Shown one piece after another: positions 1 through 64,000 of a stretch of DNA of 64,000 bases. The notes below the pieces were generated by a model. It saw nothing but the letters and a program-made list of their open reading frames with translations. It was not told the origin of the DNA and did no database searches. The translations under genes and the position numbers were made by a program. The stretch is from Plasmodiophora brassicae. Taxonomy: Eukaryota. Every line of letters begins with the position of its first letter. Position 1 is the stretch's first letter. The stretch is from positions 620,001 to 684,000 of the forward strand of contig CP145420.1 of NCBI GenBank assembly GCA_036867785.1, in the 5' to 3' direction.

Positions 1-1654
1 AATTGGTTCGGGGTCGTACGCGACAGTGTGGAAGGGGTCGCATGTGGTCACCGGTGATCCGGTGCGTGGGCCCGTGTGGGGGAACCGGTGTCGATGTCGA
101 GGCTGACGATGGGGCAGGTCGCGATTAAAGGGTATAACCTGGAGCGACTACGCTTAAAACATATTGTTGAGAGTCTGGATTCGGAGATTGCCATTATGAA
201 GATGTTCGACCACGTCAACATTGTGAAACTGATCAGCGTGCATCGCACATCGCGGTCATACTTGTGTCATTTTCGTGTACCTCGGCGTTGATCGTTTGCT
301 TTCAGGCACATCTACCTCGTCATTGAGTACTGTGCGAACGGGGACCTCTCCAGTCATTTGCGACATGGACCGCTTTCTGAGAGTCGCGCACGACATCTGC
401 TTCGGCAGCTCGCCCGCGGTCTCTCGTTTCTCCACGAGCGAAACATGTTACATCGCGATCTGAAGCCCCAGAACTTATTGTTGACCGATAACGCTACTGT
501 ATTGAAAATCGCAGACTTTGGTTTCGCGCGATACATGCCATCGGAATCGCTGCAAGCGACAGTCTGCGGGACGCCGTTGTACATGGCGCCTGAAGTGCTG
601 CGAAATGAAAAGTACGACATCAAGGCCGATTTATGGTCAACCGGTGCGCTCCTGTACGAGATGGTTGTTGGCGTCACACCGTATACCGGGCAGAACCAGG
701 TGGACCTTCTGAGGAACATCGAGAACAAACCAGTGACGTTCCCCAGGTACACCATGGTTTTCGTATTGGATACCTTGTCGATGACGTTACGTGTTAGTTC
801 TAGGGTGCTCTCCGAGGAATGCAAGTCGCTCATCCTCGGGTTGTTGCATAGAGATCCCGCAGTCCGTCTTTCCACTCAGGAGCTGTGCGCTCATCCCTTC
901 CTATTTGGTGACAAGTCAAAAGAAGCTGTCCCGCGACCATCAACTGCGGGTCCTGTTGCTCTTGTAGACGACGCGACGTCATGTCAGTGCAATAATTGCC
1001 ACAACGTTCCTGTTGATTACCAATTCTTTGACCGCAGCAACGGAGTTCGGGGTGACAGCTCCTTTCGCGTTGTCTTCTAGCGGGGCGAAGAACATTGGTC
1101 AACGAACGGCAGTTAGCCGTCCTGCGACGCCTGTCCTGTCCGTTGACGTTGCCGAAACATGCAAGACTGCCCGCGTTATCTGTGAGATTGCCGACGGGTT
1201 TGACGATGACAAGGGCATTGCCCTTTCGCTATATTGCAAAGCAATTCGCTTGATGGTGTCGTCGCGCCTTGCAATTCGGAACATGGCTCAGCCAGCCGTT
1301 CAACTCGATGACGATCTCAGCCAGCGTATTGATGTGCTGTCCAAGCGCGTTGCGCTGCTCAGAGACGACCTGTGTCCCGACGCTGTTCCTCTTCGTGCCG
1401 AGCAAGTGCTATATGAGAAAGGGCTACAGATGGCTCGCGATGCATCGGTGGCGGAGCTGATGGGGGATTCTGCACGCAGCGCTTCCCTGTTTAGGAGGGC
1501 ACATCGTTTGTTTGCTCTGATGGGACAAGAATGCACGGTCGAAGAGGACGCACATGTTCTGCGGGATATCGCGATCGCTATCAGGTCTCGCATGTCTGGC
1601 CATCCGCCAGCTACAGGAACATTAGTCTCGTACCATTCAACAGCAAATGTTTAA
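1..1654 (+). CDS. ATG1: ATG1/ULK-family autophagy Ser/Thr kinase (5' end outside window, multi-exon)
   Basis: Gly loop IGSGSYATVWKG from nt 2; intron 62-117; then VAIK, HRDLKPQNLLL, DFGFAR and TVCGTPLYMAPE. The C-terminus (AEQVLYEKGLQMARDASVAELMGD) resembles the ATG1 tandem-MIT region. Confidence 0.88.
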
Positions 1655-1803
1655 TATTTAACGCTGAACGGTTAATATCCAGCAGGGACGCTTAATGCGT
1701 CGTTGAGTGGGAGCGTTCATTGTAGTTTTCATTGGCAATAGAGCTGGACATGATACTGTAATGACTAGGGTGGGTTGAATATCAGCTAACTCGAAAACAC
1801 GAG

Positions 1804-3484
1804 TCAGCGAATATCTTGCGCCGACTTGAGCCCCGTTTCGATCGCCTTGATGACGTTGTCTCTGTACCGCAAGACAACACGCGTGTAGTTGACGATCTCG
1901 GCCCGTGTCTTGTTCTCGAGCAACTCTTCGATGGGCTTCTCACTCAGGCCGTGCAGCAGCTCAGTGAACTTTTCCAGGCGCTCCTGGTGCTGTTCGAAAA
2001 TGTCCTTCTCGCTGGTGCCTTGAAGGTAGAACCCGTACGCGTACGTCCACATCAGGACACGTCGACAAGCAACGACAGCGTTCACGGCGTTGAGGACGAA
2101 CTGCACATCTTGATAGTTCGTGCCCTGAATGTCTCGAAGCAACTGCATTCGAGCCTCCGCGTCCTGCCTGGTCTTTCGAGCAAACTGGATCGATTTCTGG
2201 TGGTTGTCGAAACGTGTGAAGTAGAACATGTACTTCTGCAATGCATTGCGCGCCTCCTGGGCCTTCTGCTCCTCTTTCTCAAGCGAAGCATTCTCTCCTT
2301 TTGCTTTCGCTTCCTCGTACTTATTGCAGCGATAGAACCTGACATTAGTTCAGTGTACAACCGATACGAAAACGTTATCCCAGTCAACCTACCCTCCAGT
2401 GCCGCTGCCGTGCTTGCTCCAGTCGCCCTTGCACAGCCAGCAGAAATCGTACTTGCAGAACCGGCACGTCATATGGTTGCAACCTTGGTTCTTCTCAATG
2501 TTGACATGACATTTCGGGCAACGCTTGGTATTAGCGATGATCCAGTTGACGTTCTCCGAGTCCGTTGAGTTTTTCTTAAGCCATTGCTGGACAAGCTCGC
2601 ACGAACATGGTCGATGACCCTCCAGTCCACATTTGAAGCAGAACACATAGCCACACCGACATTCGATCTCAACTTCGCCACCCGTTCTGTTCTCAATGAC
2701 CTTATCACAGTCCGGGTTCGGGCACCACTTCATCTTCGTGCGATTGCCCTGGACGAACGCATCCAGCAGCCACTGCTTGAACTGTTGTCTTTTCGGACCG
2801 GGAAGTAATCGCAGCTGGATCTCCTCCGGGATCATAGCAGAGCACTTGAATCCAGGGCACGTCGTGAATACCGCCTGAGGACCCTTGTCGAATTCGGCGA
2901 CAACCCATTTCGTCCAGCATTCGATGCAGTACCGGTGGCCACACGACAGGCCGAGCGTGTCATCCATCGCAAATTTGTCCATACAGAGCGAGCAGACGAA
3001 GGGCCCATCACGGTCGGATACTTCAGTCGGAAGGATGACGCGAGCAAGGCCGACCTTAGTTTTCACCTAAACACCAAGTGTTAGTTGGGATGGCAGGGGA
3101 AATATAAAACCGGCGCAAATTCCAAATCCTTGCCTTATCCGGGTCGTCAAGCCAGTCGTTGATCAGGTTGAGGATGTTCCATCCGTACGCCCGAAGCAGA
3201 GTGGTGGCCTCTTCCGGAGACACAAACAACTGTTCGACGACGCGTTCGACTAGGATATTCTGGCGCTGCATCAGCTCCTGCTCCGTCAGAATCTCGTACG
3301 ACGGCTGACGATCCCGAACGGCGCACGCATCGCTGAGCTCCGTCGCTGTCGATTCCAGCGCCGGCCAGTCGCCATTGGCAACCTCTTCAACGACCTCATC
3401 GTCCCACCCAGTGTCGGACAAGGCCTCGGGCGACTCCTGCTCGGCCGCCTCCCAGTCGTCCTCCTCTGCGTCCTTCATATCCAT
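1804..3484 (-). CDS. Ariadne-family RBR E3 ubiquitin ligase (multi-exon)
   Basis: Acidic N-terminus, UBA-like LLRAYGWN, RING1 (CSLC..CGHRYCIEC), IBR (WCPNPDC..CRCGYVFCFKC), RING2 (KRCPKCHVNIEKNQGCNHMTC) and Ariadne domain (CRRVLMWTYAYGFYL). Confidence 0.93.
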
Positions 3485-3919
3485 CCTAGGACGACTGCCA
3501 CAGACGGGTAGCGGGTCGAGAATTGACTGGATTTCTCCACCAGTCGCAAAAAAAAAATCGTTCCCGATACGACTGCACCCGTTTTGGAACCTGTCGATGA
3601 ATTCCGCGCGGACGAAATGGCAGTTAAAGCCATTGGGGATCTGAGGATGGAGTCGACAGGGTACGGATCGATGGATACAGGCTATCGTCGCTCTAGGGTA
3701 TGCTGCCGGAAGCGGGGCGGCCCGTCGCAGGAGGATCGACAACCGAAGGGCGACGAAGACAGAGCGTCGTAGCACGCCAGCAACGACGCAGGTGTAAAAG
3801 CGGGGAATGGGGTTATCGTCCCAGGGCGTTATGTCGGTGAATGTGTAGCAACCGACCATGGGTACGTTTTAACAGCAGCGTACTCAGCTATCATCGGAGA
3901 AGACGACGGTGAAAACGAC

Positions 3920-6900
3920 ATGGCTGACGGCGCGAAGATGGCTGCGATTGATGATGCCGGCAGCGTCTACCGCACAACAAATCATACGCGGTCGGTTTCA
4001 GACGTGTCCGCCTTGGTTCAACAATACGGTTCCAGTGGGAGATCGTCTGCCACACATGCCCATGATGACAGCTCCGATGAAGACATGTCGGACATTGAGG
4101 AGGAAATCGAGGTCGACAGCACGAACGAGGTCATCAATCCGAATGATGGCACACGGCAGAGTACTGCGACGACGAATTTATTCGGGTCCCTGCGAGATGC
4201 TGTCACCACTAGCGTCCGGATGGCAATGGAGTCCAGGTTGACGGTTCGGCGCGAACAGAAGCGAATATTCGAATCGCTACAGAAAAGCGTTGGGCAGACG
4301 GCAATGCTACAGCGTGCTCTTGCAAACACTGTCGACTCATCGTCGCGTCAAGGTCAATCTTTCGCAAATGTCACTGTTCAAAGTGTGTTCGAAACGAAGA
4401 ACTTTCGACAATGCCTGCAGCATCCCAATTTGAAACCTCTTGCGATCCTTGAAGTCAAGAGACTGTGGTGTGCGCTGATGTTCCTCATTGAAGAGAAGAA
4501 TGTAAGGATGTCGAACCGTTCTACTTCGTTGCAAGGTTAACGTAAGTTCGCCAGGTGGAAGCATTTCTGCGATCGTATTCACCCTTGGAATCGAAAGCCG
4601 AGCCTACAACTATGTCATGGCAGCGAACGCATCGCTTCTGTATGGGGAACGTACTGTTGTCCTTGGTCATCAAGTTTTGCTGATACGTGTCCTCAGCGCA
4701 CTCGATTGGGGGAGATCTGTTTCAGAAAGCGGGGAAGACGAGTGAAGCACCTACATTAGAGGGCCTCTTCCGTCAACAGACCCTGCGAAGCACTGTGACA
4801 AGGGCCCAGCAGCAGTCGCATGGGCGGTCAGCTTCCGTCCAGATCAAGACGAGGCGCTCGCAACCAAGTCACCCAGTGAGCCCACGGGGGAACCTTGCGA
4901 ACCTCGAATACCGAAGAGCGTCCGTCGTTGAGACACCGACGGTTATCGATCCCCGTGGCTTCAACGCAATCGCAATCGATGCGGTTGTAACGCCAGAGTT
5001 TCGCGCTTCCGAGGCATCAAGATTCCGGAAAGTGTACGACATTGTGTTCCAAAAGGAAATCGAACGCTCCAGTCGGAACCTGCTTCTCCCGAGCGTCATA
5101 CGCGTGCTTCCCCATGAGAAACGCATCTACAAGAACCTTTGCGCGTTTCTCTACGCATGCATGGACAACGAAGAAGCCGAACTGAAGTCAGTCGATTGTG
5201 TCGCGTCAGAAATATGATCGCGTAACTGACGTTTCTGTTAAAGGTATCTGATGCGCTTGACACACTCGGCTCTAGGATATCTTCGCTCTATTGAGGCGTT
5301 TTCCAGTTCGCGAGACTCCAAAGGGTTCCTCAACAAAATCGATAATCTCCTGGCGCCGCTCCTGTATCGGGAACTGCCAGGGAACGATGAGCATGGGCCA
5401 GCTGGCCAGTCGACAATGGCGGCCAGCTCTATCACCGTTGCCGGCAGTGTCAGCGTTACCCGTGGTGGGTCAACAACTACGCTCGGAACGCACTGCCCGA
5501 TCAGAGCAGATCGCAAACAGAAAAAGCAAACAGAGACCGTAACAAAGGACACCAAGAGCGGCCATCGTATCCTCTGTGCCGCATTTCTGCTCCTTATTGT
5601 TGGATTCGCCGCAGTCTTACTGACGTGGGTATGGATTTACCCCACGTCGATTGGAAGTGCATTGAAGCTGTACACGGAGCAAGTTGCTGCCCGAGTGACA
5701 TCATTGCTGGAGACGGAAAGGTTTCGCCTCGCCTTTCTTTATTGGCGTGTGTGTTCATTTCTAATACCTATTTGCACAGCATATTGGCGGATGTGGCTAT
5801 GCAATTCCCTTTGAGGCCTGTCGATACCTGGATATCGACCAAGCAGCCGCCGCAGTTGCTGTTTGCACAACTTTCCCGAATACTGACAGCTGTGCCGTTG
5901 TCGTCAGCGGCCTGGGTCGCTTCTAGCTCGGGCTATGTCTGCGCCATTGCCCAAGGCGATAAGTCCCTAGGCCCTTCGATAATCGTATATGACGCTGCAT
6001 CAGGGATCTGCTTGCACAAAGGTACCTCCAGCACCGCGGTCCCCAATTCCGCTTGCCAGTCTGGAATTCCGTCAGGGAACCATGGAAACTTCACCTCGGT
6101 GGGCACCGTAGGAGGCATTCTGGGGATTTCTCGAGTCATGCCTGCTGTTTCACCCTCTGGGCGTAATGTCACTATTGGCGTCCATTTAGGCAGCGACCTT
6201 ATCGATAATAGTTTATCTTCGTTCGGGCTGCTTCCGTCCACGTTGATTCGGGTTTCTTCTTTGTCGCTTGACCTGGCATCGTGCAACACTGCCACTGGAT
6301 CAAGCAACGATGTTTTCTCGGAGGACAGTTTCTCTGCAATCAACGCGAAAGTTACAGCCACGATTCCTTCCCCTTTGGCGTGCGTTCCATGGACCACCAT
6401 TGTGGCTCTCTCCTTGACGAGCTGTCTTGTTGTTGCCTTGGCTTTTATTTGGCTGCTAACATCACCCGCAGCCCCGACAGCGTCGTCCAGGTTTTCGTCC
6501 GATGTGAATCTGTTCGCAAGTCGCTCTCTGAACTTCGATTTGCATGGAACGCCGCCTGGGACACCTACTGAAAAACAGCCAGTGGGTTCTGGTTGGCAAT
6601 TTCGATCAACGGCCATCGCACTGGTCAGTTTTGCCCTCACTACTGCAGCATGCCTATCGATCGCATTCGTTGTACACATTGGTTCCAATCTTTGCCTAGA
6701 TGAGATCGCGGATGCCACGTTGTCCCAGATGGGTTTCGTTATAAGCGAGAGGATTCGCCTAATGAGGGAACCACCTGCCATTGCGACAGCATCTATCGCA
6801 CTACTCGCACGTTCAGCACAGTCGTCCTTGTCTGTGGACACGATGTATAGGTGGACGTCGTTTGCGTTAACCGCTCTGGCTATTCGATCATCGAACATCC

Positions 6901-9900
6901 ACCTGGCTTCAGCAGTTACAATGACAGACCGGTTCGGGTCGAACGTTATCGGGACTGTATTTTCAGCCGTCAACGATTCTGCTACTGAGCCTGTGACCAT
7001 CCAAAGAGATCTGAACCCTTCTGCGCAAGATTGGTTCCGGTCTTCCACGCTCGATACTGGTCATTGGACCAGTCCGAGGACACTTGTTAGCGGCGAACTT
7101 GTGTTCACAAGGTCGCAGACGATCAGCCAGAACTCCACAATTGTTTGCATTGACTTCGATTCTTCAACGGCGCAGACGCTCCTTCAAATACTGACGCCGC
7201 CGTCGTGGGGCACCATGCAGATTGAGCGTGGCCGTACTGGCACTGTACTCGTCAGAGATCCGACAGGGGATGCCTTTGAGCAGCAAGGACCGCCAGTCCA
7301 AGGGCAGATCCAATCTGTTTCGGTGGATCGAATTGTTGTCGCTAATTACGATACGTTAGCCGTTCGCGTTACATTGCCGGACGCCTCTGTGGATGATTCA
7401 GCCTGGATGGCAGTTGCCACCGCGTCTGCCCGTTCCACATTGGGAGATTACAAGCGCGTGGAACTGATGGCATGGATAATCGTGATCGGCATTGTTGTCA
7501 TCATTGGCTTTATTGCAATGTCAAGTCTGTCGAAGTGGGAAAAGCGGATGATGCCACGAGACACAACTATGTCGGGTCTTGGCAAAGAGAAACTGTCGCC
7601 GGCGGCGCTGGAGGAGCACAAGGCGCGGATCAAGAAGCAAATCGTGGCGGCCTCTGCTCAGAGCTGGCGACGAAAGCGTGCCTCTCGTCGGGACACGCAA
7701 GAGGAAAACGATCAGCCTCTGGACTACGATGAAATCCAGGCACACGTGTCCGAACGTGCTGTCGGGCACATTCGCGATTCTCTGCACGACCGCAACATAC
7801 TTACTGTATGCGAACTGGAGGCGCGTGAGGGCGGTGAAGTCGATATCGCCATGTACCTGATCTTTTCGAACTCGATATCAAGGCTGCTGCTGTATGCGGC
7901 TATAGCGGTGCACATTGGGCTCCAGCTTGTAGAGCCAGCAACGCAGAAGGCGCTGGCCAACTGGGGGCCTTCTCCATTCGTCGTTGCAATCGAAGGCGTG
8001 TGTCTGGCTATCGAGTCAGCCTATATGGTGACGCAATTCCGTTTCAAGTACTTCGCGAAGGCAATGGACAATTGCTTGGTAGAGACCGCGATCGCCGCCG
8101 ATATTGCCCTGTGCGTCGTTCTCATTCTTTGCGCGGTGGACTGGATGTTATCCGCCACGATTTCTTTCAGCTTCGAGTATGCCTTCCCACTGCGCCCGTT
8201 TATCCCCTTCCTGTTCTCCCGTGATCTGCGGACAGCCCTCCTTCTGTTTGGTCGGGCGATTGTCCAGGCCGCCGACACTCTCATCCTCTGGCTGTCGACA
8301 CTGTTCATGTTTGCCATTGCTGGTGTAGTCATGTTTCGAGATTCCATCAATGTCGGCCAGTACGTCAGTAGCTTTGCGAACATTCGCGATTCGTTCACAA
8401 CCATATTCGTATTTGCCTCCACCGAGGACAACTACGGTGACGTCGTCTACCCTGCGTTTGACCTCCATTGTAAGTCTCGATATAGAATCGGTAACGACAT
8501 TTAACGGTGGTTGCTGTAGACTGGTATATTCTGTTTTTCGTCTTCTTATGGGTGTTTGGCGTGTTCTTCGTGCTCGCTGTCGTCGTCGGTTATTTCCAGT
8601 TCGAATTCTCGAACCACCAGGTCGAAGTCTTGCAGCAGCAGACCATGCTTGGGCGAACTGGCCTGGTTGCAGCGTTCATCTTGATAGACATTGATGAGAG
8701 CGGCGGTATTTCGGTCGATGAGTTCCGACAGTTCGTATCGGGATGCTGTGATGGGCCCCAATCCAGAGCACTCCTGGTCAAGGCGTTCGAGACTCTTGAT
8801 ACCAACCAGGACGGGCAGATGGATTTGTACGAATTCGTAACCGGCATGGAGAAGTTGAAACTGCATCGGCTGCTTCGAAGAGACAAACCGTCCCGCTCTA
8901 ACGTCAAGTGGCGCGTTTGGATGCGGGAGAACGTGTTCCAGGCTCGAAGTGACTGGTGGCGGAAGTTGATCGAGGTCCTGTTGCTTGTCGAGCTGCTTGC
9001 CGCATCTCTATACGGGCTATACTCGCCGATCCAGCACATCGACGCCGTGTGCCACACCCTTCTGTTACTATTTGTTGTCGAGATGGCTGCGAAGCTCGTT
9101 GTGTACGGCATCGATGAGGTATGATATGACTGCGTTGAAGTCTGATGGTTGACTGACACGCCTCCGAAGTACATGTGGTACACCAACTTCAACAGCAGCA
9201 TGTTTGAAAGAAGACTCGATGTCATTGTCGTGGCAACGTCGTTCTTCGGGTTTCTTCTGACGAGACTCATACAGCTGTACTATCACGGTCGGGCAGGCAA
9301 GTCTGATTGTGCTGTCCTTCTGTGCTCATTCTCGGGACTATTACAGGAACCCCTTTCTCAGTGTGGAATTACCTGCCTGGACCTCATGAGAACATGCTTC
9401 GGCTCCTGCAACTTTTGCCGCTGCTGAGGATCTTTTCACAGGTGAACACTTGTGGCCCAATCGCCTGCCTATACCTCTGTGCTGACCTTTCCAATCAGGT
9501 TAAAGTGCTCAGACGCGTGATCGTCAGCTTCTTGCGCTCAGCGAGCGTCTTTTTCAACCTCTTGGTTCTCTTGCTTCTCATCATCGACGTATACGCGGCC
9601 GTTGGTGTGTTCTTGTTTGCGGGAAGAATTGGCAATGCGATCACGATCTCGGCCGGGTTCAACAGCTACGGCGTCGCCCTTATATCACTTTTCCAGTGCC
9701 TGTAAGAGCGCCTCGCTGTCGTGTTTGATTAGATCCATAACGTGCCACAGGGTCCAACAAGACTGGCATTTCATAATGTACTCTTCCATCGTATCGACGT
9801 CGTGGTTCGCGGCCATCTACTTCATGTCGTTCGTCTTCCTGTGCTCGACGCTCTTCACAAACCTGTTCCTAGGGGTCGTCATATCCGTGTTTAGCAGAGT

Positions 9901-9958
9901 GTTCCAGCAGAAGCGATTCTCTAATGCTGACTTAATGCGCGCTGCCCTGGAGTCATAA
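3920..9958 (+). CDS. Two-pore-channel-like cation channel (2x6TM, central EF-hands) with a very long N-terminal extension; probably one spliced gene
   Basis: Pore I FTTIFVFASTEDNYGDVVYPAF; EF-hands DIDESGGISVDEF and DTNQDGQMDLYEF; S4-like LRLLQLLPLLRIF; pore II/S6 QDWHFIMY..YFMSFVFLCSTLFTNLFLGVVI. Upstream ORFs (3920, 4687, 5251, 5625) can be joined by short GT-AG introns. Confidence 0.75.
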
Positions 9959-10163
9959 ACGGCGACACCGTTTAACCAAAGCCTGGCTGGACTGGTTTAG
10001 CATTTTTCGAATACCCACCGATGAGATGGCCTTGGAGACGGCGCGACGACACGTTCCCGGCGAGGGTCGTACGTACCGGAATAGTGTGCACACTTCGGTC
10101 CGGCACAGCAGGGAATAACGACAACCGCGTAGATTGCGGCGTGATAACAAATATATATATACT

Positions 10164-10607
10164 TTAGCGCCTTCCAGGACATCGCCTTGTATGGAAGGCA
10201 TATTTCTGGGACGAGATGGTGCGTTGGCAATTGGCACATTGGAATGCGGCGGCGAGCAGCTTCGATCCTTGCTGCCCGAACACATCGACGCCGTCGCTGG
10301 CGTTGAACACGGCCGGCTCACTGGACGCAACGCAATGAGCACCCACGGTTAGCGAACGCAATAAGGGGGCGGCGATGTGCGACCATTTGCCCGTGGATTT
10401 CGCTGCGCGATGCACATCAAAGCACACGTCCACGGCAACCTCCTCGACGATCGAATCGAACAGGTCCTTCACGATCGTATCGAAATCGATCACGTTCAGC
10501 AGCGACTGCAGTGCGGTCGCCGTCGCCAGTCGAGCCTGCAGGCGCGCAATCTCCAGATCCTTGGCCTTCACTGACGACGACGACGCGGCGTCGTCCACGC
10601 CGTCCAT
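10164..10607 (-). CDS. SGF11: SAGA deubiquitination-module subunit Sgf11/ATXN7L3-like
   Basis: N-terminal helix LFDSIVEEVAVDVCFDVHR, DVFGQ motif, and zinc finger CANCQRTISSQKYAFHTRRC. Confidence 0.82.
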   Translation of the reverse strand: MDGVDDAASSSSVKAKDLEIARLQARLATATALQSLLNVIDFDTIVKDLFDSIVEEVAVDVCFDVHRAAKSTGKWSHIAAPLLRSLTVGAHCVASSEPAVFNASDGVDVFGQQGSKLLAAAFQCANCQRTISSQKYAFHTRRCPGRR

Positions 10608-10901
10608 GACGGACTGCAATCCCACGGACTGCGATCCTTCCCACGACCGGCAGTCGACGCGGTCGCGTCCCGTCCACGTCCAACGCGCCCACGCTGCGGC
10701 GCCGGGCCCTGTCATATTACGGTGTCACGGCATAAGGCGCCGTTCGCCGGAAGCGGCCCCTGTCTATAGGCAGCGGGCAGAGTGGCATCTGTCCACGTGA
10801 CCGACAGACTGACGGTTGTCGACTGCCGCAGGTGCTGCCTGACTGATCGATCGCGGACTAATCAGTAATCATCAAGTGCGCCGCGGATCCGACCCCTGAC
10901 G

Positions 10902-11913
10902 ATGGCTGCGGATGACGTCGTGTCTGGCGATCGCAGCGACGATGAAGGTCAGCACGACCCGACGGCCATGTCGATCGGGAAACGGCACCACATGGAGAAG
11001 ATGGTATGCCGAGGTTCGGGGGTGTCCCCCCTGGTACGCGTCGATTGAGGCATGCATCGACAGGCCCTGAAGAAGCAGTGCGCTGACATCCTGCAAGCAG
11101 CGAATAAGGGCGACAAGAACGCGAAGAAGCAGGCGAAGGTTCGCGTCAAGCAGCTCGAAGCTGAATTGAAGGAGCGGCACGAACGAGAGTCACGTGATAG
11201 CGCACAGGTCGCTGACGACGATGTCGAGCGGCTGGCTGACGCTGTGGATCGGGTCGAAGTCGGCGACAGGACATCGAAGAAGGAGAGACGGCAGGTATCA
11301 CGGGAACAACATTTTACAACCTCGTCGGGGTTCCCTGAATGGGTGTTGGGTCCAGGCGAGACGTGCAGCCGAAGACGCGGCGCGTCGGCTGGCCCTCGAA
11401 GACGAGCTGAAGAACGTGGAAGACCCGCGTCAGGTCGAGATCGACATGCTGTCGTCCAAGCTGTCCACGCTTGGCATGGCGATCAAGGAGATTCGCCCCG
11501 ATGGCCACTGCTTGTACCATGCCGTGGCAGACCAGCTGGAGCGGATTGGCGAGACGGTTGCGGGACCTAGGCATGCGACGCTGCGTCAGCGCGCCTCGTC
11601 CTACATGCTGGAGAACGCCAACGCCTTCCTGCCTTTCATGCTGACCGACGAGGGCGCTCTCTTGTCGGAGAAGGAGTTCGAAACGCACTGCGCCGCCATT
11701 GTCGACACGAACGACGTCGTCTGGGGCGGGCAACCGGAGCTGTCAGCGCTGGCGGCCGCGTTCCAATGCCGCATCATTGTCTATTCGTCGGACGCGGACC
11801 CGATCGTCATGGGCGATGCGGATGACGGGAGGACGCTGCGAGTCTCGTTCCACCGCCATTACCTGATGGGGCACCACTACAACTCGGTCGTCCCCAACGA
11901 CGTGCAGCAATGA
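10902..11913 (+). CDS. OTU-domain deubiquitinase (OTUD6B/Otu2-like), spliced
   Basis: Charged coiled N-terminus, catalytic IRPDGHCLYHAVADQL, WGGQPEL, and SFHRHYLMGHHYNSV. ATG at 10902 is followed by a GTATG intron. Confidence 0.9.
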
Positions 11914-12054
11914 AGGCCATGCCCGTTGTATATAGCAACCAACCGCTTGAAAGACACGCTACGACGGCAGCCTCCCTTACGCCGCCTGGACCGTGTCGTA
12001 GAACAATCGCCCATGGGAAGCGAATTGCCACTCCACACTGATCAGTCGGCGGGT

Positions 12055-12873
12055 TCATCTTGTGGTTCTGGATCGCCTACAGCAGTAGTTGCTCGAGAAC
12101 CACAGCCAGAGCTCATTGGATCTCGTCATGAGCACCGCCCCAGCCCGGGGGCTGAGCGCCGACGCCCGGGCGTCGTGGTTCGCAGCGGACAGCAACGATC
12201 GCACGAGCTCGAGGGAGATCCCCCACAGGTACCGGGGAGCGCCATCGACAGCGATGGCCGGCAGCGCGAACCACTGCCGAGGCAGCGAGCGGAACACGAC
12301 GCGCAGCGCAGGCGGGTACCGAGCCACGAAATCGGACACGGCATAGACGTCGAAGTCGACAGGGGATCGATGCAGGCGCCGCAGGCTGACCCAGAATACG
12401 TCGGCAACCTCGCGCTCGTCGCGAACAACGACCAGCGGGCCGGGCGATATCTGGACGACAACTGGCACACCATGTTATGCGACGAACGCGACTGTCGACC
12501 CCAAACGAGCGCGCCTACCGAACGCGTGGATGATGAGGTCGGCGCCGGCCTTGACCAGCGGGCGCAGGCGACCGACGAACGTGAACATGGACGCGTCGCG
12601 CAGGTCGACGCCAATCTCCTCGTGCACCTCCCTGACGACGGTCTGGAGCGGCGACTCGCCCGGCGCGCACCGCCCGCCCGGGAACGCGACATGCCCCGAC
12701 CACCGGTCGCGCTCGTCGGTCGCCCGCTGGATGAACAGCATGTCGGCGTGCTCCGACGTCACGAGCGCCGCCCCATGCGACGTGATCGGGCCTGTCGTCC
12801 CGGGCACGACCGTCCCATCGTGCGCGCCGCGAACGATAACGGCCACGGCGGCGACGTTGCGCGCGCACGACAT
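12055..12873 (-). CDS. Nudix hydrolase, CoA pyrophosphatase type (NUDT7/8/Pcd1-like); 3' end uncertain
   Basis: AAVAVIV..LFIQRA..WSGHVAFPGGRCAPGESPLQTVVREVHEEIGVDL (Nudix box); the downstream exon contains EVADVFWVSL and LWGIS. Confidence 0.85.
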
Positions 12874-13259
12874 GCGCCTGGCGTCGACGACCGTGGATGT
12901 GGTCGCGCGTCCTGCTCCATTCCCGTCCTTCTGCCTGCGTCCGGTCAGCGATCTGGAATTCCGACAACGGAACCGGCAGACCGGACGCTTCCTGGGGGGA
13001 GGCGTGCCCACTGCGGCGCGCGCCTTCGTCCCCGACCTCAACGACGCGCGCCCTGGGACGGCTGCCTGCTGCTTGGCGGTAACGTGTCGACTTGTGGGAC
13101 CCGGATGGCGCCAATGCCACTGGTGTGTTCAGATATTCTCTGCCTGGAATGGTCCTGCGTCACGTTAGTCAGGAGAGAGACGACGGGCGACGCCGACGCC
13201 CACCACCGTCCGTCCAGTTGTCGAATTGGTCGTCTGGCGGGCAGGTCGGATCGGTTGCC

Positions 13260-14339
13260 ATGGTCGCGATGCGAACCTCGCTGGTCGTTGCCGTTGCCGT
13301 CGCCCTGTGCGTCCCCTGCGCACGCGCCGATTACGAGTACGGCGGGTGCCGGGCGCTGATGGCGGTCGCGTCGCCCAAGTGGTGCTTCGACGTAAGCGAT
13401 CGCGTTGACCGATCGCTACCCCTAGATGCCAACCGGTGCCTGTAGAACTGCCACCACGTCCCGACGTTCTGCCCGTCCGATTACTGCTCGCCCGAATGCG
13501 CTCCGTCTGGCGTCGTCCAGAAGCCGTTCGAAAGTTACTACGCGGCGCCGTCCGACTCGTACGAGGTCGCGCCCGAACAGGACGCCTACAACGTGCAGAC
13601 GTCGTCTGAGGCGCACGAGTACTACGCCGAGAAGACCGACTACGAGGACGCCGCTCCAGCGTACAGCGACGAAACGGTCGAATACGAGGAAACGTACGAG
13701 GAGGAGCCGTCGTCGACGTCCGCAGAGTACGAGCTCAAGGAGCCTTACGTGTACGAACGCGAGACGGAGGAAGCGTACCCGGCGCACGAGACCGACGAGG
13801 AGTATGTCGAGGAGGACGAGTACGTCGAGGAGGACGAGTACGTCGAAGAGGAGCCGTCCTCGGGCTCAGACGAGTACGTCGAGAAGGAACCGTCCTCGGG
13901 CTCAGACGAGTACGTCGAGAAGGAACCGTCCTCCGGCTCAGACGAATACGAGCTGAAGCCGGCGTACGAGACCGATCCCGCGTCGTATGGTGTGGATGAG
14001 TCCAGAGAAGAAGACGAAGAGTATGTCGCACCCGCGAAATACGGCGAGATCTCCACGAAGGAGTACGAGCAGGGCAGTGACGAGTACGACGACGGGGCCG
14101 GACTGGAGGAGTACGAGATCTATAACGCTCCGGCAAGTTACGACGAGTTGGAGGAGACGAACAAGGCTTCGAAGGAGTACGACGACGACGACGACGAGAC
14201 GTACGTTGACGCCAGCTACGAGTACGATGGGAGCGACCACGAGTACGTTGATGCGGAGCCGCCGGTCGACTACTACTACCCACAAGCTTCGGCCGACGCC
14301 CCCGAGTCCTATGAAGCGCCCAAGCGGCCCTACAACTGA
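13260..14339 (+). CDS. Secreted Cys-rich-N-terminus, Glu/Tyr/Asp-rich acidic repeat protein
   Basis: Signal peptide MVAMRTSLVVAVAVALCVPCARA; intron GTAAGC..TGTAG (~13392-13445) joins in frame to NCHHVPTFCPSDYCSPEC and the E/Y-rich ORF ending at 14339. Confidence 0.8.
13795..13952 (+). repeat. Coding tandem repeats: 18-bp (EYVEED) units, then three 36-bp (EPSSGSDEYVEK) units
   Basis: Seen directly: gagtacgtcgaggaggac repeated, and ccgtcctc(g/c)ggctcagacga three times. Confidence 0.85.
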
Positions 14340-14405
14340 TCATGTGATTCTTGTAAACGATACGTTGTTCGTCCAGACCATTGCTGGCACGACGTACTAC
14401 AACCA

Positions 14406-15995
14406 TCATATATTAGGGCGAAACGCGCCCGCATCGGCAACGGAGCACGTGTTAAGCATTCGCCATTCAAAGAACCGCATCAGTGCGGCGTAGTGTGTCA
14501 GAGCGGCAATGACGACGAAGACGTGGAATATGGAATGGCTATGGAACCAGATATCGAACTTGCCAGGGAAGATGCTCTCTGGGATCTGGGTGCTGTAGAA
14601 GATCGCGCCGACAATGTAGCAGACGCCACCGACGACGAGCAGCAGCAGCCCTCGGGACTCGCCGGCCCTGATGAACAGCAGGTGGCACAGAGGTATCAGG
14701 TTAACCAACCCGGCGGACGCGAAGATGACCGCGCGAACGTTCCGGAACCGGTGGCCGGCCAGGTACTTGGACATTGCCGCGAGGAACGCGAGGAAGGGCA
14801 GGCAGATGCCCATCGTCAGATACAGGCCCTGCCAGAACCGCAGGCAGTAGAAGCCATAGTAGACGGCCGGGACCATGGATCCCGCGATCATGATGCAGAT
14901 GCCAGCAAAGTCGAGTTGCTGCAGCAGCGTACACGCCTGTTCGGATCGGCAGTAGAATATGTGGAATATGGTGGAGAAGAGCAGGCATGCCATGGCGGCT
15001 CCGAGGAAGACCGCCAGCGGCCAGCGGGGCAGGAACGCGATCGCATCGAACGACGCATTGGGGAACTCGGCTGCAAACTGTGCCGCTTCCGCTCGGACGG
15101 CCTTCAGGAACGACCCGATCTCCAGCAGCAGATGGCGAACGGAGTCGACCGCGTCCGTCGGCAGCGATTCGCAGATGTTGTCCACCGTCTCCGTCAGACT
15201 GTTCCGCATGCGGTCGATGTCGCGGACGGAGCAGTGGTCGCACCACCCGGTGACCGCGTCCTTGATCGCGGTCAGCTTCTCCCTCAGCGCATCCAGGTAG
15301 ACGGCCGTCGGCCCCGTCACCGACAGTCGCTTGGAGATTTCAAACCACGACGGTATCCGAATGCGAATCGAGTCCACCATTTGCTGCGCAGCAGGGCGTC
15401 AGGCGGCACGCTCGTGATGCACAGTCGAGGCGAGCAGATCGTACTGAAAAGTGTTGCCGGTACCTAGCCAGGCGCTCGGAGGACACCTCAACCGTCCTGT
15501 CGAGGTGGAAGTAGTCGAAACCGTCTGCAACGTCCGTCAGGAACGTCGCCTGGGGCCATGGTCCAACCCACGCGTCCTACATGGCGACACCGTACTGACC
15601 ATGGAGATCATCAGCAGGACGAAAATGAAGAACCCGATCAGGTGGGTCCTGCGCACGGGTTCACAAATTCAGTGGGGGCGCGCCCTGGGACGAACCGGCA
15701 TTGCGCCAACTGGAACGGACCACACGTTGAGCGTTTCATTGTGCAACCGGAAGATGCTCTGCAGGCAGAGCCTCCACGAGAAATGCACGCGGTACCCGCC
15801 CTGGATGTACGGGTTGTCCCGCAGCCACGCCGGCACCTGCGAGTACTGGTGCAGCAGGAACTGGCGCACCTTGGCGGCGCGCGGCCACGCACCCGTCGTG
15901 TCGGCGGCGCCCGCGGCCAGCGTCTGCTGCAGCGCACGCAGGTCCGGGCTGGACCGTCGCCTGCGCAAGCGCATCCGCGACGCTGTCACCGCCAT
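14406..15995 (-). CDS. PAQR/adiponectin-receptor (hemolysin III) family 7TM protein, spliced
   Basis: PAWLRDNPYIQGGYR, SIFRLHNETLNVW, STIFHIFYC, LDFAGI, IPESIFPGKFDIWFHSHSIFHVFVV. Has a soluble insertion after TM1. Confidence 0.92.
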
Positions 15996-16346
15996 CGCAA
16001 CACACTGCGCCTGTCGCGCGGGCGCGTGCCGTCCGGCCCGGGGAAAATCCGCGCTGCAGAACAACGGACGCGCAGCGCGTCGCCTCCGTCGCCTCCACTG
16101 CGCCACTGTGATGGCTGCACGTCGACCGACTGGCGACCGCCGACCGGCAGCGGGCGAAAAACAGTACCACGGGTTTTTGGGGCGGCACCGGACTTGGGTG
16201 CCCCTCATGATGCAGCTGGACGATCCGGCGAGGCATGGCGTCACGCCGGCGTGATTCACCGGGGGGCGCACACAACACCTCCGGAACGTGGCGTCCCCGG
16301 GCACGGGCGGCATACATCGAAATCGACGGTGATCGCAGACAGCAAT

Positions 16347-18309
16347 ATGAGCAGCAGCGGCAGCCGGTACGAGCGCCTTCCCGTCATCCACGAGCGATCG
16401 TCGCTGTTCCGGGCCGTTGACCGGATCGAGGTATCGGAGAGCGACCTCGACGAAGGTGCTGTCCGGGAGCCGCACTCGAGGCGGAACAGTTCGGTGGTGA
16501 CGACTGCCGCCGACGCCGAGGGCAACGTCCATGCGTTCGTTCTCGATGAGGCCGACCAGGGCGATTACGACGACGAGCGCGTGTCGCTGTGGGAACGGTT
16601 CCGCTCCTGGCTCGAATCGAACACGTTCGTCATCCTCTGCCTGATCGTGGCGCTGGTCGCCAACGCGTTCGCCGACAAGCTCGGGTACACTCGGGCCACC
16701 TTGGCTACGCCCGCCGTCTTCGCCTGCGCCTCCATCGTGTTCGACGTCATCGAGCCCATCCTGTTCGGGTCGATCTCGGTGGTATCCGGTTGCCTCCCGT
16801 TCAAGGTCCTCGTCGTGGTCGCCTCCCTGCAGACGCACCTGCACCGGATCGCGCTCAGCGTCGTCCTGACCGTCTGGCTGGAGATGATCGAGCGGCACTC
16901 CGACCACCTGCTCAACTGCATGCGCGCCCTGACGTTCGCCCTGGTCCTGAACCTCCTCAAGGACATCATCATGCACATCGTCAGGCGCAGCATCACGATC
17001 CGCGCCGTCCTGGACGACATCCAGGAGTCCGACCTCGAGCGCGACGCCATGGTCATGCTCTGCTGCCCTGATAACGCCGCCCGTCTCGATGAGCGCCGCC
17101 GCTGGCGCTCCGATCAGAAGCGCCGCTCCCTGAACAGCAAGCTGGAGGCCATCAGCGAAGGTACCCCCTGCAACCTCACAGCCCGCCTTCAAACGTAGTA
17201 ACGGATGCGCAGGGACCCTCGACCTGCCTCTGCGACCACTGACGATCACCGACGTCCAGCAGTGGAGGTACTCGTCAGAGACCGTCGTCCGCATCGGGAC
17301 CGTGCAACAGATGAGGGTTCGTCGTCAGTCGGCCATGTGCGCTCAGCGCCGTCGTCGTTAACGATCGTGGGCGCGACAGGTCATCGCTGCGGTCCTCCGC
17401 GACCACCTGTTCGAGAACGGGCGCAAGCAGCAGGTCGACTACACGGTCTGGCGTAGCCTGTTCGGGTCGGTGGCGGCGGCCGAGAAGACGTGGCAGACCA
17501 TGTTCGGCCTATCGCCGCTGGCGTCGCAGACGATCTCGCAGAGCGATTTCGTCTGGGGCGTCTACCAGGCGTTCGAGCGGCGCAAACGCCTAACGGCCAA
17601 GATGCTGAACATCTCGAACCTGTTCACGCTGATGTCGTCGGCTGTCAACGTCGTCTACGGAGCGATCGCCCTGATCGCGTTCCTGTTCGCGTTCGACTTT
17701 GAGCTGTCGTCGATGCTGGTGACGGCCGGTACGACGTTCGCCGCCATCGGTTTCGCGTTGTCGGGGACGATCACGCGCACGTTCGAATCGATCGTGTTCA
17801 TCTTCGTGACGCAGGCGTTTGAAGTCGGCGACCGCGTCACGATCGACGGCGAGGACTTCTTCGTCCACCGCATCCACCTGCTGACGACCGAGCTGCGACG
17901 CCCCGACAACCGCGTCATGCAGATCTCGAACGGCGCCCTGTCGGGCAAGGCGATCTACAACCACCGCCGGACGGGTCCTGCCAAGGTGTCGCTGAAGTTC
18001 ATGATCGCGTACGACACGACGTCGCATCAGATGCACCAGCTGAAGACGACGCTGAGGCAGTACGTGAAGCTGAACTCGGACATCTGGAAGCCGGACGTCA
18101 CCTTCTCCGTTGGCGACCATACGGACGACACCGCGTTGGTCCTGACGGCGTCGTTCGAGCACCGCCTGACCTGGCAGGACAGGAGCGTCATCAACGAGAA
18201 CCGGTTCGACCTTGCCGAGTGCCTGCGCGCCACCATGAAACAGCTGGACATCAGCACGAGCGGCAGCGACTCTATCGTCTACCAGAAGGCCACCCCGTTC
18301 GAGGCTTAG
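16347..18309 (+). CDS. MscS-like mechanosensitive channel (eukaryotic MSL type), spliced
   Basis: Several N-terminal TMs; conserved FESIVFIFVTQAFEVGDRVTIDG, IHLLTTELRRPDN and C-terminal cage region. Confidence 0.9.
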
Positions 18310-18353
18310 AATACACAGGTCAGCGCCGTCTCGAGTGGGACCCAACGAAACCG

Positions 18354-20758
18354 TTAATTTAAAGGGCGCCTTGCCCATCTTGGGTCTGGGCGAACCCCCT
18401 CAGCTGTGTCGCAACCCTCATCAGTGAACGTACAGCTGTTCGTGCTGCGTCGGCTGAGCGAAATGAACCTGGACGGCGACAGGCAATGTTTCGGGAATCG
18501 CAGCGAACTCGACAGGAACGCTGTACAATTGGCGCACATGGCCTGGGGCGCATTACGCGACCAGAGCCGTTGTATCTTGTCCTTGAGGGAAGTCGCCCGC
18601 GGGACCAATGAGCACTGGTTGCATACGCTGCTTCCGCTGTTGCACAGAGTCAGCATTGTCCTTCAGTTCAGACCACGTGGCGAGTATTGCTACCATCGAC
18701 TGCATCGTCTTCGCTCCCGCAGTGACGAGAAATGATGATGGCACAGGTCGCAAACGATATTGATTGGGTCCACGATACAGCCCTCTAGTTCCGAGCTGAA
18801 ACTGTCGGAGGCGACACGAGCGTTGTCCACGCGTTCCAGGTCCAGGCATTTCTGGATCTGCCCCTTGATGGCAGTCACCCACTGGTGGCGGACCGTGTCA
18901 GAGAACGCGTCGACGGGGTAACAGCACGCTGGCGTTTCCATGATAAACCTCGTCTCGCTTGTTGGGTCAAAGTGCACATCAGCGGTGTCCATGAACTGAT
19001 TGCGGAGCATAAGTACAAGGCCAATACGGCGACGGCCCTTGACGATTCTTACCACGGTGAACGCGATACCACCTCGTTGTGTGCCGTTCGGTTTCTTCTT
19101 GTGCCGGGATGCGATAAGGAGGTCGTCAAACAGGTGGAACGTATGCAAGCGCCCGCCATAATACAGGGATCCTTGAAGAACAATCTGGCGACAGCCCGGT
19201 CCCATTAGGTCAACTTTCCCGCCGAGGTCAATCTCCATCATCCGAAGCGCATCTCGCCTAGTCTGATCCGACCGTGTCTCTTCGATTCGCTCCTTCGTTT
19301 GTGTCAGTCTGGACACGGCTTCGGCAATGATCTCATCACCGGCCATTGACGTCAGTTTTCTGTGATAGCTGCGAGCGCGCTCGTAAGTTGGGCAGGCATA
19401 GCAGCGCTTGAAACGCCACGTTACCAGTCGATACGGTCAACGGCGAGATTGATAACGCAATGCAGGATGCTTTGCGATTCCGAGGGCAACCGAACAAACA
19501 CGGTCGCCAGCGTTGTGCACACACTTCCGGTCAGGATCGACGTTCGCAATAGACACTTGGACAAATCGGCAGGGCGGTCGCCAGACACGAACTTCGTCAG
19601 GTCGGATATCACCTGACGGACAATGCATCTCAGGCACTTCATTGCGGCCACGAACCTAGACAGATCAGCGACGACCTATCGCTTCGGAGTCAACAGCTGG
19701 TACCAGTGAGGTGCCAGGTAGCAATCCCATACCGAGTTTGCAGATCGTTGCTGACTTGACAGCGACCCGACTATGGCCCTTTCCTCATCGACGAGGAGCG
19801 GCATTGCAACCTTGTCGAGAAGGTGACGGAGCTTCGAGGCGAACCATCGATCTGATACAAGCAGGGCAAACGCGAAGCAGCTGGTAGCCGGCGTCTGCTG
19901 TGGAGTCATCGATGGCCGTCGCGACGAGATCGGTGTTGATGCGACGGACGATCGATCACTGATTGCCAACGTCATGGCTTCATGCCAGTCAAGCAGTTCG
20001 TCGTCGGCGCCTCGAATTACAACTGACTCGCCCTTCGCGTCGACAATCGTGAGCGATGTGGCGCGCTCATCAAGCTCGACGCGAACAATGTCAATGATGC
20101 GCTCGAGGGCCAGCGCTGAGTCGCGTTTCCGTTGGCTAATGAGCACGACCGACGGGTACAGAAGGTGCAGAACCCTGAGAGCGGGAGGCCTCCATGACGA
20201 GATAGCCATGTGGGCATCACCAGTCATGATGCATCGAGAGGGGACGCTAGGCGACCATATGCGCACTGGCGTCGTGAACTGGGCCTCGAGCGCCAGCAGC
20301 GTTCGGCGATGATGTCGGGCGGCGACTTGAGCCGATATAGACGCCTGAAGGTCGGCCATCGCTGCGCAGGCTGGGTTGGACGCCGGACGGAACCTTGCAA
20401 GGTAATGTGCATACACGGATGGGCGTTGCACGACGACATCGGTGATGAGCAGCGCCGTTACCGCGTCATCCTTGAGCGCGGCCACGACAGCGGCATGCGA
20501 CGCGGTTAGGAACCCGTACACGTCCAGTAACGGGACGAACGACGACAACGCCATCCAGTGCGGGCGATGATCATCGTTGGCGAGCTCGACAGCCAGCATC
20601 TCGGTGACGGACCGGACGAACGCGAGCGCGATCCGGAACGCAGCGATCTCATGCGCCTGCCCCGACCTGGCAGGCAGACCGTCCAGAGCGGCCTCCAGGC
20701 CGATCAGCTCGCCTACGTAGCGCCGCTCGTGGGCGATAAACTCATCGGCGGCCGTCAT
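18354..20758 (-). CDS. Divergent DH/PH-like protein with C-terminal FYVE-like zinc finger(s) (FGD/RhoGEF-like), multi-exon
   Basis: DH-start-like EFIAHERRYVGEL; two PH-like segments ending in Trp helices (LLDWHEAMT, RHQWVTAIK); CDLCHHHFSSLRERRRCS..VCNQCS. Confidence 0.55.
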
Positions 20759-21778
20759 GGTGCCGCGGGACCCGCGGTTGACGTTGAACGGGCGACGACG
20801 TAACCCCTCGACCGCTTTACGGACTTACCAACGCGCGCGCATGACCAAGGCCAGGGATGAGGCAGGCACCCGAAGCCGCCGGAGCGCCTCGTGAGGTGCG
20901 CGTCCAAGCCTGCGGGCTCAGACCACCTCGAGCTGCAATGTGCGTCTCGTGTACCTGGTCTTGTTCACGTCGAAGCACGGCTCGGTCCGCCGCTTCCCAC
21001 GTTGGTGTCGCGCCGTTCGATGTCGGACTGCACACTAATGACCACCTACAACCCCTACACCCTGTTGTTGTACACCAGTATATAATTTCAATACGTTAAT
21101 TCGTATGTCACCGTTGCCGATGCGCACCATAGGTCTCTTGGAACGGGCATCATCTACCGCATTACGCGCTGCGCTCAGTCAGACCGGTCTGTGCGGAAAT
21201 CAGTGCAACGACAGATTCGTTTGCAATTGCTGCGAGGCCACTCACTACGCCCATGTTGCCCAACGACATGGTTGGGGGATTTCGAACAACCATGGCACTT
21301 GCGTTGCTGGAAAGGTGTGCCGGCATCATCGCATCGGCAACCGCAAGTGGGTCTTCATGGTCATTGGAATAGGAAACAACCTGAAAGAGTACTCTTGGCG
21401 ACGGTGCACGCGTACGGGTAGATGAAGGTGATACTGGTAAGGTAACGGGTGCGCAACTCCCCATGAGGAGTCAGGCTCGATAACGCGGCCAGCGCGTAGC
21501 GGAGGCAGGTGACGCGAGCGCTTGCTTTGGTGGTGAACAACGTCCATATGGCGACAAACGAACATGTGGCGAGGAAGCTGCCAGAGATGCATGAACAGAA
21601 TGCCGTGCCCCAGGCGATATGGGAGTATGCATGGGCACGGGAATGGTGACCCGGCAACTCTCTACATGCATTATGAATTAGTCGAAACAAGTAAAAACAT
21701 GAAGATGCAAAGGCCTGGGCTTAGACGGTCGGTCTGGCTTGGGCAGCAAGGGCAGCACTGCCCAAGCCAACGATGGAC

Positions 21779-23113
21779 CTAGGCACCACCTTGCCGGTGA
21801 GCACACACACCTTCACGAAAGGCCGGACCAGCATAGAGTGTAAGCAGGTGCGGCCGCCAGCGACGCACGCGATGCGTTTCGAAATCAGGCCAGTTTTTCT
21901 CCACTTCGACTTGGTTCCCGCGGCCGAATAACGACACGGCTTGCCGCTGATCAATCGTGCGCTTAGCGGCTGGAGGCGATCACCTGCAACCATCTTACCA
22001 AGTTTGTGTTGCGAGGCAATGAAATCACAATGTTGTCGGAAATCGTTCGCGCGCAGGTCATGATTTGGACCATGTCCGGCTGGATTGTCTTCAGGTCATA
22101 TACACGTTGATGAATATACCCGGGCCCAGACCAGGGCGGGCACATGTAAACGACATCGGCGCAGCCCTGAGCAATTGTGCATCAGAAGCCAACGTAGAGA
22201 GGATGACAACGACGTACTGCAAGCTTTGGTGCGATCTCGATGAAATCGGCATGCACGAAGGTGATCTTGTGTGCGACGCCGTAGATCGACGCATTCGTCC
22301 ATGCGGCCGCTAGCTTCTCCTTGTCATAATCAACGGCAATGACGTGGTCGAACTCGAACGCAAGGGCAATGGCATTGCCGCCAGCGCCGCAGAACCCTTC
22401 CACGGCGACGAGCGTGTTCCTGCCTGAACGCCATTCTCCCACGGCCGCGATGGCCCGGCGCGCGATGTGTCGTGCGATTGATTCAGGGGTGACTGAGTAC
22501 CAGGATTCTATGCGTGAAATTGAGCAATTCAGCACAAAGGGTCCAGCGCGGGGACTGACCCCGGTCCAGAACGACACCATCGTCGTACAGGGAGAAGAGC
22601 ACATGCCGACGATTGAAGTACTTCTTGACGTCCACGTTGTGACCCCTACGGATACACAGGGTCAATAGGTCGAACAATACGAAACATGGCGTTATACATC
22701 GTGTCGGTCGGATGTGTCTCCGGTCGATCGAATCTAGATGTGAAGCCATCCATGACGCCATTCGCTTCAGCGGCGCCGCTTGTCCCGTCAGTTTCTTGCC
22801 GTTCAAAGCCAACCGGGGAATCATCCAGACAGACGTGTGACGTTGAAACGTTGCTGCTGGTATCAGGGGCTATCAGACCGGTTGTCATCTAGAAGAAACA
22901 ACCGCGACTATAAAGAACGGCCTCACTGTCGCGAATCTGGTCCCGTCTCGCGGCCATCTCGATGTCTTCATCGGAGAACAAGACCCCTGATTCTGACAGC
23001 GGCCACGTCAGCAAGGTAGAACGCTCCACGTGGACCATACGAAACTGTACTGGCGGCGACGGCGCTGGCGATGTCATGATAGTAGCGGGCGATCTTGATC
23101 GGGTTGAGTTCAT
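21779..23113 (-). CDS. TGS1: Trimethylguanosine synthase (RNA cap methyltransferase), multi-exon; start uncertain
   Basis: KYFNRRHVLFSLYDDG, ESWYSVTPESIARHIA, EGFCGAGGNAIALA, NASIYGVAHKITFVHADF, PPWSGPGY, LPRNTN. Confidence 0.9.
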
Positions 23114-23581
23114 CCCGGGGTGGCATCAGCGAGAGCGCTTCCTCGATCCGAACCTTGGCATGGCGGATCGCCGCCTCTGCAGACGACGACCGTCAGTGCC
23201 GATTGCAAATACCCGCTCGACGATGTTGTTGCTACCGGCATCGTCGACCATCGATAGCAAGCGCAGCGGGAACCGACGGCGCCCGGGACGCGAATCCAAT
23301 TCGCGCGCCCTGTCACACAGCCGGAGACCGAGGTTGCACCGTGTTTAGCGCAAACGACGCGGAACGAGGCAATGGCGACACGTATACCGGGAGACCGTCA
23401 GGCGCAGCAAGACACAGGACACACCCGGAACGGGCCGCAGCGTCGTACGAGCAGCAGACGGCACTACAATCAACCGTTGAAGAACGGATGTGCGGCATCG
23501 GAACATACTATCCTCATCGACAGACGAAGGAATGCGTTACAGTCGGGTGGAACCCCCCAGTTCGGTGGGAGTGACGCGACG

Positions 23582-24259
23582 ATGGACGATGAAGGTCTCC
23601 CGTGGCAGTTCATCATCGCATCGTGTCTGGAGAAACAACTGCACGCGTACGCGTCGTTGCTAGGGCCTGCACAGGCGGTGGCCCGCGGTCTGAAGCATCG
23701 TGCGGTGTCGACGGCCGGCGCTGATTTCCTGGTCAGCGCACGGGTCACCGGCAGCGTGCAGGCTTACCTCAACCTGCTTCGGGCGTCGCCACAGCCGGCG
23801 GCATCCATGCTATCGTACGCCCTTGCGTTCTACTCCTCACTACCCTCGGAAGGCGTCACCCTTCCAGATTCCCTCCTGCCACGTCTACAGACCGCTGTGT
23901 CCGCTATGGATCCCGCCATGGTCGAAGAAGCCACGCAGCAAGCCAGGTGCGTCCTGGCGAAGATCAGAGCAGACTACAGCGGAGATAGCGGGCGGGACGA
24001 GGATGCGAGCGAGGAAGATAGCGGCGACGCGCTCTCCGAACGCATGTGTACCGGCGTTACGTCAAGAGGTGCTCATGGGCATGGGATGGGTGCATCACCT
24101 GCTAGCTGCCCGTTCCTGAACCCGCCCAACCAACAGGATTGGTCGACGAGGCTCATCCGGATCGCAATTGCACTGTGCGTCGCGGCAGGGCTCGCTGTTG
24201 TCATCATCGAAACCTATCGAGACCTATCGTCCGGGGGGCGCTGGCGAGCCGAGCTCTAG
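23582..24259 (+). CDS. Tail-anchored hypothetical protein, possibly degenerate heme-oxygenase fold
   Basis: Helical ORF, acidic linker, SCPF motif, C-terminal TM LIRIAIALCVAAGLAVVII. The fold call is by eye only. Confidence 0.6.
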   Translation: MDDEGLPWQFIIASCLEKQLHAYASLLGPAQAVARGLKHRAVSTAGADFLVSARVTGSVQAYLNLLRASPQPAASMLSYALAFYSSLPSEGVTLPDSLLPRLQTAVSAMDPAMVEEATQQARCVLAKIRADYSGDSGRDEDASEEDSGDALSERMCTGVTSRGAHGHGMGASPASCPFLNPPNQQDWSTRLIRIAIALCVAAGLAVVIIETYRDLSSGGRWRAEL

Positions 24260-24279
24260 CCGACATGAATAATAACAAT

Positions 24280-26194
24280 TTACTGTGGTGGTGCTGGATG
24301 CTTGCGGGGTCGACCGACAGGCCGCTTCACGGTCGGCGTGCCAGACGCCGTTGGTGCCGCCTTTGCGGTGGGGCGACGGGCCTTCCCCGTTGACGGTTTC
24401 GCCACAGCACGCCGAGTACCGCTCCCATCGGTGCCTTGTTCTTCCGATGTGCGGACGCCATCAGGTGTGGTGGTGTCTTCGCGTCTCCGCGGCGATGCTG
24501 TCCTTAAACGCTTGCTGCTCCTCTTCACTTTCGTGGCATCGCCTGCATCTCCAGAACGACGCAGCAGGACGGGCTCGTCATCAGTGTCTTCTTCATCAAC
24601 CGCCGACCCCGTTTTCCCCGTTTGCACGCTTCGTTCTTCCTCGGTGATGGACGGTTCGTCGTCAGGCGCGTCTGGCACAGACAGCCTTGCCTTGCCGGTA
24701 GAGCGGGACCGCTTCTTTGGTTGCTGCTTGACCTCCGCTGCAGCAGCTGGCTCGGATGGCATTGCCGGCTTGACCTTGTCGACGGCATCATGAACACCGC
24801 CCTGGGAAGAAGTCGTCCCAGGAGACGCGACAGGCTTTCCTGGCCGTTTCCTTCCAGGTGACGCGGCGTGTTTGACGACGGTTGTTTGGGACGTGATAAC
24901 GGGGGATGCTCTGGTCGGCGGCAGTGCCTGAATGTTCTTCACTGCAGGAGAGGGCCGCGACGGCTCACTGGAAGGCAGCGAAACAGTCGAGGGCAACGCA
25001 CGGCCGGACGGCGACTCAGCACGACCAACGAGACCCTTGGATACCGGGACGGCTGCAACGGCGGACGTAGCAGGTCGTACAGGGGACAGTTTGAGGACAG
25101 GCGTGGACGAAAGCAGGTCCATTGAGGAATCACGAAACCCGGCAACAACAGGAGTTTGCACAGCTTGGGATGACGCTACAGGAAGCGACTGGGATGCTTG
25201 AAGGTTCCCCACAGCAGTACCCGCGTGCGAAACCTCAGCAGGCTTCGTTGTCGACCGAGCATTGTCAGCCTGCGCTGCACTACTGTTCGAAGGCTCAGCC
25301 AATTGAGCTGGCCGAGCCACGACAGTCTTTGGCGGCGGAGGCCCAGTTGATGACGAGATCTGCCCCATTTGCGAAACAGGAACCTTTTGTGGAATAAGGC
25401 GCTGTTTCTTTGGAGGCGGGCTCCGACTTTCCTGAGCGACGATGCGCGCCGCTACCACTGACGCTACGCCCGGCATCAGGCCGCCTGTGCCTTTAGCTGG
25501 AGAGGATTGTTTACGTCCACCATTAGCAGCAGCAGAAGCACTGGACTGTGCCGGCCGCGGTGCAACCGCGTCGACGTCCATAGCAGCAACGGTATCCTGA
25601 AGGATGTCATGATCTATATCTCGAACAGCAGGGCAGCAATACATGGGGACGTACAGATGGGTGGGGCATTGAGAAGAATAACTTCTTCGAGTCTTCAACG
25701 TGAGCCTTGATGACAGAGAGGTCCACATTAGGGCTATCTACAGCGATTTCGTCTGCTTCCAGAAGACTGAAAACATCAGGCCTGGTCGCACATGATGGCG
25801 AATTGTGGCATCTTACTTAATACTGCTGTCGATGAGGGCGATGTTCGCCCGTATCTGTTTGGCGCGTCGCTGAGCTAGGATAACGGATGCCTTGTGGGCC
25901 CTAGCCTTCGCATCCGGTTCCCCGCCAATGTTCAACGAATTACACACTTTCGTGAACAGGGTTTCACATCCCTAGCTCCAACAATAAGGGTACGCGCGGG
26001 GACCAATAGGGATTGAGCACCTGCGGATCTAGGGCAGGGACTGGCGTTGCCGCCTCAGGGTCGTTAGCGACCTCGGCGACCGCTTCGGCGACCTCCGCCC
26101 ATGCGCCCGACTGCAAGTACCGGGCACAGACGATCAGCGACAGAAGCGTCTCCTCGCATATGTCTTCGCAGCCGTCGATCCCCAACAACGTCAT
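24280..26194 (-). CDS. Putative nuclear protein: helical N-terminus, long Ser/Pro/Ala low-complexity region, C-terminal AT-hook
   Basis: 482-codon ORF with NLS-like PPKKQR and AT-hook KRPVGRPRKH; upstream exons from 26194 are linked by plausible introns. Confidence 0.65.
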
Positions 26195-26570
26195 GTCCGA
26201 CGCGCGGCGCGCAATTCGCTGCCGTGTCGCGGACTGCAGCGACGCGACCTGGCTGCCGCCGGGGACCCTCACCGCCTGACGCGCGTCTTCCCGGCGAAAA
26301 CCGTATAACCTGATGCAGTACACCAACGGACGTTTATTAGACCATCTGTCTCTGTCGCGATTCCAATGTCCTTCGAGAACCTCACGCGAAGTCGGATCGG
26401 CTGCTGATATGCGGAATCGGCGCGGATCAAGCGGCCGCCATGGGTGCACGTTCCCGCGGCGGCGGGGCCTGGGGGGGGGCAACCGCTTGCTTCGGCACGG
26501 ACAAAGGATCGCGAGAATGTTCCGGGAACGTGAGACCGCGTGTGCGCGCGGTGCGTCGGCTCGGGGCCTG

Positions 26571-26891
26571 ATGCTACCAAAATTCATTCCGTTTGGTTTA
26601 TCGAAGATGACGGTGTCGCACATCAAGGGCACGTACACGAAAATGATGATGTCGCTGGGCAACACGGTGGTGTTGACGCCGGCCGAGCACCTTCTCTGGG
26701 AGCAGTTCCTCGAGCGCAGCAAGGCCAACGCGGAGGAGTTGCTCCATGGGCCAAATGCGGCTCAGGCCTTCTGGGACCTCCTGGCCAAGGTCGACTATGC
26801 GGACGAGAAGGCCAAGTGGCTCATCACGGCTGCATGGCTCAAGAACCATGAGAAGCACCCGTCGCGTCCACATGTGCGCAGTGAGTCCTGA
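26571..26891 (+). CDS. Small hypothetical protein (~106 aa)
   Basis: GC3-biased codon usage and helical, protein-like composition; no family recognised. Confidence 0.55.
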   Translation: MLPKFIPFGLSKMTVSHIKGTYTKMMMSLGNTVVLTPAEHLLWEQFLERSKANAEELLHGPNAAQAFWDLLAKVDYADEKAKWLITAAWLKNHEKHPSRPHVRSES

Positions 26892-27028
26892 TATGGTAAT
26901 GTCGGTATTCTACAATGCATAAAAGACATTGGATCTTTTCAAAATTCCGATCACACGATTGCCACGAGTATTGCGGATAGAGTCGGTGGAGCAGAGGTCC
27001 GAGTCCGAGATTATTTAGCGAGTCGGCG

Positions 27029-29614
27029 ATGGCGACGTGCCTCGTCAAAGTGGCGACATGCAATCTGGACCAGTGGGCGATGGATTTCGACCTGAACCTG
27101 ACGAACGTGCGCGCATCGATTATCGAGGCGAAGCGACAGGGCGCCCGCCTGCGTGTCGGCCCCGAACTTGAGATCTGCGGCTATGGGTGCGAAGACCATT
27201 TCTTCGAGCAGGTAGCGTCGCAGTATTGGTACAAACAACAGGCCCGATAAGTGGATACCGTAGGATACGTTCTACCATTCCTGGTGCAGTTTACGTGATA
27301 TCCTCAGTTCAGACCTGACAGATGGTCAGGTACGAGCAAAGATCACCGTCGAATGAGAACACTCATTAGAAATTTGGACAGGGATCCTGTGTGACATTGG
27401 TATGCCGGTTATTCACGTTGGCACGCGATACAACTGTCGAGTCCTGGTATAGGGAAGGACGCCGTTCGTTCGCCTGTACATTGACAGTTCTGTAGGTCGT
27501 TAATAGGCAGATCGTTTTGATCCGCCCGAAGCTGTTCCTCGCCAATGAAGGCAACTATAGGGAGCGCCGATGGTTCAATGCCTGGACCAGAGTCGATGAA
27601 ATCGACGAGTTCGCCGTTCCTGATTTCATTGCCGAAATTACAGGCAAGCGAACAGTTCCATTTGGAGCAGCGGTCCTTCGCTTGCATGACACTTCCGTTG
27701 GCATCGAGCTCTGTGAAGAATTGTTCACACCCGAAAGCCCCCACATTGCTCAATCGTTAAACGGTACGTTGTAGTCTGTTCAGATGTATCGGGAGCTTAC
27801 GGGCCTCTTGGGCAGGCGTGGAAATCATCTGCAACGGATCCGGTTCCCATCAGAATCTGAAGAAGCTCCACGTTCGCACCAGTCTCATCCAGAGTGCAAT
27901 GTCGAAGTGCGGTGGGGTTTACCTGTATGCCAACCAGCAAGGGTGCGATGGCGGAAGGCTTTACTACGACGGGTGTGCCCTGATATGCGCTAATGGTGAA
28001 ATCCTCTCGCAAGGATCGCAGTTCTCGATTCTCGATGTCGAGGTGGTCACAGCCGTCATCGACCTGGAAGATATTCGATCATATCGCGGTGGGATAAGCA
28101 GTCGAAGCCAGCAGTCTGCGTCGTCCAAACGCTTGCCGTGGATCGACGTCAACTTTTCTATGCGAATGGCACCACCTGCTGCTGAGTTTCCCACTACACC
28201 CCGCCCGCTATCATTCCACACAGTAGGACACGCATGGTAGTTAGTCCTTTGCTTCAACTGATATTTCCATTGCCAGGTCGAAGAAGAAATCGCGCTAGGT
28301 TTACTGTCATCCAGCGACGGATGGCGTCAGAAGGCTGACATCATCCTGCAGGTTGCTCGTGCTGGCTGTGGGACTATCTCCGGCGCTCCAATGCCAGTGG
28401 GTTATTCCTTCCATTGTCGGGAGGAGCGGACAGCGCTTCTGTCGCAACGATTGTTGGCGTTATGTGCAATACCGTAATGGACGCGGTCCACGCTGGCAAT
28501 TATGTTGCCGAATCCGACGTTCGCCGCCTACTGGATCCTTCTGAAGCAATGCCAAAGACTGGGCACGACCTGGCGTCCCGTATATTCTATACGTCGTACA
28601 TGGGATCGAAGAACAGCTCGAATGCAACTCGCGAACGTGCCAAGGCGATAGCTGGCGAGGTTGGGTCGTACCATATAGACCTAGACATCGATTCTGTCGT
28701 CGACTCGTTCCTTAACGTATTCGCGATGGCCACGTCTAAGATGCCCCGGTTTCGTTCCAGCGGCGGAACTCCCGGTGAAAACTTGGCAATGCAGGTAAAG
28801 GCGCTTCGGTAATGCTGTACGCGGAATGTCGGGCTTACATTATGATTCCACGTTCAGAATATTCAAGCTCGGGTCCGGATGGTTTTCGCTTATCTGATGG
28901 CAAGCCTGCTACCGTGGGTTCGTAACCGATCGGGCTTTCTCCTAGTGCTTGGGTCTGCAAACGTCGACGAGGCCCTTCGCGGATACTTGTCTACCATCGT
29001 TTGACCTTCACGTTCGGTTCGAACCTGATTATTCTGTCGTAGGACCAAGTACGACTGCAGTAGTGCGGATATCAATCCCATTGGCGGCATCGCAAAGCGA
29101 GACCTGCGACGGTTCCTCACATGGGCGATCGACCACATGCACTACGATAGTCTTCGCAAGATTCTGGATGCGCCGCCGACCGCTGAGCTCGAGCCCATCA
29201 CGAACGACTACACCCAATCCGACGAGCAGGACATGGGGATGACGTACGAAGAGCTCGGTATCTTTGGCAGGCTTCGTAACATATATCGATGTGGACCACT
29301 ATCAATGTACCACAAGCTTCGACATCTTTGGCAGCACCTTCAGGTCCGTCTGCTTCGAACCCCCGTTTCCGCCGACAGCCGTTGACCCCTGCGCCATGTA
29401 GCCCGAAATGGTTGCCGAACGCGTCAAGTCATTCTTCTACTACTACTCTGTGAATCGCCACAAAATGACTACCCTGACGCCATCCCTGCATGCGGAGAAG
29501 TACTCGCCCGACGATAACCGGTACGACCACCGCCAGTTTCTCTACAACACCAAGTGGACGGCTCAGTTCCGTGCTGTTGACGCTGCCGCATCACAAGATG
29601 CGCGTCGTTCGTGA
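27029..29614 (+). CDS. QNS1: Glutamine-dependent NAD+ synthetase (nitrilase + synthetase domains), many introns
   Basis: [106 protein letters not shown]. Confidence 0.96.
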
Positions 29615-29737
29615 CGAGAATAAACGCGCGTCTGTCTTCACTGGAGGTACATACCGAACTACCTTCGACCAAAAAGTGCTCTGCTGCGGCGAGTTGTTGA
29701 AGCGAAAATTCGTGCGGCGCCGAAGCGGCAAACGGCA

Positions 29738-30337
29738 ATGATGATGCGGAATGCAGGGAAGATGGCGGTGCTGGCCGGCGCGACAGCTGTGTCGTGCGCG
29801 GCGCTGGGATTCGGGAGAACAGCAGCCATCGGCGCGGTCGTCTATGCGGCGCACAAAGTCAAGGAAGCGTTGACGACGCCGGCGGCAACCCCCGCGAGCT
29901 CGCCGTTCTCCAGCAGGACAGCGTCGCCGTTCGCGTCGCCGTTTTCGTCCGCGTTCGTGTCGCCGCTGATCAACATGGTAACATCGGTCATCGGCAACGC
30001 GATCCGTGAACCAATGGAGGCGCACGGCCTGGTGAAGACGGCGCTGGAAAACAGTTCCAGGTGCCGGCAGCATCTAGGCGCCATCGATTATGTGTCGATG
30101 CCGAGTATGATGACGATGCAGAAAGGGACATTCCTCGAGTCACGTGTCGTCATGCAGGTCACCGTCCGCGGCAATCGCCAGAGCGGGATCGTGGTCGCTA
30201 CTGTCCGAACGGACACCGATGAACCCGTCGTTCAATCGATGCAGCTGCGGACCGACAGCGGCGACGTCGTCGAACTTGTCACCGATGACAATGACGGCTC
30301 CGGCTTCGTCGACGCTGAAGGATTCACTAAACGCTGA
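29738..30337 (+). CDS. Hypothetical membrane protein, possibly Coa1/Tim21-like mitochondrial factor
   Basis: N-terminal hydrophobic segment, helix ending LENSSRCRQHLG, then a beta-rich VTVRGNRQSGIV region; family call tentative. Confidence 0.55.
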   Translation: MMMRNAGKMAVLAGATAVSCAALGFGRTAAIGAVVYAAHKVKEALTTPAATPASSPFSSRTASPFASPFSSAFVSPLINMVTSVIGNAIREPMEAHGLVKTALENSSRCRQHLGAIDYVSMPSMMTMQKGTFLESRVVMQVTVRGNRQSGIVVATVRTDTDEPVVQSMQLRTDSGDVVELVTDDNDGSGFVDAEGFTKR

Positions 30338-30713
30338 CACGGCGGCCAGTTGCTAGTGACGCAGGTTCGAACGACGTCCTGCATCAGTAGTACCAGACAA
30401 AGTGGCGGCGGATGGGCTGAGCAGTACTGCTCGTTGAATCCGCTGGGTTCCGCGCGGCCGGATGATGGCCTGGAATATTATTTTTGTCGCGCGGCCACTG
30501 AACGGCCGGATGACGTGGACCAGAATCTGGCCCGGCCTTGGTTTCCATGTTTTTTTTTGGGGCGAGTCCGTGGCGGAGCGTTTCTGTTGCGCCAGTGCTC
30601 AGTCACACAAGATAATCGAGGTCGCCTCGGCTTGACGGCGTGAAGCGGACCCGGCCGCTGCTAGCAAGGACAGTTGATCGGACGGGCCGGCGGGCTAGAC
30701 GCCAACCAACACC

Positions 30714-32253
30714 AGTGAGTTCCGTCTGGCGTCCTGGACGATGGGCGTTGGTCGCTGACGACATGGCGCAGTGACATCGGCGATTCTGCATATGCTGAAG
30801 CCCGTGGTGGCGCTGCTGCCCGAGGTGCAGACGCCTGTTCGACGCGTGCAATTCAAGGAGAAGGCCATGTGGACCATCGTCACGCTTCTGATTTTCCTTG
30901 TGTGCTGCCAAGTTCCTCTGTACGGCATCGTCTCCTCGAAATCATCCGACCCTATGTATTGGGTCAGTTCAGGTTCCTAAAATCGTTTTTATCCTCATCT
31001 AACATCGATATTCGGCACAGGTCCGTGTTATTACTGCATCAAATCGTGGTACGCTGATGGAACTTGGAATCGCGCCGACCGTTACGTCTGGGATGATTAT
31101 GCAGTTGCTGGCGGGATCAAAGTTGATTTCTGTCGACCACAACAACAAGGAGGACCGCCAGCTGTTTGCTGGCATCCAGAAGCTGTTTGGTATGATCGTT
31201 ACTGCTGGCCAGGCCGTTGCGTACGTCATGTCGGGCATGTACGGCGACACGCGTGAACTCGGTACGGGTAACGCCATCCTCATCGTCACCCAGCTGCTTA
31301 TGGCTGGCCTAATTGTCGTCATGCTGGATGAGCTGCTCGAGAAAGGATACGGATTGGGCTCTGGTATCTCGCTTTTCATCGCCACGAACATTTGTGAGAA
31401 CATCGTTTGGAAAGCGTTCAGTCCGACGACGATCAACACCGGGCGAGGAACCGAGTTTGAGGGTGCCGTTATTGCCCTGTTCCACATGTTGATCACCCGC
31501 TCGGACAAGGCCCGTGCTCTGAAGGAGGCGTTCTACCGTACTAACCTGCCGAACTGCACGAACCTCTGTGCAACGGTCCTCGTTTTCCTGATCGTCATCT
31601 ACTTCCAGGGCTTCCACGTCAACCTTCCTGTAAAGTACAAGAACATCAACGGCCATACGCAGCCCTACCCGATCAAGCTGTTCTACACGTCGAACATCCC
31701 GATCATCCTCCAGACGGCGCTGGTGTCCAACTTGCACTTCTTCTCGCAGCTGCTCTACAAGCGCTACAGCGGCAACATTCTGGTTTCCATGCTTGGGACA
31801 TGGCAGGACACTGCCGGTGGGTACTCGGTCCCAGTGTCAGGGCTGGCCTACTACCTGTCGCCGCCGCACACCCTGTCTGAAATCCTCTACGATCCGATTC
31901 ACGCGCTCTTTTACTTTGCCTTCATCCTCGGCACGTGTGCCTTCTTCTCGAAGACGTGGATTGAAGTTAGCGGATCGTCGTCGAAGGATGTCGCCAAGTC
32001 GCTTCGTGACCAGAACATGACCATCAAAGGTTTCCGCGATTCGTCTGTCGTTCAGGTCCTCGACCGGTACATTCCCATTGCCGCAGCGTTTGGTGGCATG
32101 TGCATTGGCGCATTGTCGATCTTCGCCGACTTCCTGGGAGCCATCGGCAGTGGTACCGGTATCCTGCTGGCCGTGACCATCATCTTCAAGTACTTCGAGA
32201 TCTTGAGCAAGGAGCAGGCCTCGGATTCGGGATTGTTCTCATTCATGGGGTGA
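30714..32253 (+). CDS. SEC61A: Protein translocon subunit Sec61 alpha
   Basis: [79 protein letters not shown]. Introns 30715-30771 and 30963-31020. Confidence 0.97.
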
Positions 32254-32396
32254 TCGAGGCGCTCACGTGCCGCGATCCTTCATCATCAACGACACGCGCG
32301 ACGTCGTCTTTTCCGGAACCAATACAGTCGAACCCATTATTGGACAACAGGATGCTGCCTGAGAAGACGGGGCTGAGGCACTCACAGAGACGTACT

Positions 32397-33564
32397 TTAA
32401 CATCCGCTGTTCTGTTGTATGACTTGCACAGTGGCCAGGGATCGGGCCACGCGTAGGGCTTCTCGCAGCGTCGCTCGTCCTGTAGAGATTGCCACAGATC
32501 GCACACGTGGGTCTGTGGGCGTCAGGGGACCGCCCTCGTAAAAGATCTTGGTGCGATTCAAACCCGGGGCGTGGACGAAAATCAGGGAGGCCTTCGCAAT
32601 GAAAGACGCCCACGTGGACAGCAACGCTCGTAGGGATACCTGCAGCGCCGCCTCCTGCTTACGACGGATTTGTGAGCCGACCGACGCATGCCCACTTGCA
32701 CTGCCCGATTTGTCGTGACTCGACTGCCGTTTGCCCTGAGATTTCCGTTGCACGTATCGGTGTAGCGTCTTATGTGCAACGAGGACGCCGCCGACCAGTA
32801 CGGCACCGGCCACGAAACCTCCATGGCAGAGTAGCACGACCCAGGTGCGGTTCGTGATTGCATCCAAAGCTACAGTACAATCTGTCTCAGCGACGTCATT
32901 CGGGATGATGCTGAGTCGCATCCGGAATCTTGAAGAAGGAATCAGGGGCGACGTCAGGTCCACCATGGCCGACGGCGATGACGACGACACTGGGGCGGTT
33001 GACGATACCATGGAGAACGTTGCGCCGACAGACACGAGTTCGTGCAGCCAGTGTCGCGAGTGCTGCTTGCCTTTGTGGGTCTTAATCAGGTCCGGGAACA
33101 GACAGAATCGATGCTGGACGACTTGTTCGTCCTCATCGCCACTGGAATCCCCGTTAACCACATCGTCCCCGATCGCATCGCCCAACTCGGCCGCTAGATT
33201 CTCGTCGTCGTCGCTGTCGTCGTCCAGCAGGATCAGTCGCAGCTGCTGCGTGTCGTGCAGCTGCGCCAGGCTCTCGATGACTTCGCCGGCGTCGTCCACA
33301 ATGACAATCGCCTGCCAACCAAACGATAAGCGTCCAGGCATTGGCCAGAGCAGCCCTGCAGGTGCCCACTTGATCCGGGCGCAGCGAGAACTTGCTGCGC
33401 ACCCGGGCCTGCCATGCCTGGAACTCGGCCGCCGCATCCGGCGACGTCAGCGCGCGCCGCACCACCATCGAGAACCCGGTCCGCACGGCGCCGCCATCGC
33501 CGTCCTCATCGCACTGCTTCACTGTGATCCGAACTGCCGCGCCATCCGGAACTGCAGTCGCCAT
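32397..33564 (-). CDS. Vms1/ANKZF1-like (vLRF1) peptidyl-tRNA release factor
   Basis: GGFVAGAV..HKTLHRYVQRKSQGKRQSSHD..SVGSQIRR..LIFVHAPG..DPRVRS matches the vLRF1 domain; one intron near 33315-33370. Confidence 0.85.
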
Positions 33565-33732
33565 GCCGGGCCGAACGCGGACAGGGCCGCCCAGTCCCGC
33601 GACACCCAGATTCCGCCGTGCGACCGGCACCAAAATATCCGGACCGCCACCCACTCCAAACGTATGACGCCAAAGCACGCTGGCCTAACCCCGTTTTACG
33701 TTATCGCTGGTCTGTTGTATGTCATCGTCGGT

Positions 33733-34261
33733 CTAGTCGAGCGACCGCATTATGGTGCAGAACTTGTCGAAGCTGACGGTGCCGTCCATATGGAACTGTC
33801 GGAAGGTTTGCTCTTGCTCGGGGAAGGCGGACATGATGATGGAGGTGACGTGCTGGGTGGACAGGGCGGGTTCCAGCGACGCGATGACGGCGCGAAGGCG
33901 GCGTACGGGGATGACGCCGGCTTCGTTCGCGAGCAGGCGGAACACCTCCCGAATATCGTCGACGCTGTCGTACTTTTGGTGCATGACGGCGTACAGTCGC
34001 AGGAAGTCGTTGAATGACATGGCGCCCTTATCCGTCCACTGCCCAATGAATTCCGACATTCGCGATTGCGACATACCGGGATCTACCCCCCAACGTTCAG
34101 GTTTCGCTGCGGATTTGCATAACCCGCTGCGTACCTATGCTACTCAGGAACGGGCGCAACGAGTCCACCGTGATGAACTCGCCCGGTCCAGCGAAGAAGT
34201 CGAACATGGCACGGATCTCCCGCAGCTGATGACTCGACACAGGGGGGTCGTCGTCAGCCAT
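33733..34261 (-). CDS. Divergent calmodulin/centrin-like EF-hand protein
   Basis: QLREIRAMFDFF, MSFNDFL, DIREVFRLL, DGTVSFDKFCTIM; one intron. Confidence 0.75.
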
Positions 34262-34391
34262 TAGGCCCACGGGAGCCACCTGTTCCAGACCAATAGTGTA
34301 CGCTGGCGATCCTTGGTATGCAGAGACATTGTTAGTGTCCTTTATCGTTTCATGGGAAATTCGATTGACGTCCAGGGTCTGAGCGCTGTGC

Positions 34392-35241
34392 CTAGATGGC
34401 ATTAGAGGATGCATCCGAAGAATCGTGAGCGCTGCAGTGCTGTTTCGCACGCATCAGGTGCAATCGTTTCCGAATGTGCTTCCTGAGGACGAAGAACGCC
34501 GCCACCGACGAGATCAGCGTTATGAAGAACGGCAGGTGACGCCATTCGATCCCGTCGAAATTGCCGTCTCGGATGGATCGCAGCGCATTGGCCAGGTCGG
34601 TAGCCGTCATCCCGATAAGTATATATAGTAGGATCTTCACCTTCGTACATTCGAAATCAGTGTCGTTATAATAACATTTTACACGGGGACAATAAGCATA
34701 CCCTCGAGAGACACGTCGCCAACGCGAAATCCCGATATCGAACCCCAGTGAACCCGAACAGGGCAGTACAGATGCCGAACGGGAGTACGCTGAGCTGGAT
34801 CATCGTGACTGCCTCGACACCATGGTCTTCAAGAGCGCCTTCGAAGGCAGCGATGTGTTCAGCGTATTTCCCGAATCGTTGTTGCATGGCATTGGGCGAG
34901 ATATGGCCTTGGCCGACTAGCCAGCGGACCAGCAGGAATGTGACCTGGGTGCCGAAAACTAGGAAACTGTACCCCATCGGGAGCGCGACCCACTTGAACA
35001 GGAACCCAGCGGTGATGGCGACGAACGTGGACCCCATGGAGGCCGGGGTCCCGTTTAAGAAGAACAATGCAGAGAACAGGACAATGTACCCGGGTTCGCG
35101 AGTGTCGAATCCGGCCTGGAGGGGGGTCAGGAGGTCCACAACCCTTGGCAGGAGGCAGACGCTGAGGACGCAAGCCCCGGCGATACCGACGGCAATGATG
35201 CAACGAACGACGATCGTGTGTCGAGTGACAGGAGTCTCCAT
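34392..35241 (-). CDS. TVP38/TMEM64 (DedA/VTT-domain) membrane protein, copy 1
   Basis: TAGFLF, LVRWL, IQLSVLPFGICTALFGFTGVRYRDFALAT; one intron ~34641-34695. Confidence 0.85.
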
Positions 35242-35689
35242 CCGGGGCGAAGACGACGCGCTGGTCGGCGACCGTGTTGTTCCGAGCTGGCCTGGCGAGA
35301 ATGTCTAAGAATACCCCCCTCGCCCTAACGTTCGGCCCGGATTTTGCAGGCATTTGGCGATGGGGGTGGAGTGCACTGTGTAAAGTATTTGACAGATATT
35401 GGAGCTTGTCGCCCAGGTCAGTTCCTGATGTCGGATTTCTGTTGGCGCGGGGAGTTCGAACTGCCCTCGACTCTTTCTTGGAGCGCATCCCAGGCGCACT
35501 GCGTTGGGTGCGCGCCAGGGCCAGGGGTCCCTGATCAGTCGGCGTGCGCGGGGCCGGCGCGCATTTTTGACGGCAGTTAAATGGGACAGGACCACGAGGG
35601 CCTTCCCAGGCGACGCTGCGTATACAACGTCAAACAGGCCACTGTTCGACAGGCCACAGCTCGGACAACATCACCGCTGCGGAATATGA

Positions 35690-35695
<6 letters not shown>

Positions 35696-35720
<25 letters not shown>

Positions 35721-35721
35721 C
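35696..35721. repeat. Poly-C homopolymer (26 nt)
   Basis: Seen directly, between the two TVP38-like copies. Confidence 0.95.
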
Positions 35722-35963
35722 AGATTCGTGGCTGGCGGCGCAACCTGATGGGTGCGAACAACCAAACGTTGAGCGGGAGCGGCGAAGAAGGGATCATCCA
35801 GTTCAATCCATTTAGCATGCGGACGTCGTGGCGAAGTACCAGGTCGCACGGGAAAGCGTGCCCGTTACCCGAAGACGTGAAAGACGCCGTTGAGGAACAC
35901 GTTAAGTGGTTATACGCTGGCTATCCTTGATATGCGGAGCCATTGTCCGTGTTCTTTAACGGT

Positions 35964-36849
35964 TTATGAGTGATCCGATAAAGGTCCGGAGTCTGAGCGC
36001 TGCACCTGGTTGGCATTAGTGGATACCTCCTGAGAATCGTGAGCGCTTCGATGTTGGAGGGCACGCATCAGGTGCAACCGTTTCCGGATGTGCTTCCTGA
36101 GGACGAAGAACGCCGCCACCGATGAGATGAGCGTTATGAAGAACGGCAGGTTATGCCATTCGAACACGTCAAACTTCCCGTCTCGAATGGACTGAAGCGC
36201 ATTGACCACGTTGGTCGCCGTCATCCCGATCGTTATATATAGTAGGACCTTCACCTACGTACATTCGACATCAGTGTCGATATATACCATTCCGGGAAAA
36301 CAAGAATACCCTCGTGAGGCACGTCGCCAAGGCGAAATCCCGGTAGTGTACATCAGTGAACCCGAACAGGGCATTACAGATGCCAAACGGGAGAAGGCTG
36401 AGTTGGACCAAGGCGACTGCCTCGACACCATGGTCTTCAAGGGCGCCTTCGAATGCTGCGATGTGATCGGCGTATCGCCCGAATCGTTGCCGCATGGCAT
36501 CGGGCGAGACGTGGCCTTGGCCGACTAGCCAGCGGACCAGTAGGAATGTGGCTTGGGAGCCGAGAACAACAAAACCGTATCCGATTGGGAACGCGACCCA
36601 CCTGTAGAGGAACCCAGCGGTGATGGCGACGAATGTTGAAGCGATAGAGACCGGGGTACCGTTTGAGAAGAACAGTGCAGCGAACATGACAATGTACCCG
36701 GGTTTGCGAGAGTCGAACCCGGCTTGGAGGCGGGTCAGGAAGTCCACAACTCTTGGCAACAGGAGGAAGCTGAGCACGCCGGCCCCGACGACACCGACGG
36801 CAATGATGCATCGAATGACGATCGTGCGTCGAGTGACAGGAGCCTCCAT
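35964..36849 (-). CDS. TVP38/TMEM64 (DedA/VTT-domain) membrane protein, copy 2
   Basis: Close paralog of 34392-35241 (MEAPVTRRTIVIRCII.., LPFGICNALFGFTDVHYRDFALAT) with the same intron position. Confidence 0.85.
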
Positions 36850-37349
36850 CCGGGGGGACGCCGACGAGCTGGTCGGCGACCGTGACGCCACAGAGCTAGC
36901 CTGGCGCGACGGAACGGCCCGCGGCCGGACCGTCATTCTGCGGCCGCACAACCCACAGTCCAATGGCCTTTTCTTATCGGATCGGTGACGGTACTTCCTG
37001 CGGTTGACGTGTCGGCAAACGCCGATCATGGATTGCACTACTGTTCGGTGGTGTCGGCCTGCCCTATCGAAGAACGAGCACTAATATTATTATGTACTGC
37101 GCATGGGTCAATGCACGTAATATTGACGCAGGGACTAAGACACAGCATTTATAGTCGTCGACAAGAACGTTGTTCCTCTGACACGCTCCACATATTATGC
37201 ATAACACTAGGAATTGCGGGTGCAGTGTGCACATGTATCCCACCGTCAGGAAGTGGCAATGTTAGGGCAGGTGTCATATAAATGCCCACGGAGTCCGTGC
37301 GCGGAGTACCATGTCCGTCGTGACCAGGTCCACGAGCATTTCAAACAGG

Positions 37350-38192
37350 ATGGGCGATTTCGGTGGGGCCCCTGCTGGCGGTGAAGGCGGTGAGCGCGGC
37401 GGTTTCGGCCGTGGTTTCGGCCGCGGGCGCGGTGAGGGTCGCGGCCGTGGTCGTGGACGTGGTCGCCGTGGACGGGGTCGTGATGAGGACAAGTGGGTCC
37501 CCGTTACGAAGCTCGGCCGACTGGTCATGGCCGACAAGATCAAATCGCTCGAGGAGATCTACCGATTCTCGCTGCCCATCAAGGAGCACCAGATCGTTGA
37601 AAAGTTCCTCGGCGATAAGCTGAAGGACGAGGTCATGAAGATCGTCCCTGTCCAGAAGCAGACCCGCGCCGGTCAGCGTACGCGCTTCAAGGCCATCGTC
37701 GTCGTCGGTGACAACAACGGCCACGTCGGGCTTGGCGTTAAGTGCTCCAAGGAGGTTGCTACCGCGATTCGCGGCGCGATCATCGCTGCCAAGCTCGCTG
37801 TCATCCCGATCCGCCGCGGTTACTGGGGCTCTGCGTTCGGTGACGTGCACACCGTCCCGTGCAAGGTTACTGGCAAGTGCGGCTCCGTCCGGGTGCGTCT
37901 CGTTCCCGCTCCTCGTGGTGCCGGCATTGTCGCCGCCACTGTCTCGAAGAAGGTCCTGACGTACGCCGGCCTCCGGGACGTGTACACGTCGTCTGGTGGC
38001 CAGACCCGTACGCTGGGCAACTTCGCCATGGCGACGTACAACGCCATTGCCAAGACGTATGCGTATTTGACGCCTGATGAGTGGGCCCCGACCAAGTTCG
38101 AGCCGACGCCGTACCAGGAGTTCAGCGACCTGCTCGTTGCACAGGGCAAGATTGCCGAGAAGAGCAGCCAGCTGGTCGAAGGTGCTCACTGA
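37350..38192 (+). CDS. RPS2: 40S ribosomal protein S2 (uS5)
   Basis: RG-rich N-terminus, [51 protein letters not shown]-like tataaa at ~37277. Confidence 0.98.
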
Positions 38193-38343
38193 ATGCATTC
38201 CAGATCACCAAGCCCCATAAATAGAAATTGAATGTTCCTTCAACACCTCTCCCCCTCCCCTCCAGTGTCTAGTAACTCGTAATTATTGTGTAGTTCACGT
38301 GCTCTGTGATGTTACGCCTATGGAGCATTCTGTACTGGTCGTA

Positions 38344-39439
38344 TTATTGGATGAATTCGATGTCGAAGACGGATCTCCAGAACCATGCCGACAGTCTGCC
38401 AGGTTCATCGACGACGAAGTTCTGGATGACGACAAAGCACCGTCCGTGAACAATGCGTCCATTCTTGCAGATGAACGGCATCGTGCTGTAATGCATGGCA
38501 TCACTGCCTTGCAACAGGTTCCTGCTGAATGCGTGAATAACAGTGGACCATCCTGATGGGGCGATTATTTTCCAAAACGGCGGAAGGAATTTGCCTCGTT
38601 CGTTATATGTCTCATGGTACGTCAGCTGGGCTTGCATTAGTTCACTGCTTGTATAGCCCAGTACCGTCTCGGCAACTCGGTTCAGTGTTGCCACCCGCAC
38701 AATATGATTTCCTTCTACGTTCACACCGCGTCATTACGACAATGGTAGTGGACGGTGCAACCCACCTACCAACGACAAGGGTGAACATCATGGCAGCGTG
38801 GTCGTCGGCGAAACACGTCGCCAGAGGATACGGTTGAGAAGGCGGAGGCGTGATAACTGGCCACGACCCAGTACTGATTTCCCGGCTGGCCCATGATATT
38901 GTTTCCTCCGGCAGGACATGTATCATACCGTTCAGGTATTGGGATCTGTGCAACCACGATTAAAATGACGGCGATGGCGACAAGCACTGCACGGCGTCAT
39001 ACACGTTAAATTGTGACAGGCCGCTGATGAAATCAGGAGTAAAGAACCTATGCGCTTTGGACAGAGCGTTGCGCAGGTCCTCTGGCATTAGGACAAGTGT
39101 CTCAAGCACGTTCTGCGATCGCAACAGCGGTCTCTCTGCTAACGGCGCGGTAGTAACGACCGCCGAATCCATTAGGCATTCGTCGACGAGTCCGAGCCGG
39201 CTACATCGCAGGCAGGGCCGGAAAGTCGAGCATCGAACCTTGCTTCTGGCACAGGACCTGCAGGCGCTCGACGTCCTTGGCTCCAGGTACGGTTTCGACA
39301 GTGGCATGGCGGGCCGTTGATCGCGGCATTCGACGCCGGGTTTGCTTCGGCAGCGCGCGCAGGGCCTGGCCCCATCACACTTAACTTTCCTCGCCGAGCA
39401 CGCGCTGCATGCAGATCGGGCCCGCTCGCCAACCACCAT
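38344..39439 (-). CDS. Transcription factor with two Zn(II)2Cys6 clusters and C-terminal PAS-like domain, spliced
   Basis: ACSACSARKVKCDGARPCARC..C and ACRSCARSKVRCSTFRPCLRC..C; PAS-like LNRVAETVLGYTSSEL. Confidence 0.85.
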
Positions 39440-40727
39440 CGCTGCCAGTCTGGCGAGTGACGGCCTACCCGACCGCCCTACACGTCGTGTGAGACAGACG
39501 CCGGACGAGGCGTATTCCCCGGCCTAGTCACAGGGCCGGGTGAGGAGCGGGCGCTTTGCCGGCGCGGTCAAATATACTTCTACAGAGAACAGACGACGGG
39601 CTCGGCGCTCGCGTCCGAGGAAAAATGTCTAAATGAGGTGCTCAAGCATTAGTCGAACGGCCACGGGTACGGGGATATTCGTCGAGCCGTGTCGTGCCGC
39701 GTTTCCTGGTGCCAGGACGTACACCAGAGCTGCCTGTGCTGGGTAGAGCGGAGCGAAGTACCTGCGCTGCCGTGATGTGTGATTGTATCAGTCCGGGGTG
39801 TCAGTCAGGCCGGAGCGCCCAATCGCCATCGTATGGACTGGCGGACTTGTGTCCACGGGGAATCTGCCTTCCGATCCGAGGGCCTGTGCGCTTTTTGGAT
39901 GCACTTCCCATGTTTCCGCGCCCGCGGGCCACGACAGCCCCACTTTTTCAATTGAGACGTTCGCGGCCGCATACGATTGTAACCGGCTCGTCACCGCTCA
40001 GCAGCGTCTCGTGAGCGAAGCACACCGCTGCTATGCCTGTGCTGCTGGCGGTGCCTGGCATGTGCGTGTCGCCACGGGACACATGAAGGTGTCCGGCGCC
40101 TGAAGCTGTATCGGAAGAACATGCCACCCAGCAGGAAGGACAAAGGGTGACGTTGACGTCAAGCAATAGGTGGCTATCCTACCGAAAGGTGTAGCGATCG
40201 GGTGTTGTGCCGTACATGGGCGCTCGGCAGCCGCAATAGGCTGTCGTGAACAACGGCACATGTCTTCCCGTACGACGGCGTCGCTCACCTTCGCCACAAT
40301 ACCAGTCGTCGACGCGGGGCTTCCATTTTATCGGGCGTCTTGTCGTAGTCAGCGTTGCCTACCCACAACAGCCTTAGAGACATTCAGTCACAAGCAAACG
40401 CATTGCGCCAGCTCGCATCCGAGCACGTTCCACGGTCCCACACACTGTCACCGACGCCAGTCGAAAAGGGACGCAGCGAAGGGCGTCATTTAGGTATGGA
40501 TGACTACTGACGAATCCCAGTGCCGCTTGCTGCGGTGGTAATGTGCCCATGGACAGGTCCAGGTCAGGTCCAAAAAGTTGCGGTGGGCTATTTTCGCGCT
40601 TCTTCGGCCTCGCCGAGGTCGTCGTTCCGCGGCAGTCCCAGGGCAATCCGCCGTTGCGGTGGCCGGCTCCGTGGGGGGCCGGATTTACGCGCGCTCAGTG
40701 TGCTCTCCTTGACCACACACGCGCGCC

Positions 40728-41911
40728 ATGGTATTTCATGGGCGGAATCCGGCGCGCGCCTCGTGCAGCGCCTGTGCCCAGCAGAAGGTGCGATGCGATG
40801 GGCAGCGGCCATGCGCGAGATGCGCCCGCCGGCAGCACGAGTGCCGGGACCAGCAGTGGCGTCCACCCGTCTTCAGCAAGCGGGAACGCGTGTCCCGTGC
40901 CTGCCGGTCCTGTGCGCGGGCCAAGGCGAAGTGCGAGGCAGAGCGGCCGTGTACGCGCTGCGTTCGCCTTAACAGAGCGGACAGCTGTGCCAGCAGATGG
41001 ATGAAACTGGAACAACCGGAGCGTTGCCTCGAGGTCGAGAGTCCGCTTCACGTTATGACTCCTGTCCCCGACTTTGTCACCACGATCCTCATGACGCTGC
41101 ATCGTCGGTACACACCGCAATTTCTGCGGTCGATCCCTGGCACCATCTGGTACGTTGCCGCCCGTGGTTGGATGATGGGTGGACTGATCACGAGTGTCAG
41201 GCAAGCGTACTATCGTTCTCTCCGGATCGCGTTGGACGCGGAGAAAGTGTCGTACGTTGAGCAGGAGATCAGCGATCCCGGTGCTGAATGGGCGTTGAGT
41301 CCACCCAGTGACCCTCCGATAACTGGGGGACATCTGCCCTTCATTGATGAAGGGCCACTGCTGGTCTACAAAGTCCAGGCGGGTATGTGGCTTACTACGC
41401 GGTCTGTGTGCACCAGTTCTCATCTAACGATGTCTGCTGCGACAGATGGGGATGCACTGACGACAACGGCGTTGTTCAACGACGCCGGGAAGGCACTATT
41501 CGGATATGTAGGTCGTGTGAGAATGTATGTGGCGCAATCTGCAAGTTTGACCATTACCAATCCTCTAGACGGGTGAAGAATTTAGTGAATGCTCCAACCG
41601 ACTCCAAGAGGAACTTCTTGGCATGTTCATGCCAAAAATGTTCCAGTGAGTCCCTCTGACGTTCCTTTCTACGACTACCCATTTGACAGGTGGCCAATAG
41701 GTTCTGGGACCCTCGAGATCTGGAAATGGTGCTGAAGCTGACCGCCAGGATTTGGTTCGAAGGTGTCACCGCCCTTTTCATCCCTCGAGTACGATGCGTA
41801 TGTCGTAACGGGCGCTCGATTGAGGTCCAAGTGCTTTGGAATGCCCAGTCGGTGATGATTGATGGCATTGTTCGGAATGTCACGTTTCTCCACTTTATGC
41901 CCTTACAGTAG
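40728..41911 (+). CDS. Paralogous transcription factor with two Zn(II)2Cys6 clusters and PAS-like domain, spliced
   Basis: SCSACAQQKVRCDGQRPCARC..C and ACRSCARAKAKCEAERPCTRC..C; FNDAGKALFGY; last exon CVCRNGRSIEV parallels FICKNGRIVHG of the partner. Confidence 0.85.
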
Positions 41912-42036
41912 CAGGTCGTGACGTTGTAGTAAATTTACTGGAACGATTCGTACTCGAGTAGAGGCCTCGGACGCTTTGGCTTGGACACACTATGTTGTAG
42001 TAGCCGCTGAACAGTGTCCGGAAAGTGAATCCACCT

Positions 42037-43317
42037 TTACTGTCGAGCGTCGCGTAAGAAGTTCGCCAGGAGGAGAACGGGATTGTCCAGAGGCCGGCTT
42101 CCTGCGTCAACGTACGCCTTGCTGAGCCTGGTCAAACCCTGTCGCAGCGCTTCACCAACTGCCGCGTTAACGTATTCGTCGATCGGTTTGACATCCTTGT
42201 GGAACAGGCAGGCAGGTCGGCTGACTCTGCCTGCCAGGCAACGAAGCGCGCTCTCGCGACCATACCTCACCAGGACGCGCCTGAGCACCCGTTGCTCCAA
42301 TCGCCTTAAGGCGTTAACTCGACTCAACCGCTGCTGGACCGCGTCCCAGTCAATGCCGTCGTCAGCAGCAGGGTCGCCAGACAGCCATTTCGCTTGCAGA
42401 GCGCTGTGTGCTGATCCGCGCGACTCGGCCCGATGTTGGAGCAGAGGCGTCAGGAACGCCCGCGCCGCCTCATCCGGAATTTCATCCACCGCCTTCACTT
42501 CGTGCTCGTAATACTTGCCCGTCAGCAGCAGAAACACGATGGCCCCGAACGAATACAGATCGTCCTCGGGCCGGAACCGCCTGGACGACGGCGCTCGGTG
42601 CAGGTCTGGTGCCAGGAACCGTCTTGCATCCGGAATCAGATCGACCTGATCCTGCAGCGTCAAGTATTTCCCGACACCAAACACATTCAGCTTCAGCGAA
42701 ACAGCGTCCCCCGGTAATGACGCTGTCGTGTGCAGGAATTTGGATGGGAACACATGCCCGCAAGCGTACCCAGCGCCATGCAACGTGGCCAGCGTCGTCA
42801 GCATCTGTCGGCAGGCCGACCGGACCGCCTCCGACCCGACTAGAGGTCGTGTCAGCAGGTCGCCGCCCATGTGCGCCTCGCTGACAACGACAACGGTGCC
42901 GCGATCAACGACCTCGAGGACTTCAAAGCGAACGTTGACGATTGCTGGGGACAGTGATGCGAGTCGTGCAGATCGCTGGACGTCGACGCCGATAGCAGTC
43001 GCGAGTTGTCGTGTAGGAAGATGGTACTGGTCGTAGACCAGGCCCGCGTTGTGCTGCATGACCGAGAACTGTCCAAGTAGATGGTTCTTTGTCTGGGATG
43101 CCGAGATCGGGGGGCGATCGAGCCGCAGAACGCGCGTGAATTGGCGAATGGGCCAGGGTTCTGAATCGGTAGATGGGATGTCTTGCGAGCAGATTTGCGT
43201 CAGGCGCTCTTCGTACTGCCGACGTTGCGTCAAGGCTCGACCCTCGCTCTGCAGCAGTGCCAATTCGGCATTGTGTGGAACGGGCATGTCGATGTCGCCG
43301 TCGTCTTCGCCCTCCAT
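42037..43317 (-). CDS. CAMK-like pseudokinase with C-terminal Dpy-30-like motif
   Basis: Kinase scaffold (GGDLL, FLAPDL, DLYSFGAIVFLLLTGK, SAHSALQAKWL) without HRD/DFG; C-terminal YVNAAVGEALRQGL..DNPVLLLANFL. Confidence 0.75.
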   Translation of the reverse strand: MEGEDDGDIDMPVPHNAELALLQSEGRALTQRRQYEERLTQICSQDIPSTDSEPWPIRQFTRVLRLDRPPISASQTKNHLLGQFSVMQHNAGLVYDQYHLPTRQLATAIGVDVQRSARLASLSPAIVNVRFEVLEVVDRGTVVVVSEAHMGGDLLTRPLVGSEAVRSACRQMLTTLATLHGAGYACGHVFPSKFLHTTASLPGDAVSLKLNVFGVGKYLTLQDQVDLIPDARRFLAPDLHRAPSSRRFRPEDDLYSFGAIVFLLLTGKYYEHEVKAVDEIPDEAARAFLTPLLQHRAESRGSAHSALQAKWLSGDPAADDGIDWDAVQQRLSRVNALRRLEQRVLRRVLVRYGRESALRCLAGRVSRPACLFHKDVKPIDEYVNAAVGEALRQGLTRLSKAYVDAGSRPLDNPVLLLANFLRDARQ

Positions 43318-43756
43318 GCTTCGGCTAGAACCTGTATGACGGAAAGCCTATTCGTCCCAACTGCATGGTTTCTATTCTTCATCGCCAGTCTGACTCCACA
43401 GGGGGTTGCTGCGATCCTGCGCCTCCGTTCCGAATCAACAAACGACATGGCACACTCCAATGCTCGCTCTCTTGCGACAGCAGCGTGATAGGCGTGGCCC
43501 AGAGTCCCCCGCCCAGTAATGGACAGGAGCGTTCCGTTAAACGTCAATGGCAAGCTCGCAATACAGATGCAGGCAACCCACGGGAGCGACATGCTGCGGT
43601 CAATAATAATTGCAGGCGAAACCAGTAACCGGCCGCTTGTGCCGCTTTTATGTGCCGCTCCAAGGCCAAGGGCGACAGACGGTGGCTTCCAGTAACGTGT
43701 CCGCGGTCCGTGGCGGAGTCCGCGACGGAGTCTCGGTAATCGGCTTCCTGAACACG

Positions 43757-45708
43757 ATGACGCAGGTAACGGTCACCCAGCCTGAGAAGAAGCGTCGGCG
43801 TCGCAACAAAGCGAAAGCTGCCACTGCACCGTCTGAGACCCAGCAGGAGAACGTCGGCCAGAAGGAAGCGCTGCCAGAACCCGCTAGTGGCGGTGGTGAG
43901 GTTCCAGCCGAGACTGTCGGTGTCGCTGGTGATCAGGTCCAGTCTGGGGATGCGACGGCCCCCCAGCCCGCCAAGAAACGCCGGCGTGGAACACGTGGTA
44001 AATCACAGGCTGTCGCTGGTCGTGAAGCAGAACCAGAGGCACCGAACAACGTGAATCAGTCAGGACCTGTCGAGGAGGCTGACCCGGAGCCAGTCAACGA
44101 CGGAAACGAGAACGCGCAGAACGAAGAGGATGTCAAAGGCGCTGAGGGCCCTTCTGCCGACGTTGACGACACTTCACGGAACGTCAACCCAGCAGACGTT
44201 GCACTGGACTACGACTTCGGGTCACTTGAACTGTCAACGGCCACACGGTCGGCGCTTACCGACATCGGTTACGAACGCATGACCGAAGTCCAGGCGCGAT
44301 GCATCCCGTTGCTGCTATCCGGTGCCGACGTTCTGGGCGCTGCGAAAACTGGGTCTGGGAAGACGATGGCGTTCCTGATCCCTGCAGTGGAGCTGCTGTA
44401 CAAGGCGGAATTCAAACCTCGGAACGGCACCGGCGTCATCGTCATCACCCCGACCCGGGAACTGGCGCTGCAGATCTATGGCGAGGCTCGCAAACTGCTC
44501 AAGTACCATTCGCAGACGCACGGCATCGTCATCGGCGGTGGCAATCGCAAACAGGAAGAGGACAAACTGAAGCGTGGCGTGAACGTGCTTATCGCTACTC
44601 CAGGAAGACTTCTGGATCACCTGCAGAATACGAACTTTACGTTCAAGAACTTGATTGGGCTCGTCATTGACGAGGCCGATCGCATCCTGGAGATCGGGTT
44701 CGAGCAAGAGCTACGTGAGATCATCAAGATCCTGCCGTCGAAGCGCCAAACGATGCTGTTCTCGGCGACGCAGACGCAGAAGGTCAAGGACATTGCGCGC
44801 GTGTCGACGAACAAATCGCCCGTCTACGTGGGTGTTGACGACCATAAGGAGGCAGCAACGCGTAAGGGCCTTACGCAGGGTTACGTCGTCTGCCCGTCCG
44901 AGCGCCGATTCCTGCTTCTCTACTCGTTCCTGAAGCGGAACCTGAAGAAGAAGGTCATCGTGTTCTTCTCCACCTGCATGTCTGTCAAGTTCCACGCCGA
45001 GCTCCTGAACTATATCGACATCCCCGTCATCGAGCTCCATGGCAAATTGAAACAGTCCAAGAGGACGTCGACGTTCTTCGAGGTCTGTGCCGTCCGCAAT
45101 GTTCGACGTCTAACAGTGTATCTGACATGGTCATGGAACAGTTTGTCAACGCTGAACGGGGCATCCTGCTGTGCACGGATGTGGCCGCGCGCGGTCTGGA
45201 CATTCCCGAGGTCGACTGGATCATCCAGTTCGATCCCCCATCGGACCCGAAGGAGTACATCCATCGGGTCGGGCGGACGGCGCGTGGTGTGGCCGGTGCC
45301 AAAGGCAAAGCCCTGCTGTTCATGCTGCCGCAGGAGGTCAAGTTCCTGCATCATCTGAAGTACGCCAAGATTCCCGTCTGCGAGTTCGAGTTCCCAACGT
45401 CGAAGATCGCCAACGTGCAGTCGCAACTCGAGGCTCTAATCGAGAAGACGTACTACCTGTACAAATCCGCCCGCGAGGCCTACCGCGCTTACATCCAGGG
45501 ATACGCCCAGGCGTCCCTCAAGGACGTGTTCGACGTGCACAGCCTCGACCTGGAAGCCGTCGCCCGCTCGTTCGGGTTCACAGCCCCGCCCAAGGTGCCC
45601 CTGAAGATCGCCCTGACGGGCAAGAACTCGAGGAAACGCTCGCGGCACGGATTCAACCAGGATAACCCGTATGGAGACGCCAAGACACCCCCACAATTCT
45701 CCCGGTAA
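43757..45708 (+). CDS. HAS1: DEAD-box RNA helicase Has1/DDX18
   Basis: [58 protein letters not shown]; intron ~45083-45141. Confidence 0.96.
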
Positions 45709-45981
45709 ACTGCCCAGCAGCATACGCCCATCTGTTCATACACCGGGTTTGCCACACGTTGCAACATGAGCGCGTAATCGAACCCTCTAAGTCAGCTGCT
45801 ATCCCTACTGATCGCATGATGTACTTCGGGGAGAAGAGTGCCGTCTGACGTCCAAGGAGGCAGACTGAAACGGCGGTCCTGGTGCGCGTTCTTGCCGAGT
45901 TGCCCCGGTCGGTCGTAGTACGCGGCAATGTCGTTCCTAGACCAGGGTGCAGGACGGTGAAACACGACGTGTATTGGGATA

Positions 45982-47133
45982 TCAGAACAGGGCATACACA
46001 AGACCGACGACGACGGCAACGGGGACGGTGGCCTTGCCGGCGGCCGACGTCTGGCTTCGCGTGCGCTCCGGTTTCGTGGAGGACTGACTGGTACGTGCCA
46101 TCATCATGCCAACCGACGCGAGGGCGGCGCCAGTGGCACCCAGGGTCAAGGCCCGGTTGGCAGATTGCTGTCGGATGACCTGCTGCACGGCGGTCTTCCT
46201 CATCGAGGCAGCGGCCAGCCCGGCACCGGCAAAGGCCACGCCAGTGAAGAGCAGGTTCCTGTTGCGCCTCTCGCGCAGGGCACGCTCATTCTGCTCGTTC
46301 TGCAGGCGCTGCTCTTCCAGGGCCATCTGCCTGGCCAGCTGGACCCGTTCCCGCTGCTCGGCCGCCATCCGCGCCTTCTTCAACGCCTCCGTCTCTGTGC
46401 GTTTCCCGATGATGTCCAGCTCGGCCTCGTGCTGCTTGCGCTTCGTGTCGGCGTCGATCGCCGCCTCGTTGACCTGCTGGTCCAGCTTCGCCAGGACCAC
46501 AGACGTCTCCGTGACGATATTGTTCAGCTTCTTCTCGGTCTCCAAGCGGGTCTTCTCCTGGTGCGCAACAAGCTCACACTGCTTCTCCTTCAACTTCTTA
46601 TCGTAGTAGCTCTTGAACGCTCGTCCGCCCTCGTTGATCACAGACGTGGCGGCATCGCATTTGGTTGCCACCTTCTGGGTGTCCTGGTACAGCCTCATCT
46701 GCTTCGCGTTGTAGTGCCCGTCGACAATGGCGTTGGCGGCGCGGAAGACTCCTTTGGTGACCGAGGTGCCCAGAGCGTTCGTGGCCAGACAGGCGTCGTG
46801 GGCAACATGCTGGGCGGTGTCGCAGACGGTGCCGAGCATGTTCGCGCCGACACCAGATACCTCAGCGGCCGCTGGTGCGATCTTGCCGAACGCCTCACTG
46901 CCGGCCTGGCTGAGGACCACGGCAGCGCCGCCCAGCTTCTCAGCAACCTTCTCGCCCTTTTCGCCTACATGCCGAACGGCTTCACCAGCGACCGCCATGG
47001 TGCGCTCACCGCGTTCAGCAAGGGACCCGATCCCCATCAAGTCTTCACCAGGGCGAAATGCAGCGTTGCAGGTAAGCACAATGACGGCAAGGACGACGAG
47101 ACGAGCGTGTGAGGACGACGAAAGGCGTGGCAT
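45982..47133 (-). CDS. Cluster family member 1: signal peptide, coiled coil, Gly/Ala hydrophobic hairpin, C-terminal TM
   Basis: Intronless 383-aa ORF; RLVVLAVIVLTCNA signal; E/K/Q/R coiled coil; LLFTGVAFAGAGLAAA and ALTLGATGAALASVGMMMAR; terminal VPVAVVVGLVYALF. Confidence 0.85.
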   Translation of the reverse strand: MPRLSSSSHARLVVLAVIVLTCNAAFRPGEDLMGIGSLAERGERTMAVAGEAVRHVGEKGEKVAEKLGGAAVVLSQAGSEAFGKIAPAAAEVSGVGANMLGTVCDTAQHVAHDACLATNALGTSVTKGVFRAANAIVDGHYNAKQMRLYQDTQKVATKCDAATSVINEGGRAFKSYYDKKLKEKQCELVAHQEKTRLETEKKLNNIVTETSVVLAKLDQQVNEAAIDADTKRKQHEAELDIIGKRTETEALKKARMAAEQRERVQLARQMALEEQRLQNEQNERALRERRNRNLLFTGVAFAGAGLAAASMRKTAVQQVIRQQSANRALTLGATGAALASVGMMMARTSQSSTKPERTRSQTSAAGKATVPVAVVVGLVYALF

Positions 47134-47578
47134 TGTTGCGGGATCAGGGGGACTCTTACGCGTGCAGAAGGTTGATAGTACTTGTGGTAGTGTTCGTAGA
47201 GAGTATTGGTAGTAGTAGTGGTGGTGGTGGCGGTGTGGTAGTTCAATGAACGCGTTCGATATAACAATGAGGCGGTGGGCAGGATTGCCGAGCTCGAATT
47301 TAGCGTTCTTGACAAACCTTGGATGGTGAGATTCCAGATTAGGAAATGGCCTCGCGACGAATTTAGAGCTGATGCGGAATTAGAAGAGTGGCAAATCAGG
47401 GAACACACGAGGTGACCACCCAGCGACGTGCTGCCCGTCCGCATGGTCTATTCTACATTCAACGACTGATCTCAGCAACGCCACTAGGAAACGAACTCGA
47501 ATACCGCCGCCCGGCTGTGCTGCTCGACTCGCGCTTATCTGTAGACGTTCCAGCTAATCGCACGCCTACGTACCCTCG

Positions 47579-48508
47579 ATGTCACGGAAACTGCTCCTGC
47601 TCTCTGCAGGATTGCTCCTAACCGTCGCGTTGGCGCACGAGGGAGAGGCCCAACCCGGTTGTTTGACCAGGGCATACCAGTATTGCTGCTCGAAGGCCAT
47701 CGAGTGTTTCGATTACTACACAGGGATTCAGGAGGAAAGGGATATCGCGGAGGAGCGGAAGGCCTGCGCCAACGCGAAGTTGATTTGCGATGGTGTTGCT
47801 GCCGGCGGACAGATCCTCGATGCTTGCCTCGAATCCCAACACAAGAAGGTTAAGAACCGTTTTAAGTTTGACCAAGCATGCATTCGACAGCTCCATGTGG
47901 AAGAAATGAAGGATATTACGCATCGCCACCAGAAGATGGACGCTGAGGCCGAGGCCGCCTGCATCAAGAACATCATCGATAAGCAGATCGAGAGGGATCT
48001 GGAGGACATTGAAAAGGGTTGTGAAGCGAAGGACAAGGAGCTGAAAGCGGCCAGAGAGCAATTGAAACGGAAGTATCTTCAGGAAAAGCAGTTGCTGGAG
48101 AAAGAGCAAGAGGAGCAGGACCACCTAATGACGGAAGAGCGGATTAACGACGAGTCGAGCCAGAAAGAGAGGAAGATGAGAACAACGATGTTGGGAGCAG
48201 GCATCGGATTGACAGCGCTAACAGCCGCGTCTCTGATGCATTCCAAGCAGATCGTCATTGAGCGCCAAAGGTCGACGGCCAAAGCGGTTCACCTCGGTAT
48301 GGGAGCGGCCGCATCTGTCGCACTGGTGACCAGGTTCATCCGCAACCGTAAAGCGCCTGTCGACGAGGCCCAAATGCCACCAATCAAGACACGCCGTCCG
48401 ACGTCATCGGCTTCCGTCCCCGTACTTGGCATTATACTGGGAGTCACCGGTGTCTGCCTCTTCCTCCTTGTGGTTGTTGTCGCGATCGTGCTCCACAAAC
48501 GCAAATAA
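47579..48508 (+). CDS. Cluster family member 2 (Cys-rich N-terminus)
   Basis: 309 aa; signal MSRKLLLLSAGLLLTVALA; coiled coil; MLGAGIGLTALTAA and AVHLGMGAAASVALV; TM VPVLGIILGVTGVCLFLLVVVVAIVL-HKRK. Confidence 0.87.
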   Translation: MSRKLLLLSAGLLLTVALAHEGEAQPGCLTRAYQYCCSKAIECFDYYTGIQEERDIAEERKACANAKLICDGVAAGGQILDACLESQHKKVKNRFKFDQACIRQLHVEEMKDITHRHQKMDAEAEAACIKNIIDKQIERDLEDIEKGCEAKDKELKAAREQLKRKYLQEKQLLEKEQEEQDHLMTEERINDESSQKERKMRTTMLGAGIGLTALTAASLMHSKQIVIERQRSTAKAVHLGMGAAASVALVTRFIRNRKAPVDEAQMPPIKTRRPTSSASVPVLGIILGVTGVCLFLLVVVVAIVLHKRK

Positions 48509-48722
48509 AACGAGTCCTGCATCTTCGACAGCGCGTCCGTACATGACTAGGTCTGAGGAGCTAGCAACTGCCCTTCTGACCTAGTAATATTGACAGCCAG
48601 TGTGGTTATCGGTTAGATGCCGCCCTGAATTACTATGAGGAACGGCTGAGAGTACCTGCAGGGGGACGCTGTGTTTCATATCTGTTCGTGTAATTGAAGG
48701 GTATTGCAGAAAGGTTCATTCA

Positions 48723-49973
48723 TCAAAACATGAGAGTAGTACTGGAGGGTTGCGTCTGGGAACCGGTTCGCTTGTTGTAGACGACGACGCCCGCGACGAC
48801 ACCGGCGAACAGAACGCACCCCGCAATGACGCATGACACGATGGTGGCAACAGGGAGGCTGCTCTGCTTCGCCTTGCTCGCCTTCTGGGTGTCCTCCATC
48901 CGCTTACGGCGTTCATCATGCGAGCGGGCGAACATTGTCGCCAGACCGACACCAGCAGCAGCCACCGCCCCAAGTTTCATGGCGCTGCTCGCTGTGCTTG
49001 GCTTGACGGCAAACAGTGTGTCCGGCTTGACCGGTTTCAACGCCCAAGCACCTAGCCCAAGCGCCAATGCGCTTCCGCCGGCCGCCGCCAGGCCCATTTT
49101 CGTTTGCTGTAGTGCCAGCTCCTTGCGCCTTTCTTCTTCGTCCATCCTTCGTTGATGTTCCTTCTGCTCGCTCTCCAACTTGGCCTTGCGTTCGTTGTCC
49201 AGCGTTTTCTCGACCATCCACTTGGCGCTGGCAACAGCCTTGGTTTCCTCCAGGCCTTGCAGTGTGTCGTCAGTCATCGCCCAGTGCTCTTTCTCCTTCG
49301 TCTTGGCTTTCAGAGCTTTGATTTGTTCCTGGGACTTCAAGTTCGTCGATGTCATCCCGACAAGGCATTCGGATGCAGTCGTACACAATCCAATCGTGGC
49401 GTCGTACGCCTTCTTCTTGACGTCGGTGTCGAACTTTTTCTCCAGCGAGTCGACAGCCGTGGTGGTTGCCGTAGTCGCCACGTTCAACTTGGCTCGGAGT
49501 AGGTTGGCGTCCTGAATGGCCTCCTGTTGCTTGAGGTGACTTCTGGAGTCGATCCAGTTGCAAGCGAAGCCGCTTGTCCCGTCGATAGCCTTGGTCCCCA
49601 GATTGCTGACCGTGCCGGTCACGTCTGTCGAGATGCTCTTCGTGGCCTCGGCGACATGCGTGACGCCCTTGTCGACGTTATGGGTGATCTGGACCAGGGC
49701 GTCGCATCCGGGCTCGATCATGGTGCTCAGCGACTTGGTTGCCGCAGTGGACGCGTCGAGCAACGTGCCAGCAGCTTTCTCAGCATGGTCCGCGAAAGCC
49801 TTGCCGTCGCTGGCGGCTTGTTTTACGGTCCGCTCACCGGCGTTCATCACCTTGGTGCTGCCGCTAAAGTAGCCGAGCATGGCTGCAGGCGTCGCATAGA
49901 CGGTAAGAGAAGGGCCCAGTATCATCACCAATAGCACCAGCGACAGAAGTGAGTGCGGTCGAAAGAGGGTCAT
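48723..49973 (-). CDS. Cluster family member 3
   Basis: Likely start MTLFRPHSLLSLVLLVMILG at 49973; Thr/Ala-rich helical region; coiled coil; GLAAAGGSALALGLG and AMKLGAVAAAGVGLATMFAR; TM LPVATIVSCVIAGCVLFAGVVAGVVVY. Confidence 0.87.
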   Translation of the reverse strand: MTLFRPHSLLSLVLLVMILGPSLTVYATPAAMLGYFSGSTKVMNAGERTVKQAASDGKAFADHAEKAAGTLLDASTAATKSLSTMIEPGCDALVQITHNVDKGVTHVAEATKSISTDVTGTVSNLGTKAIDGTSGFACNWIDSRSHLKQQEAIQDANLLRAKLNVATTATTTAVDSLEKKFDTDVKKKAYDATIGLCTTASECLVGMTSTNLKSQEQIKALKAKTKEKEHWAMTDDTLQGLEETKAVASAKWMVEKTLDNERKAKLESEQKEHQRRMDEEERRKELALQQTKMGLAAAGGSALALGLGAWALKPVKPDTLFAVKPSTASSAMKLGAVAAAGVGLATMFARSHDERRKRMEDTQKASKAKQSSLPVATIVSCVIAGCVLFAGVVAGVVVYNKRTGSQTQPSSTTLMF

Positions 49974-50447
49974 GACGTTTGAAGGGACAGGTGTCGTTGC
50001 CTTTGATTGCTGGCGGAAGATAGTAGGTAGATGGTACTGTGATGGTAGTAGCGGATCGTGCGGATGTTGCGAACGAGGGATCGATATAAGAATGAATCGA
50101 TTCTGGTCCCGCACTTCGGATTTAGGTTCGCCAGAGAGACCATGTGACCGCATCGTTCCCAGGCACACACCTAAATCCGACATCGGGCCCCAGATCCCTC
50201 TAAATTCGGGTTTTGGCTGGCAGCCGTCCCAGGGGTCCGCATCTAAAATTGGCACGTACAGCATGCACCGATCCATTCAGCAATCGAATTGGTTCCAGCG
50301 GATGCTCGTATTTAGAAACATCAGTACGAGAACGGCACCAGGCATTTATATAATCCATACCGAGTGCTACCTGACAGACGACACGACTTCAACCACCGAC
50401 CACCTCTACAACTTCACCGCATCGGCCACTATAAGTGAAGAGCACTC

Positions 50448-64000: not shown

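Follow-up and report, generated by a model that had tools for sequence, protein, structure and literature searches.

A TPC1-like channel of Plasmodiophora brassicae preceded in the same chain by four extra helices and two putative extracytoplasmic domains

Plant TPC1, for which structures such as 5E1J and 5DQQ (Arabidopsis) have been solved, carries two six-transmembrane (TM) repeats on a single chain, joined by a cytosolic linker that holds two EF-hands. In prokaryotic sensors, such as chemoreceptors and histidine kinases, the standard arrangement is an extracytoplasmic domain located between two TM helices. The TPC of Toxoplasma gondii (TgTPC) is described, in the relevant parts of the report, as a protein of 1,502 amino acids, much longer than animal and plant TPCs, with an extended N-terminus, filters that deviate from those of animal and plant TPCs, and no EF-hands (PMC8490419). 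Parts of another report present alpha2delta and CACHD1, which contain Cache domains, as auxiliary subunits of the voltage-gated Ca2+ channels of animals, and fusions of prokaryotic Cys-loop channels to Cache, MCP-N or PBP domains as proposed chemotaxis receptors (PMC549065). Here, we compare with these systems the product of PBRA_003307, one gene of P. brassicae located at 3700/3920-9958 of the forward strand in the window, i.e., the whole 64,000-nucleotide stretch of DNA analyzed. The public label of this gene is merely "hypothetical / EF-hand domain-containing protein".

The protein is a 16-TM protein composed of a cytosolic start, a four-helix cassette, a linker and a TPC1-like core, in that order. 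The features of the locus are the following.

3700-9958, + strand, whole coding span of PBRA_003307, 11 exons in spliced contigs
3700-3832, 3888-4501, 4555-4639, 4697-5186, 5244-5720, 5780-8469, + strand, first six exons
8520-9118, 9170-9287, 9347-9441, 9499-9701, 9751-9958, + strand, last five exons
3700-5568, + strand, cytosolic N-terminal region, residues 1-549 (~550 aa), four introns inside
5569-5640, + strand, extra helix TM-a, residues 550-573, hydropathy maximum 2.86, in exon 5244-5720
5641-6380, + strand, extracytoplasmic domain 1 (loop 1), residues 574-800, 227 aa, between TM-a and TM-b, intron 5721-5779 inside
6381-6461, + strand, extra helix TM-b, residues 801-827, hydropathy maximum 2.53
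6462-6611, + strand, short cytosolic loop between TM-b and TM-c, residues 828-877
6612-6683, + strand, extra helix TM-c, residues 878-901, hydropathy maximum 2.26
6684-7460, + strand, extracytoplasmic domain 2 (loop 2), residues 902-1160, 259 aa, between TM-c and TM-d
7461-7526, + strand, extra helix TM-d, residues 1161-1182, hydropathy maximum 2.97
7527-7874, + strand, conserved cytosolic linker, residues 1183-1298, with a polybasic stretch
7875-8611, + strand, channel repeat I, S1-S6, Pfam Ion_trans, intron 8470-8519
8612-8959, + strand, inter-repeat linker with two canonical EF-hand loops (8687-8722, 8798-8833), Pfam EF-hands
8960-9904, + strand, channel repeat II, S1-S6, Pfam Ion_trans, introns 9119-9169, 9288-9346, 9442-9498 and 9702-9750

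Eight of the ten GT..AG joints were found in the contigs of all three spliced runs (X1-X3, three studies) and each of the other two in a single run; X15, an unspliced run, had none of the ten. Single contigs covered 3700-10100 in X2 and in X3, and introns 9119-9169 and 9442-9498 were kept unspliced in contigs of two of the three spliced runs. The spliced coding sequence is open up to a single stop at its very end. It codes for 1,903 amino acids from the ATG at 3700 or 1,848 from that at 3920; the former, 55 codons upstream across intron 3833-3887, may be the start. The conceptual 1,903-aa protein is identical to the public protein P0005 and has seven residue differences with P0003/CEP03700.1. 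Between the two P. brassicae haplotypes compared, all seven lie within residues 679-1185, four of them in loop 1. The single transcript proposed in the sequence-only reading of this DNA was borne out: the contigs of the three studies join all exons, and a split between the channel and the N-terminal modules, named beforehand as refuting, was absent. The 959-aa open reading frame (ORF) on which that reading was centered is present as first noted (5625-8504, + strand) and joins two TM-flanked segments to channel domain I, at 5641-6380 and 6684-7460 compared with the approximately 5650-6390 and 6690-7460 given before. Its first 52 codons are intron or another frame, the true exon being 5780-8469. 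The first flanking helix (5569-5640) sits in the preceding exon 5244-5720. The frame spliced in the contigs of three studies, together with the same order of parts in a second species, is beyond chance. Since transcript starts are invisible in contigs, an isoform with the channel alone may arise from an internal start.

The TM helices were called from Kyte-Doolittle 19-aa maxima, which ranged from 2.26 to 2.97 over the four extra helices. The charges followed the positive-inside rule, with seven K+R among the 20 residues that precede TM-a versus two after it, and a basic linker past TM-d. Hydropathy and charges thus agree with the extracytoplasmic, TM-flanked modules that had been proposed, and the channel S1 begins at residue 1299 of 1903 (1244 of 1848), in line with the estimated N-terminus of about 1200 residues. 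The N-terminal region, searched with P0006, which covers it, and as ORF pieces, matched no Pfam family. Among 1.84e9 representatives, the cassette had two matches at E<=0.001, one being itself and the other P0002, a protein of a second species with helices, loops and channel in the same order and a hydrophobic stretch at its start that aligns with TM-a. The fused channel/ectodomain layout has so far been found only in P. brassicae and this one relative. Identity to P0002 was 22% in loop 1, 33% in loop 2 and 53% in the linker, with the linker and channel at 51-59%. A 16-residue linker block, QPLDYDEIQAHVSERA (7713-7760), is invariant with respect to P0002, and so is a conserved block of loop 2 at ~7005-7160, RDLNP..W..S.T..G.W...R.L..G..VF..SQ.I....V.IDF.

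Judged by its sequence, the core is plant-TPC1-like, with two six-TM Ion_trans repeats and two canonical EF-hands between them. Pfam detected Ion_trans in the 959-aa ORF (E 4.2e-07), the second repeat in the downstream ORFs (E 6.2e-09 and 8.7e-11), and Ion_trans across both repeats of P0003 (E 9e-36). EF-hand_1 (E 2.2e-11), _5, _6 and _7 all passed their cut-offs, and the PDB matches of the pair were the EF-hand pairs of hippocalcin and CDPK. Residues 261-768 of P0004 are collinear with residues 158-676 of Arabidopsis TPC1 (E about 8e-16), from S5 of repeat I to the end of repeat II; the two-pore channel layout recognized earlier was therefore correct. Unlike TPC1, the P. brassicae protein has an addition of about 1,300 N-terminal residues with four TM helices and two extracytoplasmic domains, its filters align to the T-x-D-x-W types of CatSper and Cav, and the best PDB matches of its core were Cav repeats (E 1.4e-24), ahead of TPC1, in a ranking of scores and not a tree. 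The repeat I filter, STEDNY (8418-8435), aligned to the T-x-D-x-W filter of CatSper3 with D1483 opposite its Asp. In the repeat II filter, QQDW (9755-9766), Q1838 aligned at the position of the Cav1.3 repeat II selectivity Glu. These alignments are in agreement with the earlier remark that the filters differ from those expected of TPCs. Only two of the four arginine positions aligned to the Cav1.3 S4 are kept in the repeat II S4 (9394-9516). TgTPC resembles this protein as a protist TPC with a long N-terminus and deviating filters, but the relevant parts of its description mention neither extra TM helices nor ectodomains in the extension, and report no EF-hands, compared with two in P. brassicae (PMC8490419).

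The loops had also been taken as Cache-like, a claim that no sequence test supported. Neither loop of either orthologue matched a Pfam family at E<=10 (four of four queries), and hhalign against ten dCache_1 domains returned probabilities of 0.05% for loop 2 and 0.3% for loop 1. In eight tests with the dCache_1 motif and full HMMs, the real score was reached by 45 to 500 of 500 shuffles. The strings quoted as reminiscent of a "PWY..W..PY" motif are where they were placed (AQDWFRSS 7023-7046, GHWTSPRTL 7059-7085, LVFTRS 7098-7115), and their score against the dCache_1 motif HMM was no better than that of shuffled sequence. The sole pointer to Cache membership came from the protein-language-model neighbors of both loops, which are prokaryotic extracytoplasmic sensor families: HK_sensor_dom_bact, dCache_1, MCP-like_PDC_1, CHASE9 and dCache_3 for loop 1 (0.93-0.95), and dCache_1, MCP-like_PDC_1 and HK-GC-Chemotax_sensor for loop 2 (0.93-0.96). 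The best named matches shared family or clan in 10 of 10 and 9 of 10 cases for the two loops. Matches shared 130-158 of 256 features, true family members typically sharing 170, and the "recognition" of loop 2 was 2594, above the 2300 reached by 91 of 100 known-family proteins, in a calibration that applies to whole proteins while the loop scores are for protein parts. AlphaFold2 models of loop 2 had pLDDT values of 33.8 and 30.6 (two models, two-sequence alignments), as expected from alignments of only two sequences whatever the fold. Since these models are unusable, the loops could have another fold than Cache. Both low-confidence runs placed a helix and then two or three strands across the conserved block; an extra helix after the strands appeared in the P0002 run only, over a stretch that is an alignment gap in P. 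brassicae. At best, the ectodomains are only very remotely related to prokaryotic sensors of the PDC/Cache type. Each loop resembles the modules of prokaryotic TM-sensor-TM proteins in being an extracytoplasmic domain of 230-260 aa that begins with predicted helices and is enclosed by two TM helices; in the language model, its closest clusters are dCache_1 and related PDC families. However, the loops lack sequence or profile similarity to dCache_1/PDC families, the output is an ion channel and not a kinase or methyl-accepting domain, and two modules with no kinship to each other detectable by hhalign occur in tandem. Large extracellular domains on a cation channel of the voltage-gated type are common to this protein and to the alpha2delta and CACHD1 systems, as partially described; should the loops be Cache-like, the same domain type would be paired with channels in both cases, although Cache is on a separate protein in the animal systems and the putative ectodomains are within the channel chain in P. 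brassicae. The Cys-loop fusions are a precedent for a sensor covalently joined to an ion channel, but in the parts of the report concerned they are prokaryotic members of an unrelated pentameric class with a single N-terminal fusion and without a four-helix cassette (PMC549065).

We favor, with about even confidence, a lineage-specific receptor-like TPC variant in which the ectodomains tune gating. By analogy with other two-repeat channels, the channel would form a dimer. Its pore ring would contain D1483/Q1838 twice plus further acidic neighbors, which would make it permeable to cations and probably to Ca2+. The EF-hands would mediate the action of cytosolic Ca2+ and, with two of four arginines in the repeat II S4, control by voltage may be reduced. 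Both ectodomains are presumably folded, fast-evolving modules facing outward or the lumen, and could influence gating by way of TM-d and the highly conserved linker into S1. The position of this linker among the best-conserved parts suggests a coupling role. If the ectodomains do modulate gating, the protein would be a receptor-like channel.

Alternatively, the ectodomains may be structural and not ligand-sensing, a built-in auxiliary part like the separate alpha2delta or Mid1/FAM155 of four-repeat channels, serving folding, trafficking, glycan shielding or anchoring, or responding only to the bulk ions or pH of a lumen should the channel lie in an internal membrane. This is a possible, if somewhat unlikely, explanation. 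TPCs are known from internal membranes, according to parts of one report, so the loops may face the lumen (PMC8490419). A ligand-binding family was recognized in the loops by neither Pfam, the PDB sequence profile nor hhalign, and the 22-33% orthologue identity and the within-species substitutions clustered there fit relaxed constraint as well as adaptive change. Nonetheless, the language model places both loops nearest to dedicated sensor domains, the TM-domain-TM unit occurs twice, and the linker between TM-d and S1 retains its identity and its invariant block. That the loops are true dCache ligand-binding domains of a chemoreceptor channel, with a speculative role in the chemotaxis of zoospores or the germination of spores, seems improbable to us. 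Their sizes are compatible with a dCache domain, dCache_1 clusters accounted for 12 of 30 language-model matches of loop 2 and 10 of 30 of loop 1, and the helix-strand order of the AlphaFold2 runs weakly fits the Cache motif region; these points are opposed by the Pfam, hhalign and shuffling results, by shared features under the same-family range, and by the lack of detectable relationship between the two loops.

The two remaining explanations are very improbable. Largely disordered, low-complexity spacers would be consistent with the Ser, Thr, Gly and Ala richness of the loops, seen by direct reading, and with pLDDT values <50 in 244 of 261 and 267 of 267 residues in the two runs. Two-sequence alignments give low pLDDT for any fold, however, and hydrophobic and aromatic blocks are invariant despite the low overall identity, both runs placed strands over the same aligned residues, and the "recognition" of loop 2 exceeds the level of most known-family proteins. 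An annotation or assembly artefact merging two neighboring genes, for an N-terminal membrane protein and a channel, would be in line with a second public annotation, in which the locus is divided between SPQ99665 (700 aa) and SPQ99664 (788 aa); contigs are also uninformative on transcript starts and ends, which cannot be proved from them. This explanation is largely refuted. The junction between cassette and channel is inside an open, uninterrupted 2,690-nt exon (5780-8469) that has no stop and holds the loops, TM-d, the linker and channel repeat I, and the spliced contigs of the three studies have no joint or break inside it. P0002, from another organism, is equally continuous, and the 1,903-aa protein is also what two other public models predict.

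The gene under study, PBRA_003307, consists of a series of open frames, whose parts are listed here with their Pfam matches.

3700-9958, + strand: open frames in a row
5625-8504, + strand: 959-aa ORF with an Ion_trans match (E 4.2e-07)
8507-9124, + strand: ORF with an EF-hand pair (EF-hand_1, E 2.2e-11)
9307-9705 and 9602-9958, + strand: two ORFs over which the second Ion_trans repeat is spread (E 6.2e-09 and 8.7e-11)

Short GT..AG introns and CTRAY-like branch sites were recognisable by eye, and the first junction was ambiguous from the sequence alone. The run index comprised 24 runs, 20 of which (10 studies) contain at least half of the sampled words; none is recorded as RNA. Contigs from four runs, the spliced runs X1, X2 and X3 from three studies and the unspliced run X15, were mapped onto 3700-10100. 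Ten skips bounded by GT..AG were found in X1, X2 and X3 (3833-3887, 4502-4554, 4640-4696, 5187-5243, 5721-5779, 8470-8519, 9119-9169, 9288-9346, 9442-9498 and 9702-9750). Eight of them are common to the three runs, while 9119-9169 was spliced in X3 only and 9442-9498 in X1 only. All ten were absent from X15, a run that resembles genomic DNA. The whole of 3700-10100, joints included, was crossed by one X2 contig (8,658 nt) and by one X3 contig (7,627 nt). No joint fell inside 5780-8469 in the spliced contigs, which are blind to transcript starts and ends and compatible with an extra internal start. These results bore out the proposal, made in the sequence-only reading, that the N-terminal modules and the channel are fused in a single transcript; the gene, ORFs, loops and channel described there are all present.

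The joined exons give 1,848 open codons from the ATG at 3920, or 1,903 from the ATG at 3700 across the first intron. The longer form is identical in every letter to XXQ37098.1 (Plasmodiophora brassicae); between it and CEP03700.1 (PBRA_003307) there are 7 residue differences. The latter is recorded publicly as 'hypothetical protein' or 'EF-hand domain-containing protein'. From the sequence alone, one first intron of 224 nt (4502-4725) had been considered; the contigs showed two short introns flanking an 85-nt exon instead. Another public annotation presents the locus as two proteins, of 700 aa and 788 aa; the contigs give it no support, and it is probably a gene-prediction error. The terminal residues of the 700-aa model do not match the spliced transcript, and the source names of this split annotation are tagged '(mitochondrion)'.

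Two introns were variably removed. The intron at 9442-9498 (57 nt, in frame and stop-free) is kept in the X2 and X3 contigs and removed only in a short X1 piece; if retained, it would add 19 residues directly after S4 of repeat II, within the ORF at 9307-9705. Its retention could possibly represent an alternative isoform or slow splicing. The intron at 9119-9169 is kept in the X1 and X2 contigs and removed in X3. Reading through it leads to a stop two codons in (GAG GTA TGA), which would truncate the protein after S2 of repeat II. At both introns P0002, the only other protein found with this architecture, agrees with the spliced form. At 9035-9193 a short X15 contig (159 nt) reaches a depth of about 178, as against about 80-105 for adjacent contigs, and there is also a back-joint that adds 15 letters; a small repeat or a bubble in the assembly graph may be the cause.

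The encoded protein carries four extra helices, TM-a to TM-d, which flank two large ectodomains (loop 1 and loop 2) and together with them are called here the sensor cassette.

Parts of the protein, with residues numbered on the 1,903-aa form and identities referring to P0002
1-549: cytosolic N-terminal region; no Pfam family
550-573: TM-a
574-800: loop 1, 227 aa; 22% identity
801-827: TM-b
828-877: cytosolic loop
878-901: TM-c
902-1160: loop 2, 259 aa; 33% identity
1161-1182: TM-d
1183-1298: cytosolic linker, containing the invariant QPLDYDEIQAHVSERA; 53% identity
1299-1527: channel repeat I; 52% identity
1528-1643: inter-repeat linker with two EF-hands; 59% identity in the EF-hand region
1644-1886: channel repeat II; 51% identity
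1887-1903: C-terminal tail, 17 aa

Hydropathy maxima of TM-a to TM-d range from 2.26 to 2.97. The K+R count in 20 residues is 7 before TM-a and 2 after it, the stretch following TM-d is strongly basic, and the linker holds 19 K+R. On the basis of the hydropathy and this positive-inside distribution, the N-terminal end and linker were assigned to the cytosol and both loops to the extracytoplasmic side. The channel requires the same topology, since its S1 has to begin from the cytosol. Each loop includes two N-x-S/T sequons.

The 586-aa cassette (5781-7538) was used as a query for relatives against 1.84 billion representatives. At E<=0.001 two proteins were found, the gene itself and P0002, an unnamed MetaClust record of 1,376 aa (E 1.8e-19, 28% identity). 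P0002 is probably cut at its 5′ end because it begins within TM-a. The order of its parts is intact: TM-a, loop 1, TM-b, TM-c, loop 2, TM-d, linker, repeat I, EF-hands and repeat II. When long proteins were searched with linker plus repeat I as the query, P0002 alone was recovered among 2,561 candidates, and a short-protein search with both loops recovered only the query protein among 8,000 scored candidates. A scan of metagenomes produced 346 pattern matches, none of them confirmed. Since these searches added no member, the cassette is known from two sequences only. A protein search with the channel part at the strict E<=1e-10 likewise returned the protein itself and P0002, and nothing else. 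We infer that the source of P0002 is another plasmodiophorid, and as far as can be seen this channel variant is confined to plasmodiophorids.

The channel core was examined in P0003 (CEP03700.1), in P0002 and in P0004, a public 788-aa piece (SPQ99664) that runs from TM-d to the end. Two Ion_trans stretches were found by Pfam in P0003 (E 9e-36) and in P0002 (E 3.4e-40), and the hydropathy segments agree with two six-TM repeats. Residues 261-768 of P0004 align in a single stretch with residues 158-676 of Arabidopsis TPC1 (E 7.5e-16 to 1.8e-14); matches to human TPC2 (E 1.7e-08) and TPC3 (E 5.6e-07) are weaker. The best E-values belong to Cav channels (1.4e-24), reached via several local stretches. 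EF-hand_1, _5, _6 and _7 exceed their Pfam cut-offs, and the pair sits between the repeats, as in plant-type TPC. The EF-hand exon matches the EF-hand pairs of hippocalcin and CDPK, and by direct reading both 12-residue loops are canonical, with D at position 1, D/N at 3, S/D at 5 and E at 12. Taken together, the two repeats, the TPC1 alignment and the EF-hand pair support the TPC-like identity of the core that had been proposed in the sequence-only reading.

The same reading had described filters unlike those typical of TPCs, and the alignments to CatSper3 and Cav1.3 are in keeping with this. Repeat I alone had CatSper3 as its sole match (E 0.0025), and D1483 of its filter, S-T-E-D-N-Y, falls on the Asp of CatSper3 T-V-D-G-W. 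In repeat II, V-Q-Q-D-W aligns with T-G-E-D-W of Cav1.3 repeat II, placing Q1838 at the position of the Cav selectivity Glu. D1483 and Q1838-D1839-W1840 are unchanged in P0002. When S4 of repeat II was compared with Cav1.3 repeat I, the four arginine positions were occupied by R, Q, P and R, with K and RR coming next. Judging from these residues, voltage sensing may be weakened.

The ectodomains had been read as putative Cache-like modules, and in this respect the sequence tests were negative. No Pfam family was found at E<=10 for loop 1 (5781-6380) or loop 2 (6687-7457), and neither P0003 nor P0002 showed a Cache family over its full length. A loop 2 profile had no match at E<=10 among PDB sequences and none in five prokaryotic megaplasmid records, an empty answer that is uninformative by the tool's own note. 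A dCache_1 reference was assembled from three proteobacterial megaplasmids, where 14 matches and 11 tried loci led to 10 domains, a small and narrow set. One locus (L003) was excluded because its flanking TM pair was not found, and three others (L017-L019) as weak partial matches. The five records contained too few matches to other Cache-clan families for references to be built (PF22673, one sub-threshold match; PF21623, none; PF08269, three). Alignment of two-sequence loop profiles to the 10 dCache_1 domains with hhalign gave probabilities of 0.05% for loop 2 and 0.3% for loop 1. No similarity between loop 1 and loop 2 was found with hhalign either, that is, no internal duplication was detectable. 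Two HMMs built from the same 10 domains, one for the motif region, where a helix with an aromatic pair precedes three strands, and another for the whole domain, were then scored on four loop sequences with 500 shuffles each; the score of the real loop was equalled or beaten by 45 to 500 of the 500 shuffles. Because shuffles score as well, 'AQDWF..GHWTSP..LVFTRS' resembles the Cache motif no more closely than expected by chance, as measured with this small and narrow reference. By sequence, the loops are outside every Cache family.

Structure prediction was applied to loop 2 in two AlphaFold2 runs, one with the P. brassicae sequence first and the other with P0002 first. Mean pLDDT was 33.8 and 30.6, respectively; values this low from two-sequence alignments are uninformative on order versus disorder. 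Foldseek against PDB with the second model had a best E of 0.029 and no hit at E<=0.001, figures that are meaningless for a model of pLDDT 30.6. The Cache label drew no support from the sequence tests, hhalign included; the AlphaFold2 and Foldseek results speak neither for nor against it at the level of fold. Both low-confidence models placed two adjacent strands on matching aligned residues (LVFTRSQTIS and STIVCIDF in P. brassicae), and the run with P0002 first showed a helix over NEQWYMS ahead of them, which is a hint only.

A different indication came from language-model neighbours, which for loop 2 scored 0.93-0.96 and included, among 30, 12 dCache_1, 2 MCP-like_PDC_1, 1 HK-GC-Chemotax_sensor and 15 without a family. 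Those of loop 1 scored 0.93-0.95 and included HK_sensor_dom_bact, dCache_1 (10 hits), MCP-like_PDC_1, CHASE9 and dCache_3. Shuffled proteins reach 0.95 in about 1 of 100 cases, as the tool states, by a calibration that does not extend to parts of proteins. The shared features of the loops, 130-158 of 256, lie under the 170 typical of true family members. To a language model, then, the two loops resemble extracytoplasmic sensor domains of a prokaryotic style. Both also occupy an extracytoplasmic position between two TM helices, which is needed for a Cache/PDC type and is not specific to it. We consider the chances of a PDC-like fold, in which one or two PAS-like alpha/beta modules come after a long N-terminal helix, to be about evenly balanced, and true dCache membership to be very improbable.

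The working that we propose starts from what the analysis shows: a single chain with the topology described, a TPC1-like core with EF-hands, a layout kept in P0002 and, joining TM-d to S1, a linker that is strongly conserved. The protein would assemble as a dimer, as in other two-repeat channels. Because the filter ring would be D/Q/D/Q with acidic neighbours, the pore is predicted to be permeable to cations, probably Ca2+. Cytosolic Ca2+ could activate or modulate the channel via the EF-hands, and the ectodomains could adjust gating through TM-d and the linker. In the main rival explanation, the ectodomains belong to the channel as auxiliary or luminal elements and have no specific ligand. 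A more far-reaching explanation is a receptor-channel that would combine two prokaryote-type PDC/Cache modules, each set between its own two TM helices, with a TPC-type pore in one covalent chain, so that an external cue, for example a root-exudate compound, directly gates the entry of Ca2+ into zoospores or resting spores of plasmodiophorids. The language-model neighbours speak for such modules, the Pfam, hhalign and shuffle results against them, and we regard this explanation as unlikely. If true, the protein would be the in-cis equivalent of alpha2delta, the Cache-bearing subunit of animal Ca2+ channels, and a candidate for the receptor with which the clubroot pathogen senses its host.

Channels with two repeats (TPC-type) are commonly portrayed as bare channels under cytosolic regulation. 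Four extra helices and two large outward domains in the same chain would link a signal from outside or from the lumen to a TPC-type pore in a new manner, and would also be a natural experiment on how added membrane modules talk to a voltage-sensor domain. P. brassicae is an unculturable crop pathogen, and to our knowledge host sensing by its spores and zoospores is not understood. In such an organism, a membrane protein that is confined to one lineage and exposes large domains is of interest to plant pathology.

The closest solved relative in layout is plant TPC1. A long N-terminus and odd filters can occur in protist TPCs, as the Toxoplasma TgTPC demonstrates; unlike the P. brassicae protein, TgTPC is without EF-hands, and ectodomains are absent from its description in the excerpted text (PMC8490419). 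Fusions of prokaryotic Cys-loop channels to Cache, MCP-N or PBP domains are known, and animal Cav channels have Cache domains on the separate alpha2delta subunit (PMC549065). Ca2+ antagonists have been studied for their effect on Spongospora zoospore motility and chemotaxis (PMC8921600). The literature search found no paper on PBRA_003307 or on a TPC with such a cassette; supplementary gene tables may list the gene. By title, publications pairing Plasmodiophora brassicae with two-pore deal with plant Ca2+ channels, Ca2+ signalling or plant membrane proteins, and those on two-pore channels and Cache domains or Rhizaria include nothing on such a channel.

The two public P. brassicae versions, which represent two haplotypes, differ at residues 679, 742, 743, 756, 823, 866 and 1185 (about 5950-7540 in the window), four of them in loop 1. 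No difference was found in the first 678 residues or in the approximately 720 residues past 1185, which comprise the rest of the linker and the channel. The difference at residue 1185 corresponds to a single A>C at 7534 in run X3. If differences fell evenly, the chance that all seven lie in the 612-residue cassette would be about (612/1903)^7, or roughly 4e-4 by our own arithmetic, with the qualification that two of the seven lie next to each other and could stem from a single event. The clustering is compatible both with adaptive change and with a loosened constraint on an exposed surface.

The channel gene lies between two genes on the opposite strand.

2389-3859, - strand: head-to-head neighbour, an ariadne-type RBR E3 ubiquitin ligase with RING, two IBR and an ARIH1-like UBA
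10164-10715, - strand: tail-to-tail neighbour with a weak Sgf11-type zinc finger (E 1.5e-04, under cut-off)

The likely start of the ligase, MDMKDAEEDDW, is near 3484, about 215 bp from the channel ATG at 3700, and the unstranded contigs extend into the ligase gene; both genes probably share a promoter region. On the other side, the X2 contig runs about 2.6 kb past 10100. The G+C content is 51-58% over the channel gene and rises to 60-70% just downstream (10500-14000).
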